Notes under the pieces: model-generated
What the model was told of the DNA's origin: nothing
Seen by the model: the letters and a program-made list of their open reading frames with translations, nothing else
Database searches by the model: none
Origin: Chloracidobacterium sp.
GTDB taxonomy: Bacteria > Acidobacteriota > Blastocatellia > Chloracidobacteriales > Chloracidobacteriaceae
DNA length: 64,000 nucleotides
Direction of reading: 5' to 3'
Assembly (NCBI GenBank): GCA_025057975.1
Contig: JANWUV010000011.1
Span: forward strand, 65,555 to 129,554
Position numbers and translations under genes: made by a program
Shown here: positions 1 through 64,000 of the stretch, in pieces
How the letters are laid out: each line of letters starts with the position of its first letter
How positions within the stretch are numbered: position 1 is the stretch's first letter

Positions 1-520
1 CGGTCGGCAGGCGTACCGTTGCGCCGATTTTCGCGCCATACCACGTGCAGAAGTCATTGGCGTCATGCCAGGAAACGTTCGTGACTGGTTGCATCGCTGC
101 GCCAACCGGGAAGGTACCATTCGTCCAGTCCTTTGGCGCAGCGTGGCGGGTGGCGGTGACAAACTCGTGGTACTGCTGATTGGTGACTTCCGTTTCCGAC
201 ATCCAGAAACTCCCAACTGCCACTTTGCGCGGCGGCAGACCGTCCACGCCGCCTAAAGCAACCACCCCGGCCGGAATCAGCACCAAGCCAATGACCGGGG
301 GCGACAGGGGGGCAGGCGGTGGGGGCGGCGTGGGCGGCGCAGCCGCCGGCGGCGGTGGCGGCGTAGGACGCGCAACTGGGGGCGGCGGTGACTGCCCGCC
401 GAAGAAAAACCACATTCCGCCCCCAAGGAGGATCGACAGCATCAAGCAAACAGCCGCCGCGACGCCCAACGCGATCAGCCGCGCGCTTTCCGACGGTTTT
501 TGGCGTGTCCGAAAGTTCAT
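1..520 (-). CDS. Membrane-anchored FGE-sulfatase (SUMF1-like) domain protein, N-terminal part; the gene continues past the window edge
   Basis: Not in the ORF track because it is open to the window edge. Own translation from the ATG at 520-518: MNFRTRQKPSESARLIALGVAAAVCLMLSILLGGGMWFFFGG (TM anchor), a Pro-rich linker (PPPPVARPTPPPPPAAAPPTPPPPPAP), then VLIPAGVVALGG..FWMSETEVTNQQYHEFV..PVTNVSWHDANDFCTWYG, the layout typical of the FGE-sulfatase fold. The start overlaps the upstream stop as ATGA (ATG 520-518, TGA 519-517). Confidence 0.6.
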   Translation of the reverse strand, partial: MNFRTRQKPSESARLIALGVAAAVCLMLSILLGGGMWFFFGGQSPPPPVARPTPPPPPAAAPPTPPPPPAPLSPPVIGLVLIPAGVVALGGVDGLPPRKVAVGSFWMSETEVTNQQYHEFVTATRHAAPKDWTNGTFPVGAAMQPVTNVSWHDANDFCTWYGAKIGATVRLPT

Positions 521-1164
521 TCAAGCGAAGTTTGACGCGCGTCACGCCGCTGGGTCTCATGCAGGTCGAGAAGCGCCTGTTCAATGACGCGCAACTGGGT
601 GTCAAGTTGAGCGTCCACAATACCCGACTCGCTCTCGAGGATACAGCCCCCAACTGAAACGCGAGTGTCGGGCACAATGTTGACGAACTGCCCCCGTCGG
701 AGTGTTTCGATCGCTTCGCGGTGACGCTCCAGCTTTGGTACGTCAGCCGGATTGACACAAATCGTAATGGCGCTCGCGTGTCGAATGTTGCGCATCGCCG
801 TCCGTACAATGTCGAGCAGGGTAGCGTCATGGGTTTCCAGTTCGCGCCCGACGATTTTTTCTGCAATCCGCAGAGCCAACCGCAGCACTTCTCGTTCGGC
901 GTCGGCGAGCATCATCTCGCGGCGGCGCTGGAGTTCAAGCAGGCGCGTTGTGAATTCCTTAAGTCCGGCTTCATAGCCGGCGGCGTACGCCTCGGCGCGA
1001 ATACGCTCGACCTCGCCTTTCGCTTCGGCGACCAGTCGTTCGGCTTCGGCGCGCGCTTCACTGAGCAGCCGCCGCGCCTCAGCGCGCGCCTCAATGACCG
1101 GACGCTTGACGACGCCGCCAGTCAGGGGAAGAAGTTGCAGCACGGAGGGTTTGACGACTTGCAT
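517..1164 (-). CDS. FliH/SctL family protein (T3SS ATPase stator/regulator)
   Basis: 215 aa. N-terminal charged coiled coil (EARAEARRLLSEARAEAERLVAEAKGEVERIRAEA). C-terminal block ITICVNPADVPKLE ... VGGCILESESGIVDAQLDTQLRVIEQAL matches the FliH/SctL C-terminal signature (GGC.iE.e.G.iDa.l). Confidence 0.75.
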   Translation of the reverse strand: MQVVKPSVLQLLPLTGGVVKRPVIEARAEARRLLSEARAEAERLVAEAKGEVERIRAEAYAAGYEAGLKEFTTRLLELQRRREMMLADAEREVLRLALRIAEKIVGRELETHDATLLDIVRTAMRNIRHASAITICVNPADVPKLERHREAIETLRRGQFVNIVPDTRVSVGGCILESESGIVDAQLDTQLRVIEQALLDLHETQRRDARQTSLE

Positions 1165-1179
1165 AGGGGCTAGAGGGCA

Positions 1180-2166
1180 TTACTCCGACGCCGGATTCCT
1201 TCTCGGCAAGTCGGACACAGTTCCGTTACGGTGATGTTGCGCCAGCCGGAGCACGTCTTGAAACAACTGCTGCCGGAGTTCTGGTCGGACGGCGACGGGC
1301 GGCGCATCCAGCCACTCTTGAAGGCGGCGGACGAGTTTGGGCGCCAGCTTTTGAAACAGGAACGTCAAGCGGTCGCCGTCGCAGCCGGCCGGCGCGGCGG
1401 TCATCACCACTTGCCAACCAAGAGTTGTTACTAGCTCCGGGTCGCGCTTACGCTGCGTCATCGCCGACTGGACAATTCGGCGGGCAAACTCACGGCGCGG
1501 CGCAGGCGGCGCTTTTGGCAGCGCGCGAAAGGCGGCGATTTGCTCAGCGATGGCGTGCGCGTCGGCTTCGGGAAAACGTCGGAGCAGCGCCGTTACGGCC
1601 TCGGTCGTCGGCAGGTCATAGCCAGCCAGGCCAATCTCCGCAACGCCGACCGCATGCGCTACGCGCTGTAACTCCGCCTCCGTTAGTTCGTCAAAAGGCG
1701 TTAGCGGGGCGATCTGGTCGGCGCTTACAAACTGCGCCAGGAATCGTCGCCGAACGGCGTTGAGGACTGGCGCGACCGGCGCAAGGTCATCCAAGCTCAG
1801 GTGTGTCTGGCTCTGGCGCAGCGCGCGCGCCACGGCCGTCCCCAGCGGAGCCGGCAGGGACGCCAGCAACAGCCGCTGGATATAGGCCGGCTCATCCCGC
1901 AGCGCGGCCGCAATGTGGGACGGATGAATACGTGGGTCGAGCGTCAAAGGTTGCTGCCGAATACGCCGCCGGAGTTCATCTAACGTCTGCGCCAACCAGG
2001 TTGTGAGCTTGCTTTCCTCCTGCGCACGCAGTTCTTGGTGGCGCTGCTCAAGTTTTCGGCGGTCGTCGTCCGGCGACAGCGCAAAGAGTTCGGACGGCGG
2101 GATTGGATTTTGTGTCGTGTTGCGTTCGTAGGCGAGGGCAAGCGCCAGAAGCCAGTCAGTTTGCAT
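1180..2166 (-). CDS. FliG/MgtE_N-like helical-repeat protein (candidate T3SS cytoplasmic component)
   Basis: 328 aa. IHPSHIAAALRDEPAYIQRLLLASLPAPLGTAVARAL resembles the FliG middle-domain EHPQ.iA.il..l.p..aa.vl..LP motif. A second helical repeat follows (ELTEAELQRVAHAVGVAEIGLAG...). It sits 15 nt upstream of the FliH/SctL-like gene, mirroring the flagellar fliG-fliH order. Confidence 0.45.
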   Translation of the reverse strand: MQTDWLLALALAYERNTTQNPIPPSELFALSPDDDRRKLEQRHQELRAQEESKLTTWLAQTLDELRRRIRQQPLTLDPRIHPSHIAAALRDEPAYIQRLLLASLPAPLGTAVARALRQSQTHLSLDDLAPVAPVLNAVRRRFLAQFVSADQIAPLTPFDELTEAELQRVAHAVGVAEIGLAGYDLPTTEAVTALLRRFPEADAHAIAEQIAAFRALPKAPPAPRREFARRIVQSAMTQRKRDPELVTTLGWQVVMTAAPAGCDGDRLTFLFQKLAPKLVRRLQEWLDAPPVAVRPELRQQLFQDVLRLAQHHRNGTVSDLPRRNPASE

Positions 2167-2346
2167 GAAACGGGAAACAGTCTTTTACCTTGGCGGAATT
2201 CATCACGCCGCCGGCATGCTATGCGCCAAGCGCGTCGGCCGATGCAAGCTTTTTTTGCCTCAGCGACCGGCGTTTCTGGTTCTTTGACCGGCTTTTCCAT
2301 CCCTGCTGAATCCACTTGATGAGGCCGCGACACACCGGGGCGCGCC

Positions 2347-3654
2347 CTAACGCCGGGGATAGAAATCATCCAAGCGGCGCTCATGCGGCTCGCCCAACAA
2401 GCCCATGTTCTGCGCCACCAGCATGGCGACGCAGGCGTCGCTGGTGACGTTCGCCACCGTACGGCACATATCCAGCGGGCGATCAATGGCGAAAATCAAC
2501 GCCAAACCTTCCTGCGGGATGCCGGCGGCGCCCAGCACGATGACGAGAACGATCAGGCCGGCGCTCGGCACGGCGGCCGCCCCAATCGAAGCCAGCGTCG
2601 CCGTCAGCAGGATGCTCAACTGATCGCCTAGATCGAGCGCAATGCCCAACACTTGCGCGATGAACACCGCCGCGACGCCTTGGTACAGCGCCGTGCCGTC
2701 CATATTCATCGTCGCCCCGATGGGCAAGACGAAACCAGCGACCTCTTCGTGAACGCCCAAATGCTCCTGCACGCGCTCCATTGTGACCGGCAATGTCGCG
2801 GCGCTTGAGCTGGTTGAAAAAGCTACCAACTGCGCCGGCAGTACGCCGCGCATGAAGAAGCGATAAGATTTTCCGGTTACAAGCCACACCAACACTGGAT
2901 AGAAGGCGAAAATTAGGACGGCAAGGCCGGCGACGACGCAGAGGGCGTATCGCAGGAGGCTGACGAGGATGTCAGCACTTGGCGATTCGGTAATCAGCGT
3001 CGCCAGCAGCGCCATGACGCCCACTGGCGCGGTCAGCATGACGAGATCAACCAGCCTAAGAATGACCTCGTTCAGCCCGTCGAAGATATCTCTGATAGGC
3101 TTAGCTTTCTCCTCAGCGATGAGAATCAGCCCGACGCCGATCAGGAGGGCGAAAAAGATCACTTGCAGCATCCGGCGGTTGTCAGTCGTCGCAGCGAACA
3201 CGTTGTCGGGGACAATATCCACAAGCGGCTGGAGCGGCCCTTTGTCTTGCTCCGACTTCGCCGTAGAAATGCGCCCCTTGGCTTCGTCGGCGTAGGCGCT
3301 TAGAAGTTTTTCACGGGTCGCTGGCGCCACGCCCGTGCCCGGTTTGACGAAATTAACGATGAGCAAACCAATAGCCACGGCCACAGCTGTCGTCAGCAAG
3401 TAGAGTGCCAGCGAACGCCCGCCCATCCGCGACAACTGGCTCAAGTCTTTCATGTCTGAGACGCCCTTGATGAGCGAGGCGATGATGAGTGGCACGGCGA
3501 TCATCTTGAGCAAGTTCATGAAGATCGTCCCAAAAGGCTTGATCCAGTACTTGACGAACTGCTGCGCACCGAGCCAGTCAGCGGCAAAGCCAACAATGAG
3601 TCCAGCGAGCATCCCGACCAAGATTTGCCAGTGCAGCGGGAATTTTTTCAGCAT
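2347..3654 (-). CDS. Dicarboxylate/amino acid:cation symporter (DAACS family, GltP-like)
   Basis: 435 aa polytopic protein. Family-typical segments include SSSAATLPVT, PIGATMNMDGTALYQ and DRPLDMCRTVANVTSD. Confidence 0.85.
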   Translation of the reverse strand: MLKKFPLHWQILVGMLAGLIVGFAADWLGAQQFVKYWIKPFGTIFMNLLKMIAVPLIIASLIKGVSDMKDLSQLSRMGGRSLALYLLTTAVAVAIGLLIVNFVKPGTGVAPATREKLLSAYADEAKGRISTAKSEQDKGPLQPLVDIVPDNVFAATTDNRRMLQVIFFALLIGVGLILIAEEKAKPIRDIFDGLNEVILRLVDLVMLTAPVGVMALLATLITESPSADILVSLLRYALCVVAGLAVLIFAFYPVLVWLVTGKSYRFFMRGVLPAQLVAFSTSSSAATLPVTMERVQEHLGVHEEVAGFVLPIGATMNMDGTALYQGVAAVFIAQVLGIALDLGDQLSILLTATLASIGAAAVPSAGLIVLVIVLGAAGIPQEGLALIFAIDRPLDMCRTVANVTSDACVAMLVAQNMGLLGEPHERRLDDFYPRR

Positions 3655-3845
3655 ATGGGCGCGGTGATTAATCCGGCGTGTGATGTCGAAGTTGCAGACC
3701 AGTTGAGGGCATCGTTTTTCTCAGAGCGAGGCCGAAAAGTAAAGCCACGCCGTGTACCGACAAGGCTTTCCAGCTTGCGGTCACGGACTTCCATCGGTAG
3801 CGTTTGACAAACGGATGCCTTCTGCTTGCGCGTGGACCCCAGCTC

Positions 3846-4364
3846 ATGCTCACCAAGCAGGATCACGAATGGTTACAGGGCGGTTTGTCGCTTGCCGCCG
3901 CCACTGGTTGGACGCCGGAAGAAGTTCGGCTGGTGACTGACTTGGGCTACAACTTGGCCGAGCAGGGGCGTCACGCAGAAGCTATTACGATTTTTGAAGG
4001 TCTGGCGGCGCTTGCGCCGGCGACTTTGTATTTTCAATCGGCGCTGGGTGCGCTCAAACTGCGCATCAAGGACTACGCCGGGGCGCTGCCGCATCTGAAT
4101 CGCGTGCTGGCGGCGACCCCGGACGACGCTGTGGCGCTGGTCAATCGTGGTGAAACACTGCTGCACTTGGGTGACTTGTCGAGCGCCCGCGCCGACTTGC
4201 AGCGGGCGGTGGCGTTGGTTCCCGACGCCGACCCGCCGCCGTACATTACGCGCGCCAAGGCGCTGTTGCTGGCGCTGGAACGAGGCTGGCAGCCGCTGGC
4301 GCGCGGGTTGCCTGACCCAGGTCGGCCCGAGAGTCGTCAGCTTGGCGACGGCTTCCAGTTGTGA
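3846..4364 (+). CDS. TPR protein, SycD/LcrH/CesD-like class II T3SS chaperone candidate
   Basis: Three TPR units. Clearly paralogous to the 23703-24161 product (shared G.T.E..., EQG, IFEGL, ALGAL, VNR.E, ADLQRA..L.P). The first ATG in the ORF is at 3846; the track start at 3804 is TTG. Confidence 0.6.
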   Translation: MLTKQDHEWLQGGLSLAAATGWTPEEVRLVTDLGYNLAEQGRHAEAITIFEGLAALAPATLYFQSALGALKLRIKDYAGALPHLNRVLAATPDDAVALVNRGETLLHLGDLSSARADLQRAVALVPDADPPPYITRAKALLLALERGWQPLARGLPDPGRPESRQLGDGFQL

Positions 4365-5284
4365 CAACGACGCGCAGACGTTCCCTTCGGCCATGGTGGA
4401 CAGCCGCCAAATGGTTGGCCCTACTCGTATTGCTGGCGCTGGCGGCGCACGCCGGCCATCTTCGTGCAGTCATCGCCGCCCTTGGCCGCGCTGACCGAAG
4501 CTGGATTGCAGCAGCGTTTGGGCTGGGCGCGGTCATGCTGGTTCTCCGGACGGCCAAGTGGCGGTGGTTGTTGGTACGGGTTCACCCGCAAACATCGTGG
4601 CTGACGGCGGCACGGTCGCTACTGGGAGGGATGGCGCTGGGACTTGTTACACCCGGTCGCGTTGGCGAGGTTGGACGCGCCGCTTTCTTACCGCCGGGCG
4701 TACGTCTGACGGCGGCTGGGTTGTTCATCATTGACCGCGCCGCCGACCTTGCGGCGCTTGGCGCAGCCGCCTGTTTGGGGACGCTGGGGGTTGCGCCCAC
4801 CACTTGGCGCTGGCCGCTGGCGTTGGCAGGCGTAGGTTGTGTTGGGATGGTCTTTGTGTTGCCGGTTGTGTTGTCGGCTGTCTTGGCGGCGCGGCGTCTT
4901 CCAGGTCGGCTGCGGGAAAAGCTTTGTCCGGCGGCGACGGCGTTGGCGCAGCTGCGCCGGCGGGACATCGCCGCCAACATCGCTGCCGGTCTAGCATTGA
5001 CGGCGTTGGATATCGTCTCGCTTTACGCGCTGGCGCGGGCATTCGAGCCGGTGCGCTTCGCTGTCGTCGCGTTTGCATTCCCTTGGATTGTGCTGACGAA
5101 TCTCGTCCCCGTTACCCCGGCCGGCGTCGGCGTTCGTGAAGGCGCAGCGGCGGGCATTCTCCAAGCTTACGGTGTCGCTCTCCCAACCGCCGTCAATGCG
5201 GCGCTATTGCTGTTTGCGATCAATACGCTGGCGCCGGCGCTGGTCGGGCTGGTCTGGATTGGTAAACGCTCCAGCGCAGCGTGA
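4361..5284 (+). CDS. UPF0104 / lysylphosphatidylglycerol-synthase-TM-region-like (flippase-like) membrane protein
   Basis: 307 aa, multiple TM helices, RTAKWRWLL motif typical of this family. The GTG start overlaps the upstream TGA by 4 nt (GTGA). Confidence 0.6.
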   Translation: MTTTRRRSLRPWWTAAKWLALLVLLALAAHAGHLRAVIAALGRADRSWIAAAFGLGAVMLVLRTAKWRWLLVRVHPQTSWLTAARSLLGGMALGLVTPGRVGEVGRAAFLPPGVRLTAAGLFIIDRAADLAALGAAACLGTLGVAPTTWRWPLALAGVGCVGMVFVLPVVLSAVLAARRLPGRLREKLCPAATALAQLRRRDIAANIAAGLALTALDIVSLYALARAFEPVRFAVVAFAFPWIVLTNLVPVTPAGVGVREGAAAGILQAYGVALPTAVNAALLLFAINTLAPALVGLVWIGKRSSAA

Positions 5285-5881
5285 TACGCGGTATGCGCAA
5301 TTGCAGACGGAGGCAAGCGCTTTTACACCCCAAAGTGAAAGTCGTGTGCCGCCAACGCCTCGGCAATCGGCCAGAGTCTGGCATAGCGGCGTGCGTCGCC
5401 AGTCAAACGGCGTGGCTTTGAGGCCGCAGGCACGATGGTTTCCACCACCAGCGCCTCCGCCTGTTCCCATAACAACCGCTCCCCTGCGCTGCAATATCCT
5501 GGCGGCACGTTGTGGTTGTGCCGCCAGCCCAAGAATTTATCGCTTGCCAACGTACATTGGCAGCGACAGAGCGGATGGCGTCGCTGCGAACGTCGGCGTT
5601 GCGCGCTCGCCTAAAACCTCGGCGACGAGCTTGCCCTGCGGGTCGCGCCGAATTTCTTCGTGGTTTTTTCTTCCGGCGAGTCGTTGCGCTAATAGGTGAT
5701 TGTGCTCGGCGCGAGGCTGGGTTGCTGCGAATCAGAAATCTCACTCACCCCCACAAGCGCAAAATCGCTGTCATCCACACCAAGCAGGGCTGAACAATTT
5801 CGACGACAAGCCGCTTGCGTTTGCCGCCGCAACCGGCGACGATGGCGTATCTTGTCCAATCCCCCTGACCGACCCCAACCA

Positions 5882-7804
5882 ATGGATTTCCCGACACGAG
5901 CCGCCAGGTTGCCGTGGCGCGGCCTCTTTCCAATCCTGTGGTTTGGCTTGACGCTGCTCGCTCACGGTCAAGCGCCGAATCCCGACGCCGAAGCCTCCGC
6001 GCCTATGCCCATCAAACTCGAACCTATGCCGCCCCGGTCGGGCTATGAGCCGCCCGCCGCCGCTGCCGCGCGTTCACTGACCGACAGCACCACTGCCGCG
6101 CCAAAAGCTTTTCTGACGCGCTGCGAGAAGACCGACTACGTTGAAACCGGCGACTACGCTGAGACGGTCGCGCTTTGGAAGAAAATGGCCGCTGCCTCGC
6201 CTTTCGCCGAGTTGCTTCCCATCGGCGACACGGCGCAGGGGCGGACGCTCTACGTACTGGTCGCCTCCAAAGACAAAGCCTTTACGCCACACCGCGCCGC
6301 CAAAACCCGAAAGCCCGTGGTGTTTATCCAAAACGGCATTCATCCGGGCGAAATTTCGGGCAAGGACGCGACCTCGATGCTCCTGCGCGACATTCTCATC
6401 ACGAAGCGCCACGCCGCGCTGCTTGACTCGGTGATCATTCTGGCGATGCCGGTTTTCAACGCCGACGGTCACGAAAACACCAGCCCTTGGCATCGCGTCA
6501 ACCAGAACGGCCCGCGCGAGATGGGCTTTCGCGCGACGGCGACGCGCCTCAACCTCAACCGCGACTACATGAAGGCTGATGCGCCCGAAATGCGCGCTTG
6601 GCTGCGGTTTTTCACCACCTGGAAGCCCGACTTCTTCATAGACAACCACGTGACGGACGGCATGGATCACCAGTACGACGTAACGCTTGACATGCCGACC
6701 GAGCAGAACACGTGGCCGACAATCGGCGCGTGGACGAAGGAGACGTTTCTGCCGAAGCTCTATGCGCGCTTGGAAGCTGACGGGCACGTGGTCGGCCCGT
6801 ACGCCGAGCCGCGCGATCCGGCCGACTGGTCAAAGGGCTTTGATGTCGGCGTGATTGAGCCGCGTTACTCAACCGGCTACGTAGCGTTGTGGCATCGCCC
6901 GGCGCTGCTGGTGGAGACGCACAGCCTCAAGTCGTACCGGACGCAAGTGTGGGCGCACTACGACCTCATGACGCATACGCTGGCGCTGGTCGGCGCGGAG
7001 GGCGCGCATTTGCGCGAGATGATTCGCGCCGCCGAAGCGGGCATGGCGGAACTCGCCGCCGCCGCCAAGCCGCTGTTTCTCGCCGGAACGCACGGCGACG
7101 CCGGGACGACCTTCACGTACAAGGGCGTCGCTTGGCGTGAGGAAACCAGCCTTGTCACCGGGCGTCCCGTCCGCGCGTACGAAAGCCGGCTCGTGGACAT
7201 CCCGACCAAGCTTTTCACCAAGCTCAAAACGACGGCGGCACCGACCGTCCCGGCAGGCTACCTCATTCCAGCGGAATGGACGGCGGTAGTGGACGTGCTC
7301 GCCGCGCATGGCGTCGAGATGAAGCGGTTAAAAAAGGTCACCACTGTGGATTGTGAAACCTATTGTCTGCGCGATCCTAAGTGGGCGACGCGCCCGTTCG
7401 AGGGCCGCGTGATGCTGACCAGTTTCACCATCCAGCGCGCCCGGACGACGAAAACCTTTCCTGCTGGGACGGTCTACGTGCCGATGACGCAACCGGCGGC
7501 GCGCGTCGCGTTCAACTGGCTGGAGCCTGAAGGGCCGGATTCGGCCGTCCGGTGGGGCTTGTTCAACACGATTTTCGAGCAGAAGGAGTACGCGGCGGAT
7601 TACGTTTTTGAGCCGATTGCGCGCGAAATGCTTAAGCGGAATCCAAAACTGCGCGCCGAGTTCGAGCGCAAGCTGGCGGAGGACGCCGATTTCGCGGCCA
7701 GTCCGCGGGCGCGCTTTCAGTTCCTCTACGAGCGGTCGCCCTACTACGAAACCGACAAAGACGCTTACCCGGTCGTCAGGGTTTTCGAGCCGCCGCTGCG
7801 GTGA
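5882..7804 (+). CDS. Secreted M14-family zinc carboxypeptidase
   Basis: GIHPGEISGKDA and NADGHEN zinc-binding-region motifs. Signal-peptide-like N-terminus from the ATG at 5882 (MDFPTRAARLPWRGLFPILWFGLTLLAHGQ). The upstream part of the track ORF looks non-coding. Confidence 0.8.
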   Translation: MDFPTRAARLPWRGLFPILWFGLTLLAHGQAPNPDAEASAPMPIKLEPMPPRSGYEPPAAAAARSLTDSTTAAPKAFLTRCEKTDYVETGDYAETVALWKKMAAASPFAELLPIGDTAQGRTLYVLVASKDKAFTPHRAAKTRKPVVFIQNGIHPGEISGKDATSMLLRDILITKRHAALLDSVIILAMPVFNADGHENTSPWHRVNQNGPREMGFRATATRLNLNRDYMKADAPEMRAWLRFFTTWKPDFFIDNHVTDGMDHQYDVTLDMPTEQNTWPTIGAWTKETFLPKLYARLEADGHVVGPYAEPRDPADWSKGFDVGVIEPRYSTGYVALWHRPALLVETHSLKSYRTQVWAHYDLMTHTLALVGAEGAHLREMIRAAEAGMAELAAAAKPLFLAGTHGDAGTTFTYKGVAWREETSLVTGRPVRAYESRLVDIPTKLFTKLKTTAAPTVPAGYLIPAEWTAVVDVLAAHGVEMKRLKKVTTVDCETYCLRDPKWATRPFEGRVMLTSFTIQRARTTKTFPAGTVYVPMTQPAARVAFNWLEPEGPDSAVRWGLFNTIFEQKEYAADYVFEPIAREMLKRNPKLRAEFERKLAEDADFAASPRARFQFLYERSPYYETDKDAYPVVRVFEPPLR

Positions 7805-8324
7805 GCTTTTCACTTTCCTGTGCCCGCGCACAGTCGTGGGTGCTCTGAACCGGCGGTTGGGGCGGCGCGTGACGCCGGTCGAGGAGCAAGCGCGCGATCC
7901 GGCGCTGGAGCAGTAGGGGTTGAGTTGGTGGTGGGAACAACGGCGGACGCCGCCCAACGCGCCTTCGTGTGGTTGCCGGAGTGGTGGGTAATGGAGCGAA
8001 GTTCGGCGCGGATGGCGTGCTTGCGGCAGTTGGCGCGTGTGTCAAGCGTTACTGGATTTTGGGTAGCCGGCACATTGTCATGTTGGTGATCCGATGCTGC
8101 GGGCATGGGTGAAAATAGCGGTTCAGCGGGGCAAGGTGCATAACACGCGCTGGATGCCGCTCACGAATCGGGTCGGCCCCGTCACCATGAAAGGTGTTCA
8201 CCGAGAGCAAGAGAACAACCACCGCCAAATCTTGTTCGTGCGCCACGGGCTTGCCACGCCGCCGGATTACTTGGATAGGTTCTGACTGACCCCACCCACA
8301 CAAGTCTGTACAAGGATGCTTTTA

Positions 8325-9200
8325 TCACTCCGGCGGCAGTCCCAACTGGGCGCGCAGGCGGGCGAGTTCTTCCAGCAGGGTCTCTTTCGCTTGTCGCTCC
8401 GCTGCAGCGCGAGCCTCGGCCTCTTGCGCGCGGGCTTCGGCTTCGAGCTTGGCCTGCCGTTCCGCTTCAGCACGGGCTTCGGCTTCGAATTTGGCCTGCC
8501 GTTCCGCTTCAGCACGCGCCTCCGCTTCCTTCAACCGCGCCTCCGCCGCCTCCTTCGCCGCCTGCTCCGCCAACAACCGCTCCAACTCCGCCCGCTGCAA
8601 ATCCTCCGCAAACACCCCCGCCAACACCTCGCTCACCGGCAACCGACACCCACCCAGCGCCTCCAACTCCACGACCTCGCCCTCGATATATGTCCGCTCC
8701 TCCAAGTACCGCCCCGTCGCCACATCCGGTTGCCCGTACCCCACTATGCACCGCCGCCGCCGATCCACCACCACGTACACTTCCACCCCGCGCCGCGCAT
8801 ACGCCTCCCGCTTCTTCCCATAGTCGTCCCGCCAGTTCTCACTCGCCACCTCCACCACTAACACCACCGACACACCTACCCGCAGCACCCCGGCTTCCTC
8901 CTCATCCGCCCCCAGCGCCGCATCCTCCCGCCGACACACCACCAAGTCCGGAATCAGCGCCATATACTCGTCAATCTGCACCCCCAACAGCGTCACCACG
9001 TACGGCAGCCTCTTCTCGCTGATGGCGCGCGTCAGGTAGGCCGCCAAGGCCAACACGATGAGTTGGTGGGCTTTGTTCGGTTGGGGCATCTCGACGGGGA
9101 CACCTTCGATGAGTTCATAGCGCACATCGGGTTCGCCGTAGTCTAAGAACTCCTCGAAGGTCATCAAGCGGGGCGGGGTGGCGGTCAACGGGGTGGACAT
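8325..9200 (-). CDS. Uma2-family (DUF820) putative endonuclease fused to a C-terminal EA/RQAK coiled coil
   Basis: From the ATG at 9200: MSTPLTATPPRLMTFEEFLDYGEPDVRYELIEGVPVEMPQPNKAHQLIV..., a typical Uma2 N-terminus. The C-terminus is repetitive: EAEARAEAERQAKFEAEARAEAERQAKLEAEARAQEAEARAAAERQAKE. Confidence 0.75.
   Translation of the reverse strand: MSTPLTATPPRLMTFEEFLDYGEPDVRYELIEGVPVEMPQPNKAHQLIVLALAAYLTRAISEKRLPYVVTLLGVQIDEYMALIPDLVVCRREDAALGADEEEAGVLRVGVSVVLVVEVASENWRDDYGKKREAYARRGVEVYVVVDRRRRCIVGYGQPDVATGRYLEERTYIEGEVVELEALGGCRLPVSEVLAGVFAEDLQRAELERLLAEQAAKEAAEARLKEAEARAEAERQAKFEAEARAEAERQAKLEAEARAQEAEARAAAERQAKETLLEELARLRAQLGLPPE
8432..8515. repeat. Tandem 42-bp duplication inside the Uma2 coiled-coil tail
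   Basis: gggcttcggcttcgaGCttggcctgccgttccgcttcagcac (8432-8473) is followed immediately by the same 42-mer with gaAT (8474-8515). That is 2 mismatches, encoding the 14-aa EAEARAEAERQAK(L/F) unit. Confidence 0.9.
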
Positions 9201-9793
9201 CGCTTGTGTACCTCCAAGGTCTGCGCGTGGTCTGCATGTGTGGGCGGCATCGCCCGTTTGGGGCGTGAGAAACATACCACGGACACGGTGGGTTGGTCGC
9301 TTCGGTGCCGGTTGTCTCAGCTTGGGAGAACTGAAAACATTTGGCGCGCTAGTACGAAGCGCCAGCGCGCGGCTGAGCGCCCTGTTCGAGGAACGGCAGT
9401 CCGGCGGCCAAGGCGTGGGACGGCCGGGCGCGTCAAGTTCACTTGACGGCCCCTTCGCAGTATGCGCCTTGCGCGCTCCTTGAAAAGCTGTCGCCTCGGC
9501 CGTGTGCCTCGACGTTAGGACAACGCCACCCTACACAGCAGAAAAGCCAAGCTATTCTCTGCCCACCATAGGCGAGGATGCGCTGTGTTGTCCTGTGTTG
9601 TCCACTGCGCGGGTTTGAAGGCTGTCACTGCCGCCGACTGCCAAGCCAGCGTTTGGCATAGAAGACAGCGCTAATCCCCACTGCATTGTCTTGGCAGTGA
9701 CTAACCCGCTGTTTGCGTGTGGCGGCGTTCACACTCTCCAGCCGTTGACGCGGTTCACGAAGCAGCATTACGCCGCCTAAGGCTGAAGATGTT

Positions 9794-10837
9794 TCATGAC
9801 CGGTTGCGGACTCGATGATTGTCTATCTTCTCAAGCGCTCCGCCGAAGGCAAACTGTCGTACAGTTTCTCCCTGAAGAAACCGATGTGGAAAGCCCAACT
9901 CAATGTCGCTCGCCTGCGTCAACTGCGCTAGGTGTTCATCGCTCAACGTAAAGTCGAGACAGCCAAGGTTGTCTTTGAGTTGCGGCAGTGTCCGCGCACC
10001 GATGATCGGAATGATGGTTTGTGGGCGCTGACGCAGCCAGTTGATAGCGACCTGTGCTGGGGAACGTCCAATCTCTTCGGCAATACTCATCACTAGTTGG
10101 GCCAGTTCACGGTCGCGGTCTTTGGTGGTTTTGAGGCGTCCGGGCGGCGGGTCGCCTTCCTTGAGCGTGTTGTACTTACCGGTCAGCACACCCCCTCCCA
10201 ACGGACTCCATGCCGTCACCCCAATGTCGAAGTGCGCGGCCATCGGCAATAGTTCGCGCTCCGGCGTCCGTTCCCGCAGCGAGTATTCAATCTGCAAACC
10301 AACAAATGGCGTCCAGCCGCGCAGCGTCGCCAGCGTGTTGGCTGACGCCACAATCCAGGCCGGCGTGTCGGAAATCCCCGCGTAGAGAATCTTCCCCTGC
10401 CGGACAAGGTCGTCAAACCCGCGCATGATTTCCTCAATCGGCGTCGTGAAATCCCACACATGAAGCCAGAGCAGGTCAATGTAGTCGGTTTGCAGGCGGC
10501 GCAGGCTGGCTTCAACCGCCTGCATCATATTTTTACGGTGGTTGCCGGAGGCGTTGACTTCTCCACAGCCGCTGGTATCGAGGCTGTACTTGGTGGCGAT
10601 CACCCAGTGGTCGCGTTCGCCTTGGATGAACTCGCCAATAAAAGTTTCACTTTCGCCTTTGGTGTAAAAGTTGGCGGTGTCAATGAAGTTTCCCCCCGCC
10701 TCGGCGTAGGCGTCAAACATAGCGCGGCTTTCCGCCTTGGAAGCGCCAGTTCCCCACGCTTCACCGAAGGTCATCGCGCCCAAGCAAAGCTCAGAAACCC
10801 GCAGTCCGCTTGCGCCAAGCAGTTTGTAACGCATCAT
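9794..10837 (-). CDS. Aldo/keto reductase
   Basis: MMRYKLLGASGLRVSELCLGAMTFG..., FIDTANFY and LWLHVWD motifs. Start taken at the internal ATG that gives the canonical AKR N-terminus. Confidence 0.85.
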   Translation of the reverse strand: MMRYKLLGASGLRVSELCLGAMTFGEAWGTGASKAESRAMFDAYAEAGGNFIDTANFYTKGESETFIGEFIQGERDHWVIATKYSLDTSGCGEVNASGNHRKNMMQAVEASLRRLQTDYIDLLWLHVWDFTTPIEEIMRGFDDLVRQGKILYAGISDTPAWIVASANTLATLRGWTPFVGLQIEYSLRERTPERELLPMAAHFDIGVTAWSPLGGGVLTGKYNTLKEGDPPPGRLKTTKDRDRELAQLVMSIAEEIGRSPAQVAINWLRQRPQTIIPIIGARTLPQLKDNLGCLDFTLSDEHLAQLTQASDIELGFPHRFLQGETVRQFAFGGALEKIDNHRVRNRS

Positions 10838-11059
10838 TCGGATCTTCCTCTGTTCAAGCGTTGGTAAGCCGCCGCTGGTGGCTCGGACGGCGGCGCTTGG
10901 CTTCATAGACGAAACCGGCGACGCTGGAAATCCGCTCTCACTGAAAAAAAACCAGACAAACGGCCGTCACGTTGTAGATTCATGAGAGAAACCTGTCCCC
11001 CGGTGGGCTGACTCGTGAGACCGACCCGGAGCGGACAACCACCCAGAAGGAGACGATTT

Positions 11060-12016
11060 ATGCCTGCCGATTATGTCGTTCGCAAGGTTTTGGTTGCTAC
11101 AGATGGGTCGCCAGCGAGTTTCGCAGCGATTTCCGACCTCATTCACGCCGGACTCCCCCCGGAGGGCGAGGCGGTAGTTCTCTCGGTCGCCGACCGCGTT
11201 CCCCTGTTCCCGCCTCGAACGCCCGAAGAAATGCTTTACCTTGAAGACGCACGGCTGGCCGTCCCACGCCACTGGGCGCGAAGTGCGGCCGACATTCTGC
11301 GGCGTCGGTTCCCGCACTGGACGGTGCGCGAGGAAACCCGCGCCGGTGCGCCGGCTCGCGAAATTCTCAAATTCGCCAATGAATGGTCGCCGGATTTGAT
11401 TGTCCTTGGCTCGCACGGGCGCTCGACGCTCGGACGGCTGTTTTTCGGCAGTGTCTCGCGCAAGGTCATGTTGGAAGCGCGAACCTCGGTGCGGATCGGC
11501 CGACGACTGGAGCGGCCGGAGGGAACCCCGCTGCGGTTGCTGGTCGGGGTGGATGAAACGCCAGCGTCAGAGGTGGTGATTGCCGCCCTTGCTGCGCGGC
11601 ATTTTTCGCCGGATACACAAGTCAAAGTCGTAACGGCCACCGGCGTCTTCGAGTACTTTAGCAGCGACATTCTCGGCAGCAGCGTCGCCGTTGTTCCGTC
11701 GGACACAATTGACGAACTACGCCGCGCCGCCGCTGATGCGGCGACAGCCGTTCAGGAGAAACTATTGGCGGCTTATCCGGATTTGAAGGTTGAGGTCTCA
11801 CGGGAAGTCATCGAGGGCGATCCAAAGAGTGTTTTGCTTGACATCGCCGAGAAGTGGCCGGCTGACGCAATTTTGCTTGGTACGCGCGATTTGTCCGGTC
11901 CAGAGCGTTTCTTTATCGGGAGCGTATCGTCGGCGATTGTGGCGCATGCACCGTGTACGGTGGAGATTGTGCGCCGCCGTGCGGCTGAAGCGCCGACCGA
12001 ACAGCCGGCCAGCTAG
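11060..12016 (+). CDS. Tandem universal stress protein (UspA) domain protein
   Basis: Two USP domains (VLVATDGS...GSHGRSTLGRLFFGSVS and LLVGVDET...GTRDLSGPERFFIGSVSSAIVAHAPCTVEIV). The ATG at 11060 is preceded by aggaga. Confidence 0.85.
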   Translation: MPADYVVRKVLVATDGSPASFAAISDLIHAGLPPEGEAVVLSVADRVPLFPPRTPEEMLYLEDARLAVPRHWARSAADILRRRFPHWTVREETRAGAPAREILKFANEWSPDLIVLGSHGRSTLGRLFFGSVSRKVMLEARTSVRIGRRLERPEGTPLRLLVGVDETPASEVVIAALAARHFSPDTQVKVVTATGVFEYFSSDILGSSVAVVPSDTIDELRRAAADAATAVQEKLLAAYPDLKVEVSREVIEGDPKSVLLDIAEKWPADAILLGTRDLSGPERFFIGSVSSAIVAHAPCTVEIVRRRAAEAPTEQPAS

Positions 12017-12025
12017 AGCAACTCC

Positions 12026-12526
12026 TCAAACCAAACTACCCTGACATAGGCTGGTTAGGTCAGTCGAGCGGCGGATTGTGACCCGCCGCCTACCCTCGTC
12101 AACTTCCTCTATCCGCACCTGCCAAACGAGATGCGGCGTGCCGACAAGAGCTTCAAGCTCATCACCGAGGCGTTCTGGCCACTCGATAGCGACCACGCCG
12201 GGTTGCCCTAGTAAGTCTTCCAAGCCAATTGCCTCTGCAATTGGCGCGCCGGCCGGCAAGCGGTACAAGTCTACGTGCCACAGCGTCCCTCCCTGAAACG
12301 GATGGGCGTGGACAAGAGCAAAGGTTGGACTTGTGACCTCTTCGGGAACAATACCCAATGCCGCCGCCAGCCCTTTGATAAAGCATGTTTTGCCGGCTCC
12401 TAACTCGCCCTGAAGGAGAACAATACGCGCCGGCGCGGCGACATCCGGCTTGAGTTCATGTCCCAACGCCCGCCCAAGGGCGAGCGTTTCCTCCGAGCTG
12501 TGACTGAGGTAGGTTTGCTCGGTCAT
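12026..12526 (-). CDS. tsaE: tRNA t6A37 biosynthesis ATPase TsaE (YjeE)
   Basis: LQGELGAGKTCFIKGLAAALG Walker A in a ~160-aa protein, plus SPTFALVH and HVDLYRL motifs. Confidence 0.85.
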   Translation of the reverse strand: MTEQTYLSHSSEETLALGRALGHELKPDVAAPARIVLLQGELGAGKTCFIKGLAAALGIVPEEVTSPTFALVHAHPFQGGTLWHVDLYRLPAGAPIAEAIGLEDLLGQPGVVAIEWPERLGDELEALVGTPHLVWQVRIEEVDEGRRRVTIRRSTDLTSLCQGSLV

Positions 12527-12551
12527 TGAGATCAACGTAAGGTCAACATAA

Positions 12552-12570
12552 GAAAAAGGGGCGGCCCCTC
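12552..12570 (-). terminator. Weak intrinsic-terminator-like hairpin after the OmpA-family gene
   Basis: Minus-strand reading: aggggccgcccct followed by ttttt. The GC stem is short, so this is tentative. Confidence 0.35.
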
Positions 12571-12612
12571 ACGGAGCCACCCCACGTCGTCGTTTGACGC
12601 ACTAAGCGCTGG

Positions 12613-14736
12613 CTACTCAGGCCGTTGCGCGCCTTCCGGAACAACCGTCACCACCACGCGGCGGTTGTTGCCGCCTGGCGCTTGGGCTGCCCGCTGATCG
12701 TCGAAGATGCGCAGTTCGATTCGGTTCGGATCTACGCCTTTACCGACGAGGTAAGCCCGGACATTGTCTGCACGCTTCCGCGCCGTACCGCGTTTTTCAC
12801 CCCGGTCGGCGTGGCCGTCAATGATGACCTGCGCAGTTGGGTCACTCTGCAGCCGCGTCACAACTTGGTCAAGCAACGCCTTGCACTGGTTGTCTACGCG
12901 AGCCACGTTACGGCGGAACGGCGGATTCGCCAGCGTACCGTCGCAAGCGACCGTGTAGGACTGCGGCGGCGGCGGCGGCGACAGAATTTCAATCGCCGTT
13001 GAAGCTTCACCTGTACACTTACCGTCGTCCACCGTCACAGTGACGACTACCCGACCGGCTGACAGCCCTGTCGTGTTAAGCGTCACGTTCGCGCCGCTAC
13101 CCTCAATCCGGCCGGCGGTCGTCGTCCAGCGGTAGGTCAGCGGATCATCGTCGGCATCACGCCCAACCGCCGAGAGACTGATCGGCGCATCCGAACCCTC
13201 TTTGATCTGCGTCGGCGAAGCCGTCACCGTCACCGTCGGGCAAGTGTTTTTCTCAATGGTCAACTCAACAGAAGCCGTCGCCGTCGCACAGCAGAGGTCG
13301 GACACCGTCACCGTAACGGTCGCCACGCCGGCCCGGTCAGTCGGTGGGACGTAGGTGACGTTCGGCCCCGTGCCTTCAATGCGGCCGACGCTAGCTGTCC
13401 AGTTGTAGGTCAGGTTGGTGTCGGAAGGATCGGGATCGCTTGCCACAGCCGTCAGCCGCGCTCGCTCGGTGGTCTTGAGCTTTGTCCGGTCGGAGGAAAG
13501 CGTAACCGTCGGCGGGCGGTTGTTAGTACACGGGTCGGGCGCTTCCACCGTCTGGACGCGCCGCCGGTAGCCGATGACTGCGTTGACCACAAAACCATTG
13601 ACATCGCCGCGATTTGAACCGCGTTCCGTGTTTGCATTGTTGAGCAGACGGCGGTAGCCGCCGCCAAAGCTAAAATGAACCGCCTTATCGTTGCCGGTTG
13701 GCGTAAACCGCGCGCCCACCGTCAAATCCAAGGGATTGACCGGGTTGAGATTAGGCGTGCCGCTGCCGTAATAAACGTTCGAGGTCAGCTCCCCAATTGC
13801 TTGGAAGTATTTGTTTACGGCTACGTCCACGGCCGCTGAAGCAATCAGGATGTTCCGGCGGTCGAGATAGCGGATGTTGCCCGCCTCCGGGTCGCCAGCT
13901 TTTGCAGCGCCGATATTGCCGGTGAAGGTGAAGCGTCCAGCGCGTACAGCTGGAACGAGGATCACGCCGTAATCCACCGCGCCGGGGCCGCTGCCGCGCA
14001 CAACACCGTTGCCCGTACCACGGAAGATGCCATTGGCGAATGCAGTCGGAATGTTGACAAAACCGACAATCGCCAAGCCAAACGGACTTTCAGAGTTGGT
14101 AAAGCGGAACTTTGCGCCCAAGGTCGTGTTCCCGCTGGTGTATTCGCTGCTCGCCAGAAATGGAAAATCATTCAGGTAGCCCGGCAACCGACCCACCAGA
14201 CGCTGGTTTGCGCCCGTACCAACAATGCGCGTCCCGCTCTGGACGAGACCCGGCAGGACGCCGCCGACGGCCGCGCCCGCGTTGGAAATGTTTGTCGTGC
14301 TGGGACCAATCAGGCCGACAAACGGCGCCCCAGCGGAACTGCCCGGACCCAGCGGCACGGGTCCAGCCTGGACGCCGGGAAAGCGCACGTTCGGCAGGAA
14401 GAAGCCACTAAGCTCAAGTCGCTGGTCGGCGACCAGTTGCTGCCGAAAAACGGAGGCGGCGAAGAACTCCAGCCGGTCGGTCAGGCCAACAGCCCCACTC
14501 ACAATTTGCTGGCTGATGTCCACGTTGCCCGGCTCACGATCAAAGTTATTGTAATAAGCCGCGATATTGAACTCGCCTCGCTTGAGCGTCGAGGCGTCAT
14601 AGACCGTAAACAAGCCCGTTCCGCCGGTGACAGTTGGGTTGAGCGGGCGGTCTTGCTCGCGCGCTGATTGCGCCAGACCCGTCGCGCTGCCCAAAAACAC
14701 GCAGGCAAATAGCGCAAGCCAAGTACGGTGTTTCAT
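12613..14736 (-). CDS. OmpA-family outer membrane protein: N-terminal barrel-like region, two Ig/PKD-like repeats, C-terminal OmpA domain
   Basis: C-terminus IIDGHADRGEKRGTARKRADNVRAYLVGKGVDPNRIEL is an OmpA_C peptidoglycan-binding domain. There are two homologous about 90-aa repeats (..LTYNWTASVGRIEGTGPNVTY.. / ..LTYRWTTTAGRIEGSGANVTL..). Start at ATG 14736 gives signal peptide MKHRTWLALFACVFLGSATGLAQS, with a ggaggga SD upstream. Confidence 0.8.
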   Translation of the reverse strand: MKHRTWLALFACVFLGSATGLAQSAREQDRPLNPTVTGGTGLFTVYDASTLKRGEFNIAAYYNNFDREPGNVDISQQIVSGAVGLTDRLEFFAASVFRQQLVADQRLELSGFFLPNVRFPGVQAGPVPLGPGSSAGAPFVGLIGPSTTNISNAGAAVGGVLPGLVQSGTRIVGTGANQRLVGRLPGYLNDFPFLASSEYTSGNTTLGAKFRFTNSESPFGLAIVGFVNIPTAFANGIFRGTGNGVVRGSGPGAVDYGVILVPAVRAGRFTFTGNIGAAKAGDPEAGNIRYLDRRNILIASAAVDVAVNKYFQAIGELTSNVYYGSGTPNLNPVNPLDLTVGARFTPTGNDKAVHFSFGGGYRRLLNNANTERGSNRGDVNGFVVNAVIGYRRRVQTVEAPDPCTNNRPPTVTLSSDRTKLKTTERARLTAVASDPDPSDTNLTYNWTASVGRIEGTGPNVTYVPPTDRAGVATVTVTVSDLCCATATASVELTIEKNTCPTVTVTASPTQIKEGSDAPISLSAVGRDADDDPLTYRWTTTAGRIEGSGANVTLNTTGLSAGRVVVTVTVDDGKCTGEASTAIEILSPPPPPQSYTVACDGTLANPPFRRNVARVDNQCKALLDQVVTRLQSDPTAQVIIDGHADRGEKRGTARKRADNVRAYLVGKGVDPNRIELRIFDDQRAAQAPGGNNRRVVVTVVPEGAQRPE

Positions 14737-14971
14737 TCTTTGTTCCCTCCTGGTCGCGTGACCAGTTGATATTGTTCCTACCTTGTCGCATCCGCACGAT
14801 GACAAAAAAGCGAACCAATACTTCCATACAAAACCCTTTCCAAGTTGGCTCGCTCCGTGCAACAACACGTTTGATGACAAAACTTGCGAGAGGCTATCAC
14901 AGAGAGATTCCAGAAACCAAGCCTCTCTACAGCCCGCCCTTAAGACCGACGAACTGAAACGCTCATTTGAC

Positions 14972-16252
14972 TTAGGCGTAGATGCCGCGCATTTTGGTTT
15001 CGTACGCCACGCGGTCAATGGCCAACATGTAAGCCGCCGTCCGCATGTTGACCTTGTGCTTCTCGGCGTAGCTCAACACATCGTTGAAGCTCGAAACCAT
15101 CGTGTCCTGTAGGCGCTCGTTGACGAAGTCTTCTTTCCAGAAGAAGCCCATGCGGTTTTGTACCCACTCAAAATAGGAAACCGTCACACCGCCAGCGTTG
15201 GCCAGAATGTCCGGGATGACGAAAACGCCTTTGCGTTCGAGTACTTCGTCCGCCGCCGCCGTCGTTGGGCCATTGGCGCCTTCACACAGAATGCGGCATT
15301 TAATGCGCTCGACGTTCTGGGTCGTAATTTGATTTTCTGTCGCCGCCGGTATCAGTACTTCACAGTCGAGTTCGAGCAGTTCGGCGTTGGTGATGAGTTC
15401 ACCGCCGCCAAAGCCTTCAAAGGTTTTGTGCTTGCGTAGGTGCGCCAGCGCCGCCGGGATGTCGAGGCCGTTGGGGTTATAGAGGCCGTGCCGAATTTCC
15501 GAAATGCCGATGACCTTGAAACCGGCTTCGTGCAGCAAGGTGGCCCCAATGCCTCCAACATTACCCGCGCCTTGGACGACGACGCGCGTTTCCTGAGGCT
15601 TGAGACCGAACTTCTTACACGCCTCCTGCGTGACGAAAAGCAGCCCGCGACCAGTCGCCTCCCGTCGCCCCCGCGAGCCGCCGAGTTCAACTGGTTTGCC
15701 GGTGACAACCGCGTTGACCGTATGCCGGGCATGCATGGAGTAGGTGTCCATGACCCACGCCATAATCTGTTCGTTGGTGTTCATGTCAGGCGCAGGTACG
15801 TCGCGTTCCGGACCGATGATGTCCAGAATCTCTGAGGTATAGCGCCGGGTGAGCCGCTCCAGCTCGGTTAGCGACATCTTTTGCGGGTCGCACACAATGC
15901 CGCCCTTGCCGCCGCCGTACGGAATGTTGACCACGGCGCACTTCCACGTCATCCATGCCGCCAGTGCGCGTATTTCATCCAGCGTTACATCAGGCGCGTA
16001 ACGAATGCCGCCTTTGGCCGGGCCACGGGCAAAGTTGTGTTGCACCCGGTAGCCGACAAAGACCTCATAGTGGCCGTCATCCATCAGGGTTGGGATGTAA
16101 ACGGTCATTTCGCGCGTCGGATGGCGCAGAATGCGGTAAATGTTCGGGTCTAAGTCGAGCAGCTTCGCCGCGTTGTCAAAACGCGACATCATAGACTCAA
16201 ATGGGTTGTCCTCTTTGAAACTGCGGGCGTCATCAACGAAGGCGTTGGGCAT
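14972..16252 (-). CDS. gdhA: Glutamate dehydrogenase (Glu/Leu/Phe/Val dehydrogenase family)
   Basis: [17 protein letters not shown] and VVQGAGNVG motifs. Start at the internal ATG (MPNAFVDD...) is preferred but uncertain. Confidence 0.9.
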
Positions 16253-16287
16253 GGCTGATTCCTCACGAAAGATGGCGTCGGGATGGT

Positions 16288-17142
16288 TCACAGATCGGAC
16301 CGCTCGGCTTCCGTGCCGTTGAGTGAGCCGCTGCGGAAGCCCTCAAGGTCCAAGGTAATGAAGGTAAACCCAAGCGGTTTGAGCGCCGCAACAAGGCGCG
16401 CAGCCATAGCTGGGTCAAGTGCGCGCGGCAGTTCCTCCGGTGCAATCTCAATGCGCGCTAACCGGTCATGATGACGCAGACGAACTTCACGGAACCCCAG
16501 CGCGCGCAGCGCCTCTTCGCCCCGTTCAATCGTTGTCAGCTTGCCAATGGTCACTGGCTGTCCGTAGGGAATACGCGACGCCAGACACGGCGACGCTGGC
16601 TTGTCGGCGGTCGGCAGTCCCCAGTACCGCGACCGCTCCCGAATATCGGCCTTGGTGAAGCCAAACCGCGCTAGTGGACTGGCGACGCCCGCTTCGGCGG
16701 CGGCGCGGCGGCCGGGACGCACATCCTTCAGATCATCGGCGTTGGTTCCGTCGCATATGACGGTTGCGCCATACTGCGTCGCCAAGGCGCACAACCGTGT
16801 GAAGAGTTCCTGTTTGCAGAAATAGCACCGGTCGGGCGGATTGGCGGCGTAGGCGGGATTGTCAAGTTCGTGCGTGTCCAGAAAGACATGACGCAACCTA
16901 TAGCGCGTCACAAACTGCGTTACGGCAGATTGCTCGGTAGCTGCGAGACTTGGACTTCGCCCAGTCACAGTTAGCGCGCGCTCGCCAAGCTCTTGTCCGG
17001 CGACAAAGGCCAGATAACTACTGTCCACACCGCCCGAAAATGCGATCAGCACGGAGCGCGCCTCACGCAGCCAGGCGCGCAAAGCGTTTTCCTTGTCGGC
17101 GGCTGTGGTTGAAAGCGGCAGAGATGACAAATTGGGGTCCAC
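16288..17142 (-). CDS. larE: PP-loop ATP-utilising enzyme, LarE-like sulfur transferase family
   Basis: [17 protein letters not shown] is an SGGxDS PP-loop. Size of about 280 aa and a conserved Cys-containing CYFCK segment fit the family. Confidence 0.65.
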
Positions 17143-17239
17143 GAAAAGCCCGGCCTCATTGGTTGAGGATGCGTCAAGCGTGCGAAATCATACGCCCGCC
17201 TCTGATTGGCGTTCAAGCCTTGGTCTGTCCGCTGTTCGG

Positions 17240-18337
17240 CTAGAGCCAGCGCGCCAGCAGGCTTGTCAAGCGCCGAGCGCCGACGCGCACGTCACCCCGC
17301 GCCGCCGACGCGCGCGCATGCGCCCGCATCACCTGTACGACTTCTGGCTGGTCAAGACACAAAGCCAACGCTCGGTGAATGTCCGCCGGGCGCGGCTCGA
17401 CCAGCAACCCGTTGACGCCGGCCTCGACATAGTAGCGCGCCGCCTCGACGCCGCGCGTTGTAATGACCGGCATCCCCGAACCCAACGCTTCGGGAATGAC
17501 CAGCCCCCAACCGGCGTGGAAGCTTGGCAGCACAAGGACGTCGGAGGCCGCAAACGGCCGCAGTCGCTCGTTCCACGTCGCAAATTCCCGATCAAAACTG
17601 ATGGCCTGCGCCAGCGCCGGCGAGCGCGCCATTGCCCGCCGAATCCAATGCTCTTCTGCGCCCGTACCGGAGACGCACCAGTGAAAGCGGCCCGGGTGCG
17701 TCCGGGCCAGTTTTTCAAACGCCGCCGCAAGACCGCGGATGCCGTGCTGCGCCGCCAGCCGGCCGGAAAATAGGAAGTGCAGTTTCTCCCGCTTTGGGCG
17801 GTCGGGAATCGCCAGCACCGGACGCAAATCCTGATAGTACGGGAAAAACATCACCGCCTCTGGTTCGCGCAGCAGTCGCTGATAGAACCGTACGGCGCGG
17901 TCGCCGACCGCCAGTACAAACGCCGGCGGCATCCGTCGCCAGAGCGCCAGGTAGTAGGCCGTCCGCGCCAGATGCTTGAGCCGGCCGTCGCGCATTGGCT
18001 GCTCGGCGAAGACGCCGAACACAGCGCCGAACGCCCGGCACAGGTTGAAGGTCGTTTCGTAAACCCGCCCCCGCCCATAGCCGCAAATGACCACCCGAGG
18101 CTGATGCGCGGCGAACAGCTCGCGCAAGAATGCTTCGACCGACACCGCCTCCGTCCGCCGGTGTGTATCGGGCCGGTTAGCGGCTGTATCCCAGTGTGCG
18201 CCGTGGTTGGCGAACTGCGTGGTTTCTACGTAAGCGGCGTGGAATTCGACCTCGTCCAGCTCGTTCACCGCCGCCGTCAGTTCGGTCATAAACGGCGAGA
18301 CATAGCTGGTGACGAACAGGACAACCGGCCGGCTCAT
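17240..18337 (-). CDS. Glycosyltransferase (GT4-like, GT-B fold)
   Basis: C-terminal VLVLPSFHAGWGLVIPEALGSGMPVITT is the EX7E-type GT1/GT4 signature region. Confidence 0.75.
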   Translation of the reverse strand: MSRPVVLFVTSYVSPFMTELTAAVNELDEVEFHAAYVETTQFANHGAHWDTAANRPDTHRRTEAVSVEAFLRELFAAHQPRVVICGYGRGRVYETTFNLCRAFGAVFGVFAEQPMRDGRLKHLARTAYYLALWRRMPPAFVLAVGDRAVRFYQRLLREPEAVMFFPYYQDLRPVLAIPDRPKREKLHFLFSGRLAAQHGIRGLAAAFEKLARTHPGRFHWCVSGTGAEEHWIRRAMARSPALAQAISFDREFATWNERLRPFAASDVLVLPSFHAGWGLVIPEALGSGMPVITTRGVEAARYYVEAGVNGLLVEPRPADIHRALALCLDQPEVVQVMRAHARASAARGDVRVGARRLTSLLARWL

Positions 18338-19287
18338 AGGCTCTGGGTGAAACGGGCAAGCGTTGCGGCGATTTCGGCGTCAAAGGCTGCGTCGGTCGGT
18401 GGTCGCCAGCCGAGCGCCCACAGGCGGGTGGTTTCCACCTCAAAGGGCCGGCGGAAAGCGTCGGCGCGGTCGCCGACAGTGAGCGTCACCTCCCAACCAA
18501 ACTGTTGACGTGCAACCCGTTGAATGCGCCGGGCCAAGTCGAGCAGCGACATGGCGCATCCCATCGCCAAGTGACACCGTAGCGGCGGTTGCGCCGCCGC
18601 CAGTAGCCTTTCTAGCGCATCCAAGGCGGAAGCCATTGGCAGAAAATCCCGATAAGCTAAGCCGTCGGTCAGCAACGTTAGCGCGCGCCGCTCGACGACC
18701 TGCCGGCAGAGGTCGAGGAAAACAAGCCGCCACTGTGGTCCCAAGTCTAAATGCGTCGGCGGGCCGATGAGGTTAGTTGGGCGGATAATAACAATCTCCG
18801 ACAAACCTGCCGCAGCCAGCCGACGCTCGCAGGCGGCGTGGACAACACCGTATGGGTGCGTCGGCGTTGGCGTGTCGTCTTCGCCGTACCGCGGGCGCGG
18901 CGCATTGGCCGCCGGGTCACCGTAGACGTGAAAGGTTGAGAAGTGGATGAGCCGCCGCGCTTTTTCGGCAGCGAGCAATGCGAGCGCCGCCTCAACCGTG
19001 GCCAGCGCCTGTCGCTCGGCGACTTCCGGTTGCGCGGCGGCTTCCGCTGCGCTCGGCGTCGCCAGATTGAACACAGCTTCGTAGCGCGACTCGTCGGGTA
19101 GCTTGTCGACGGCGGCGTCGTAGGCTACCCACTGTAAGCGGTTGCGGTTGGTCGCCAACCAGCGGTCGCGTTCCGGCGAGCGGCGGCGGCCGGTGACGAT
19201 GACCGTGCCGTGCCGGGCAAGGTGTTCGGCCAACCGCGCGCCGACGTAACCCGTTCCGCCGATGACAAGGAAAAGCCGCTTAGCCAT
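18334..19287 (-). CDS. NAD-dependent epimerase/dehydratase (SDR)
   Basis: From ATG 19287: MAKRLFLVIGGTGYVGARL (GxxGxxG Rossmann) and a YGVVHAACE catalytic-region-like segment. Its stop overlaps the downstream GT start as ATGA. Confidence 0.75.
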   Translation of the reverse strand: MAKRLFLVIGGTGYVGARLAEHLARHGTVIVTGRRRSPERDRWLATNRNRLQWVAYDAAVDKLPDESRYEAVFNLATPSAAEAAAQPEVAERQALATVEAALALLAAEKARRLIHFSTFHVYGDPAANAPRPRYGEDDTPTPTHPYGVVHAACERRLAAAGLSEIVIIRPTNLIGPPTHLDLGPQWRLVFLDLCRQVVERRALTLLTDGLAYRDFLPMASALDALERLLAAAQPPLRCHLAMGCAMSLLDLARRIQRVARQQFGWEVTLTVGDRADAFRRPFEVETTRLWALGWRPPTDAAFDAEIAATLARFTQSL

Positions 19288-19729
19288 GCCGGATGTCCCA
19301 GTTGTAGGGAATGCGGTCAGTGAAGGGATCCAGGCGCTCAATTTCGGCTGGGTCATGCGGCAGCGTCGCACAGTTGGCGACAATCGCAGTTTCCGTCCCA
19401 ACGCCCTTAAAGCCGTTCCAAACTAGCGGCGGTACAGTGACCAGGGCGTAGTTGCCGTCGCCGATGAAGAGTTCCATGAGTTCGCCGCGTGTGGGCGACC
19501 CATCGCGGTCGTCGTACAGGACAAGTTTGATGCGACCAACAATGACGGCGTAGTTGAGCGTCATCGCCTTGTGGATGTGCCACGCCTTGATGGCGCCGGG
19601 ATAAACGCAGGAGAAGTAAATTTCGCCGAACCGCTCGAAGTGGGGGTCGTCGGCGCGCAACATATGCATGATCTTGCCGCGTTCGTCGGGAATTTGCCGT
19701 AGCGGCCGCACGGCGACGCCTTCAATCAT
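19280..19729 (-). CDS. RmlC-like cupin, dTDP-4-dehydrorhamnose 3,5-epimerase-related
   Basis: 149 aa. DERGKIMHMLR, GEIYFSCVYPGAIKAWHIHK. It overlaps the downstream epimerase start by 8 nt. Confidence 0.65.
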   Translation of the reverse strand: MIEGVAVRPLRQIPDERGKIMHMLRADDPHFERFGEIYFSCVYPGAIKAWHIHKAMTLNYAVIVGRIKLVLYDDRDGSPTRGELMELFIGDGNYALVTVPPLVWNGFKGVGTETAIVANCATLPHDPAEIERLDPFTDRIPYNWDIRHG

Positions 19730-19967
19730 CAGGCTTCTCGCTTGCAGAAGGATTCAAGCAAACTGCCCCGGCATCTGCCGCCGCGAGGGTTTATCTCGGC
19801 TGCGGAAGCCACCGAGGACATTTGTCGGTTGCGCATCATACCGTTGCTTGGCGTTTCAAAACCACCACGCTGGGGCGTCCAGTAGGAGCTTGAAGGGTGG
19901 CTTTGAGAGAGAGGCGCAAACATGTGAGCGGCTCACCAACGCCGCCGCAGGGACAGCAAGGCAACAC

Positions 19968-27167: not shown

Positions 27168-30100
27168 ATGGCAATGCCACTCACCCGTTGGGTCAATTGC
27201 GCCACTTGGTTGGTTGCGGTGATGGTGTTCGGCTTTGGTTTTGCGGCGGCTGCGCCGACTGGGACGATCACCGGCATTGTCCGCGACAGCAGCGGCGCAT
27301 TTGTCGGCGGCGCGGAAGTCACCGCCACCAACCTCGCCACAAACTTCACCCGGACGGCGACGACGAACGCTTCCGGGCGCTATGTCATCGCCGAGCTGTC
27401 GCCGGGGGAATATCGCCTTGAAGTCAAGCGCGACGGCTTCCAAACGGCGGTTGAAACGCGCGTCGTCGTCAACGTCGAAGCCATTGTCTCCAAGGATTTT
27501 ACGTTGGTTGCCGGCCCTATTAGTGAAACGATGACGGTGGAAAGCGGCGGCGATCTTATCAACCGCGAGTCAGGCGCGTTGGGGACGGTCGTTGAACGCA
27601 AGTTTGTTGAAAATCTGCCGCTCAACGGACGCAGCTTTCAGGCGCTCATTGAGTTGACGCCCGGCACGGTGCTTGCAGCGGCGAGCATCACCTCTACGGG
27701 ACAATTCAGCATCAACGGGCAGCGTACCAACGCCAACTACTTCATGGTGGACGGTGTGAGCGCCAACTTTGGCGCAGCCGTCACAGCGCAGTCGTTCCAG
27801 CAGGGCGCAGGAACGCAACCGGCGCTGACGATTCTGGGCGGCACGAACAGCCTCGTGCCGGCCGACGCCATGCAGGAGTTTCGCGTTCAGACTTCAAGCT
27901 TCGCGGCGGAATACGGACGGACACCCGGCGGACAGATTTCGATCTCCACGCGCAGCGGGTCGAATGCGTTTACCGGCTCGCTATTCCATTACCTGCGCAA
28001 TGAGAAGCTTGACGCCAACGACTGGTTCAACAACCGCGACGGCCGCCCGCGCCTGCCGCTGCGTTTGAATCAGTTCGGCGGCACGCTCGGCGGTCCTATC
28101 CGTATTCCGGGACTGTATGACGGACGTAATCGGTCGTTTTTCTTTGCGACGTACGAGGGCCTGCGGTTGCTCGTACCGGGGACGATTTTTGTCGCCCGCG
28201 TACCGTCGTTGGCGGCGCGGCAGGCGGCGCCGGAGCCGTTTCGCGCCGTCCTCAATGCATTCCCCCTGCCGAACGCCCCGGCGCAGCCGGGCGACCCGCC
28301 CGACGCAGCGCGCTACATCACAGGGATCTCTGACCCCTCTGAAGTGGACACCCTCAGCCTGCGTTTTGACCAGAAGCTTGGTCAGACGGCCAGCGCCTTC
28401 TTCACCTTTCTCAACTCGCCATCGGGCAGCCGGTTTCGGTCCTTCCCCAGTCAGGAGAACGCCTTTGAGCGGAACAACCGCAGCCTGACCGGCGGCGTGA
28501 CGTGGGCGATCCGCCCGAATCTGGTGCTGGATACGCGGGTGAACTTCGGTCGTTCACGCGGCAACTTCGACTTCCGGGGCGTCGAACGGGACGGCGCGGT
28601 GTTGCCGCCGGACTCGCTGATTTTCCCGTCGTTTGCGCCGCGCGCAACCACGGCCGTTAGTCTTCAAACAATTCCGGGCATATCGGGCGTTTCCGCCGCC
28701 AACCTCACGCAGGGGCGAACGTTGGGCCAGCTTCAGCGCCAGTTCAATCTCGTCGGCAGCGTAACCTATGTGGTCGGCAATCACGAACTCAAAGCTGGCG
28801 CGGATTACCGCCTGCTGCGCCCGATTCAAGACACGCGGGCGCTTTCCATTAGTTATGTCTTTGCAACGCCGGCCAGCCGCGCCACCGGTGTGCCGACCTC
28901 GATTTCCATTCAGGCGTTTGCGCCGGTTACGGGCTTCCGCATCCACAATTTTTCGTCCTTCATTCAGGACACATGGCGCGTGCTGCCGCGTCTGACGTTG
29001 ACCTTTGGACTGCGGCACGAACTCAACCCGCCGCTGGACGGTGAACGGCTGCCGTTTTCAATTGACGGGTTGGAAAACCCGCTGACGGCGCGGCTGGCCC
29101 CGGCCGGCGTGCGCCAGTGGCGGACGCGCTACACGGATTTTGCGCCGCGCTTTGGGATCGCGTATCAGTTCGCCGAACGCACTGGCTCAGCGCTCAATGA
29201 ACTGCTTGGCGGCTGGATTCTACGCGGTGGCTACGGCCTGTTTTACGACCTCGGTACAGGAACGGCGCTGCGTGGCTTCAACAGTTTTCCCTACAACACC
29301 TTTCGAACCATCACCAACCCGGCGCAGTTGCGTTTTCCGGCGAATGAGGCCGACATCCAGCCGCCACCGTTTCTTGAACCTAACAACCTGCCCATCAGCT
29401 CCAGCTTTTTCGTTTTCGACCGCAACCTGCGGCTGCCATACACACACCACTGGAACGTCACGCTTGAACGCGCCATCGGGCGCAACAACGCCGTGACGAT
29501 TTCCTACGTCGGCGCAGCCGGTCGGCGTCTGCTGCGGAGTGAGCAACTGCGCAACTACAACGAGGCGTTTGCGCGGCAGAATTTTGGTCTTGACCGCCCC
29601 GTGATTGTCATCAACCCGGCGGTGTTTGGGCCGGCGCCATCGGCGTCGCCGGCAGCCGGGTCACCGGTCGTTGTGACGCGCAACGCGACTTCCTCAAACT
29701 ACAACGCGCTGCAAATGCAGTACCGGCGGCGGCTCGCGCGCGGCGTACAAGCGTTGGCGTCCTATACGTGGTCGAAATCCATTGACGACGTATCCGATGA
29801 GGCTTTTCAGGGCATTCCGCTGGAAGGTTTCAACCAACGATTGGAGCGCGGGCCGTCCGACTTCGACATCCGGCATACGTTCACGATGGCGGTGACGTAC
29901 GACATCCCGACTTTCTCCGACAACCCTGTTGTCCGGGCGCTGCTGGGCGGCTGGTCGGTCAACGGCATTTTCCGGGCGCGTTCGGGACAACCGCTCAACG
30001 TCATCTCACAGTCTTTCGACGTGTTCAACATTGGGAGTACGCGGCGGGTTGACCTTGTACCGGGGCAGCCGACGTTTATCCGCGACGGCAACGCGCCCGG

Positions 30101-30503
30101 CGGCCGCCGGCTCAACGCGGCCGCCTTTGCTGAGCCGGCGCGCAACCGGCAGGGTACGCTTGGACGCAATAGCTTGCGCTGGATTGGAGCCAACCAATTG
30201 GACTTCTCGGTACGGCGAACATTCACGCTGTACGAACAACTGCGGCTTCAGTTTGCAGCTGAGTTTTTCAACATTTTCAACACACCCAACTTTGCGATTC
30301 CGGGCGCGCCCGGCGGTCCGGCGCGGCTGCCGAATGGGAACATCGGCTTCAACAATGGAGAGTCGTCAAGCATGCTCGGGCGGGCGCTGGCGGGCGTATC
30401 GGGAACAGCGACGCGGCAAACGAGTCCGGCAAGCGGCTTCAACCAACTTTTCCAGTTCGGCGGTCCGCGTTCAATACAGTTTTCACTGCGGTTGGCGTTT
30501 TAG
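27168..30503 (+). CDS. TonB-dependent receptor with N-terminal carboxypeptidase-regulatory-like domain
   Basis: Signal peptide. GTITGIVRDSSGAFVGGAEVTATNLATNFTRTATTNASGRYVIAELSPGEYRLEVKRDGF (CarboxypepD_reg). Plug region (NLPLNGRSFQALIELTPG). About 1100 aa barrel ending in an aromatic residue (..LRLAF). Confidence 0.85.
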   Translation: MAMPLTRWVNCATWLVAVMVFGFGFAAAAPTGTITGIVRDSSGAFVGGAEVTATNLATNFTRTATTNASGRYVIAELSPGEYRLEVKRDGFQTAVETRVVVNVEAIVSKDFTLVAGPISETMTVESGGDLINRESGALGTVVERKFVENLPLNGRSFQALIELTPGTVLAAASITSTGQFSINGQRTNANYFMVDGVSANFGAAVTAQSFQQGAGTQPALTILGGTNSLVPADAMQEFRVQTSSFAAEYGRTPGGQISISTRSGSNAFTGSLFHYLRNEKLDANDWFNNRDGRPRLPLRLNQFGGTLGGPIRIPGLYDGRNRSFFFATYEGLRLLVPGTIFVARVPSLAARQAAPEPFRAVLNAFPLPNAPAQPGDPPDAARYITGISDPSEVDTLSLRFDQKLGQTASAFFTFLNSPSGSRFRSFPSQENAFERNNRSLTGGVTWAIRPNLVLDTRVNFGRSRGNFDFRGVERDGAVLPPDSLIFPSFAPRATTAVSLQTIPGISGVSAANLTQGRTLGQLQRQFNLVGSVTYVVGNHELKAGADYRLLRPIQDTRALSISYVFATPASRATGVPTSISIQAFAPVTGFRIHNFSSFIQDTWRVLPRLTLTFGLRHELNPPLDGERLPFSIDGLENPLTARLAPAGVRQWRTRYTDFAPRFGIAYQFAERTGSALNELLGGWILRGGYGLFYDLGTGTALRGFNSFPYNTFRTITNPAQLRFPANEADIQPPPFLEPNNLPISSSFFVFDRNLRLPYTHHWNVTLERAIGRNNAVTISYVGAAGRRLLRSEQLRNYNEAFARQNFGLDRPVIVINPAVFGPAPSASPAAGSPVVVTRNATSSNYNALQMQYRRRLARGVQALASYTWSKSIDDVSDEAFQGIPLEGFNQRLERGPSDFDIRHTFTMAVTYDIPTFSDNPVVRALLGGWSVNGIFRARSGQPLNVISQSFDVFNIGSTRRVDLVPGQPTFIRDGNAPGGRRLNAAAFAEPARNRQGTLGRNSLRWIGANQLDFSVRRTFTLYEQLRLQFAAEFFNIFNTPNFAIPGAPGGPARLPNGNIGFNNGESSSMLGRALAGVSGTATRQTSPASGFNQLFQFGGPRSIQFSLRLAF

Positions 30504-30669
30504 CGCCTTTTCCGCAACGCCGTGGCGAATACTGTTTGCGGCGCATCGAGCGGTCGGCGTGCAGCGGCGTTCACGGCACGCCGACCATTGCGCGGACTGC
30601 GTAGGCGTTGCCCCATGACGCAGAAACTGCCCTAGCGTTATTCGCATAGGCTCCCGGCGCGCATACCTG

Positions 30670-31560
30670 TCAACCCACACCGTGCCGCTTGAACCACGCC
30701 AGCATTTCTTGCCACGCAGCTTGGGCATCCTCCTTTCGGTAGGACGGGCGGTAGTCAGCGTGAAAACCATGCGGCGCTTCAGGGTACACAATGATTTTTG
30801 AGCCGGACTTCCCCTTGGCGAGCGCCTCGCGCATCCGTTCCACCGTTTCCAACGGGATGCCCTGATCCTTGCCGCCATACAGCCCCAGCACGGGCGTTTT
30901 CAGCTCCGGGGCGATATCAATTGGGAAGACCAACCGCATCGGGTCAGGTTTGAAATCTGGGTTGTTGCGAGGGTTGGCAACCAGTGCGCCGTACCAAGCG
31001 ACGGCGGCTCGGATTTTGGGTTCAAAGGCGGCAAACAACCACGTCATGCGCCCACCCCAACAGAAGCCGGTGATCCCCAACCGTTCGATGTCGCCCCTGC
31101 CGGTCTTAGCGGCGTAGGCAATGCAGCTAGCCAAGTCCGACAGGACCTGCGCGTCCGGTACCTTGGACACCACCTTTGAGATGATGTCGCCGATGCTTTC
31201 CAGCTTCGAGACATCACCCTGCCGCGCAAAGAGTTCCGGGGCGATCGCCATGTAGCCGACCTTTGCTAGTCGCCGGCAGATGTCCTTGATATACTCGTGG
31301 ACACCAAAAATCTCGTGGATGACAATCACGACCGGGAAAGCCTTGCCGCGTTCAGGCATAGCCTGATAGGCGGGAAACTTGATGTCAGCGTTCGGAATAG
31401 CCACCTCGCCGGTTGTAATCCCCTTCGTGTCAGTGATGATGGTTTGGGCGCTGATAGGCTGTGCAGCTAAGGCGAAACCGGCCGCCAGTGAAGTTAGCAC
31501 AAAGTGGCGCCGGGTTAGTTCGGTGTCGGGCAACAAACTCTTCTCATGCTGTTCAAACAT
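30670..31560 (-). CDS. Dienelactone hydrolase family protein with Tat-like signal
   Basis: TRRHFVLTSLAAGFALAAQ N-terminus. VVIVIHEIFGVHEYIKD, GITGFCWGG nucleophile elbow, HGFHADYR. Confidence 0.8.
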   Translation of the reverse strand: MFEQHEKSLLPDTELTRRHFVLTSLAAGFALAAQPISAQTIITDTKGITTGEVAIPNADIKFPAYQAMPERGKAFPVVIVIHEIFGVHEYIKDICRRLAKVGYMAIAPELFARQGDVSKLESIGDIISKVVSKVPDAQVLSDLASCIAYAAKTGRGDIERLGITGFCWGGRMTWLFAAFEPKIRAAVAWYGALVANPRNNPDFKPDPMRLVFPIDIAPELKTPVLGLYGGKDQGIPLETVERMREALAKGKSGSKIIVYPEAPHGFHADYRPSYRKEDAQAAWQEMLAWFKRHGVG

Positions 31561-31688
31561 AGGTTCGTGAAAGGCGCGGAGCGTCGCAGCGGAGGGATCT
31601 CACCAAAGCGCCCTCAACATAGCGCAGCAACGTGAACCCATGCGATACTGAGAAACACGGTACGCTTTGTGAAAGGTCGGTTTCAGCT

Positions 31689-34145
31689 ATGTCGAATCCT
31701 TCCGCCTCCGCTGCGGCCGCTGCTCCGACGGCCGTACCTGACACCTTGCTTGACGCCATTGAAATCCTTGTCGGCGGGCGCAACCTTGACGCTCAGACAG
31801 CCCAGTCGCTCGGCTTAGTGGATGAACTGGCGATGGACGCCCATTCGGCGGTTGAGGTTGCGGCGCGGCTGGCGCGTGAGTACATCCTGACCGGCGGCGG
31901 GCCGCTCGCCGAAGCGTTTGCGCGGCGGCGGGCGGCATTGGAACGGTGGGCTGCACCACAAACCGGCCTTTCCCGCACCGAGGTCGAGGCCCATCCCCGC
32001 GTGGCGCGCTTGCTGGCGCAGGCGCGTGCTGTTGGACGTGAAAAAGCCGTCCGGCGTGTACTCGATTGCCTATTTTTCGGTCTTGAGCACGGGTATGCAG
32101 CCGGGCTGAAACACGAAGCCCAAGTGTTCGCTGAAGCCGTCGCCGACCCGGAGGGCGGTCAGGCGGGAATTCAGGCGTTTCTAGACAAAAAGAGCGCGCC
32201 GCTGCCGCCGCGCCCGCTCATTATGGTTGGATCGCCGGAAGAAAAGGCCTTGTTGGAACGCGGCGAACTCCTACCAATCGGAACGCCGTTCTATCCGGGT
32301 CTCACTCCCATCCCCAAGTACCAATACGCCCAAGGTCTCATCAAAGACCCTGTGACCGGCGCGGCAGTGCACGGCGACCCCAAAGATGTTGAGAAGCACT
32401 TTATCGTCCCCGTTCCAGAGCCGCGTCCCGCCGAGGCGCTCGTTTACGTGCTGGCTAGCGAGGTCAACTTCAACGACATCTGGGCGCTGACCGGCATTCC
32501 GATTTCCGTCATGGACGACCACGACCAGGATTTTCACATCACGGGTTCGGGCGGCGTCGGTTTAATCGTAGCGCTGGGCAGCGAGGTCAAGCGCGAAGGT
32601 CGTCTACAAGTGGGCGATTTGGTTTCCATCTACTCGGGTCAGAACGACCTGTTCTCGCCGCTGGTCGGATTAGACCCGATGTTCGCCGACTTTGGCATTC
32701 AGGGCTACCAAGAGCCGAACGGTTCGCACGGGCAGTTTCTCCTTGTGCAGCCCCCCCAACTGCACCACAAGCTGGAAGACCTGACGCTGGAGGCGGCAGG
32801 CAGTTACATGCTCAATCTGGGAACCATCTACCGGGCGCTGTTTACAACCCTCAAGATTGAGCCGGGGAAGCGCATGTTTGTCGAAGGCGCAGCGACCGGG
32901 ACAGGTTTCGAAGCGGTCAAGGTCGGCGTCCGCAACAACGTCAAGGTGACGGGACTGGTGTCCAGCACAGAGCGGGCTGCGTTTGTCAAACGTCACGGCG
33001 CAACAGGCGTCATCAATCGGCGCGCGCCAGAACTAGCCGACTGCTTTACGAAAGTCCCGGAGGATCCTGCGCAGTGGGCGGACTGGGAAGCCGCCGGAAA
33101 ACCACTACTGGATGCTTTCCGCGCCCAGAACGACGGCCAACTCGCCGATTACGTGATTTCACACGCTGGCGAACGCGCGTTCCCACGGAGTTTCCAACTG
33201 CTGGGTCCGGGCGGGACGCTGACCTTCTATGGCGCGTCGTCCGGCTATCACTTCACGTTCATGGGCAAGCCGGGTGCAGCCGCGCCTGCCGAGATGCTTC
33301 AGCGCGTCGGGTTGCGCGCTGGGCAGTCGGTGCTCGTCTACTACGGCGTCGGCGAGGACCTGGTGGATGAAACCGGCATTGAAATCATCGAGGCCGTCCG
33401 TGAAGCGCACGCGCGGGTGGTTGTCGCCACCCGGACGGACGGCCAAAAGGAGTTTGTCGCCAGCCTTGGCTTCGGCGACGCCGTCCGCGGGATTGTGAGC
33501 ATTGAAGACATTCAGCGGCGCTATGGTGCAGACTTCGTCTGGCCCGAAACCATGCCGGCGTTGCCCGACCCCAAGGCCCAAACAGCGGCCTTCAAGGAAG
33601 CCGTCCGTCTTTTTACCGAAATCACATTCAAGCCCTTTGCTGCGTCTGTCGGACGACTGCTGGCTGCGCCGGACAACCCGCGCGGCTACCCTGATATGAT
33701 TGTCGAGCGCGCCGGACAGGACACCCTTGGCGTCAGCACGATGCTGGTCAAGCCCTACACTGGGCGAGTGGTGTACACCGAAGAGATGGCTGGGCGACGG
33801 TACAGCTTCTATGCGCCGCAGGTCTGGATGCGGCAACGCCGGATTGACATGCCGACGGCGAACATCTGGGGGACGCACCTCAACAACGCCTACGAGATTG
33901 TAGCGATGAACGACGCCGTCGCCGCTGGCTTGCTGGATGTGACGCCGCCGGTCGTCGTCGCATGGGATGAACTGCCGGAAGCCCACCAAGCAATGTGGGA
34001 CAACCGCCATGCCGGAGTGACGTACGTCGTCAACCATGCTCTGCCCCGCTTGGGCTTGAAAACCAAAGAAGAGCTCTTTGAGGCCTGGGCCGCACAGTCA
34101 GCCGGAGCAACGGCGGCGGATGACGCCTCAGCGATTTTCCGCTGA
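31689..34145 (+). CDS. Crotonyl-CoA carboxylase/reductase-like MDR enoyl reductase with an N-terminal partial enoyl-CoA-hydratase-like region
   Basis: The N-terminal about 190 aa carry only late crotonase elements (GRNLDAQTAQSLGLVDEL ... GIQAFLDKKSAP). Then come ALVYVLASEVNFNDIWALTG, GSGGVGLIVALG and VEGAATGTGFEAVKV (MDR/Ccr-like). ATG at 31689 preferred. Confidence 0.6.
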   Translation: MSNPSASAAAAAPTAVPDTLLDAIEILVGGRNLDAQTAQSLGLVDELAMDAHSAVEVAARLAREYILTGGGPLAEAFARRRAALERWAAPQTGLSRTEVEAHPRVARLLAQARAVGREKAVRRVLDCLFFGLEHGYAAGLKHEAQVFAEAVADPEGGQAGIQAFLDKKSAPLPPRPLIMVGSPEEKALLERGELLPIGTPFYPGLTPIPKYQYAQGLIKDPVTGAAVHGDPKDVEKHFIVPVPEPRPAEALVYVLASEVNFNDIWALTGIPISVMDDHDQDFHITGSGGVGLIVALGSEVKREGRLQVGDLVSIYSGQNDLFSPLVGLDPMFADFGIQGYQEPNGSHGQFLLVQPPQLHHKLEDLTLEAAGSYMLNLGTIYRALFTTLKIEPGKRMFVEGAATGTGFEAVKVGVRNNVKVTGLVSSTERAAFVKRHGATGVINRRAPELADCFTKVPEDPAQWADWEAAGKPLLDAFRAQNDGQLADYVISHAGERAFPRSFQLLGPGGTLTFYGASSGYHFTFMGKPGAAAPAEMLQRVGLRAGQSVLVYYGVGEDLVDETGIEIIEAVREAHARVVVATRTDGQKEFVASLGFGDAVRGIVSIEDIQRRYGADFVWPETMPALPDPKAQTAAFKEAVRLFTEITFKPFAASVGRLLAAPDNPRGYPDMIVERAGQDTLGVSTMLVKPYTGRVVYTEEMAGRRYSFYAPQVWMRQRRIDMPTANIWGTHLNNAYEIVAMNDAVAAGLLDVTPPVVVAWDELPEAHQAMWDNRHAGVTYVVNHALPRLGLKTKEELFEAWAAQSAGATAADDASAIFR

Positions 34146-34426
34146 GGTGTCAGAGCCTAGATCAGCGGCTTGAGAGCGACGGATTATTGTTGGGCGGCGT
34201 TCGGGCGACGCCGGTGGAGACGCCTTTCTGCACTTCAAGGCAGGTATCTTCCGGCGGTCAGTTTGTTTTCGGGCGGTTTGCAAGAAGGTAATGGCGCCAT
34301 AACCCTAGCTGGGGCGTGAGCGTTGCAGGCAACGGCCGCCCAGTCGGCGGAGCGAGCCGTTTTGTCTAACGCGCCATGAGCGCTTCTTGCCCCTGCGCCG
34401 ACCGGCGGGGTTGCCTTACTGTGGCG

Positions 34427-35374
<948 letters not shown>

Positions 35375-35575
35375 TCAAACGAAACGCACTCTAGCACGAC
35401 TGCGCTGCGTTTGGGCAGTCGTTTTCACCGCCGAGGTGCGCACGTAAAGAATCGTCAAACGTTGCTCCCGGCACATACTTGAGCGGAACTTAGCGTCACA
35501 ACCGGCGTACGAGTCGCACAGACGCGACCGAGACATTCCTGCGCCGTTTCGGCGCGGCAGGTGGTAGAGAACGCC

Positions 35576-36754
35576 ATGCGAACACTCATCATGACCGGAT
35601 TCCTGATCGGAAGCTTCAGCGCGTCTGGCGTCGCTGGATCAGTGCAGGAGACGGCGACGCAAGCGCCGACCAGCGTCACCATCATCGGCACTGTTACTGA
35701 GCTGGACATTGAAACAGCAACCATCACGGTCAAAAGCGACACCGGCGAAGTCGTGATGTTTCCCTACACCGACCAGTCGCAGTTCAAGCGTTTGCCGCTT
35801 GGCAAGACCGCACTGGCCGACGCCGTGCCCATTACGCTGGCCGACATCGAAATCGGCGACCGCGTTACGGCTAAGAAGCGCCTGACCCCCGACGGTAAGG
35901 TTGCGCCCATCACACTCATGATCGTGATGAGCAAGGGCGACATCGCCAAAAAACAAGAACTTGAACGCGCCGCTTGGCGTGAGCGTGGGACGTTCGGCAA
36001 GGTCACGGCCGTAGACGCCGCAAAGCGGACGATTACGGTCGCCCAGCGTACCCGTGAAGGACTTAAGGAACTCACCATCGTCACCACCGACAAGACGACG
36101 TTTCGACGGTACACACCAGACTCGGTCAAGTTCAGCGACGCCAAGCCGAGCGACTTCGGCGCGGTGCGCGTCGGCGATCAGTTGCGCGCCCTTGGCAAAC
36201 GTAGCGAGGACGGTGCGAGCTACGACGCCGAACAGGTTGTTTTCGGCACATTCAAAACGCTGTTGGTCACAGTGGTCGCTGTGGACGCCGACAAGAAGGA
36301 AATCATCGTCAAGGACGATGGCGGCGCACTGCTTACGCTCCTCATCACCCCTGATTCCAACCTCAAGCAGGTTCCCGAAGGCGGATTCTTCGGATCCGGC
36401 GGCAGGCCGCGTCCCGGTGGGCCGCCGACCGGCGAAGGTGCGCAGCCGGCGGGATCACCAACCAGCGGGCCGCCGGGCGGAGGCTTCAGCGGTGGGCCGG
36501 GTCGTTTCATGGGTGGCGGCTTTGATCCGGCGGCGCTTATTGAGTTCCTACCGCCGCTTCAACTCAGCGACCTTAAACCAGAAACCAAGCTTCTGGTCCT
36601 CACGACGGAAGGCGCAACCCCCAACCGCGCCACTGCTGTTACGGTCGTCAAGGGGCTTGATGCCCTCTTTGCCCGCTTTGCGCGTCAGGCGGCGGGCGCC
36701 GGCGGCGTAGGCTTCGGCGCGGGCGGACTCGAACTCGGCATCGGTCTGCCTTAG
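35576..36754 (+). CDS. Secreted repeat protein (DUF5666-like beta domains) with a Gly/Pro-rich C-terminal half
   Basis: Signal peptide MRTLIMTGFLIGSFSASGVAG. Three similar modules (GTVTELDIETATITVKSDTGE / GKVTAVDAAKRTITVAQRT / TVVAVDADKKEIIVKDDGG). Confidence 0.55.
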   Translation: MRTLIMTGFLIGSFSASGVAGSVQETATQAPTSVTIIGTVTELDIETATITVKSDTGEVVMFPYTDQSQFKRLPLGKTALADAVPITLADIEIGDRVTAKKRLTPDGKVAPITLMIVMSKGDIAKKQELERAAWRERGTFGKVTAVDAAKRTITVAQRTREGLKELTIVTTDKTTFRRYTPDSVKFSDAKPSDFGAVRVGDQLRALGKRSEDGASYDAEQVVFGTFKTLLVTVVAVDADKKEIIVKDDGGALLTLLITPDSNLKQVPEGGFFGSGGRPRPGGPPTGEGAQPAGSPTSGPPGGGFSGGPGRFMGGGFDPAALIEFLPPLQLSDLKPETKLLVLTTEGATPNRATAVTVVKGLDALFARFARQAAGAGGVGFGAGGLELGIGLP

Positions 36755-36839
36755 TGAAGCGGCCGAAAGGGACAAACCCCCGGCGTCCCAGCAAGAGGAC
36801 GGTTAGCAATAAAAAACGGCAAGGAAAGAGCAGAGACCA

Positions 36840-39800
36840 ATGAAAAGCATCAAGACCTGGCAATTAGTAGGCTGCGCACTGACCCTTGGCGCAAGCTGGG
36901 CGGCGATTGACGCCGTGGCTGCGGCGCAAGAGCGAAGACCATCGGCGGCGGTTGAGGCGGCGCAGACCACCGGTGTTGTTCGCGGCCAAGTTGCGGATGA
37001 AACCGGCGCCGTCATCGGCGGCGCCGCCGTCACGTTGACCGACAAAAACGGTAAAACACTGACGACGACCAGCGACGACCTTGGCAACTTCACCTTCGGC
37101 AACGTTCCGCCGGGCGACTACACGCTGCACGTTGAGATGGAAGGCTTCAAGCCCTATGACGACAGGACCGTGACCGTAACGGCGGGACGACGGGAAACGG
37201 TTTCCATCAAACTGGCGGTGGAAGTCGCCGAACAGGTTCAGGTGAACTCAGAAGCGCCCGTTTCCACGGCGCCGGACAACAACGCCGGGGCGATTGTCCT
37301 GCGCGGCAAAGACCTTGAAGCCTTGCCGGACGACCCCGATGACCTGCAAAGCGCGCTGCAGGCGCTGGCCGGGCCGTCCGCCGGGCCGAACGGCGGGCAA
37401 ATCTTCGTGGATGGCTTTTCCGGCGGCCGGCTGCCTTCCAAGAACGCCATTCGGGAAATTCGCATCAACTCAAACCCCTTCGCGGCCGAGTTTGACCAGA
37501 TCGGCTTTGGACGGATTGAAATTCTCACTAAGCCGGGCAGCGACGACTTTCGCGGCTCAGCGTTTTTCAACGCCGGCGACGCCATTTTCAACTCGCGCAA
37601 CCCGTTTACGCCGCAGCGCGCAGCGTTTCAGCAGCGACTGTACGGCGTCAACCTCGGCGGTCCCGTCAAGAAAGGCAAGGCGTCGTTCGCCTTTGACTTT
37701 GAGCGCCGCGAAACCGACGACAACGCCAACATTAACGCGACGATTCTTGACGCCAATCTTAACCCAGCGGTTTTTGCGCGCGCGGTTGTCGTGCCGCGCC
37801 GCCAGTGGGAGATCACGCCGCGCTTTGACGTGCAGTTGAGCGAGAAACACACCTTAGTCGGGCGCTACAGCTTCAACAGCAGCCGCGTGAGCAACGGCGG
37901 GTTGTCGTCGTTCACACTGCCGGAACAGGCGTTGACGAACGAACTGCGCGACCATCGGTTTCAACTGACCGAAACGGCGATTCTGTCCCCTTCGGCGGTT
38001 AACGAAACGCGCTTTCAGTTCACCCGCACCACCACCGCCGTTATTCCGGCGCTTGACGCCCCGGCGCTCAACGTTCAGGGAGCGTTCAGCGGCGGCGGCG
38101 CGCAGACAGGCAACGCGCGCACCACGTCGGATCGCTTTGAAGTCAACAACTTCACGACATGGACGACTGGCAACCACACCCTCAAGTTCGGCGGACGCTA
38201 CCGCTACGTCGGTAACGAGGACATCTCACCCAACAACTTCGGCGGGACATATATCTTCGCCGGCGGCGTCGTGCCCGAACTCAACGCCAACAACCAGCCG
38301 ATTCCTGGCTCGTTTGTTCAGATTACGAGTCTGGAACGCTACCGCCGGACGCTACTGGGACAACGGTTGGGCTTGACGCCCGCGCAAATCCGCGCCATCG
38401 GCGGTGGGGCGAATCAGCTCACGCTGGCGGCCGGCGACCCGCGCGCGACGGTTGAACAGCACGATGTCGGGCTGTTTGTGCAGGATGATTGGAAAGTCCG
38501 CCCCAACCTGACGTTGAGCTACGGTTTGCGCTACGAAAACCAGACTAACATTTCAAGCAACTTCAACTTCGCGCCGCGCGTCGGGCTGGCGTGGGGACTT
38601 GACGGGCGCAACGGCGGGCAAACGAAGACCGTTCTGCGCTTTGGAGCCGGCGTTTTTTATGACCGGGTGAATGAGTCATTGACGCTGCAAGCCCGGCGGT
38701 TTGACGGGCGGACGCAGCAGCAGTTTGTCGTGACCGATCCGACGATTCTCGATGTGTTTCCGGCCATCCCGTCGCTTGATCTGTTGGCGCCGTTCCGGCG
38801 GGCGCAAAACATTCGTCGCTTGAACGCCGACATTCGCGCGCCCTACTCCATCCAGGCCAACATCGGGATTGAGCGGCAGTTGCCCAAGGGATTGACGGCT
38901 TCGGCCAACTACGTTTTCAACCGGACGTTGCATGGCCTGCGGACACGCAACGTCAACGCGCCGCTGCCGGGAACGTTTGATCCGCGCGTACCAGGCAGCG
39001 GCGTCTTCCCGCTTGGTCCTATTGGAAACGTGTTTGAGACGGAGTCCACCGGCAAGTTCACGCAGCACCAGCTCATCATCGGCGTGCGGACAGGCTTCAA
39101 CAGTCGCTTCTCGCTTGGCGCATTTTACCGGCTCTCGAAGGCGGAAAGCGACACGGACGGCGTGTTTAGCCAGCCGGCCGACCCCTACGACCTGCGCGCC
39201 GAGTTCGGGCGCTCCTCGCTCGACATTCGGCACAATCTGTTTATGTTCTCCAACTTCAACCTGCCGTTCGGCGTGGCGCTCGCGCCCTTTGTCATTGTTC
39301 GCAGCGGCGCGCCCTTCAACATTACGATCGGGCGCGACCTCAATGGCGATACAGTCTTCAATGACCGCCCAGCGTTGGCGACCGACCTCAGTCGACCGAG
39401 CGTCGTCGTGACGCGCTTCGGCGCGTTCGACACTGACCCGCTGCCGGGACAGCGCATTATCCCGCGCAACTTCGCTGAAGGGCCGGGCTTTTTTACGATC
39501 AATCTCCGGTTGGCAAAAACCTTTGGTTTCGGCGCGGTGCGGGAAGGTGGGAATCGGGCGGACGACAGTGGGCGCGGCGGCTGGCGCGGAGGAGGAGGCG
39601 GCGGACGCGGCGGCGGTTTCGGGGGCTTTGGTGGTTTTGGCGGCTTCGGAGGTTTTGGCGGTTTCGGTGGGGGCGGCGGCTCCGACCGCCGCTTCAGCCT
39701 AACCTTCAGCGTCCAGATTCAAAACCTCCTCAACCGCGTCAATCCAGGGCCGCCGGTCGGCAATTTGGCGTCGCCGTTTTTCGGAACTTCGACTAATACG

Positions 39801-39890
39801 GCGGGCTTTTTCGGTGGGCGCTTCGGCGGCGGCGAACCCGTGGATGCTGGTAACCGGCGCGTCGTGCTGAGCCTGCGATTCAACTTCTAG
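36840..39890 (+). CDS. TonB-dependent receptor with carboxypeptidase-regulatory-like domain
   Basis: VVRGQVADETGAVIGGAAVTLTDKNGKTLTTTSDDLGNFTFGNVPPGDYTLHVEMEGF. Long barrel ending ..LRFNF. Contains a GGF low-complexity insert. Confidence 0.85.
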   Translation: MKSIKTWQLVGCALTLGASWAAIDAVAAAQERRPSAAVEAAQTTGVVRGQVADETGAVIGGAAVTLTDKNGKTLTTTSDDLGNFTFGNVPPGDYTLHVEMEGFKPYDDRTVTVTAGRRETVSIKLAVEVAEQVQVNSEAPVSTAPDNNAGAIVLRGKDLEALPDDPDDLQSALQALAGPSAGPNGGQIFVDGFSGGRLPSKNAIREIRINSNPFAAEFDQIGFGRIEILTKPGSDDFRGSAFFNAGDAIFNSRNPFTPQRAAFQQRLYGVNLGGPVKKGKASFAFDFERRETDDNANINATILDANLNPAVFARAVVVPRRQWEITPRFDVQLSEKHTLVGRYSFNSSRVSNGGLSSFTLPEQALTNELRDHRFQLTETAILSPSAVNETRFQFTRTTTAVIPALDAPALNVQGAFSGGGAQTGNARTTSDRFEVNNFTTWTTGNHTLKFGGRYRYVGNEDISPNNFGGTYIFAGGVVPELNANNQPIPGSFVQITSLERYRRTLLGQRLGLTPAQIRAIGGGANQLTLAAGDPRATVEQHDVGLFVQDDWKVRPNLTLSYGLRYENQTNISSNFNFAPRVGLAWGLDGRNGGQTKTVLRFGAGVFYDRVNESLTLQARRFDGRTQQQFVVTDPTILDVFPAIPSLDLLAPFRRAQNIRRLNADIRAPYSIQANIGIERQLPKGLTASANYVFNRTLHGLRTRNVNAPLPGTFDPRVPGSGVFPLGPIGNVFETESTGKFTQHQLIIGVRTGFNSRFSLGAFYRLSKAESDTDGVFSQPADPYDLRAEFGRSSLDIRHNLFMFSNFNLPFGVALAPFVIVRSGAPFNITIGRDLNGDTVFNDRPALATDLSRPSVVVTRFGAFDTDPLPGQRIIPRNFAEGPGFFTINLRLAKTFGFGAVREGGNRADDSGRGGWRGGGGGGRGGGFGGFGGFGGFGGFGGFGGGGGSDRRFSLTFSVQIQNLLNRVNPGPPVGNLASPFFGTSTNTAGFFGGRFGGGEPVDAGNRRVVLSLRFNF

Positions 39891-39978
39891 TCATTATCGG
39901 AACTTCCGTAGGGAAAAGGCGCGACGCACTGGCTGCGTCCTGCCTAGCTCACATCAAGGCTTCTGTTTTCAGGACTTT

Positions 39979-40008
39979 GCGGCGTTGTCAACGTGTTGAC
40001 AACGCCGC
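39979..40008. promoter_or_regulatory. Perfect inverted repeat (14-bp arms, 2-nt spacer); candidate parS-like centromere or bidirectional hairpin
   Basis: gcggcgttgtcaac-gt-gttgacaacgccgc, checked by hand reverse-complementing. Lies 13 nt downstream of the parB stop. No flanking T-tract on either strand. Confidence 0.5.
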
Positions 40009-40020
40009 CTGACGACGCGC

Positions 40021-40869
40021 CTATTCCGCTTCGTTCAGGCGGTCAAGCGCGGCTTCCAGCGCCGCCCGGAGGTCGGCTCGCGTCGTCGCCGCCCGCCGCG
40101 CCGTCGTCGTCACTATCACCCGCAGCGTCGCCTGCCGACCCGGTACACGGTAGGTGAACTGAAACACCCGCCCGCCAACTTCGCCTAATGACCCAGCGGC
40201 AGACGAAGGCGCAGGGGTAACAGGCGGCGCCATAACTAACCGCTTTGCGGCCGTTAGGCGGCGCGCGGGCGCCAGCGCTAACAAATCCAACAGCATTCGC
40301 AGGGAACAGTTCGGATGCGTCGCGCACACGTCCAGAACTTCGTCGCCCAGATCAAGCACGCGCAGCCACATCGCTAGCGCCGATCGCTTCATCCCCAACG
40401 CTTCGGCCGCCTCCGCCTGCGTCCGAAAACGGCGTGCGACTGCGCCCAGCGCCCGCGCCTTCTCAACCGGATGGAGGTCTTCGCGCTGAAGGTTTTCCAC
40501 CAGCGCCAACACCTGCAAATCGGCGTCCGAAACGTCGCGCCGCAGGATAACCGGCGCGTGCGTCAAGCCGGCCGCCGCCGCCGCCCGCCATCGGCGATGA
40601 CCGGCAATGAGTGTCACTCGGCCATCTGGCTCGCGCCGTCCGATGAGCGGTTGCAAGACGCCGTGCCGCCGGATGGAGTCGGTTAGGTCACGCAGCGCCT
40701 CGGCGTCAAACGTCCGGCGTGGTTGGTAGGGATTTTCCCGCAAATCCGCGAGCGGCGTTTCAACGACGCCGGCGTCCGTGCCGAGTTCGGCCGCCACATG
40801 GTCGGCCAGCGCCGACAATCGCGCCGGCGACAACGTCGGCGCGTCGGAAAAACGCTTGACCTTTGACAT
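40021..40869 (-). CDS. parB: ParB/Spo0J-family partition protein
   Basis: LRENPYQPRRTFDAEALRDLTDSIRRHGVLQPLIGR...LIAGHRRWRAA (ParB box motifs), followed by an HTH region. Confidence 0.85.
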   Translation of the reverse strand: MSKVKRFSDAPTLSPARLSALADHVAAELGTDAGVVETPLADLRENPYQPRRTFDAEALRDLTDSIRRHGVLQPLIGRREPDGRVTLIAGHRRWRAAAAAGLTHAPVILRRDVSDADLQVLALVENLQREDLHPVEKARALGAVARRFRTQAEAAEALGMKRSALAMWLRVLDLGDEVLDVCATHPNCSLRMLLDLLALAPARRLTAAKRLVMAPPVTPAPSSAAGSLGEVGGRVFQFTYRVPGRQATLRVIVTTTARRAATTRADLRAALEAALDRLNEAE

Positions 40870-40888
40870 AAAACGCTCCTTTCCAGCC

Positions 40889-41677
40889 CTACCGCTCCCC
40901 TTCCACGCCAGCTAGCAGCGCCGCCGCCAGCGCCGCCACGTCCGCCGCCGCTGGACACTTCGGCGCATACCGCTGCAGCGGTTGACGGCGTGTTCCGGCC
41001 TCGGAAACAGCCACGTAGTCCCGAATCGGCGCAAACACCTGGTAGCCGAACGACGGACAGATGCGCCGCGTCAACTCCTCATAATGGTGGCGGTGCAGCA
41101 CCAGACGCGGATTGTAAAGCGTCGGCACGACGCCCAGCACGCGCAGCGGCGTAAGACGCATGTTTTTCCGCCGTCGCTGCGCCTTGACGATTTCAAGCTG
41201 CACCTCGGCGAAGCTCTCAACGGACTTCGCCTCGGTCTGCACTGGCGCGAGCAGCGCATCCGCTGCCAGCAAAATCTGGAGCGTGATTTCGGAAATCTTC
41301 GGCGGACAGTCGAACAACACCCAGTCATAGTCGGTTAGGTGCGTTTCCGCTGCCGCCAGCAGCCGCGCCGGATCGCTTTGCTGCATGAGCGCCAGTTCGT
41401 CACCGATAAGAAACCGGTTCGCCAACCCCACGGTCAGGTCAAAGGACGTCGGATGGACGACCGGCGGCCTGTCGTCGCCGTCGCATATGGTCGCCCAGAA
41501 GGTGTCGGCGCGCGGTCGGACAGCGGGCTCTAGCCCCAGAAAACTCCCCAACGTCCCCTGCGGATCGGCGTCAATGAGCAACACGCGCCGGCCGCGCATT
41601 GCTAGTTCATACCCCAGATCGCGCGTCAGCGAGGTTTTGCCGACGCCGCCTGACTGATTGAACACCGCCAATCGCAT
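40889..41677 (-). CDS. parA: ParA-family partition ATPase
   Basis: MRLAVFNQSGGVGKTSLTRDLGYELA..VLLIDADPQG (deviant Walker A). Its start overlaps the upstream stop by 1 nt (TGATG). Confidence 0.85.
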   Translation of the reverse strand: MRLAVFNQSGGVGKTSLTRDLGYELAMRGRRVLLIDADPQGTLGSFLGLEPAVRPRADTFWATICDGDDRPPVVHPTSFDLTVGLANRFLIGDELALMQQSDPARLLAAAETHLTDYDWVLFDCPPKISEITLQILLAADALLAPVQTEAKSVESFAEVQLEIVKAQRRRKNMRLTPLRVLGVVPTLYNPRLVLHRHHYEELTRRICPSFGYQVFAPIRDYVAVSEAGTRRQPLQRYAPKCPAAADVAALAAALLAGVEGER

Positions 41678-42714
41678 CAGCCCCACCACTGTTCCACCGG
41701 ATCAGTCGTCGTTAGGACGCGCGCCCCGGCCGCTTGAAACTCGGCTAACGCCGCCTCGGCCGCGTCAGTGAAATCCGCGCCGGGCGCGACGACCGGTGCC
41801 ATGGCGTCCCGCAGCAGGACAATCCGGTGCGCTAAGTATGGATTGCGTTCCCGAACGAAAGCCAGTAGATCGGCAACGCTCGCTGCTACGCAGTGACTCG
41901 ACGCCAACCCGGCGACCAAGACCGCGTCTGCTGTTAGCAACCGCTCCAGCAACGCCATATTGCGCGTCGCGCGCGGCAGCGGCCGTCCGTCCCAACTTGT
42001 CGCCACCTCTGGCGCAAACACCGAGTAGTGTTCTGTCAGGGGGCTGTCGCCCTTGAGTTCCGGCGCGTTCGCCGCGCCGCGCGCAAAAGCGTGGAAGAGG
42101 CGCGCGTCGTCCAGCGCTCCGGCCAGCCGGTGTCCAGCCGTTCCTATCAGACAGTGATAGGGCCAGATGTGTAGCGCGTACTTGCCGGACGCCTCCAACC
42201 GCGTGCAATAGTCGGTGAATTGGTGAGTCAACCACTCGACCGTCACCCCCAGTTGCGCCGCCAGCGCCGGGTTAGGCCGGTAGCGACCGGCGCGGTAGTC
42301 TGCAGCCGTAATGGTTGTGTACGGCGCGACAAAATCCCCATCTTTGGTCAGATGCGCGCCGGGGAAAAACACCTGATGGGGTAGGTGGCTGTCAAGCGTA
42401 CAGGTAATCTCCGAAATGACGCCTAGGCGCCGGTAAATGAACTCCACCACGCGCCGCAGCGCATCCGTCCCGCCAGTTCCCGACCGGCCGGCAACGTAGA
42501 GCGCCCCCGACGGAAAGCAAAAGTCCACCTGCATATCAATGACGAGCAGGTGCGCACGGCGGGTGTCCGCAGCCGCCGGCGGCAATCGGTGGGTTTCGCG
42601 CCACCGGTCGGCGGCGGCGAAGAGCGCGTCCGGCCCGGCACCAAGGTAGTCAGCCTGCAGGGTCTGGAAGGCGCTGTAATGGGGCGGAAGCGGTAAGTCC
42701 GGCGCAACAGACAT
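41677..42714 (-). CDS. Isochorismatase-family cysteine hydrolase (nicotinamidase-like)
   Basis: AHLLVIDMQVDFCFPSGALYV and VLVAGLASSHCVAASV (catalytic Cys context). Start set at ATG 42714 (MSVAPDLPLP...); the upstream part of the track ORF is Arg/Ser-rich and overlaps the divergent kinase gene region. Confidence 0.65.
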   Translation of the reverse strand: MSVAPDLPLPPHYSAFQTLQADYLGAGPDALFAAADRWRETHRLPPAAADTRRAHLLVIDMQVDFCFPSGALYVAGRSGTGGTDALRRVVEFIYRRLGVISEITCTLDSHLPHQVFFPGAHLTKDGDFVAPYTTITAADYRAGRYRPNPALAAQLGVTVEWLTHQFTDYCTRLEASGKYALHIWPYHCLIGTAGHRLAGALDDARLFHAFARGAANAPELKGDSPLTEHYSVFAPEVATSWDGRPLPRATRNMALLERLLTADAVLVAGLASSHCVAASVADLLAFVRERNPYLAHRIVLLRDAMAPVVAPGADFTDAAEAALAEFQAAGARVLTTTDPVEQWWG

Positions 42715-42883
42715 ATGGGACGACGACCCCCGACAGCAAGCAAGTATGGCACGACGACCTAACGTGCTAGGTGGGACTTTGGGTGGCGACGCCCTGTGCG
42801 TCAAGCGGATTGGACGGTCTAGGACAAGGCGGGTTACTATAGCGGCCGGCTCGGTGGTTTTCATAACCAATGATCCGGATGTC

Positions 42884-45800
42884 ATGCTCGCGCTGCTTCG
42901 CTCGCTGTTGTGTTTTCTTGCGCTGTGGCCGGCTCTTGCGTTGCCGGCGTTCGCACAGGCTGCCACGTGGTCAAATGCGCTGCGCTTCCAGCGTTTTGAG
43001 CGCAATCAGGAGCTTTCCAACCTAGCCGTCCGGTGCATCGTGCAGGACAAACATGGCTTTCTCTGGATTGGCACGGAAGACGGCCTCAACCGCTACGACG
43101 GGCGGCGCATTTTCTCGTACCGCCACAACCCCGATGACCCGCACAGCCTTCCCTCCAACATGGTGATTGGCCTGTGCGCCGCCCGCGACGGCGCGCTCTG
43201 GATTCTGCCTAGCAGCGGGGAGTTGTGCCGCTATGATCCAACCACAGACCGCTTCATTCGCGCCTCGCTGCCCAAGCTGGAAAGCAAGAGACGGCGGTAC
43301 ACCAGCGCGCTTTACGAAGACGCACAGGGCAATTTGTGGATTGGCGGCGACGGTTATCTCATCCGCTACCGTCTGAAGTCCGAGCAAGCCAAGCTGTTTC
43401 CGCTGCCGAACGTGGAACGGCCGGGGCTGCCGCCGCTGACTTACCAGTACGTGCAGAGCCTCACCGCGTCGCCGGATGGTCGCGTATGGCTGACGTTCGC
43501 CGACCGGCTCTGGCGCTTCGACCAACAAACGGAGCGGTTTGTCCAACTGCTGTCGGACGAAGACCGACAGCAGTATGCCGTCGCTTACCATCCAAACGGG
43601 CGGCTGTACATCAGCACAGGGAAGGTTGGGTCGGATGATTGGGGCTTGACGGAGTATGACGCGCAGGACGAACGGGTGATCACTTTCCACCGATTCAATC
43701 TACCGCCGGGCGGTTCGCGATACGTTTCCAACCTGACCGCCGACGGCGACTTTCTCTGGGCAGGCGTCGTCGGCTACGGCGTCGTCCGCTTTGATGTCCG
43801 GTCTAACGCCTGCCAACTCGCTCCTTATGCGCCGACCAATCTACGCAGCCCGGTTGGCGACCTGCCGTTGGTCGTTTACCGCGATCGGTCGGGCGTCATC
43901 TGGGTCGGCGACGGACGGTTCGGACTGTCCAAGCTCACGCCCTACGCCGCCTATTTTAAAACCTATCGCACCGACCCGGAGCGTCCCAACACGTTGAGCG
44001 ACGGGTACATCCGTGGGATGTGCGAAGACAAGGAAGGCGACTGGTGGGTCGGCACGTACGGCGGACTCAACCACTTGAGCCGCACACAGCGCACAATTCG
44101 CGCCTACCAGCATCGTCCGGGTGACGCGCAATCGCTGGCGCACGACAAAGTCTGGGCGGTGCTGGAAGACCGAGCAGGACAGCTCTGGGTCGGGACAGAC
44201 GCCGGATTGCAAACCTTCGACCGTCGGACTGAGCGGTTTCGTCCGTTTCCGATGCCGCCGAACGAAAACAGCCGCCCGCAGGCAATCCGGGTCATCTACG
44301 AAGACCGCGACGGCGCGCTACTCGTTGGCTCCGAGAGCGGGTTGTTCACCATCTCGCCCGACCGCCGCAGCGTCAAGCCGACGTTGGAGGGCGTGGCGCT
44401 GCCGTCGCCCTTTGACAAGGAAGCGTTGGCGGTTGAGGCGCTGGAGCGCACACCTGACGGCGCATTGTGGATTGGCCATCGGCTGGGTGTATTGCGGCTG
44501 GCGCCGGACGGCAAGGAACTGCGCGGCTGGCAGTCGGCGTTGGGGCGGCCCACGTCAGGCGTGCCGACCGTGTGCGCCTTTCTCACCGACAGCCGGGGAC
44601 GTTTCTGGTTGGCGACCAAAGGCATGGGGCTGCTGCGCTACGACGCCGCGCAAGACCGCTTTTACGCGCTGACCGAACGGCAGGGGCTGCCGCACGACAA
44701 CGTTTACGCCGTCCTTGAAGACAAGCGTGGGCGACTGTGGATCAGCACCGACAACGGTCTGGCCCGCTACGAGCCTGACACGGGCAAGATTCGGCACTAC
44801 CGCGCGGAAGAAGGGCTTCAGGGCAGAGAGTTCAACCGCCGGGCGTATCTCAAGACGCGCGCCGGAATCATGGTTTTCGGCGGGACGCAGGGACTGACCG
44901 CTTTTCCGCCTGACGAATTGGAGGACAACCCCCACCCGCCGCCAGTCGCCGCGTTGGTCAAAGCCACCGGCAAAACCTTTCTGGCAACGCCGGACAATGC
45001 CGCCGTGACGCTCAACTATGAGGACGGCGGCGTGACGCTCCTTTTGGCGGCGCTGGATTTCAACGCGCCGGACGCCAACCAGTTCGCCTATCGCATCGTG
45101 GGCCGCGACCGCGACTGGCGGCCGCTCGGAACCCGAGATGAGATCACCTTAGCCGACTTATCACCGGGCAGTTGGATTATTGCCGTCAAAGCCGCCAACA
45201 ATGACGGTCTGTGGAACGAGAATGGTCTCCAGCTCAAGCTTTTCATTCGTCCGCCGTGGTGGCGCTCGTGGTGGGCGTACGCCGTCTATGCGCTGCTCGC
45301 CGTCGGCGCGCTGGGCGGGCTGTATCAGGCTCGTCTGTACCGCGCGCGGCTGCTGACGAAGACGCGCGTCGCGCAGGCGAAGCTGGCCGCCAAGAACCGC
45401 GCCGTCCGCAAGCGGGCGAAAGTGTCGCGGCTGCTGGCTGCTAAAAACCTCGAATTGGCGGAAGCCAACGACCGGCTGCGCGAACTTGACGCCGTCAAGC
45501 AGCGGTTTACAGCCATGCTCGTCCACGACCTCAAAGCGCCGCTGGCTTCGGTGCGCATGCTACTGGACTTACTGGAAACGCTCATTGTGGACAAGATTGA
45601 TGCGGAAATCCGGGAAATCATGCACAACACGGCGCTGAGCGCCGACCGGACGCTCCAACTCATCAATGAGATGCTCGAAGTGATGCGCGCCGAAACGACG
45701 ACGCTCCAGCTCAACATACAGCCCGTGTCGCCGAAGGTCTTCCTGGAAGCGGCGCTGGCGACGGCGCGCCCGTTGGCGGCGGCAAAAGGACAAACCTTGA

Positions 45801-46297
45801 CGGGTCTGATTCCCGACGACCTGCCGACGATGTCAGCCGACGCCGGCAAACTGGAGCGCGCCGTGACAAACCTGCTTTCCAACGCGGTGAAGTTTACGCC
45901 GGAAGGCGGGGAAATTACGCTGGAGGTGTCGGTCGTCGCCGGGAAGGGCGTCGAACGGGGGCGTGAACTGCTGCTGATTCAGGTGATTGACACCGGTCCC
46001 GGCATTCCTGAAAAGGACGTACCGTACATCTTCGACCCGTACCGACAGGCGACCGCGCAGCGCGCGGTGGGCGTCGGGCTGGGGTTGGCGATTGTTCGCA
46101 ACATTGTCGCGGCGCATGGCGGCAATGTAAACGTACGGAGTCAGGTCGGCGTTGGGACGAACTTCATCATTACGTTGCCGACCGGCCGGCGCATCGAGCG
46201 GATGACTGTGGGCGGTGATGAGTCCGCATCCGGGCAGCCTGGCCGCCGCCGCTGCTCCGTAGCGAGTGTGCTTCCACCAAACGCAAGTTCTGTATAG
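42884..46297 (+). CDS. Sensor histidine kinase with periplasmic two-component-regulator propeller / Y_Y_Y domains
   Basis: Signal peptide from ATG 42884. Many repeats of the form G.LWIGT..GL.RYD. TM segment WWAYAVYALLAVGALGGLY. HisKA (FTAMLVHDLKAPL). HATPase_c (DTGPGIP..GVGLGLAIV). Confidence 0.85.
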   Translation: MLALLRSLLCFLALWPALALPAFAQAATWSNALRFQRFERNQELSNLAVRCIVQDKHGFLWIGTEDGLNRYDGRRIFSYRHNPDDPHSLPSNMVIGLCAARDGALWILPSSGELCRYDPTTDRFIRASLPKLESKRRRYTSALYEDAQGNLWIGGDGYLIRYRLKSEQAKLFPLPNVERPGLPPLTYQYVQSLTASPDGRVWLTFADRLWRFDQQTERFVQLLSDEDRQQYAVAYHPNGRLYISTGKVGSDDWGLTEYDAQDERVITFHRFNLPPGGSRYVSNLTADGDFLWAGVVGYGVVRFDVRSNACQLAPYAPTNLRSPVGDLPLVVYRDRSGVIWVGDGRFGLSKLTPYAAYFKTYRTDPERPNTLSDGYIRGMCEDKEGDWWVGTYGGLNHLSRTQRTIRAYQHRPGDAQSLAHDKVWAVLEDRAGQLWVGTDAGLQTFDRRTERFRPFPMPPNENSRPQAIRVIYEDRDGALLVGSESGLFTISPDRRSVKPTLEGVALPSPFDKEALAVEALERTPDGALWIGHRLGVLRLAPDGKELRGWQSALGRPTSGVPTVCAFLTDSRGRFWLATKGMGLLRYDAAQDRFYALTERQGLPHDNVYAVLEDKRGRLWISTDNGLARYEPDTGKIRHYRAEEGLQGREFNRRAYLKTRAGIMVFGGTQGLTAFPPDELEDNPHPPPVAALVKATGKTFLATPDNAAVTLNYEDGGVTLLLAALDFNAPDANQFAYRIVGRDRDWRPLGTRDEITLADLSPGSWIIAVKAANNDGLWNENGLQLKLFIRPPWWRSWWAYAVYALLAVGALGGLYQARLYRARLLTKTRVAQAKLAAKNRAVRKRAKVSRLLAAKNLELAEANDRLRELDAVKQRFTAMLVHDLKAPLASVRMLLDLLETLIVDKIDAEIREIMHNTALSADRTLQLINEMLEVMRAETTTLQLNIQPVSPKVFLEAALATARPLAAAKGQTLTGLIPDDLPTMSADAGKLERAVTNLLSNAVKFTPEGGEITLEVSVVAGKGVERGRELLLIQVIDTGPGIPEKDVPYIFDPYRQATAQRAVGVGLGLAIVRNIVAAHGGNVNVRSQVGVGTNFIITLPTGRRIERMTVGGDESASGQPGRRRCSVASVLPPNASSV

Positions 46298-46376
46298 CAC
46301 ACGCTTTCAGATGCCTTGGGCAGGCCGATCACGCCAAACCACATCAACGCAACATTAGCGATGTGGGGAGTGCGCA

Positions 46377-47276
46377 ATGGAATACCGCCGACTTGGACAA
46401 ACCGACATGCACGTAAGCGCGCTGGGGTTCGGCGGCGCGGAAATCGGCTTTACGCCCGGCGTCACCCAAGGGCAGGTCACAGCGCTCATCGGCGCGGCCA
46501 TTGACGCCGGCCTCAATGTTATTGATACAGCCGCAGCCTACCAGTCCAGTGAAGCCATGCTTGGCGTAGCCCTCGCCGGACGGAGGCAAAACGTCTTCCT
46601 GTTTACAAAGTGCGGCGCGACGGATGGCTTCACGCGCTACGACTGGTCGGAAGCAGGCGTGCTGGAACACATCGCGGAAAGCCTGCGCCGCCTGCGAACC
46701 GATTACCTCGATCTGGTCCAACTGCACTCCTGCGACGCGGAAACTCTCCGGCGAGGCGAGTGCATCACCGGACTGCAACGGGCGCGGGAACGCGGCATGA
46801 CGCGCTACATTGGCTACAGCGGCGACGGTGAGGCGGCGAAATTCGCGGTTGAACTCGGCGTCTTCGACACACTGCAAACCTCGATCAACATTGCCGATCA
46901 GGAGGCGATTGATCTGACACTGCCCCTGGCGCGGGCGCGCAACATGGGCGTTATCGCCAAGCGTCCCATCGCCAATGCCGCATGGCGTACGGGACGGCGG
47001 CCAGACAATCCCTACCACCACACCTACTGGGAGCGCCTCCAAAAACTCAACTACGATTTCCTCAAATGGGACGTGGACGCCGCCGTTGGCTACGCGCTGC
47101 GCTTTACCCTCTCGCAGCCCGGCGTACACACGGCGATTGTCGGAACGACGCAGGCCGGCCGCTGGGAAGCCAATGCGCGCCACGTCGCCGCCGGCCCGTT
47201 GCCGGAAAGCGACATCGCGGCGATTCGCGCCCGCTGGCGGGAAGTCGCCGACGCGACGTGGGTCGGACAAATCTGA
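46377..47276 (+). CDS. Aldo/keto reductase
   Basis: MEYRRLGQTDMHVSALGFGGAEIG, VIDTAAAY, DLVQLHSCD. Confidence 0.85.
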   Translation: MEYRRLGQTDMHVSALGFGGAEIGFTPGVTQGQVTALIGAAIDAGLNVIDTAAAYQSSEAMLGVALAGRRQNVFLFTKCGATDGFTRYDWSEAGVLEHIAESLRRLRTDYLDLVQLHSCDAETLRRGECITGLQRARERGMTRYIGYSGDGEAAKFAVELGVFDTLQTSINIADQEAIDLTLPLARARNMGVIAKRPIANAAWRTGRRPDNPYHHTYWERLQKLNYDFLKWDVDAAVGYALRFTLSQPGVHTAIVGTTQAGRWEANARHVAAGPLPESDIAAIRARWREVADATWVGQI

Positions 47277-47344
47277 CGTCCGGCGCGGCGGCCGTTCGGT
47301 CGCCGCTCACGTCTCGCCCAACAGGCGCAGCAGGTTCTCGCGGG

Positions 47345-47512
47345 TCAGCAGAGGGCGTACAACCCGCGACGCAGTTGGTAGAGGCGGCCGGCCGTCGTCC
47401 AGCGCGAGAGTTGACGCCGCACGTCGTTCGGGTCAACCGCGCCGGCTAGGAGCAATCCGGTCTCGAAGACCGGCTCGTTGCCGACCAGTCGGAGGAGTTC
47501 TGCAAATTCCAT
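47345..47512 (-). pseudogene. Truncated AbiEi-family (type IV TA antitoxin) N-terminal stub, 55 codons
   Basis: Below the track's size cut-off. Hand translation: MEFAELLRLVGNEPVFETGLLLAGAVDPNDVRRQLSRWTTAGRLYQLRRGLYALC-stop. The ..PVF.tgLL..g....v..QLSRW...G.L.QLRRGLY.L pattern is the AbiEi_4 N-terminal domain. Full-length members are several-fold longer, and no AbiEii toxin gene follows. Confidence 0.6.
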
Positions 47513-47636
47513 GGCTGGATTTTGCCGCGCATGGCAAGTTCCTGCGATGAAAACTTGCCACGTTTTCCGCCCAATGTAGCGCCCTCTGACGAGACCTCCG
47601 ATGAGCGAGCGCCGTCATGCTTGCGCGGGAACGGCG

Positions 47637-49070
47637 CTAACGCGCCAAGACGCGCACCAAGATGCCCAAACGGTCGGCCAGCGTCCGCGCCGCCGTCCCA
47701 AAACCGAAACGCAACGTATCCACTAGCCGATCAAACGGCGAGGCGGTTCCGGCAGGCGGGCCGTCCAGCACAAACGCCGCAAACGCCGCCGCAAGGCCGT
47801 CGCCGCCGTCGGCGACGACATTCCAACCGGGACGAAAATTCGACGCCACGCCCTCCAGCATCTGCACCAGCCGAAAGGCGTAGAGCAAATCGGGCGGAAT
47901 GACGAATTTGAGGTTCGAGTGTCGCCGGAGGAGGTCTTCCAGCGCCGCAACGCGCTCACGGGTGTTGTTGTTGAAGGCGACGCTCAGCCGCGCAAACGCC
48001 GCCACAAACCGCTCCGCTTCAGCGCGGGGCGACTCCGGCGACAGCATGCCCGATGCGTAAAGACAATCCACCACCCGCCCCATGTCGCCGCTGAGCGCCG
48101 CCCGCGCCGCATCGTAGAGCGTTCGGCGCGTCGCCTCCGACAGTTCGCGCACCAACCCGAAGTCAAGCAGCACCAGCGTACCGTCAGGCTGGACGAGAAA
48201 ATTCCCCGGATGCGGATCGGCGTGGTAGTAGCCGTCCAGCAGCATCATCCGGGCGTACAACTCCACCAAGCGGTTGAGCAGCGCGTCGGTGTCCACGCCC
48301 CATGCGCGCAACCGGGCGACATCGGCGATGCGCGCGCCGGGGCAGAACTCCAGCGTCAGGACGTTCGGCGTGCAACGCGCCGGAACGGTGTACGGCACGT
48401 AAACGCCCGGCATGCCCGCCAGTTGCTCGCGCAGGCGTTCGGCGTGCTCGCGTTCGGCGGCGAAGTCGGCTTCCTCGAAAAAGCCCGACTCGATGGCGTC
48501 CAGAATGTCGTCAATCAGCTTCCACTGGCGGCGCGGGTCAATCCGGCGACCCAGATACGCCCACCAGCGCAGCAGACGCAGATCAAGCGCCAAACGCTCG
48601 CGCGTGTCGGGACGCAGAAACTTCACCACCACGTCCCGTCCGGCGTAGCGCGCGCGATGCACCTGCCCGATGCTCGCCGTCGCCAGTGGCGTCTCGTCAA
48701 AGGCGTCAAACGCCAAGGCGAGGGGCATGCCGAATTCGCGTTCAAGCGCCGCCCGAACGTAGCGAAAATCCACCGGCGTAACGTCATCCTGCAAACGGCT
48801 GAGTTCAGCGACATAGGGCGGCGGGAGAAAATCCGCGCGCACGCCAAGCAGTTGCCCCAACTTGACGAAGATGACACCCAACCGCTCGCAGGCTTCGCGC
48901 AGCCGCCGCGCCGCACGGGCATCAAGCGCGTCCAGGTGGGGCGACGCCGGGCGCAGCGTCGCCCAAACTAAGCGCCGCGCCACCAGCCAGAGCACCGGCG
49001 TCAGCATTGTCAGGATGACACAGGTCCTCCGCAGCAAAGCGAACGGACGCGCCGGTTGAACGGGAGTCAC
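47637..49070 (-). CDS. ABC1/UbiB/AarF atypical kinase family protein
   Basis: FVKLGQLLGVRADFLPPPYVAELSRLQD, ASIGQVHRA, YHADPHPGNFLV. The start at 49070 is GTG; an internal ATG at 49007 is possible. Confidence 0.85.
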   Translation of the reverse strand: MTPVQPARPFALLRRTCVILTMLTPVLWLVARRLVWATLRPASPHLDALDARAARRLREACERLGVIFVKLGQLLGVRADFLPPPYVAELSRLQDDVTPVDFRYVRAALEREFGMPLALAFDAFDETPLATASIGQVHRARYAGRDVVVKFLRPDTRERLALDLRLLRWWAYLGRRIDPRRQWKLIDDILDAIESGFFEEADFAAEREHAERLREQLAGMPGVYVPYTVPARCTPNVLTLEFCPGARIADVARLRAWGVDTDALLNRLVELYARMMLLDGYYHADPHPGNFLVQPDGTLVLLDFGLVRELSEATRRTLYDAARAALSGDMGRVVDCLYASGMLSPESPRAEAERFVAAFARLSVAFNNNTRERVAALEDLLRRHSNLKFVIPPDLLYAFRLVQMLEGVASNFRPGWNVVADGGDGLAAAFAAFVLDGPPAGTASPFDRLVDTLRFGFGTAARTLADRLGILVRVLAR

Positions 49071-49097
49071 AGAACTTGCCTCACGCGGACGCCGAGT

Positions 49098-50093
49098 CTA
49101 CTTCGCCGTCAAGGTCATCAACAGTTGGCGGCCATTGTAGAGCAGAAGCTGGTTGTCGCGCACTACAAACCGGTTGACCTTCGGCAGCGCACGATTGAAA
49201 CGCATTTCAAGCTTGCGAACGGCTTCGTCCAGACAAGCGCGCTTCGTACCGGCAAGCTGAAAAAACTTGATTCGGTCGCCGCGTATGTCGTAGCGCCCTG
49301 CAAAGCGATTACAGCCGTCAGAGCCGGTGACGCGCAGCGTGGAAGCGTCAAACTCAAGGAAGGGTTCGGCGGTGTTGACCGGCTTGCCTTCAAGCTTGGT
49401 GAGCGTCCAGCGGCGGCCGCTCAGCGTCGTGTCAGTAGGTGGTTCAGGGTTGGCCGGCGGTTCAGATCCCGCGTCCGGGCAGGCCGGACGGTGCCGGACG
49501 TTCGTCGCCACAACTACCGGCAAGTCGTCGTGGTGGAGCGTATAGGTCACAACCGCCCGCCGTGATGGACAGCAAGCCGGGTCGCCGGCGGCGTAGCGGT
49601 CAAACTCAGCGACAAGTTCGGTGGGCGTCACCAGCGTGACATCCGCCAGTGCGCCGTCGGTTCGGGCGTTCATTGCGACCGGCGCGAGCGTTCCAGCGTA
49701 ACGACCGTCCCAATAAACGAACGCCTGGTAGCCCACCGGACGACACATGCCGTCCCAGCCCGTTGTCGCCAGGATCACCTGCGTTGCGTCAAACGTTTGC
49801 GCCGCGCCGAAAAGCTTCCACCCACGTTTGACAAGTGTCCGCTCAGCGGCGGTGACAGGACGGCGCAGGCGCTCATTGCAAACGGCGGGGGCAGCGATGT
49901 CCGGAATGTCAGCGGGTTCCGGCGGAGAGGGCGTCCGACCGTCCGGGCGGTTCCAGTTCGTCAGGGGCTGATCCAGCCAAAGGCCGGTGACCGCTGTGGC
50001 GCGGCGACCGGCCGCCTCCGGCGTTGACAGGGCGAAAACGATGACGGCGGCGACGAAGAGCAAACCCGCCATGCGCAACATGGCAACACGCAT
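49098..50093 (-). CDS. Secreted protein with C-terminal META (HslJ-like) domain
   Basis: RWTLTKLEGKPV...LEFDASTLRVTGSDGCNRFAGRYDIRGDRIKF..AGTKRAC is the META signature. Start at ATG 50093 (MRVAMLRMAGLLFVAAVIVFAL). The upstream part of the track ORF is Arg-rich and overlaps another gene. Confidence 0.7.
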   Translation of the reverse strand: MRVAMLRMAGLLFVAAVIVFALSTPEAAGRRATAVTGLWLDQPLTNWNRPDGRTPSPPEPADIPDIAAPAVCNERLRRPVTAAERTLVKRGWKLFGAAQTFDATQVILATTGWDGMCRPVGYQAFVYWDGRYAGTLAPVAMNARTDGALADVTLVTPTELVAEFDRYAAGDPACCPSRRAVVTYTLHHDDLPVVVATNVRHRPACPDAGSEPPANPEPPTDTTLSGRRWTLTKLEGKPVNTAEPFLEFDASTLRVTGSDGCNRFAGRYDIRGDRIKFFQLAGTKRACLDEAVRKLEMRFNRALPKVNRFVVRDNQLLLYNGRQLLMTLTAK

Positions 50094-50175
50094 CCTTTCC
50101 CGGCGCTGAGATTGGCGTCGCCGGTACAACCGCCAACGTGCGGCGCCGGCTGTACGGCCTCCGCACACCGGATGC

Positions 50176-50475
50176 TCAAGCGTCTTCCGCTGTTGCCGCC
50201 TTGGCGGCCGGCTTCGGCGCAGCTTTGGCGGCTGGTTTTTCCGCCGCCGGCGACTTCGGCGCGGCAACGCGCGGCGCGGCTCCGCCGCCCGTCGCTCCCA
50301 TCTTGCCGGGGTCGAAGTCGGCCAGCTCATTGTAGAGCCGGATGTAAAAGTTTGGGAAAAAGCTCGAAAACTGAAACGTCGTCACGTAAAAGATGCCTGT
50401 CCCGGCAATGGCGGCCAGCCGGAGCAACCCTTCTAGGGGCTTGAGGTCATCACGCTCAAACTTGAGTAATTCCAT
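50176..50475 (-). CDS. Small hypothetical protein with hydrophobic core and Ala/Lys/Pro-rich tail
   Basis: MELLKFERDDLKPLEGLLRLAAIAGTGIFYVTTFQFSSFFPNFYIRLYNELADFDPG, then AAPKSPAAEKPAAKAAPKPAAKAATAEDA. A ggagg SD lies 9 nt upstream of the ATG at 50475. Confidence 0.5.
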   Translation of the reverse strand: MELLKFERDDLKPLEGLLRLAAIAGTGIFYVTTFQFSSFFPNFYIRLYNELADFDPGKMGATGGGAAPRVAAPKSPAAEKPAAKAAPKPAAKAATAEDA

Positions 50476-50505
50476 GCGAGCCATCCTCCAGCGGATCGTA
50501 TGAGG

Positions 50506-51273
50506 TTATTCGCCGTCCGGCCGTCCGGGGCGATTGGGACGCGGGCCGCCGCCGAAGGGCGGTGGGGCGGAAGGCTTCGGGCGCGGCGCAGCTGGCGGCA
50601 CTGGCGACGCCATTGGCTGAGTTTCTTCTAGTGACTGGCCTTGTGGAGGCGGTGAGGCCAGTTTTTGGGTTTTTTCCACCGACGCGCTTTCGAGCGGCTG
50701 GGCGGCCGGCGCTTCTATCGCCGGGTTGCTTACTGGCGGAGGCGGCGTCGGCTCCGGCTTTGGCGGCGACGCAGCCTTTGGCGCGGCTGCCTCAGCGACA
50801 GGCGGCGGCGCAGGTTTGGCTTCCGGCGCAGCTGGCGCTGCGACTGCCGGAGACGGCGCAGGTTCCGATTTTGGTGCCGGCTTCGGTGCAGCCGTCTCAA
50901 CAACGGGCGGCGGCGCGGCTTTGACTTCCGGCGCCGAAGCCAGCTCAGGCTTCAACGCCGGTTCAGATTTTGGGGGCGGCGCCGCCGCCTCCGCGTTCGG
51001 TGCAGATTTTGCCGGCGGCGGCTTCGGGGCGGCTTCCGGTTTGGCGGCTGGAGCCGTCATCTTTGGGGTCGCCGGCTTGGGCGTTTCTGGGGCCGGTGCC
51101 GGAATCGGCAACTCCTCTACATCGGCGGACAGGTCGGGGAACATCGTTTTCTGCACCTTGGTGAAAGCCCCGGCAAACGCCGTGTAGGTGTTGCCAACAT
51201 TGTCAATGTATTCGGCGAGGGCGTTTTCAAAGTCGCCGAACCGCTCGTTGATGACGTTGCGAAACAGTCCCAT
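50506..51273 (-). CDS. Hypothetical protein: about 45-aa globular N-terminus plus about 200-aa Pro/Ala/Lys/Glu-rich repeat region
   Basis: MGLFRNVINERFGDFENALAEYIDNVGNTYTAFAGAFTKVQKTMFPDL, then PAAKPEAAPKPPPAKS... with a recurring KxAPPPV(V/A)E(T/A)AAPK unit. The strand was chosen because only this frame has a non-repetitive N-terminal domain plus an SD. Confidence 0.5.
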   Translation of the reverse strand: MGLFRNVINERFGDFENALAEYIDNVGNTYTAFAGAFTKVQKTMFPDLSADVEELPIPAPAPETPKPATPKMTAPAAKPEAAPKPPPAKSAPNAEAAAPPPKSEPALKPELASAPEVKAAPPPVVETAAPKPAPKSEPAPSPAVAAPAAPEAKPAPPPVAEAAAPKAASPPKPEPTPPPPVSNPAIEAPAAQPLESASVEKTQKLASPPPQGQSLEETQPMASPVPPAAPRPKPSAPPPFGGGPRPNRPGRPDGE

Positions 51274-51484
51274 ACAGACCCATGTTCCTTTCAAAACAAC
51301 GACGCCGCGCCCCAACGTCGCCGGACGGGGACTGAAGCGGAAGTTGACGCGGGATGGGCGCGTGGAGGCCTGTTTTCACTGTAGGGCGCAGCACCGCCAA
51401 GTGTCAATTTTTCGGCTTTGACCGTCACGGGTAGCTCCGCGTGTTGTCAGACAAAGCTTGCTGTACGCTTCGAGATCCGCCACG

Positions 51485-52732
51485 ATGGGAAAGCTTCTCC
51501 CCGCGTCGCTTGCCGTATTGAGCCTTGGCGGTGGTGGCCACGTGATGTCCCTTGCTTGCTCTGCCTGTTATTCTGCTTGGCGAACTTTTGTCGTCACGTT
51601 CTGCGCTGCGCTAAGCGTCCTGTGCGCCGCCTGTTCGCGCCAGACGCCAACACCGCGTACGCCCAAGCCTATTCAAGCCGACGTCTTTGAAATCGGCCCG
51701 CTGACACCAGTCACGATTTCACCCGGCAAAGACCTCACGAAGTTCCTACATAGCGACCATACCGAGCAAGTAGATGCGCGGTTGACCTGTAACTACTGTC
51801 ATGGAGTCGAGGCGAACCTCCAGAAACTGGCCAAGTACGCTGACAACCCTAAAGAAGCTAACAAACCACCTTACCCAGGCCACGCCAGTTGCATGGCCTG
51901 TCACATGGCGGAGTTCACCCGGACGCAAAACGCACCAATACCCACAGCGGCGAAAGCCGTTCAGGACATGCCGACGGGACCGTGGTCGGGGATGTGCTAT
52001 GTCTGTCACCGGCAGGTTGGTCTCGACCGGGAAGGCGTCAACGCGATGGATGTCTTTCCGGCGCGGCTTAGCCACAACGTTGTTTTCACGGCTGAGCAGC
52101 ACCGCGAGCACCTAAACTACGTCTACCCATCCGATCTTCCGAACCCCCAACTGGCCGGCAAGAAGATGGACGACAAAACCTGCCGGGACTGCCACACGGT
52201 TTTACCGTGGCCGCAACCAGGAGTGAGTTTTGAGGCGCATACGACGTGTTACGCCTGCCATCGGACAAGCGAGTACCGCCCGCCGGCCATCGGCGTCAAA
52301 AGCGAGGTCCCGCCCGGCGCATTGGCGTCAGGCGCGTGCAACACCTGTCACGTCGCCACGACCAACCTGGAGGAACTCCGCCCGCTGGCGGCCAAGATGC
52401 AGGGCGTCCGGTCATATTCGTTCAAGTTCACGCATGATTCGCACCAACAGGGCAAGTGCACCGACTGTCACAACCTCGACGGAACATACGCCAACCAAGT
52501 CGGGACGCCGCGCGCTAAGCAGCACCTAACCGGAGTGCGCACAGTCGTCGGGCAGGGCTGTTTTAGTTGCCATGACGGCAAGCGCGCTTTTGGCGATTTG
52601 GACGCCGACGGACGAGCAACGCAGGAACATTGCCTGAAGTGCCATACGCCGGCGCAGCTTAGGCCGCTGTTCGGCGCGCCAACGACGTCTCCAAGTGCGC
52701 GGGCTTCCTTGCCCACAGGCTCGTTCCGATAG
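51485..52732 (+). CDS. Multiheme c-type cytochrome (nine CxxCH motifs)
   Basis: CNYCH, CMACH, CYVCH, CRDCH, CYACH, CNTCH, CTDCH, CFSCH, CLKCH, counted in the translation. Hydrophobic N-terminus. Start ambiguous (TTG 51458, ATG 51485, ATG 51545). Confidence 0.85.
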   Translation: MGKLLPASLAVLSLGGGGHVMSLACSACYSAWRTFVVTFCAALSVLCAACSRQTPTPRTPKPIQADVFEIGPLTPVTISPGKDLTKFLHSDHTEQVDARLTCNYCHGVEANLQKLAKYADNPKEANKPPYPGHASCMACHMAEFTRTQNAPIPTAAKAVQDMPTGPWSGMCYVCHRQVGLDREGVNAMDVFPARLSHNVVFTAEQHREHLNYVYPSDLPNPQLAGKKMDDKTCRDCHTVLPWPQPGVSFEAHTTCYACHRTSEYRPPAIGVKSEVPPGALASGACNTCHVATTNLEELRPLAAKMQGVRSYSFKFTHDSHQQGKCTDCHNLDGTYANQVGTPRAKQHLTGVRTVVGQGCFSCHDGKRAFGDLDADGRATQEHCLKCHTPAQLRPLFGAPTTSPSARASLPTGSFR

Positions 52733-52916
52733 CCGGCCCTGCAGGCGCACCCATCCCCAAGCAATGAGAACGTGACATCGGTGGGGTGGATGTGTATCTT
52801 CGGCTTCGATTTGACCCGACCAACGTTGTGACGTCGTTCGCCATCGCACCGCACACGCACTACGACCGTTGGCGACGTTTTTCGTTTGCCGACTTATAAC
52901 AGGAGTACATAGCCCT

Positions 52917-53507
52917 ATGAAACAATGGCTCATCGCCGCTTACATTCTGGGCGCAGGCTGGCTGCTGCTGCCATCGCTCCTAACGGCGCGTTCAACGGTG
53001 GCGGCGACGCCGTTCGCTTCGGCCGCCCTGACGCCGGTGGAAGATGCAAGCACGAAAATGCCGGGGAAGATGGTGTTCGACAACACCGAAAGCGACCCGC
53101 CGTTTTCAAAATACGCTGGTTATAGAGACGACAAGGGCAAAGCGCCTTTCGACCACCAGCAGCACGTGGACTACAAAGGCTCAACCTGCGTCGTGTGTCA
53201 TCACACAAACTCCAAAACGCTGGCGGTGAAGGAAGACGGCGCGGCGAGCGAGCCGGTCATGAAGTGCACGGTCTGTCACACCGACGAAAACATGAAGCCG
53301 TCGCCAGTGGAAGGCACGAACGAAGACCACAAGTTCAAAGGCGTACCGGCGATTGAAGCGATGGAAGCCTACCACGGTGTGGACAACTCGAAGAACCCCG
53401 CCAGTGAAGCTGGGTGCATCACCTGCCATAAGCGGCTGGCGAAGGAGTTTCCGAAGGCGGGGCAGGTGATCTCGTGTAACAGTTGCCATACAGGCAAGGA
53501 TTCATAG
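52917..53507 (+). CDS. Tetraheme cytochrome c (class III / c3-like)
   Basis: CVVCH, CTVCH, CITCH, CNSCH. Signal peptide MKQWLIAAYILGAGWLLLPSLL from the ATG at 52917. Confidence 0.85.
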   Translation: MKQWLIAAYILGAGWLLLPSLLTARSTVAATPFASAALTPVEDASTKMPGKMVFDNTESDPPFSKYAGYRDDKGKAPFDHQQHVDYKGSTCVVCHHTNSKTLAVKEDGAASEPVMKCTVCHTDENMKPSPVEGTNEDHKFKGVPAIEAMEAYHGVDNSKNPASEAGCITCHKRLAKEFPKAGQVISCNSCHTGKDS

Positions 53508-53562
53508 CGGCGCAGTTTCAAGTAGGCGACGCGGTAGGAAGCGTCGTCGCCAAGGTTCAGCT

Positions 53563-54309
53563 GTGGGTAACCTTTCATTCAAAACCTTTCTGCTCGGGCT
53601 GGCGCTCGGCGCGGTGGGCGGCTACGGCGTCGGGCGCTGGCTGCCGAGCCGAAGCGTGGGAAGTCAGGGCATGGGAAGCGCGCCGCCGGCCGCAACAAAG
53701 ACTGCGCCGCCGTTGTCACTGAAACAAACGGCGTCGCTCCCGGCTGACCATCTGCCGCTGACTTCCGGGAACGACGCCGATGAGCCGCCGGCTGTTGCAG
53801 CAGTGCGGCGGGCCGCCGACCAAAACATTGGCGATTACACGGCGCAAATGGATGCGGCGGCGGCGTTGTATCGCGCTGGGAAGTTCGCCGACGCGCTTGC
53901 CTATGCTCAGCGGGCGCGCAATCTGCGCCCGGACAGTCTTGACGCCCTCCTGGCCGTAGGTGTTTCCCAAGCCGAACTGAAACAGTACGATGCGGCGGTC
54001 AAAACGCTCGAACAGGCCGTTGCGCGACGGCCGGACGACGCCGAGGTACGTGCTGAGTTGGCTTATGTTCACCTGCGACGGGCGGCGTTTCGAGAGGCGC
54101 TTGCCGAAGCGGAACGCGCTCAGCGTCTTGCTGAATACTCGGAACGCGCCCTTGAGGTGATAGCGGAAGCGGCGCTGGCGCTCGGCGACAAAGCGCGCGC
54201 AAAAGCGGCTGTGGCGCGCCTGTCCGCCGTCAACCCCGGTAATCCCCGCCTGGCGGAGTTTTCCCAGTCAGCGATGGATGCGCCGGCGCGTACGAAAGGG
54301 AAGCCATGA
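53563..54309 (+). CDS. Membrane-anchored TPR repeat protein
   Basis: N-terminal TM FLLGLALGAVGGYGV, then TPR units (..AAAALYRAGKFADALAYAQRARNLRPDS..). GTG start. Confidence 0.65.
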   Translation: MGNLSFKTFLLGLALGAVGGYGVGRWLPSRSVGSQGMGSAPPAATKTAPPLSLKQTASLPADHLPLTSGNDADEPPAVAAVRRAADQNIGDYTAQMDAAAALYRAGKFADALAYAQRARNLRPDSLDALLAVGVSQAELKQYDAAVKTLEQAVARRPDDAEVRAELAYVHLRRAAFREALAEAERAQRLAEYSERALEVIAEAALALGDKARAKAAVARLSAVNPGNPRLAEFSQSAMDAPARTKGKP

Positions 54310-54890
54310 CAAAGCATCATCCAAAGGTTGAGAAGGACATCTGCAAACTTGTTCCACCACGCCGCGCCGCGCTGCGTCTGGGCTTAGCCGCTGGTGTTGG
54401 AGCGGCGCTGACCGGCTTGGCCGCCGGACAACGCAACCCGCGCAACGCCGACGCTGCCCTGCTCAATGCAGGGCTGGCCCTTGAGCATCAGGCGATTGCA
54501 GCTTACGACGCCGGCTTAGGCACGGGACTGCTCAAAGGCGAAATGCTGGAGTTGGCCAGACACTTCCAGAGCCAGCACCGTGCGCATCGGGATCTGCTGA
54601 CGACGGAAATCCGCAAGTTGGGGGCGACGCCGGTAATGGCGTTGGCGAGTTACACATTCAAAGACAAAAGCGGCGCACCAATCGAACTCAAAACGGCGGA
54701 AGAAATTCTGGTCTTTGCGCTAGGGTTGGAAGCCGGCGCTGCAAGCGCCTACTTGGGCTTACTGCCGCAACTGGCGTCCAAAGCCATGCTGCCCGTCATC
54801 GCCGGCGTCGCCTGCGACGAATCGCAACACGCGGCGGCGATCCGGCTCCTCCTCAGGCAGCAGCCGGCTCCGGACGCCGTGGTGAAGTAA
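54306..54890 (+). CDS. Ferritin-like domain protein with twin-arginine signal
   Basis: PPRRAALRLGLAAGVGAALTGLAAG. LEHQAIAAY...AGVACDESQHAAAIR fits a ferritin-like four-helix metal-site pattern. The start overlaps the upstream stop as ATGA. Confidence 0.65.
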   Translation: MTKHHPKVEKDICKLVPPRRAALRLGLAAGVGAALTGLAAGQRNPRNADAALLNAGLALEHQAIAAYDAGLGTGLLKGEMLELARHFQSQHRAHRDLLTTEIRKLGATPVMALASYTFKDKSGAPIELKTAEEILVFALGLEAGAASAYLGLLPQLASKAMLPVIAGVACDESQHAAAIRLLLRQQPAPDAVVK

Positions 54891-55001
54891 GCGCGTCGGT
54901 GATAGAAAGCGTCAAAAAGCCCTCCTTCGGCCGGATGCGCCGGTTCACGCCGCGCATTGGTCGGCAAGCTTTGTGTTTCTGTTTTGTAGTTTTTAAGGGG
55001 T

Positions 55002-56921
55002 ATGACAGCGAAGATTCTCATCGCCGAGGATGATCCCGCCTCGCGCACCCTGCTTCAGGTCTGGCTGCGTAATGACGGCTACAACATTACGAGCGTTGAC
55101 AACGGCCGGGCGGCTCTGGAAGCGGCTCGGCAAATATTGCCCGATCTCGTGTTGTCGGACGTGCTGATGCCTGAAATGGACGGGTTTGAGCTGTGCCGAG
55201 CGCTGCGCGCCGATCCTGTCTTGGGTGAAGTGCCGATTGTGTTAGTGACGACGCTGGCCGACAAAGCCTCCCGCCTCCAGGGTCTTGAGGCCGGCGCGGA
55301 CGACTTTCTCAGCAAGCCCTACGATAGCGCTGAACTGCGCGCGCGGGTGCGCACCATTGTGCGCCTCAACCGCTACCGTCTGTTGCTGCATGAGCGCGAG
55401 CAACGCGCGGCGGAGCGAGCCGCCGCCGCCGCCCGCCTCAAAGAACTGGCGGATTTGCTCGACCAAACGCACGACGCCGTCGTCCAGATTGACGACACAG
55501 GGCGGGTCGTCTTCTGGAGCGCTGGCGCAGCCCGGATGTTTGGGTGGACTCCGGAAGAGGCCCACGAGCAGCCGGCGCATCGTTTGCTCTTTCCGGGCGT
55601 CGGGGAACTTCCGCGCGAGGCGCTAACGGCTGTGGCCGAAGGGGGTGCGTGGACAGGTGAACTCACAACCCGCCGGCGCAACGGACAGGAACTCATTTTG
55701 ATGAGCCGATGGTCGGCGGTTACACGAGCGGCGGATGGCACGCGCTCGACTTTGCTCATTGCCACCGATGTCACAGAACAGCGCCGCGCGGAGCGTCAAT
55801 ACCTGCGCGCCCAACGCATGGAAACCATCGGAATGCTCGCCAGCGGCGTCGCCCATGACCTCAACAACATGCTCACGCCGATTGGCGTCGGGGTTGAAAT
55901 CTTACGCCAGCAGTTGCAGGACGAGGCGCTCACTGAAGTGATCAACATGATGGCAAATAGCGTCGAGCGCGGCGCGGCGCTCATCAAGCAGGTGCTGTCA
56001 CTGGCCCGTGAAAGCGGCGGCGCAGTCGGTTTGACTCAACCCAAGCACATTTTGCGCGAAGTGGCTGCGATTGTGCGCGAAACCTTCCCAAAATCCATCG
56101 AGGTACGTACGGATTACCCGGCGAAACTATGGACAATCGAGATTGATCCAACGGAGTTGACCCAAGTGCTGCTCAACCTGTGCGTCAACGCCCGTGACGC
56201 CATGCCGCAGGGCGGAACGTTGACGCTGGCGGCCCGCGACGTGGACGCCGCTGAGGCGCTGCGCGCCGGACGGCCGCGCACAATGGCCGACCACTACGTC
56301 TTGTTCGAGGTCTCCGACACCGGCCTGGGCATCCCGCCCGACATCCGCGAGCGCATTTTTGAACCGTTTTTTACGACCAAGTCCCACGGCAAGGGAACCG
56401 GATTAGGGTTGGCGACCGTGGCCTCGATTGTAGACAAGCGCGGCGGCGTCATTGCGCTGGAAAGCGAAGTTGGACGCGGGACGACGTTTCGGCTCTACTT
56501 CCCGGCGGCCGAGGCGTCCGAATCGCCGTCCGTCGTGGCGGAGCGCCTGCCGACCGGGCAAGGGGAGTTGATCCTCATCGCCGAAACCGAGGCCTCGACG
56601 CTCGACTTGCTGCGGACGGTGCTTGAAACCAACGGCTACACGGTGATTGTAGCGCGGGACGATGCGGAATTAAGAGTCGGACTGACCAGTCGTCCGGCTG
56701 CCGCCGTCATTGACGCCCTGTTGCCGACGACGGGACAAAGTGGCTTGGCGCTGGCGCACGCCGTCCAACCCGACTTGCCCCTGATCGGCGTGTGCACCGA
56801 TTCGCCTACAAGCTGCCGTCACCGTATGGCGGAGCTTCCGGTTCGTGCTTGGCTTGACAAGCCGTTTACGGCGTCCCAAGTGCTGCAAACCTTGCGCGCC
56901 GTTCTGCATCCGCAGGGCTGA
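55002..56921 (+). CDS. Hybrid sensor kinase: REC-PAS-HisKA-HATPase_c-REC-like
   Basis: KILIAEDDPASR..LVLSDVLMPEMDGFEL (REC). PAS region (VVQIDDTGRVVFWSAGAARMFGW). ASGVAHDLNNML (HisKA). GTGLGLATV (ATPase). C-terminal ELILIAETEAS.. receiver-like domain. Confidence 0.85.
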   Translation: MTAKILIAEDDPASRTLLQVWLRNDGYNITSVDNGRAALEAARQILPDLVLSDVLMPEMDGFELCRALRADPVLGEVPIVLVTTLADKASRLQGLEAGADDFLSKPYDSAELRARVRTIVRLNRYRLLLHEREQRAAERAAAAARLKELADLLDQTHDAVVQIDDTGRVVFWSAGAARMFGWTPEEAHEQPAHRLLFPGVGELPREALTAVAEGGAWTGELTTRRRNGQELILMSRWSAVTRAADGTRSTLLIATDVTEQRRAERQYLRAQRMETIGMLASGVAHDLNNMLTPIGVGVEILRQQLQDEALTEVINMMANSVERGAALIKQVLSLARESGGAVGLTQPKHILREVAAIVRETFPKSIEVRTDYPAKLWTIEIDPTELTQVLLNLCVNARDAMPQGGTLTLAARDVDAAEALRAGRPRTMADHYVLFEVSDTGLGIPPDIRERIFEPFFTTKSHGKGTGLGLATVASIVDKRGGVIALESEVGRGTTFRLYFPAAEASESPSVVAERLPTGQGELILIAETEASTLDLLRTVLETNGYTVIVARDDAELRVGLTSRPAAAVIDALLPTTGQSGLALAHAVQPDLPLIGVCTDSPTSCRHRMAELPVRAWLDKPFTASQVLQTLRAVLHPQG

Positions 56922-56951
56922 CGGTCAAAGCCTGCCGTTGGCGCTGGGCGC

Positions 56952-58637
56952 TCAGTCGGACGCGGCTGGCGCGCCCACCAGCGCGTCCAGCGTGACGCCG
57001 CGCGCCGCGCACCACACGGCGAACGGCTCAACCTGCGCTTCAGCCAGTTTGCGTCCGACCAGCCGCCGGAGATGTTCTTCCAACACCTCCGGCTCCCAGC
57101 GGGCGTAAATCTTCCGTCGGTCGGACGCTAAAAGCTCTTCACGCTCTTTGGCTACTAGCTCCTTGAGTTCACTTTTCTTGAGCTGCGCCAGCAGGGCTTC
57201 GCCGGTTCGTTCGAGGTGGTCAAGGTAGCCAAGCTCCAACTCCTGCAGCTGCTCCTGCGAAGGCACAGGAACAAGCAAACCGGTGTTGGCCGACGTTCCC
57301 CCCTTGTTCACCGCTTCCGACGCCTCAGCGGGCTTCTCAGCGCGTGCACGGGTGGTTTTGGCAGTGGACGGCGCTCGCTTTTTTGGCGGCAGTTTGGGGA
57401 GCGCCTCCCGGCCGTTGACGATCAGCGTGTAGAGCAACCCGCCCGGATTGGCGAGATTGCGCCGGCGGTACTGCCGATCGAAGATGGCGATGGCCTGCTC
57501 GATGGTCTCCAGCTTACCCTGCAACTCGAAGCTCTCCACAAGCTTTTTCGCCACCGGCCCAATCATCCCGCGCGCCATCAGTTGGCCTTCCAAGTGGAGC
57601 GCCACGTCGCGGACGGCGCGCTCCTCCGGTGAGAGGTCGTCGTCACACATAGCGTCCATCACGTCGTAGATGGGCAGCGCCATTTGCTGGATGCGCGCGC
57701 CAAACTCCAGATTCTTGCGGAAGTGGATGGTTTCCTCCGTGAGCGTCCACTCGACCAAGAACTGCTTGGACACCAACTCGTTCAGGGCTGGCTCCAAACG
57801 TTGCATAATCTGCGAGACATAGTTCAGCTCGCGCGACATCCCGACATGCTCAAAGGCTAGCTTGCGGACGTTGATAACGAAGTAGTCGCCGCTGCCGAAC
57901 TTTTTGTCGAGGTAGCGAAACAGCCGCTTGGCGATGGGCGAGGTGAGGTTGAAGTAAAAATCCGCGTCGAGTTTCTTGAAAAGCTTCTCACTGAGGCTCT
58001 GCGCGACGCGGTCGCTCCACATAACGTAACTTTTCGCCCCGGTGCGCTTGCCAGCGCTTTCGTCAAAAATCTTGAACTCCTGAATAATGCTCATCCCTAC
58101 ATCCACCAACCGGCCGCTGTGGCGGTCCACGTAGGCGTTTTTGGCCTCAATCCGCACCGCCGCCAGCTTGCGCAGCGAGCTTTCAAGCCGCTCATAATGC
58201 TTGGCGTTCATCGGCCAGCCCAGCCGCCGAATTAGGTCGTACCGGCTGAAGTAGACCTTCTTCTGTGCGCCCTGTTCATAAGACAGTTCCATCAGCGCCA
58301 CATACACGTCTTCGTCGGTGGTGCTGGGCAGTCCCTCAATCGGGTGGGGCATGACTGTCCACACGCGCTGGATTTCGCGCCCATTGGAGGTGATGTGTTC
58401 AGTGAACGTCAGGTAGTTCTTGCTTTTCTGAGCGCGTTTGTCGAGAACGGCGATGGGAAACACCGCAAGGTTGAACTCATCTTGGGCAATGCGGATCACC
58501 TCTGGCTTATCCGCATCGTCGTCGCTTCCTCCGGCCGCCGCCGGCAGCGCAGCCGGAGATGCTGCGCTAGTCGTAGCCGCGGTGGCGGTTGGGGCGTCGG
58601 TCTCAAGCTTTTTGCGGCGGCTGCGCTTTTCCGACAT
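56952..58637 (-). CDS. repA: Plasmid-type replication initiator (Replication initiator protein A / RPA-like)
   Basis: 561 aa. After a low-complexity N-terminus comes IRIAQDEFNLAVFPIAVLDKRAQKS.NYLTF, which resembles the RPA-family N-terminal motif. ggaggag SD. An iteron array and an AT-rich tract lie immediately upstream. Confidence 0.65.
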   Translation of the reverse strand: MSEKRSRRKKLETDAPTATAATTSAASPAALPAAAGGSDDDADKPEVIRIAQDEFNLAVFPIAVLDKRAQKSKNYLTFTEHITSNGREIQRVWTVMPHPIEGLPSTTDEDVYVALMELSYEQGAQKKVYFSRYDLIRRLGWPMNAKHYERLESSLRKLAAVRIEAKNAYVDRHSGRLVDVGMSIIQEFKIFDESAGKRTGAKSYVMWSDRVAQSLSEKLFKKLDADFYFNLTSPIAKRLFRYLDKKFGSGDYFVINVRKLAFEHVGMSRELNYVSQIMQRLEPALNELVSKQFLVEWTLTEETIHFRKNLEFGARIQQMALPIYDVMDAMCDDDLSPEERAVRDVALHLEGQLMARGMIGPVAKKLVESFELQGKLETIEQAIAIFDRQYRRRNLANPGGLLYTLIVNGREALPKLPPKKRAPSTAKTTRARAEKPAEASEAVNKGGTSANTGLLVPVPSQEQLQELELGYLDHLERTGEALLAQLKKSELKELVAKEREELLASDRRKIYARWEPEVLEEHLRRLVGRKLAEAQVEPFAVWCAARGVTLDALVGAPAASD

Positions 58638-58740
58638 GGCTACCCTCCTCCCATTGCCCAGCGCCCACGCCTACCAGCGGTGGATGGCACCGAACTCTTA
58701 TGGCGGCGCGGGCCGGAAAATGTGCCAAATAGATTTTTGA

Positions 58741-58830
58741 CACTTAATTATCATCATCATCATCAATTATCATTAATTTAGTTAACAGCGCCAATAAGTT
58801 CTTTATTTTCAATGATTTACAGGCGAATTT
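58741..58830. other. AT-rich tract (candidate DNA-unwinding element) containing (TCA)5
   Basis: Hand count gives 20 G+C in the 80 nt 58741-58820 (25%), versus about 62% in surrounding lines. tcatcatcatcatca at 58751-58765. Confidence 0.6.
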
Positions 58831-59010
58831 TTACGTCAAAGGTCAATACCTATGAAACCTTGACCTTTGGCATAAAACCAAAAAAACGGAGATTTTTATG
58901 TCAAAGGTCAATAACTTTTAAGTAGTTTTTATGTCAAAGGTCAATAGCCGATGCTTCCTAGGAGGGGTTTTTTACGTCAAAGGTCAATAGTCTTATGTCA
59001 AAGGTCAATA
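58831..59010 (+). repeat. Iteron cluster 1: five direct copies and one degenerate inverted copy of TTAYGTCAARGGTCAATA
   Basis: Direct copies start at 58831, 58896, 58929, 58972 and 58993. The inverted copy (ccttgacctttggcataa) is at 58858-58875. Confidence 0.9.
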
Positions 59011-59118
59011 GCAGGCGGGCTGGTTCACCTAAAGCTGACGCAAAAACCCAAAAATTGCCCCAAACACAAGATATTGTGGTGTTGCGCCTTCCGTCTGGTG
59101 GTCGAAAGCGGGGTAGTT

Positions 59119-59244
59119 TTTACGTCAAAGGTCAATGTCCTTATGTCAAGGGTCAATAGTTTTACGTCAAGGGTCAATAGTTTTATGTCAAGGGTCAATA
59201 GTTTTTATGTCAAAGGTCAATAGTGTTTATGTCAAAGGTCAATA
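59119..59244 (+). repeat. Iteron cluster 2: six direct copies at 21-22 bp spacing
   Basis: Copies start at 59119, 59141, 59162, 59183, 59205 and 59227. Three of them carry the CAAGGGTCAA variant. Confidence 0.95.
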
Positions 59245-59365
59245 GGCACAAGATGTAGGGCAGAGGGGCGAAGTGGCGACGTAAAGCAACGTCTAGCTGT
59301 GGCTTACAATTGGGCGCTTCAAGGAGTACATTGAGTCGGGCGGCGGGCGGGCGAGCGCGGCGGTT

Positions 59366-59402
59366 TTACGTCAAAGGTCAATATTTATGTCAAAGGTCAA
59401 TA
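59366..59402 (+). repeat. Iteron cluster 3: two direct copies
   Basis: Copies start at 59366 and 59385 (19 bp apart), 78 bp upstream of the next gene. Confidence 0.9.
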
Positions 59403-59479
59403 GGCGGCGACGCAAGCTGTAGCTGCACGCCAAACGGCAAAGGGGCGAATCAGCTCCGGGCAATGGAAGGGAGAGGAGT

Positions 59480-60289
59480 ATGCAGGTACGGGCCTTGCCG
59501 AGCTTGACAGACCCAAGCAGCCAGTTACTGATCAGCTTCGTGGTCAACGACCGAGTGGCAATTGACGCCGGGGCGTTGGCCTTTCATCTGAATGGTGAAG
59601 CGTTGCTGGCGGTGCAGGACATTGTGCTGACGCATGTCCATTTGGACCACATCGCTTCACTGCCGTTTATATTCTCGGAGTTGTTCACCGAGATTCAGAC
59701 GCCGGTGCGCATCCACGCCACGGCGGCCGATATTGAGCGCTTGCGGCGGCACATTTTCAACGATGTTATCTGGCCTGACTTCACGCGCCTGCGGAATGCG
59801 CACGGCGAGCTGCTGACCTTCAAACCCTTTGTCTGGCGGAAGCCGTTTGAGGTCGCCGGGTTGCGCCTGACGGCGATTCCCGTGACACATACGGTGGAAA
59901 CGGCTGGGATTATCATCGAAGACGCCGATGGGGTGTGCGTCGCCTTTACGTCGGACACCGGTGTAACTGACGAGTTCTGGGCCACGCTCAACGCCTTGCC
60001 GCGTCTGGACGCCGTCTTTGTGGATGTCGCCTTCGACAATGCCAATGAGCCGATTGCCAACGCTTCGCGCCATCTTTCTCCGCGCCTGCTGGTCGGCGAG
60101 TTGGCAAAGCTCCGGCGTCCGACACAAGTGCTGGCGGTGAATCTGAAACCCTTTTGTCGTGAGCGGGTGATGGAGGAAGTCAAGGCGTTGAACCTTCCGA
60201 CGGTGCAAGTGGCGGCGCTTGATGTGAACTACACTTGGTCCCCGCTGTCGCCGGCCGCCGAGGTGGTCGCTGTTGAGGGAGGCGCATAG
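59480..60289 (+). CDS. MBL-fold class II 3',5'-cyclic-nucleotide phosphodiesterase-like protein
   Basis: IVLTHVHLDHIASLPF approximates the class II PDE signature HxHLDH. Further MBL histidine/aspartate positions are present (PVTHTV, FTSDTG). gagaggag SD. Confidence 0.65.
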   Translation: MQVRALPSLTDPSSQLLISFVVNDRVAIDAGALAFHLNGEALLAVQDIVLTHVHLDHIASLPFIFSELFTEIQTPVRIHATAADIERLRRHIFNDVIWPDFTRLRNAHGELLTFKPFVWRKPFEVAGLRLTAIPVTHTVETAGIIIEDADGVCVAFTSDTGVTDEFWATLNALPRLDAVFVDVAFDNANEPIANASRHLSPRLLVGELAKLRRPTQVLAVNLKPFCRERVMEEVKALNLPTVQVAALDVNYTWSPLSPAAEVVAVEGGA

Positions 60290-60296
60290 GAAACTT

Positions 60297-62387
60297 ATGG
60301 AGTACCCAACCATCATCGTCAGTGGGCCAACCACCAAGCGGCGTGTGGACGAGTGTCGGAAGTTCCCGCTGATTATTGGGCGAGCAACAAGCAGCGACGT
60401 GATCGTGCTGGATGAGCGCGCTTCCCGGTTGCACGCCAAGATTGAGGCGCTGCCGGACGGCGGTTATCAGTTGGTGGACTTAAGGAGCCGCAACGGTACG
60501 CGACTCAACAACGTGTTGGTGACGGCGGCGGTGCGCCTGAAGGACGGCGATACAATCTCCATTGGCAGCCACCAGTTGGTTTTTCGGCTGCCGGCAAAAG
60601 GCGTTGACGTACGCTATGACGACAAGCCGCTGACGGGAACAGTGAAGCTTCAGAAAGCGGCGGAGTTGTTGGCACTCGGGCGTTCCGGCGAGGTCATGGG
60701 GAAGCCCTCAAGCGGTTTTCGGGCCGTCAAATCACCCGGTTCGGAGCAGGTAGCCGTCAGCGCCGAGCAACTCCACCTGCTAGAGAAACGCAGTCGGATG
60801 CTGAGCCTGTTTTATGACTTCAACAGGCAGGTGGCGCGCCAATTCGACATTCGCGCGATTTACGCAGAGGTGGCGCGGCAGGTCTTCGAGATCTCCAACG
60901 CCGGGCGGGTGCTTATCGGCAAGCTGAGCGCAGACGACACGCCGACGATTGAATGGGGGCAATATCGAGACGACCGGATGCGCCAGGCCTACGCGGCGAT
61001 GCCCATCAACCGAACGGTGATGCGCAAAGTCATGCAAGAGGGCGTCTCATTGTTGAGTCGGGATATGAGCAACGTCACGGGGACAGCGATTCTAGGCGTA
61101 CAATCGCTGATGTGCGTTCCGATGCTGGGCCAGGAAGAGGCGCCGCTGGGCGTCATCTACGCCGATAGTTTGCACTTGGACGGCTTTACTGAGGACGACG
61201 TGGACTACCTAACGGGTTTGGCTTCGACCGTGGCGCTGACACTAGAAAACATTATGGCGCACGAACGCCTGCTGCATGAGGCGGAGGCGCGCGCCGCATA
61301 CCGCCGGTTTCTTCCGCCGCATGTTGTGGATCAAATCATCCGTGACCCGGACAGCCTCCAGCTAGGCGGTGTCAACCAAGTCGTCACCACGATGTTCGCT
61401 GACATTCGGGGGTTCACCACCCTGTCCGAGCGCAAATCGCCGCAGGAAATTGTCGCCATCCTGAACAACTACTTTGAGCGGGCGGCAGCCGTGATTTTCC
61501 GGTACGGCGGCTCACTCGACAAATTCATCGGCGACGGCATCATGGCGCTGTTTGGCGCGCCTCAACCCGGCGAACGTGATCCGGTCAATGCCATCCAAGC
61601 GGCGATCGCCTTGCAGGAGGTCATCCGGGAAGTCAACGCCGATCTCAGCGAACAGGGCCTAGACTTGCAGTTGAGCATCGGCGTCGGCGTCAATACCGGC
61701 GAAGTGACGGCTGGTTACATTGGCTCTAAGCTGCGGACGGACTACACCGTCATCGGCGACGCCGTGAATCTAGCGGCTCGCTTAGAAGCCAACGCCAAGC
61801 CGGGAGAAATTTTGGTGGGAGAAACCACGGTGTGGTGTTTGCGCGACCTGATACAGCGAGGCGTTAAGTTTGGCGACGACGAGCGTGAATTCGCTTTTGT
61901 TCCCTTAGGCGGGATGAAGGTCAAGGGCAAGCTTAACGAAGTCAACGTCTACCGGATTCTGTGGGGCGACGAGTTGGCGGCGGCAGGTGCCTCGCAGGCG
62001 ATGTTTTTCCGCAGCGCGGCGAACAACAACCCGGTGTTTTCTGAGGTGTTTTCTGAACCTGAGACGCTTTTGCGCCGCCAGTTGGATTGGGCGTCCAAGC
62101 GACGTGAACCGCGTCGTAAGCTGGCGGTGGCTGTGACAGTGACCGGCCGAGACCTCCATGGCAACGCCTTTGAGCAGGAAACCGAGACAGTGGACGTGAG
62201 CCGTTCCGGGGCGTGCATTCGCTTGGCGCGGCAGGTTCCCGTCCCATCGTCGCTCTCAATGACCGTCCCGGCGCACAACTGGCGCGGTGAAGCTATTGTT
62301 CGCACCGTCGCCCGTGACGCCCAAGGTTATCTGGCCGGGATTGAAATTATCGGTCTGGGACCAGACTGGTACTCTGAGTCAAAGTAA
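60297..62387 (+). CDS. FHA-GAF-class III adenylate/guanylate cyclase-PilZ multidomain protein
   Basis: FHA: IIGRATSSDVIVLDERASRLHAKIE..LVDLRSRNGTRLN. A GAF-like middle region follows. Cyclase: TTMFADIRGFTTLSE, KFIGDGIMALFGAP, IGDAVNLAARLE. C-terminal PilZ motifs RREPR (RxxxR) and DVSRSG (DxSxxG), starting at nt 62100. Confidence 0.85.
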   Translation: MEYPTIIVSGPTTKRRVDECRKFPLIIGRATSSDVIVLDERASRLHAKIEALPDGGYQLVDLRSRNGTRLNNVLVTAAVRLKDGDTISIGSHQLVFRLPAKGVDVRYDDKPLTGTVKLQKAAELLALGRSGEVMGKPSSGFRAVKSPGSEQVAVSAEQLHLLEKRSRMLSLFYDFNRQVARQFDIRAIYAEVARQVFEISNAGRVLIGKLSADDTPTIEWGQYRDDRMRQAYAAMPINRTVMRKVMQEGVSLLSRDMSNVTGTAILGVQSLMCVPMLGQEEAPLGVIYADSLHLDGFTEDDVDYLTGLASTVALTLENIMAHERLLHEAEARAAYRRFLPPHVVDQIIRDPDSLQLGGVNQVVTTMFADIRGFTTLSERKSPQEIVAILNNYFERAAAVIFRYGGSLDKFIGDGIMALFGAPQPGERDPVNAIQAAIALQEVIREVNADLSEQGLDLQLSIGVGVNTGEVTAGYIGSKLRTDYTVIGDAVNLAARLEANAKPGEILVGETTVWCLRDLIQRGVKFGDDEREFAFVPLGGMKVKGKLNEVNVYRILWGDELAAAGASQAMFFRSAANNNPVFSEVFSEPETLLRRQLDWASKRREPRRKLAVAVTVTGRDLHGNAFEQETETVDVSRSGACIRLARQVPVPSSLSMTVPAHNWRGEAIVRTVARDAQGYLAGIEIIGLGPDWYSESK

Positions 62388-62536
62388 GCCCGGCGAGAGA
62401 AAGCCTGCCTTGTAATCTTGTTCTCATCCGCGTCGGTCGCCGAGGCGTCCGATGACGGCGAAGCTGTGGCAGCCGGAAATGGGGCGCCATTTCAGACGCT
62501 ATGACGACATTGAGTCCAGCGGAATCGTTGTAGTTG

Positions 62537-63916
62537 ATGGAGCGATCGCTGATGCGGGGTAGAACCCGCCTGACGCTCACCGAGGCTGCCGCCTTGACCG
62601 GACTCTCGCTGGATGAAGCCGAAAACGCTCTCCGTGAGCTGCTAATGCGCTATGACTGTCGCCTTCAGGTGACAGAAAATGGCGATATCATTTACGACTT
62701 TGGTTCACGTCTACATCGCCGTAATGAAAAGTCATGGCGTGAGTATTTAGATGAAATACTTAGTTTCCTTTGGAAAGCCTTTGTCTTATTTTTCAAAATC
62801 TGGATCACTGTCACGCTAGTTGTTTATTTTCTCATCTTTCTTTCAATTCTCATTACCGCCATTGTTGGTATTTTTTCTAGCAGCAAAGATCGTCGCAGTT
62901 CACGGAACAGTCGGTCAAATATTGGCGACTTACTTACCAGATTGCTTCGGTTATTCATTACTATTTTTGAGTGGAAGACTGCAACGCCGAAGAAGCAGCA
63001 GCGAACTGACCGAAGGGGATATACTTATGCTGCCTACCAACCTCAGCCGGCATTGTTCCAAGAAGGGGTGGATAAAAAAGGTTTCATTGCTTCTGTTTAT
63101 GACTTTGTTTTTGGTCCGCCCCGTGTAACTCGTGATCCGCTTGAGAATCAGAGAGAAATTGCCGCCTTTTTGCGGCGCCACCGTGGCATTCTTGTTCCAA
63201 GCGACATTAAGGCGCTAACGGGATTGGTTTCTGATTCAGCAGCATTGTTATTTTCAGACTGTATCGGGCGATTTCACGGCGAGATTTGTGTTAGCGACCG
63301 CAAGATTATGTACGGCCGCTTTGACCGACTGCTGCGGACAACAACTGACAAGGACGACATAGAGGTTTTATACTATTGGGACGAATACGAGCCACCTTAC
63401 TTGTTGACAGGGAACACATTCGGTATGAATGTTCTGATTATTTTTCTTAATGGATTTAACCTAATCTTTTCATTAGTCATCATGTTCGGCAATTCAGAGA
63501 AGGAATTTTCCACTCTTTGGCTCGGCGTTGTTCCTTTTTTGTTTTCATTTATTTTTTTCACTGTGCCGCTGTTGCGTCTACCGGGTGTGCTGATCAATGA
63601 AGCGCGTCGTGTTGCTGAAAACCGGCGCAAGCGCGTTATGCAGGTGATTTTCGCCAGTCGCGGTTGCGCGCAAACGGCCGAGCAGATTGTGCAGGCGGTC
63701 AATGCGCCAGGAACGCTTGAGCCACTCTCCCAGAAAACCGTTGAGGATATTCTGGCGCGACTTGTACGAGACTTACCCGGTGAAATCCGAACCGATGGGC
63801 ATGGACGGGTGCTTTATGAGTTTCCGATAATTGCACTAGAGCTAGAGGAAGCTGAGCGGCTGCGGCGGCGGACGGTTGACCGTGACCTTGGTAGAGTTGT
63901 TTTTGATACGCACTGA
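62537..63916 (+). CDS. Hypothetical membrane protein with three wHTH-like soluble modules; low-GC core
   Basis: Modules of the form helix...G.I.Y.F: LTEAAALTGLSLDEAENALRELLMRYDCRLQVTENGDIIYDFG; EIAAFLRRHRGILVPSDIKALTGL...GEICVSDRKIMYGRF; AEQIVQAVN...ILARLVRDLPGEIRTDGHGRVLYEFP. Two hydrophobic blocks. No family recognised. Confidence 0.5.
   Translation: MERSLMRGRTRLTLTEAAALTGLSLDEAENALRELLMRYDCRLQVTENGDIIYDFGSRLHRRNEKSWREYLDEILSFLWKAFVLFFKIWITVTLVVYFLIFLSILITAIVGIFSSSKDRRSSRNSRSNIGDLLTRLLRLFITIFEWKTATPKKQQRTDRRGYTYAAYQPQPALFQEGVDKKGFIASVYDFVFGPPRVTRDPLENQREIAAFLRRHRGILVPSDIKALTGLVSDSAALLFSDCIGRFHGEICVSDRKIMYGRFDRLLRTTTDKDDIEVLYYWDEYEPPYLLTGNTFGMNVLIIFLNGFNLIFSLVIMFGNSEKEFSTLWLGVVPFLFSFIFFTVPLLRLPGVLINEARRVAENRRKRVMQVIFASRGCAQTAEQIVQAVNAPGTLEPLSQKTVEDILARLVRDLPGEIRTDGHGRVLYEFPIIALELEEAERLRRRTVDRDLGRVVFDTH

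Positions 63917-64000: not shown

Follow-up and report, generated by a model that had tools for sequence, protein, structure and literature searches.

The window, a stretch of 64,000 nucleotides, comes from Chloracidobacterium (Acidobacteriota, class Blastocatellia), a member of a class in which the T3SS described here is widespread; homologues bear this genus name. At its left edge, three genes on the minus strand encode a FliG/SctK-type adaptor, SctL, and a protein with an FGE-sulfatase domain (Table 1). The initial annotation had described a FliG-like gene separated by 15 nt from a FliH/SctL-like gene, the stop codon of which overlaps (ATGA) the start codon of an FGE-sulfatase ORF that leaves the window; direct reading of the sequence agrees on each of these points. 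The spacer between the adaptor and SctL genes measures 13–27 nt in other Chloracidobacterium species. The neighbor upstream of the adaptor had been called a GltP-type transporter. It is indeed a transporter, of the SDF family, and GltP is its top NCBIfam match with a score under that model's cut-off. Genes corresponding to sctN/fliI or sctJ/fliF were found neither in the 64-kb window nor in the adjoining 10 kb on the left. Scanning the putative operon of the adaptor, sctL, FGE, and TPR genes for promoters and terminators yielded no signal above chance.

The window harbors a second group of genes from the same T3SS. SctV scored 729 bits against TIGR01399 (SctV; cut-off 692) and 593 bits against FlhA (cut-off 772). 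The gene directly upstream of sctV encodes an SctD-like protein that matched PF16697 (Yop-YscD_cpl) with an E-value of 1.4e-6, which is below the gathering score. This sctD-sctV pair recurs in T3SS clusters of the Pyrinomonadaceae. A Pfam scan of conserved neighbors of 614, 224, 444, 455, and 187 amino acids gave no usable match.

Table 1. Positions of T3SS-associated features in the window and gene order in FGE-bearing loci of relatives
Feature	Position	Strand	Basis or remark
Window: FliG/SctK-type adaptor, 328 aa, all-helical, 16 helices	1180..2166	-	adaptor of T3SS sorting platform
Window: 15-nt spacer, adaptor stop to SctL start	1165..1179	-	direct sequence reading
Window: SctL/FliH, 215 aa, T3SS ATPase stator or linker	517..1164	-	family models passed
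Window: ATGA overlap, SctL stop (TGA 519-517) with FGE ATG (520-518)	517..520	-	direct reading
Window: FGE-fold ORF, first 173 of 315 codons	1..520	-	translation, PF03781
Window: SDF-family transporter, upstream of adaptor	2347-3654		PF00375 E 4e-124
Window: SctV (FHIPEP export-gate protein)	19968..22121	-	PF00771 E 2.5e-204; same T3SS, ~18 kb away
Window: SctD-like, N-terminal FHA and C-terminal transmembrane helix	22161..23348	-	PF00498 E 4e-11
L039: sctJ	454-1644
L039: adaptor	1667-2749
L039: sctL	2777-3406
L039: sctN	3414-4718
L039: FGE	5000-5953
L039: TPR	6082-7482
L019: sctO-FGE-TPR-TPR-sctP-sctQ-fliO-sctR-sctS-sctT
L020, L030, L031: ECF sigma-factor gene, then FGE-TPR-sctP			divergent, beside sctJ-adaptor-sctL

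The adaptor and SctL

The 328-residue protein is the ring-to-pod adaptor of the Blastocatellia T3SS. Analyzed alone, it matched no Pfam or NCBIfam model at E ≤ 1, and a single-protein search of PDB sequences returned no significant match. Read literally, the FliG-like call of the initial annotation thus fails a profile search of the window protein, whereas it stands at the level of the family, which comprises ~147 clusters at 50% identity. FliG_M matched 25 of 104 family members (best E 4.4e-7), FliG_C matched 11 of the 104 (best E 3.4e-7), and YscK was matched by a single member (1/104; E 1e-3). The family consensus matched YscK with an E-value of 9.3e-5 and 22.5 bits (cut-off 22), which aligned consensus residues 166–316 with positions 53–201 of the 209-position model. 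Comparison of the 104-sequence family with nine true FliG sequences by hhalign gave an E-value of 3.5e-5 and a probability of 71.6% over 193 columns. The alignment pairs adaptor residues 58–290 with residues 90–294 of E. coli FliG, a span that covers the FliG middle and C-terminal domains; the first 57 residues of the adaptor do not align with FliG_N. An informative result required the nine-sequence FliG alignment, and hhalign against E. coli FliG alone was uninformative (E 0.1). Together, these profile comparisons show a remote relationship to FliG/SctK. The homology to FliG is a distant one, with an hhalign probability of 72%, not above 95%. Because the family consensus also reaches the YscK cut-off, FliG/SctK-type adaptor is the more accurate name.

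AlphaFold2 modeled the adaptor with a pLDDT of 92.5 and a pTM of 0.81 when provided with the 104-sequence alignment; an alignment restricted to 10 Chloracidobacterium orthologues produced an unusable model (pLDDT 48). In a Foldseek search of the PDB with the adaptor model, the best 11 matches were all FliG (probability up to 0.96), and SctK structures were absent among the 50 matches listed. The FliG matches were weak, with E-values of 0.02–0.4 and TM-scores of 0.18–0.28. A sequence-profile search of the PDB with the adaptor family likewise returned FliG in five of five matches, all of them weak (E 0.19–0.99). Invariant Glu92 of the adaptor aligns with invariant Glu125 in the EHPQR region of FliG. 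Inspection of the alignment by eye revealed that the charges of the FliG torque helix are unconserved in the adaptor. The adaptor gene lies between sctJ and sctL in every relative with a visible upstream gene, in line with the earlier expectation of an MS-ring gene at this position. A tblastn search with the family consensus found no match in a plasmid collection devoid of Chloracidobacterium records.

The identity of the 215-residue protein as SctL, assigned through family models, is firm. It passed the cut-offs of PF02108 (80.9 bits against 24.1; E 1e-22), PF06635 (30.1 bits against 23.3), and the SctL model TIGR02499 (102.9 bits against 78.7), which bears out the FliH/SctL designation. The protein is 47–51% identical to the SctL of relatives in which the gene precedes sctN.

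The FGE-fold protein and its TPR partner in T3SS clusters

In the protein encoded by the third ORF, a positively charged N-terminus leads into a single transmembrane helix, after which come a linker rich in proline and an FGE-sulfatase domain. PF03781 matched the 173 residues encoded within the window with an E-value of 2.7e-17. Leftward extension through Logan contigs that carry an identical SctL (L001) gave the full-length protein of 315 residues; the FGE-sulfatase assignment held, with a PF03781 score of 153 bits (E 1.5e-44). The interval between the KGGS and GFRY motifs, which we take from human SUMF1 and bacterial FGEs to be the seat of the copper-binding cysteine pair, contains no cysteine in any of the 13 orthologues. 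Judged from these sequences, the FGE-fold domain, which has no catalytic cysteines, is catalytically dead. The residues of the transmembrane helix are invariant among the 13 orthologues, and the cytoplasmic tail is short (0–20 amino acids) and poorly conserved. The protein is a single-pass inner-membrane protein with a short cytoplasmic N-terminus and an FGE-fold domain that probably faces the periplasm. The TPR protein encoded next to it bears a Sec signal peptide, as read from its sequence.

The database gene call for the FGE protein begins at Met27 (P0163, 289 amino acids). Use of this start would abolish the overlap with sctL. Three residues that precede Met27 (R14, A21, and C25) are invariant in the 13 orthologues, which share 41–80% identity. 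The same GAATGAAC junction was found in L001, L008, and L010, and the ATGA is kept in three Chloracidobacterium species in which synonymous sites are near saturation (dS 0.9–1.3). The invariance of these residues and the retention of the ATGA at near-saturated dS therefore make the ATG at position 520 the better start.

The FGE and TPR genes are linked to the T3SS beyond the genus. All four FGE contexts obtained (4/4) lie within T3SS clusters, and one FGE-bearing locus (L039) was reached independently, through its SctN. Orthologues outside Chloracidobacterium are full-length, 41–47% identical, and share the same transmembrane-linker-FGE build. Five differently arranged T3SS contexts outside the genus carry the FGE gene; the TPR gene is always next, and sctP follows wherever the contig reaches far enough. 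The 5′ neighbor varies among sctO, an ECF sigma-factor gene, and sctN. The order adaptor-sctL-FGE-TPR is kept in all three Chloracidobacterium species examined with a different downstream flank in each; in C. aggregatum, the next gene is sctP-like. This conservation speaks against the chance juxtaposition that a non-conserved order would have indicated. Contact between sctL and the FGE gene, together with the ATGA overlap, was observed in Chloracidobacterium only. Of the functional link proposed between a stator protein and an FGE-fold protein, the association with the T3SS thus extends outside the genus, whereas the tie to SctL in particular does not. The link of the FGE gene is real, and it is with the T3SS machine as a whole. 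A literature search found no paper that describes a pairing of an FGE gene with a T3SS, in agreement with the initial annotation.

A probable rearrangement of the T3SS and competing explanations

Several MAG loci from Pyrinomonadaceae/Blastocatellia, as well as additional metagenomic loci, show the order sctJ-adaptor-sctL-sctN; some of these loci are truncated by a contig end or have an insertion ahead of sctN. The related-locus search, conducted with a narrow alignment, returned only Pyrinomonadaceae/Blastocatellia. An ATPase gene had been expected after the FliH/SctL gene, and in relatives sctN occupies this position. In Chloracidobacterium, sctN is solitary. Strain CP2_5A encodes a T3SS ATPase 5 kb downstream that scored 634 bits against the SctN equivalog (cut-off 605), and solitary sctN genes were found in this strain as well as at three loci that show 95% identity. 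The encoded SctN is 75–80% identical to the product of the cluster-borne sctN of relatives. The sctN/fliI paralog that the initial annotation proposed to locate is present in strain CP2_5A and absent from the window and its left flank.

The T3SS as a whole combines two sets of traits. SctV, SctN, SctR, and SctL pass the cut-offs of Sct equivalogs; the SctU and SctT homologues of relatives instead pass flagellar cut-offs (FlhB and FliR). Clusters of relatives contain fliO, and their SctJ is of a short, lipoprotein type. Among the genes of the T3SS clusters examined, no secretin domain was detected, and traces of a needle or rod were weak (T3SS_needle_F in L031; T3SS_basalb_I at E 0.2 in L020). 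In Chloracidobacterium, T3SS genes lie dispersed between housekeeping genes. Searches with HMMs derived from the loci detected no sctJ, sctQ, sctO, or sctRSTU, either within the window or among the Chloracidobacterium loci examined. A five-sequence SctJ profile returned 152 matches, and no Chloracidobacterium name appeared among the 120 listed. The missing sctJ matches are not evidence of absence. Export-gate genes are stated to be present in C. thermophilum (PMC6456723).

All genes of the module are under purifying selection. Across the module, dN/dS values are 0.07–0.16 (adaptor, 0.13–0.16; sctL, 0.07–0.16; FGE, 0.10–0.16), and reading frames are intact in three Chloracidobacterium species.

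We consider it probable that the locus represents a rearranged piece of the Blastocatellia T3SS that retains a co-travelling FGE-TPR accessory block and from which sctN has been relocated. In this machine, the adaptor would connect the SctQ pods to the ring in the inner membrane (SctJ and the FHA-bearing SctD), and SctL would couple those pods to the ATPase SctN. An FGE-TPR-(SctP) block travels with the T3SS in every arrangement seen. The order sctJ-adaptor-sctL-sctN-FGE-TPR, present in one metagenomic relative (L039), may be ancestral. Both sctJ and sctN would have departed from the adaptor-sctL locus in the Chloracidobacterium lineage, with sctN now solitary elsewhere. Relocation of sctN would explain why sctL abuts the FGE gene in Chloracidobacterium; the 4-nt overlap would then have arisen and been retained. 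The adaptor, sctL, FGE, and TPR genes likely constitute one operon. Topology, the loss of catalytic residues, and analogy to PorK and to the periplasmic TPR scaffolds of some flagellar motors suggest that the FGE and TPR proteins may act in the periplasm not as an enzyme but as an accessory that supports or anchors the basal body.

The FGE protein could instead be a periplasmic sensor that, with an ECF sigma factor, controls T3SS genes as an unconventional anti-sigma factor or co-regulator. Anti-sigma factors are usually single-pass proteins with an outward-facing domain, and FGE-fold domains are also known as extracellular modules of bacterial kinases. L020, L030, and L031 each carry a Sigma70_r2/r4 gene directly upstream of FGE and in the same orientation, the called sigma and FGE genes overlap in L031, and a sigma gene of the same type adjoins sctJ in L004 and L006. 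However, the sigma gene is not adjacent in Chloracidobacterium, L019, or L039, and the invariant partner of FGE is the TPR gene (with sctP where the contig shows it). The cytoplasmic N-terminus, which is poorly conserved, is not long enough to hold any known anti-sigma domain, and a classical anti-sigma factor was rejected on this ground. We regard a regulatory role as unlikely. An active formylglycine-generating enzyme (or a related oxidase), acting in the periplasm to modify a component or substrate of the T3SS, would account for the strong PF03781 match and for the SUMF1/EgtB/PvdO-family enzyme names that homologues bear in the source databases. The cysteine-free interval in 13 of 13 orthologues led us to reject a true FGE enzyme; moreover, the protein has no DinB-type domain of EgtB or OvoA, and every score against NCBIfam enzyme equivalogs is far under the cut-off. 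Catalytic activity is thus the least probable of the explanations considered.

Two further explanations were weighed. One holds that an unrelated FGE-TPR cassette came to lie by chance beside a T3SS remnant, with no functional tie. FGE-fold homologues are abundant (1066 matches at E ≤ 1e-10), the T3SS genes of Chloracidobacterium are dispersed, and an unrelated LysM gene inserted after sctL in L016 and L017 reveals a site tolerant of insertions. This explanation is already disfavored, and we judge it highly unlikely, given the five differing T3SS contexts outside the genus in which TPR always follows FGE, the persistence of the module in three Chloracidobacterium species despite a changing downstream flank, and the strong purifying selection on its genes. 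The other holds that the locus is a decaying fliG-fliH remnant in a lineage that has lost motility. Chloracidobacterium is non-motile and without flagella (PMC8245765, PMC12816986), the adaptor-sctL order mirrors fliG-fliH, and relatives combine fliO with FlhB- and FliR-type scores above flagellar cut-offs. In opposition to this, four components exceed non-flagellar equivalog cut-offs, the system includes an SctD-like protein with an FHA domain and an SctJ of the short, lipoprotein type, and matches to flagellar rod, hook, and filament families are absent among the annotated genes of the clusters examined. A decaying relic was rejected on the basis of dN/dS values of ~0.1, and a flagellar origin of this kind has very little probability.

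A broader, tentative proposal concerns the origin of the whole system. The T3SS of Blastocatellia and Chloracidobacterium might be a surviving intermediate between flagellum and injectisome in which the conserved periplasmic FGE-fold and TPR proteins replace the secretin with a novel structure that spans the envelope or serves as an anchor. Such an intermediate would have retained FliO and a FliG-derived adaptor that forms a bridge between FliG and SctK, with the SctD-type FHA ring and non-flagellar SctV and SctN already present. Toxin-like genes in the vicinity, namely a phospholipase-like gene, an NleD-like protease, and an RNase accompanied by an immunity gene, would hint at a use against other microbes. 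We give this proposal roughly a one-in-several standing, as an idea that is more probably wrong than right.

Comparison with known secretion systems

Most known T3SSs are either flagella or the injectisomes of host-associated bacteria. The present analysis describes a conserved, selected T3SS in free-living, non-motile Acidobacteriota, one of which is a phototroph. Flagellar and injectisome traits are mixed in this system. At the level of sequence profiles, the adaptor connects FliG to SctK and thereby opens the transition between the two to direct testing. In the FGE and TPR proteins, the system offers candidates for new envelope components. Genes of these genomes now labeled hypothetical, DUF2336, or SUMF1/EgtB/PvdO family nonheme iron enzyme can be relabeled as T3SS-associated.

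The adaptor resembles FliG and SctK in its all-helical fold, its similar length, and, in relatives, the position of its gene between that of the inner ring and fliH/sctL. It differs from FliG in the lack of a single-protein match, in its unaligned N-terminus, and in torque charges that are not kept. FliG is a rotor component, whereas the host of the adaptor is non-motile. The Blastocatellia T3SS further contains an SctD-like protein with an FHA domain; SctD is the partner of SctK and is missing from flagella. Relatives maintain the pairing of FliH/SctL with FliI/SctN, with sctN directly after sctL; Chloracidobacterium departs from this arrangement in that sctN is unlinked and sctL ends in an overlap with the start codon of a membrane-protein gene.

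The FGE protein shares its FGE-sulfatase domain with SUMF1, but its orthologues are missing the catalytic cysteine pair and no sulfatase gene lies nearby. Its top NCBIfam match is PorK/GldK of the T9SS (TIGR03525, E 1e-25), although its 90.9 bits fall well short of the cut-off (350). PorK/GldK is a periplasmic ring lipoprotein of a secretion machine with a non-catalytic FGE fold, and the FGE and TPR proteins may offer a parallel to it. The FGE protein is ~100 residues shorter, has an N-terminal transmembrane helix without a lipobox in place of the lipid anchor, and neighbors T3SS rather than T9SS genes.

An earlier survey (Abby and Rocha 2012, PMC3459982) located non-flagellar T3SSs exclusively in Proteobacteria, Chlamydiae, and Verrucomicrobia. 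Among these, the early-branching "Myxo" system of Myxococcales likewise belongs to free-living, non-flagellated hosts, and no secretin was seen in the clusters examined here. The Myxo T3SS is stated to be without FliG (Abby and Rocha 2012, PMC3459982); the Blastocatellia system differs in being acidobacterial and in its FliG-like adaptor, fliO, and FGE-TPR block. The Chlamydiales T3SS is encoded by scattered loci, as in Chloracidobacterium. In both the Myxo and Chlamydiales systems, the genes are conserved and selected rather than decaying, and the same is true of the T3SS described here.

Assignment of the adaptor and SctL genes

The relevant genes of the window (G+C ~61%) and of loci on other contigs (L-numbers) are listed in the table. 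When checked on the minus strand (window 1-3654), the sequence-level statements of the initial annotation on the order, spacing and overlap of the first genes were all correct. Its assignment of the 215-aa protein to the FliH/SctL family is borne out by the cut-offs of PF02108 (80.9 bits, cut-off 24.1) and of the NCBIfam SctL equivalog TIGR02499 (102.9 bits, cut-off 78.7), both of which are exceeded.

Coordinates of features in the window and in loci on other contigs
Feature	Sequence	Position	Strand	Remarks
SDF-family transporter	window	2347-3654	-	PF00375, E 4e-124
328-aa ORF (adaptor)	window	1180-2166	-	after 180-nt gap from transporter
215-aa ORF (SctL)	window	517-1164	-	after 15-nt spacer from 328-aa ORF
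FGE ORF	window	ATG 520-518, runs off window	-	start overlaps SctL stop TGA 519-517
TPR (186 aa) and LPG_synthase_TM (307 aa) genes	window	3804-5284	+	4-nt overlap; divergent from transporter
Uma2-family putative restriction endonuclease, 316 aa	window	8325-9275	-	PF05685, E 7e-31
sctD-like and sctV pair	window	19968-23348		matches pair on L006 contig
Small genes	window	23670-25616	+	adjoin sctD-like and sctV genes
TPR protein, 163 aa	window	23670-24161	+	similar in size to T3SS class II chaperones
Coiled-coil-looking protein, 232 aa	window	24470-25168	+	paralogue of 136-aa neighbour
Coiled-coil-looking protein, 136 aa	window	25206-25616	+	paralogue of 232-aa neighbour
444-aa protein	L008	5450-6784		after sctV
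~614-aa protein	L006	13328-15172		after sctN
LysM-repeat protein	L016	3969-5624		directly after sctL
LysM-repeat protein	L017	7629-9446		directly after sctL
LysM-repeat protein	L031	13376-15289		after sctP
Toxin-like	L006	15388-17217
Toxin-like	L020	2934-3860
Toxin-like	L030	2858-3784
Toxin-like	L031	113-1320
~900-aa ORF with FGE-like domain	L052	4113-6815		just upstream of sctJ

As a single query, the 328-aa protein yielded zero Pfam or NCBIfam matches, even at E<=1, and a word-indexed search found orthologues in Chloracidobacterium only. A profile of 10 Chloracidobacterium orthologues, searched against 1.84 billion representative proteins, retrieved 147 clusters with lengths of 300-420 aa, and 120 of these scored E<=1e-10. 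Pfam FliG_M was matched by 25 of the 104 aligned family members and FliG_C by 11; the five PDB sequence matches were weak and all to FliG. AlphaFold2 with a deep alignment produced a confident, all-helical model (pLDDT 92.5, pTM 0.81), for which the best 11 Foldseek matches in the PDB were FliG without exception (probability up to 0.96), although E-values were weak (0.02-0.4) and TM-scores low. FliG is flexible between its domains, which may account for these weak scores.

Nine true FliG sequences, taken from E. coli and plasmid records, were combined into a second profile, with which hhalign aligned the family profile at E 3.5e-5 and a probability of 72%. Residues 58-290 of the window's adaptor align with residues 90-294 of E. 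coli FliG, the middle and C-terminal domains, and Glu92, which is invariant in the adaptor family, aligns with the invariant Glu125 of the FliG EHPQR region. The consensus sequence of the family scores 22.5 bits with Pfam YscK (SctK), whose threshold is 22 (E 9.3e-5). The description FliG-like can be defended for family profile and fold but not for the protein as a single query. Because profile and fold point to FliG and the consensus reaches the YscK threshold, we call the protein a putative FliG/SctK-type adaptor. A recent preprint (10.1101/2025.03.14.643159) describes structural similarity between a candidate SctK of chlamydiae and the FliG, YscK and OrgA/MxiK families.

Genomic context of the FGE gene

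The complete FGE protein (315 aa) has a basic N-terminus (MNFRTRQKPSESAR), a single hydrophobic helix, a segment rich in proline (about residues 43-75) and an FGE-sulfatase domain. Full-length orthologues, some of them named as Pyrinomonadaceae, share 41-49% identity and the same transmembrane helix-linker-FGE domain build. All four genomic contexts retrieved for them lie within T3SS clusters: the order is sctO-FGE-TPR-TPR-sctP-sctQ-fliO-sctR-sctS-sctT in L019, and ECF sigma-FGE-TPR-sctP, divergent from sctJ-adaptor-sctL, in L020, L030 and L031. Such clusters of differing arrangement contradict a chance insertion of the FGE gene. We found no paper tying FGE-fold proteins to a T3SS. A second, independent link between the two may exist in L052, a GC-rich T3SS cluster from metagenomic data that belongs to another lineage and encodes an FGE-like domain (E 2.5e-19 against the FGE protein of Pyrinomonadaceae).

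Around the adaptor gene, MAGs of Pyrinomonadaceae and other Blastocatellia have the order sctJ-adaptor-sctL-sctN, and their SctJ is of the lipoprotein type. Metagenomic locus L039, reached independently by a scan starting from SctN, reads sctJ-adaptor-sctL-sctN-FGE-TPR, with the ATPase gene as the one gene that separates sctL from FGE. Three Chloracidobacterium species keep an adaptor-sctL-FGE-TPR module with an identical ATGA overlap of sctL and FGE; downstream flanks differ, and C. aggregatum has a sctP-like gene (Pfam Flg_hook) after the TPR gene. Chloracidobacterium sctN stands alone among unrelated genes: in strain CP2_5A it lies 5 kb downstream, and three metagenomic loci of 95% identity likewise carry it as an isolated gene. 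Its identity to the sctN located within the clusters of relatives is still 75-80%. In the simplest reading, sctN and sctJ would have relocated from this site during the evolution of Chloracidobacterium, leaving sctL to abut the FGE gene. The initial annotation's FGE gene in the place of the ATPase is a true arrangement, which relocation of sctN would explain.

Selection and proposed role of the FGE and TPR proteins

In pairwise comparisons of the adaptor, sctL, FGE, TPR and transporter genes, dN/dS lies at 0.07-0.16 (dS about 0.7-1.7), and we therefore reject the idea of a decaying or flagellar relic. The 13 FGE family sequences strongly conserve the transmembrane helix, in which seven residues are invariant; their cytoplasmic tail comprises only 0-20 aa, and no cysteine lies between the KGGS and GFRY motifs, the interval that holds the catalytic Cys pair in real FGEs. 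Absence of this pair contradicts an active enzyme. The best NCBIfam match of the FGE protein, far below the model cut-off, is the T9SS ring lipoprotein PorK/GldK, and the TPR protein starts with a Sec-type signal peptide. Considering the topology, the missing Cys pair and the signal peptide, the FGE and TPR proteins most likely have a periplasmic, non-enzymatic function; we infer an accessory scaffold or anchor. A regulatory role of the FGE protein together with the neighbouring ECF sigma factor is suggested by the presence of an ECF sigma gene beside FGE in three contexts, but the very short tail on the cytoplasmic side makes it less likely.

Associated genes and type of secretion system

The 186-aa TPR gene keeps its position in all three Chloracidobacterium species; C. 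aggregatum and the species of the window have LPG_synthase_TM beside it, whereas strain CP2_5A does not. The 163-aa TPR protein and the two coiled-coil-looking paralogues, which have no confident family match (sole hint, a weak FliD_N, E 0.017), are candidates for a chaperone and secreted substrates; similar small genes adjoin sctD in L006 and L008. The 444-aa protein of C. aggregatum has no Pfam match and no window counterpart, and its gene is interrupted in L009 by an IS605-type transposase (OrfB_IS605). The conserved ~614-aa protein, which has no family match, has counterparts in L012-L015; in all five of these Pyrinomonadaceae loci its lineage-specific, T3SS-linked gene comes after sctN. 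Large LysM-repeat proteins lie inside T3SS clusters, between sctL and sctN in L017, whose contig extends that far. Together with SLT lytic transglycosylases encoded near the L020, L030 and L031 clusters, they are probably peptidoglycan-remodelling helpers of the T3SS. Adjoining toxin-like genes encode Peptidase_M91 (NleD-type) with HemolysinCabind repeats, phospholipase-like proteins, and RNAse_A_bac with a CdiI_2 immunity gene. As possible effectors, they hint that other microbes may be the targets.

Further genes on the L006 contig are sctV and sctU, a sctD-like gene with an FHA domain, a small TPR gene and one for an ECF sigma factor. SctV, SctN, SctR and SctL pass the cut-offs of non-flagellar (Sct) equivalogs, the SctU homologue passes that of FlhB and the SctT homologue that of FliR; a fliO gene is present in L019. 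This mixture, with fliO, would place the system close to the border that separates flagellar from non-flagellar T3SS. Members of Chloracidobacterium are non-motile, and electron microscopy detected no flagella (PMC8245765, PMC12816986). Retention of export-gate genes in C. thermophilum without most flagellum or injectisome genes was remarked upon in passing (PMC6456723). We consider the T3SS behind the locus more interesting than the original puzzle of the ATPase position: judged from its genes, the locus appears to reveal an under-described acidobacterial T3SS with an adaptor bridging FliG and SctK, fliO, and a conserved periplasmic FGE-TPR block. Non-flagellar T3SS were found only in Proteobacteria, Chlamydiae and Verrucomicrobia by Abby and Rocha (PMC3459982), whose 'Myxo' T3SS is FliG-less and early-branching.

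Follow-up and report, generated by a model that had tools for sequence, protein, structure and literature searches.

Repeats and other elements upstream of repA

The window, by which we mean the whole 64-kb stretch of Chloracidobacterium DNA analysed here, contains a gene for a replication initiator (repA) and, upstream of it, three clusters of 18-bp repeats (iterons) together with several other elements. The features of this locus are, in order of position:

56952..58637, - strand: repA, encoding the 561-aa replication initiator
58719..58830: AT-rich block between repA and the first iteron, 75-77% A+T in a window of ~61% G+C
58831..59010, + strand: proximal iteron cluster, five direct 18-mers, adjoining the AT-rich block
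58831..58875: head-to-head pair of iteron 1 (58831-58848, +) and an inverted degenerate copy (58858-58875, -), separated by a 9-bp spacer
59065..59074, + strand: first copy of a flanking motif, CACAAGATAT, part of the imperfect palindrome CACAAGATATTGTG
59120..59244, + strand: middle iteron cluster, six in tandem at 21-22 bp spacing
59247..59256, + strand: second copy of the flanking motif, CACAAGATGT, directly 3' of the six-iteron cluster
59300..59336: conserved block outside the iterons, in the spacer that separates the middle from the distal cluster; in repA sense CTCAA-GTAC-ACTTGAAG...GTAAGCC
59366..59402, + strand: distal iteron cluster, two iterons 19 bp apart

A pattern search of the 64-kb window with up to 3 mismatches recovered 13 direct copies of the 18-mer TTAYGTCAARGGTCAATA, all on the + strand between 58831 and 59402, of which 12 are perfect and one carries 1 mismatch. 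They start at 58831, 58896, 58929, 58972 and 58993 (proximal cluster), at 59120, 59141, 59162, 59183, 59205 and 59227 (middle cluster) and at 59366 and 59385 (distal cluster); a single inverted degenerate copy with 3 mismatches lies at 58858-58875. Shuffled sequence yielded a mean of 0.02 matches, and a count of 15 was reached in 0 of 100 shuffles. Each unit contains the half-repeat GTCAA-NN-GTCAA, none contains GATC, and iteron 1 begins 194 bp from the repA start. Successive iterons of the middle cluster start 21, 21, 21, 22 and 22 bp apart, those of the other clusters 19-65 bp. The earlier note had described thirteen direct copies and one inverted degenerate copy, the internal half-repeat, 21-22 bp spacing in the main cluster and a 5+1, 6 and 2 grouping; all of this holds up, and the grouping is also kept across Chloracidobacterium species. 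A CRISPR or satellite reading was rejected, given that the units lie only 3-4 bp apart, lack unique spacers and co-vary with the Rep gene.

The clusters differ in how they are conserved. An equivalent of the proximal cluster, with 5-6 copies, occurs in all Chloracidobacterium orthologous loci, and by analogy with known replicons it is presumed to be the origin-opening set. The middle cluster has exactly six copies in the window and in loci L001-L003, L162, L163 and L165-167; on the same kind of comparison, it is presumed either to control copy number, through titration or handcuffing, or to form another part of the origin. At the place corresponding to the distal cluster, orthologous loci have one iteron or two. 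In the head-to-head pair, five species keep both arms and the length of the spacer but not its sequence, and a sigma-70-like -35 hexamer (TTGACG) lies inside iteron 1 on the repA strand, as a weak consensus match only (9/12). By analogy, this pair is a candidate operator for RepA autorepression.

With windows of 40, 60 and 100 bp alike, duplex stability in the 64 kb is lowest in the AT-rich block at 58719-58830, which at -114.7 kcal/mol lies ~5 sd from the mean of -156.4 kcal/mol (sd 8.0). Five species share its core, ATTAACTAATTAATGATAATTGATGATGATGATGATAATTAA, almost without change, and an AT-rich block at the equivalent position is found in most of L001-L009. The block is likely a DNA-unwinding element, and the repA promoter probably also falls within it. 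The non-iteron motif CACAAGATRT, whose copies flank the six-iteron cluster, occurs 2 times in 64 kb, both in this origin region (expected 0.04). It is kept in the complete replicons of C. thermophilum, C. validum and C. aggregatum; among loci from metagenome-assembled genomes (MAGs), exact copies number one each in L001-L003 and none in L004-L009. Invariant columns in the five-species alignment also mark the block at 59300..59336, within an otherwise diverged spacer. No match to the DnaA box TTATCCACA with at most 1 mismatch was found in the intergenic origin (58638-59479), the sole nearby match being TTATCCGCA at 58507, inside repA; because the DnaA-box consensus of Acidobacteriota is not established, the missing boxes are weak evidence. 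An Rfam scan of the whole window returned zero RNA families, and there is therefore no sign of antisense-RNA copy control by a known family.

RepA and its co-variation with the iterons

The repA reading frame is preceded by a GGAGG ribosome-binding site and has a conserved N-terminus. In profile searches RepA scored 52.0 bits against Pfam RPA (PF10134; cut-off 27) and 30.6 bits against Pfam TrfA (PF07042; cut-off 22), whereas its score against Rep3_N, 22.2 bits, is below the cut-off of 22.4, so that no Rep3-type membership is shown. No NCBIfam model matched RepA, and a PDB sequence search returned insignificant matches only, none of them to RctB. In the AlphaFold2 model (mean pLDDT 71), residues ~60-310 are predicted to form a winged-helix pair (WH1-WH2), followed by two further helical modules, at ~337-408 and ~461-545, that are without known relatives; disorder is predicted for the first ~52 residues. 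Foldseek matched the model to domains 2-3 of RctB (E=1e-9, TM 0.63 on the target, 11-12% identity) and to 9z55_C (E=2e-3), which we take to be the RepE54 co-crystal entry. For the C-terminal 231 residues, neither a profile search against PDB sequences nor Foldseek with a separate model (pLDDT 79) gave anything significant. The profile scores and the predicted fold identify RepA as a winged-helix initiator of the RPA/TrfA family. The earlier note had taken the 561-aa protein for a Rep and made its reading depend on Rep-family similarity; that similarity is present, in RPA and TrfA scores above threshold and in the match of the model to RctB domains 2-3.

Orthologues of RepA, 86-88% identical, are encoded on the complete replicons of three Chloracidobacterium species, all of which share flanking genes with the window and have a nearly identical iteron map:

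CP072633.1: C. thermophilum, 1,051,657 bp, repA at about 1,032.5 kb
CP072649.1: C. validum, 1,000,103 bp, repA at 99-100 kb
CP072645.1 and CP072641.1: C. aggregatum, 1.10 and 1.11 Mb

Across five species, 84% of iteron columns are invariant compared with 34% of other intergenic columns, and pairwise identities are 90-94% and 55-60%, respectively. Compared with four orthologues, repA shows dS of ~1.0-1.3, at which synonymous sites are saturated, and dN/dS of 0.06-0.10. Nine more loci (RepA 66-89% identical) have the identical iteron core ahead of repA, and beyond these the iteron changes with the RepA clade: TATTGACCTTTGACATAA in Chloracidobacterium, TATTAACAGTTGAAATAA in a clade of 35-39% identity and CTGACACTTGG... 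in one of 41%. By analogy with characterized initiators, RepA would be expected to bind the iterons, a prediction that this co-variation and the strong selection on the iterons support indirectly. Many Blastocatellia MAGs have large contigs that encode this RepA family along with clade-specific iterons, an indication that second replicons are widespread in the class.

Partition genes and the nature of the replicon

A partition locus lies ~15 kb from the repA origin, and three further genes bear on the character of the replicon:

12026-12535: tsaE (PF02367, 109 bits)
14972-16291: gdhA
34427-35359: FNR-like NAD_binding_1 protein
39986..40001: 16-bp palindrome TGTCAACGTGTTGACA, extended arms 39981-40006, ~20 bp past the parB stop
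40021..40869, - strand: parB, with ParB_N and HTH_ParB domains
40854..40871, - strand: iteron-like 18-mer TTATGTCAAAGGTCAAGC, 16/18 matches, its ATG being the parB start codon
40889..41689, - strand: parA, partition ATPase (Pfam AAA_31, CbiA, ParA)

ParB orthologues with 69-70% identity are found on 0.99-1.1 Mb replicons of Chloracidobacterium isolates, and the ParB of the window is 50-51% identical to the ParB encoded beside repA in L010, L011 and L026. In more distant RepA clades, ParA and ParB are encoded directly upstream of repA in divergent orientation, and because parBA adjoins repA there, parBA and repA appear to derive from one ancestral module. The palindrome TGTCAACGTGTTGACA is present as a single copy in the window, and TGTCAACGCGTTGACA occupies the equivalent position in L082-L085, L168 and L169. 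It is not an intrinsic terminator, since a T-run is lacking after it on both strands; conserved behind parB, it is a candidate parS centromere, with TGTCAACGYGTTGACA as putative ParB binding site. The canonical parS TGTTTCACGTGAAACA has one match in the window, with 3 mismatches, far from parAB and at chance level. Judged against type Ia parABS systems, the ParA and ParB domains are present, canonical parS is absent and a different conserved 16-bp palindrome is found.

The 18-mer at 40854-40871 is an extra iteron-like copy with 2 mismatches that the earlier note did not list. It is identical in L168 and L169 (ParB 81-82% identical), where the neighbouring codons are equally conserved, and is absent from the Yellowstone clade L082-85. 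The copy may serve RepA as an additional site or be a coincidence of the coding sequence; it was set aside as a conserved RepA site, since chance or coding constraint may account for it. In other species an iteron copy is also found outside the origin, ~4 kb away and within a PPDK_N gene.

Chromids, as Harrison et al. reportedly defined them in 2010, combine plasmid-type replication and partition with chromosome-like composition and core genes that are chromosomal in other species. Plasmid-type replication and partition are seen here in RepA with its iterons and in ParA/ParB, and tsaE and gdhA are candidate core genes. The earlier note had pointed to housekeeping content, and tsaE, gdhA, the FNR-like protein, c-type cytochromes and large outer-membrane barrels were all located in the window. 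It had concluded from them that the DNA belongs to a chromid or second chromosome, a view strengthened by the RepA orthologues on complete 1.0-1.1 Mb second replicons and by the published description of Chloracidobacterium as having two chromosomes (PMC8245765). Nine of 10 Chloracidobacterium genomes have been classed as chromid-carrying (PMC12456017), iteron chromids are a recognised class (PMC6090056), and a survey of secondary replicons reported a plasmid-like Rep on the second replicon of C. thermophilum (bioRxiv 10.1101/264945). The window belongs to a contig from an uncultured lineage whose assembly has a longest contig of 130 kb, so that it is assigned to a ~1-Mb replicon by orthology and synteny: the gene neighbourhoods of repA and parAB match the 1.0-1.1 Mb replicons of all isolates. 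GC skew is -0.011 to the left of the origin and +0.082 to the right, with a sign switch near the iterons; the cumulative G-C minimum of the 64-kb window lies at 49,122, away from the iterons, and the 10-kb flanks of five orthologous loci have mixed signs, which makes skew uninformative as an origin test at this scale.

Taken together, these observations make it very probable that the locus is the vegetative origin and initiator gene of the ~1-Mb second replicon, a chromid, of Chloracidobacterium. The ambiguous local GC skew, and the fact that parAB is no longer beside repA as in related clades, would also fit an auxiliary module or a relic, such as a plasmid that integrated long ago, on a replicon that initiates elsewhere, for example from an unrecognised DnaA-dependent origin. 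A relic should decay, yet the iterons are 90-94% identical despite a repA dS of about 1.0-1.3, repA is under strong purifying selection, and copy number and cluster layout are kept across species; moreover, the DnaA-carrying secondary replicons of the survey mentioned above were from Paracoccus and Prevotella only, and C. thermophilum is not among them (bioRxiv 10.1101/264945). We regard this alternative as highly improbable. It is very unlikely, too, that the origin is functional but belongs to a dispensable megaplasmid of the uncultured lineage, with tsaE, gdhA and others as redundant copies. Such a reading could draw on the source contig of at most 130 kb and on the one Chloracidobacterium genome in 10 without a chromid flag (PMC12456017), but the order of genes around repA and parAB is shared with the 1.0-1.1 Mb replicons of every isolate, the window G+C of ~61% falls inside the 59.9-62.7% spanned by whole genomes of the genus (PMC8245765), and the genes encoded are for metabolism and envelope, not conjugation or accessory cargo.

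That the arrays are mainly transcriptional operators, for repA or for the neighbouring cyclase/phosphodiesterase genes, and not an origin, is barely credible. The inverted pair, the -35-like hexamer inside iteron 1 and the location between divergent genes are what such operators would offer; yet thirteen sites at two-helical-turn spacing, beside the least stable duplex and a Rep-family gene, are the signature of an origin, and homologous Reps on real plasmids have like arrays. Regulation of this kind, besides, belongs to the iteron model and is no alternative to it.

Proposed origin function and comparison with known systems

The architecture of an iteron-type theta replicon, which the earlier note had recognized, is apparent in the direct repeats, the adjacent gene for a Rep with a predicted winged-helix pair and the adjoining AT-rich block. 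For its operation we infer, by analogy with RK2, P1, F, pPS10 and Vibrio Chr2, binding of RepA to the iterons, an opening site, autorepression, handcuffing and a division of labour among the clusters. RepA would bind the 18-bp iterons as a monomer, the two GTCAA half-sites of each, 7 bp apart, probably being contacted by one winged-helix domain apiece. Filling of the five proximal iterons would bend and stress the DNA such that the adjacent AT-rich block (58719-58830) melts, whereupon the host helicase and replisome would be loaded for theta replication. RepA dimers would probably bind iteron 1 and the inverted copy, the head-to-head pair, and so repress the repA promoter, while the six tandem and two distal iterons would probably limit initiation through RepA titration and handcuffing with the origin iterons. 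ParA, ParB and the parS-like palindrome ~15 kb away would segregate the copies.

We also considered that RepA of Chloracidobacterium and related Blastocatellia might be a 'domesticated' initiator like RctB, in which the extra modules, the genus-specific CACAAGATRT sites and the outside iterons link initiation on the second replicon to partition or to main-chromosome replication; iteron copies possibly present on chromosome 1 are also invoked. We hold this to be unlikely; if true, Acidobacteriota would have evolved a crtS-type checkpoint independently.

The origin design is classical, and neither the annotation of RepA nor the classification of the replicon as a chromid is new; nor is the replication mechanism itself. 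The iteron layout of Chloracidobacterium appears to be undescribed, and none of the papers searched names both iterons and Acidobacteria. Mechanistic understanding of multipartite genomes comes from a few Proteobacteria, chiefly Vibrio, Burkholderia and repABC replicons. To our knowledge, Chloracidobacterium is the only chlorophototrophic genus of Acidobacteriota, and we know of no genetic tools for it. The analysis gives its second replicon a defined origin, with an initiator, 13 predicted binding sites, a candidate unwinding element and operator, and a putative parS with ParAB. The locus could anchor replicon coordinates, support growth-rate estimates from read depth in hot-spring metagenomes, help to assign MAG contigs to the chromid and serve as starting point for a Chloracidobacterium shuttle vector.

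Among known systems, RK2/RP4 with oriV and TrfA resembles the locus in several respects: RepA is above the Pfam TrfA threshold, both have iterons of 17-18 bp at about 22-bp spacing in several clusters (5+3+1 in RK2), and in both an AT-rich region beside the origin cluster is followed by G+C-rich DNA. The RK2 iteron TGACACTTGAGGGGC also resembles the TGAC-NN-TTGA core of the window and of the L010 clade. Unlike here, trfA of RK2 is far from oriV, and RK2 oriV has DnaA boxes whereas none were found in the intergenic origin; RepA, at 561 aa, has ~230 extra C-terminal residues, and the replicon is ~1 Mb in size and carries housekeeping genes. The best Pfam family match of RepA is to the RPA family (PF10134) of plasmids such as Frigoriglobus tundricola pPL17-1, Rubrobacter radiotolerans plasmid 2 and the Deinococcus megaplasmids. 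On genuine plasmids that encode RPA/TrfA homologues, iteron arrays occupy the equivalent position, clustered ahead of rep at 22-23 bp spacing, and parAB adjoins rep in many related loci. In contrast, their Reps are only 22-33% identical, over RepA residues ~50-406, and lack the last helical module of RepA; their iteron sequences are unrelated, and the plasmids are 25-430 kb in size.

P1 oriR/RepA (incC, incA) and F ori2/RepE (incB, incC) offer an analogy for separate origin and control groups of iterons and for repeats that overlap the rep promoter for autorepression, the latter resting here on a weak consensus match. For F, the chain that we take to be co-crystallized RepE54 is a significant structural match. 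Control iterons of P1 and F lie downstream of rep, whereas here all three groups are upstream, on one side, and Rep3-type membership is not shown for RepA (Rep3_N 22.2 bits versus 22.4). Vibrio cholerae ori2/RctB is likewise an iteron-type chromid origin with an adjacent initiator gene, iterons in groups and a dedicated parAB; both initiators extend C-terminally past the winged-helix pair, and RctB domains 2-3 are the best structural match of the RepA model. The iterons here are 18-mers without GATC, whereas ori2 has methylated 12-mers; neither 39-mer-like sites nor a crtS equivalent were identified, and the intergenic origin yielded no DnaA box. Membership of RepA in the RctB type was rejected: the PDB sequence search detected no similarity to RctB, the 18-mers are devoid of GATC, and the likeness is structural only, confined to domains 2-3 at 11-12% identity. 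The structural resemblance of RepA to RctB is that of a fold common to all iteron initiators.

Iteron arrays and adjoining elements

A pattern search allowing up to three mismatches located 13 direct copies of TTAYGTCAARGGTCAATA on the + strand, 12 of them perfect and one with a single mismatch, together with one inverted copy; dinucleotide-preserving shuffles gave a mean of 0.02 matches. Every unit contains GTCAA-NN-GTCAA, and the arrays, situated upstream of a 561-aa ORF (repA), are oriented away from it. The search thus confirms the earlier note's account of 13 direct copies, a degenerate inverted copy and an internal half-repeat. The proposed 5+1, 6 and 2 clustering is also present, and the map is nearly superimposable on those of complete Chloracidobacterium replicons (5-6 proximal copies plus one inverted, exactly six in tandem, and 1-2 distal). 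Tandem Repeats Finder and a repeat finder gave a period of 21-22 bp in the six-copy cluster and 19 bp in the distal pair.

Features of the probable origin and the partition locus
56952-58637 (-): repA ORF, 561 aa, with a GGAGG ribosome-binding site
58719-58830: AT-rich block, 110 bp, core ATTAACTAATTAATGATAATTGATGATGATGATGATAATTAA, between iteron 1 and repA
58831, 58896, 58929, 58972, 58993 (+): starts of proximal iterons
58858-58875 (-): inverted iteron copy, 3 mismatches
59120, 59141, 59162, 59183, 59205, 59227 (+): starts of middle iterons
59366, 59385 (+): starts of distal iterons
40889-41689: ParA, and 40021-40869: ParB, together 15-17 kb beyond repA
39986-40001: 16-bp palindrome TGTCAACGTGTTGACA, ~20 bp past the parB stop

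The AT-rich block (75-77% A+T against ~61% G+C for the window) is the least stable duplex in the whole 64 kb, about 5 s.d. off the mean at three window sizes; its sequence is almost unchanged in a five-species alignment, and it is the obvious candidate for an unwinding element. Iteron 1 and the inverted copy stand head-to-head across a spacer that is fixed at 9 bp and variable in sequence across species, and iteron 1 contains a -35-like TTGACG on the repA strand. This arrangement fits, without proving, a candidate autorepression operator. CACAAGATRT occurs twice in the window (59065 and 59247; 0.04 expected), on either side of the six-iteron cluster; the motif is kept within the genus, is missing from the next clade and may be a host-factor site. 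Close to the iterons the GC skew switches from negative (-0.011 left) to positive (+0.082 right); the cumulative minimum lies at 49.1 kb and the flanks of orthologous loci disagree, these values describing the 64-kb window and local flanks.

The initiator and its presumed binding sites

The earlier note's assignment of the 561-aa product as RepA-like is borne out by profile searches, in which Pfam RPA (PF10134) scored 52 bits (cut-off 27) and TrfA (PF07042) 30.6 bits (cut-off 22). Pfam Rep3_N, at 22.2 bits, fell slightly below its cut-off of 22.4, and a scan of NCBIfam matched no model. An AlphaFold2 model (input alignment of 22 sequences; mean pLDDT 71) predicts ~52 disordered N-terminal residues, a winged-helix pair at about residues 60-310, and helical modules at about 337-408 and 461-545 separated by a disordered basic linker. 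The top PDB match of this model in Foldseek is RctB domains 2-3 (5tbf_A, E=1.3e-9, TM 0.63 on target), followed by 9z55_C (E=1.9e-3), a chain in a DNA co-crystal scaffold that we take to be RepE54. Because of these two matches, the predicted fold is that of iteron initiators. Residues 331-561 (56955-57647) form two confidently predicted helical modules; modelled separately (pLDDT 79), these C-terminal 231 residues gave no significant structural or sequence match in Pfam, PDB-sequence or Foldseek searches. The second module is not found in PLSDB plasmid homologues, which are at most 33% identical and whose matches end near residue 406.

The iteron core recurs upstream of repA in nine species-representative loci whose RepA is 66-89% identical, each with 12-22 copies in several clusters and always oriented opposite to repA. 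In a five-species intergenic alignment, 84% of columns are invariant within iterons against 34% elsewhere, and in pairwise comparison with the window the iterons are 90-94% identical and the remaining intergenic sequence 55-60%. Between repA and its orthologues, synonymous sites are saturated (dS about 1.0-1.3), with a dN/dS of 0.06-0.10. Since the iterons are conserved over such divergence and dN/dS is low, RepA and its presumed sites are both under strong purifying selection, which argues against the alternative that the origin module is a decaying relic. RepA clades further away have related but altered iterons, or in some cases unrelated repeats, as co-evolution of initiator and site would predict.

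Iterons by RepA clade
Chloracidobacterium clade: TATTGACCTTTGACATAA
35-39% identity clade: TATTAACAGTTGAAATAA
41% identity clade: CTGACACTTGG...
Other clades: unrelated repeats, 22-bp period

Arrays in the same position accompany the RPA/TrfA homologues of two plasmids, Frigoriglobus pPL17-1 (seven iterons) and Rubrobacter radiotolerans plasmid 2 (eleven iterons at 23 bp).

Chloracidobacterium sp. CP2_5A, another MAG and C. validum (L002 ~1763-1780, L003 ~1914-1931 and L163 ~5808) also have a perfect or one-mismatch iteron, in the orientation of the origin iterons, within PPDK_N-domain coding sequence some 4 kb upstream of repA; the window carries a different gene there. Many Blastocatellia MAGs have RepA relatives with iterons of their own, usually next to parAB, on large contigs of up to 399 kb (L010-L026 and many of L029-L080), which suggests that secondary replicons are widespread in Blastocatellia. 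Two paralogues sometimes share one MAG (for example, L010/L022, L011/L024, L023/L026 and L013/L021). Seven RepA/iteron contigs (L004, L005, L008, L010, L012, L016, L017) come from MAGs labelled Actinomycetota or 'uncultured Clostridia', one of them itself named 'WN_Acidobacteria_scaffold'; these bins with acidobacterial RepA are probably mislabelled or contaminated.

Replicon, gene neighbourhood and partition locus

The nearest proteins to those of the window are from Chloracidobacterium. An 88%-identical RepA cluster includes C. thermophilum strain B (AEP13818 / WP_014101556, labelled 'plasmid replication initiator TrfA' by NCBI and 'Replication initiator protein A' in UniRef), C. aggregatum and strain D; an 86% cluster includes C. 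validum. Orthologues lie on complete replicons of C. thermophilum (CP072633.1, 1,051,657 bp), C. validum (CP072649.1, 1,000,103 bp) and C. aggregatum (CP072645.1 and CP072641.1, 1.10 and 1.11 Mb). The published account of the genus gives it two circular chromosomes, one of about 2.7 Mb and the other of about 1.0 Mb (PMC8245765), and 9/10 genomes have been classed as chromid-carrying (PMC12456017), in keeping with the earlier note's reading of a chromid or second chromosome. A survey of secondary replicons records a plasmid-like Rep on the second replicon of C. thermophilum and DnaA-carrying secondary replicons in Paracoccus and Prevotella only (bioRxiv 10.1101/264945).

Gene order around repA is identical in the window and all isolates. 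On one flank, beyond roughly 0.85-0.9 kb of intergenic DNA (842 bp in the window), lie genes for an FHA-GAF-cyclase-PilZ protein (adenylate/guanylate cyclase) and a class-II phosphodiesterase / Apyc1-like metallo-beta-lactamase protein (59480-62387); on the other are a hybrid histidine kinase, a ferritin-like protein, a TPR protein and multihaem cytochromes. The cyclase-phosphodiesterase pair adjoins the origin in most iteron-sharing loci (L001-L009, L162-L167; cyclase only in L007 and L008), where related RepA clades carry parAB. A CRISPR-Cas locus (Cas3, a Cas4-Cas1 fusion and Cas2) lies 4-10 kb from the origin in C. thermophilum (L162 1-5700) and C. aggregatum (L165/L166 1-5500, with an added IS605 OrfB/TnpB), and both species have a D12-class adenine methyltransferase about 3-4 kb past repA; neither is present at equivalent positions in the window. 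The stretch 62534-63916 (+), of low G+C (~0.51 versus ~0.61), encodes a 460-aa protein without Pfam match that is kept (76% identity) in L001 only, isolates having other genes there, and is a variable region at the border of the origin. Elsewhere, 19968-23348 (-) encodes a full-length FHIPEP protein (FlhA/SctV-type export gate, 681 bits) with an FHA/YscD-like protein as its neighbour; no further flagellar or type III gene was noted in the scanned ORFs of the window.

Orthologues of the window's ParB are located on the ~1-Mb replicons of the isolates. More distant RepA clades keep parB-parA directly upstream of repA, in divergent orientation, with ParBs about 50% identical to that of the window; it thus seems that genes for replication and partition go back to a single ancestral module of plasmid type, which later split. 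No canonical parS was found in the window. The palindrome past parB has a conserved counterpart, TGTCAACGCGTTGACA, in six related loci (L082-L085, L168, L169), lacks a T-run and is a good candidate for, and likely to be, a non-canonical parS of the second replicon. The 16-bp unit, TGTCAAC(G/A)(C/T)GTTGACA, follows the parB stop at a distance of 15-30 bp in all Chloracidobacterium-type parAB loci examined and has one copy in the window (39981-40006 with its extended arms). An iteron-like 18-mer (16/18 matches, TTTT prefix) overlaps the parB start codon (40854-40871, -). Two relatives (ParB 81-82% identical) have the identical 18-mer, no better conserved than the codons around it, and the Yellowstone clade lacks it; the site may be a further RepA target that connects replication to partition, or a coincidence of the coding sequence (MSKVK).

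Comparison with known replication systems

The evidence best supports reading the locus as a classical iteron origin, and the earlier note was right in both observation and interpretation. All sequence-testable features of the Pfam RPA/TrfA family and of the iteron-origin class are present except DnaA boxes, of which none with one mismatch or fewer was found in the intergenic region of the origin. By analogy with RK2, P1, F, pPS10 and Vibrio Chr2 (reviewed in PMC6090056), RepA monomers would bind the proximal iterons and the adjacent AT-rich block would open; RepA at the inverted pair would repress its own promoter, the extra iteron clusters would curb initiation through titration and handcuffing, and ParABS would segregate replicon copies. 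That the replicon is a chromosome 2 or chromid is already known, as are the annotation of the gene as a TrfA/RPA initiator and the textbook architecture. Our literature search found no paper on iterons or the origin of the Chloracidobacterium second replicon, and none in which iterons and Acidobacteria are both mentioned.

Compared with its plasmid relatives, the window RepA carries an additional C-terminal module and the origin has lost the adjacent parAB. We consider it improbable that the extra RepA modules, genus-specific flanking motif and extra-origin iterons would together act like RctB/crtS as a system for cell-cycle coupling. The origin locus is not a member of the RctB family, because its likeness to RctB is a shared fold at 11-12% identity and its iterons differ in length from those of RctB systems and lack GATC.
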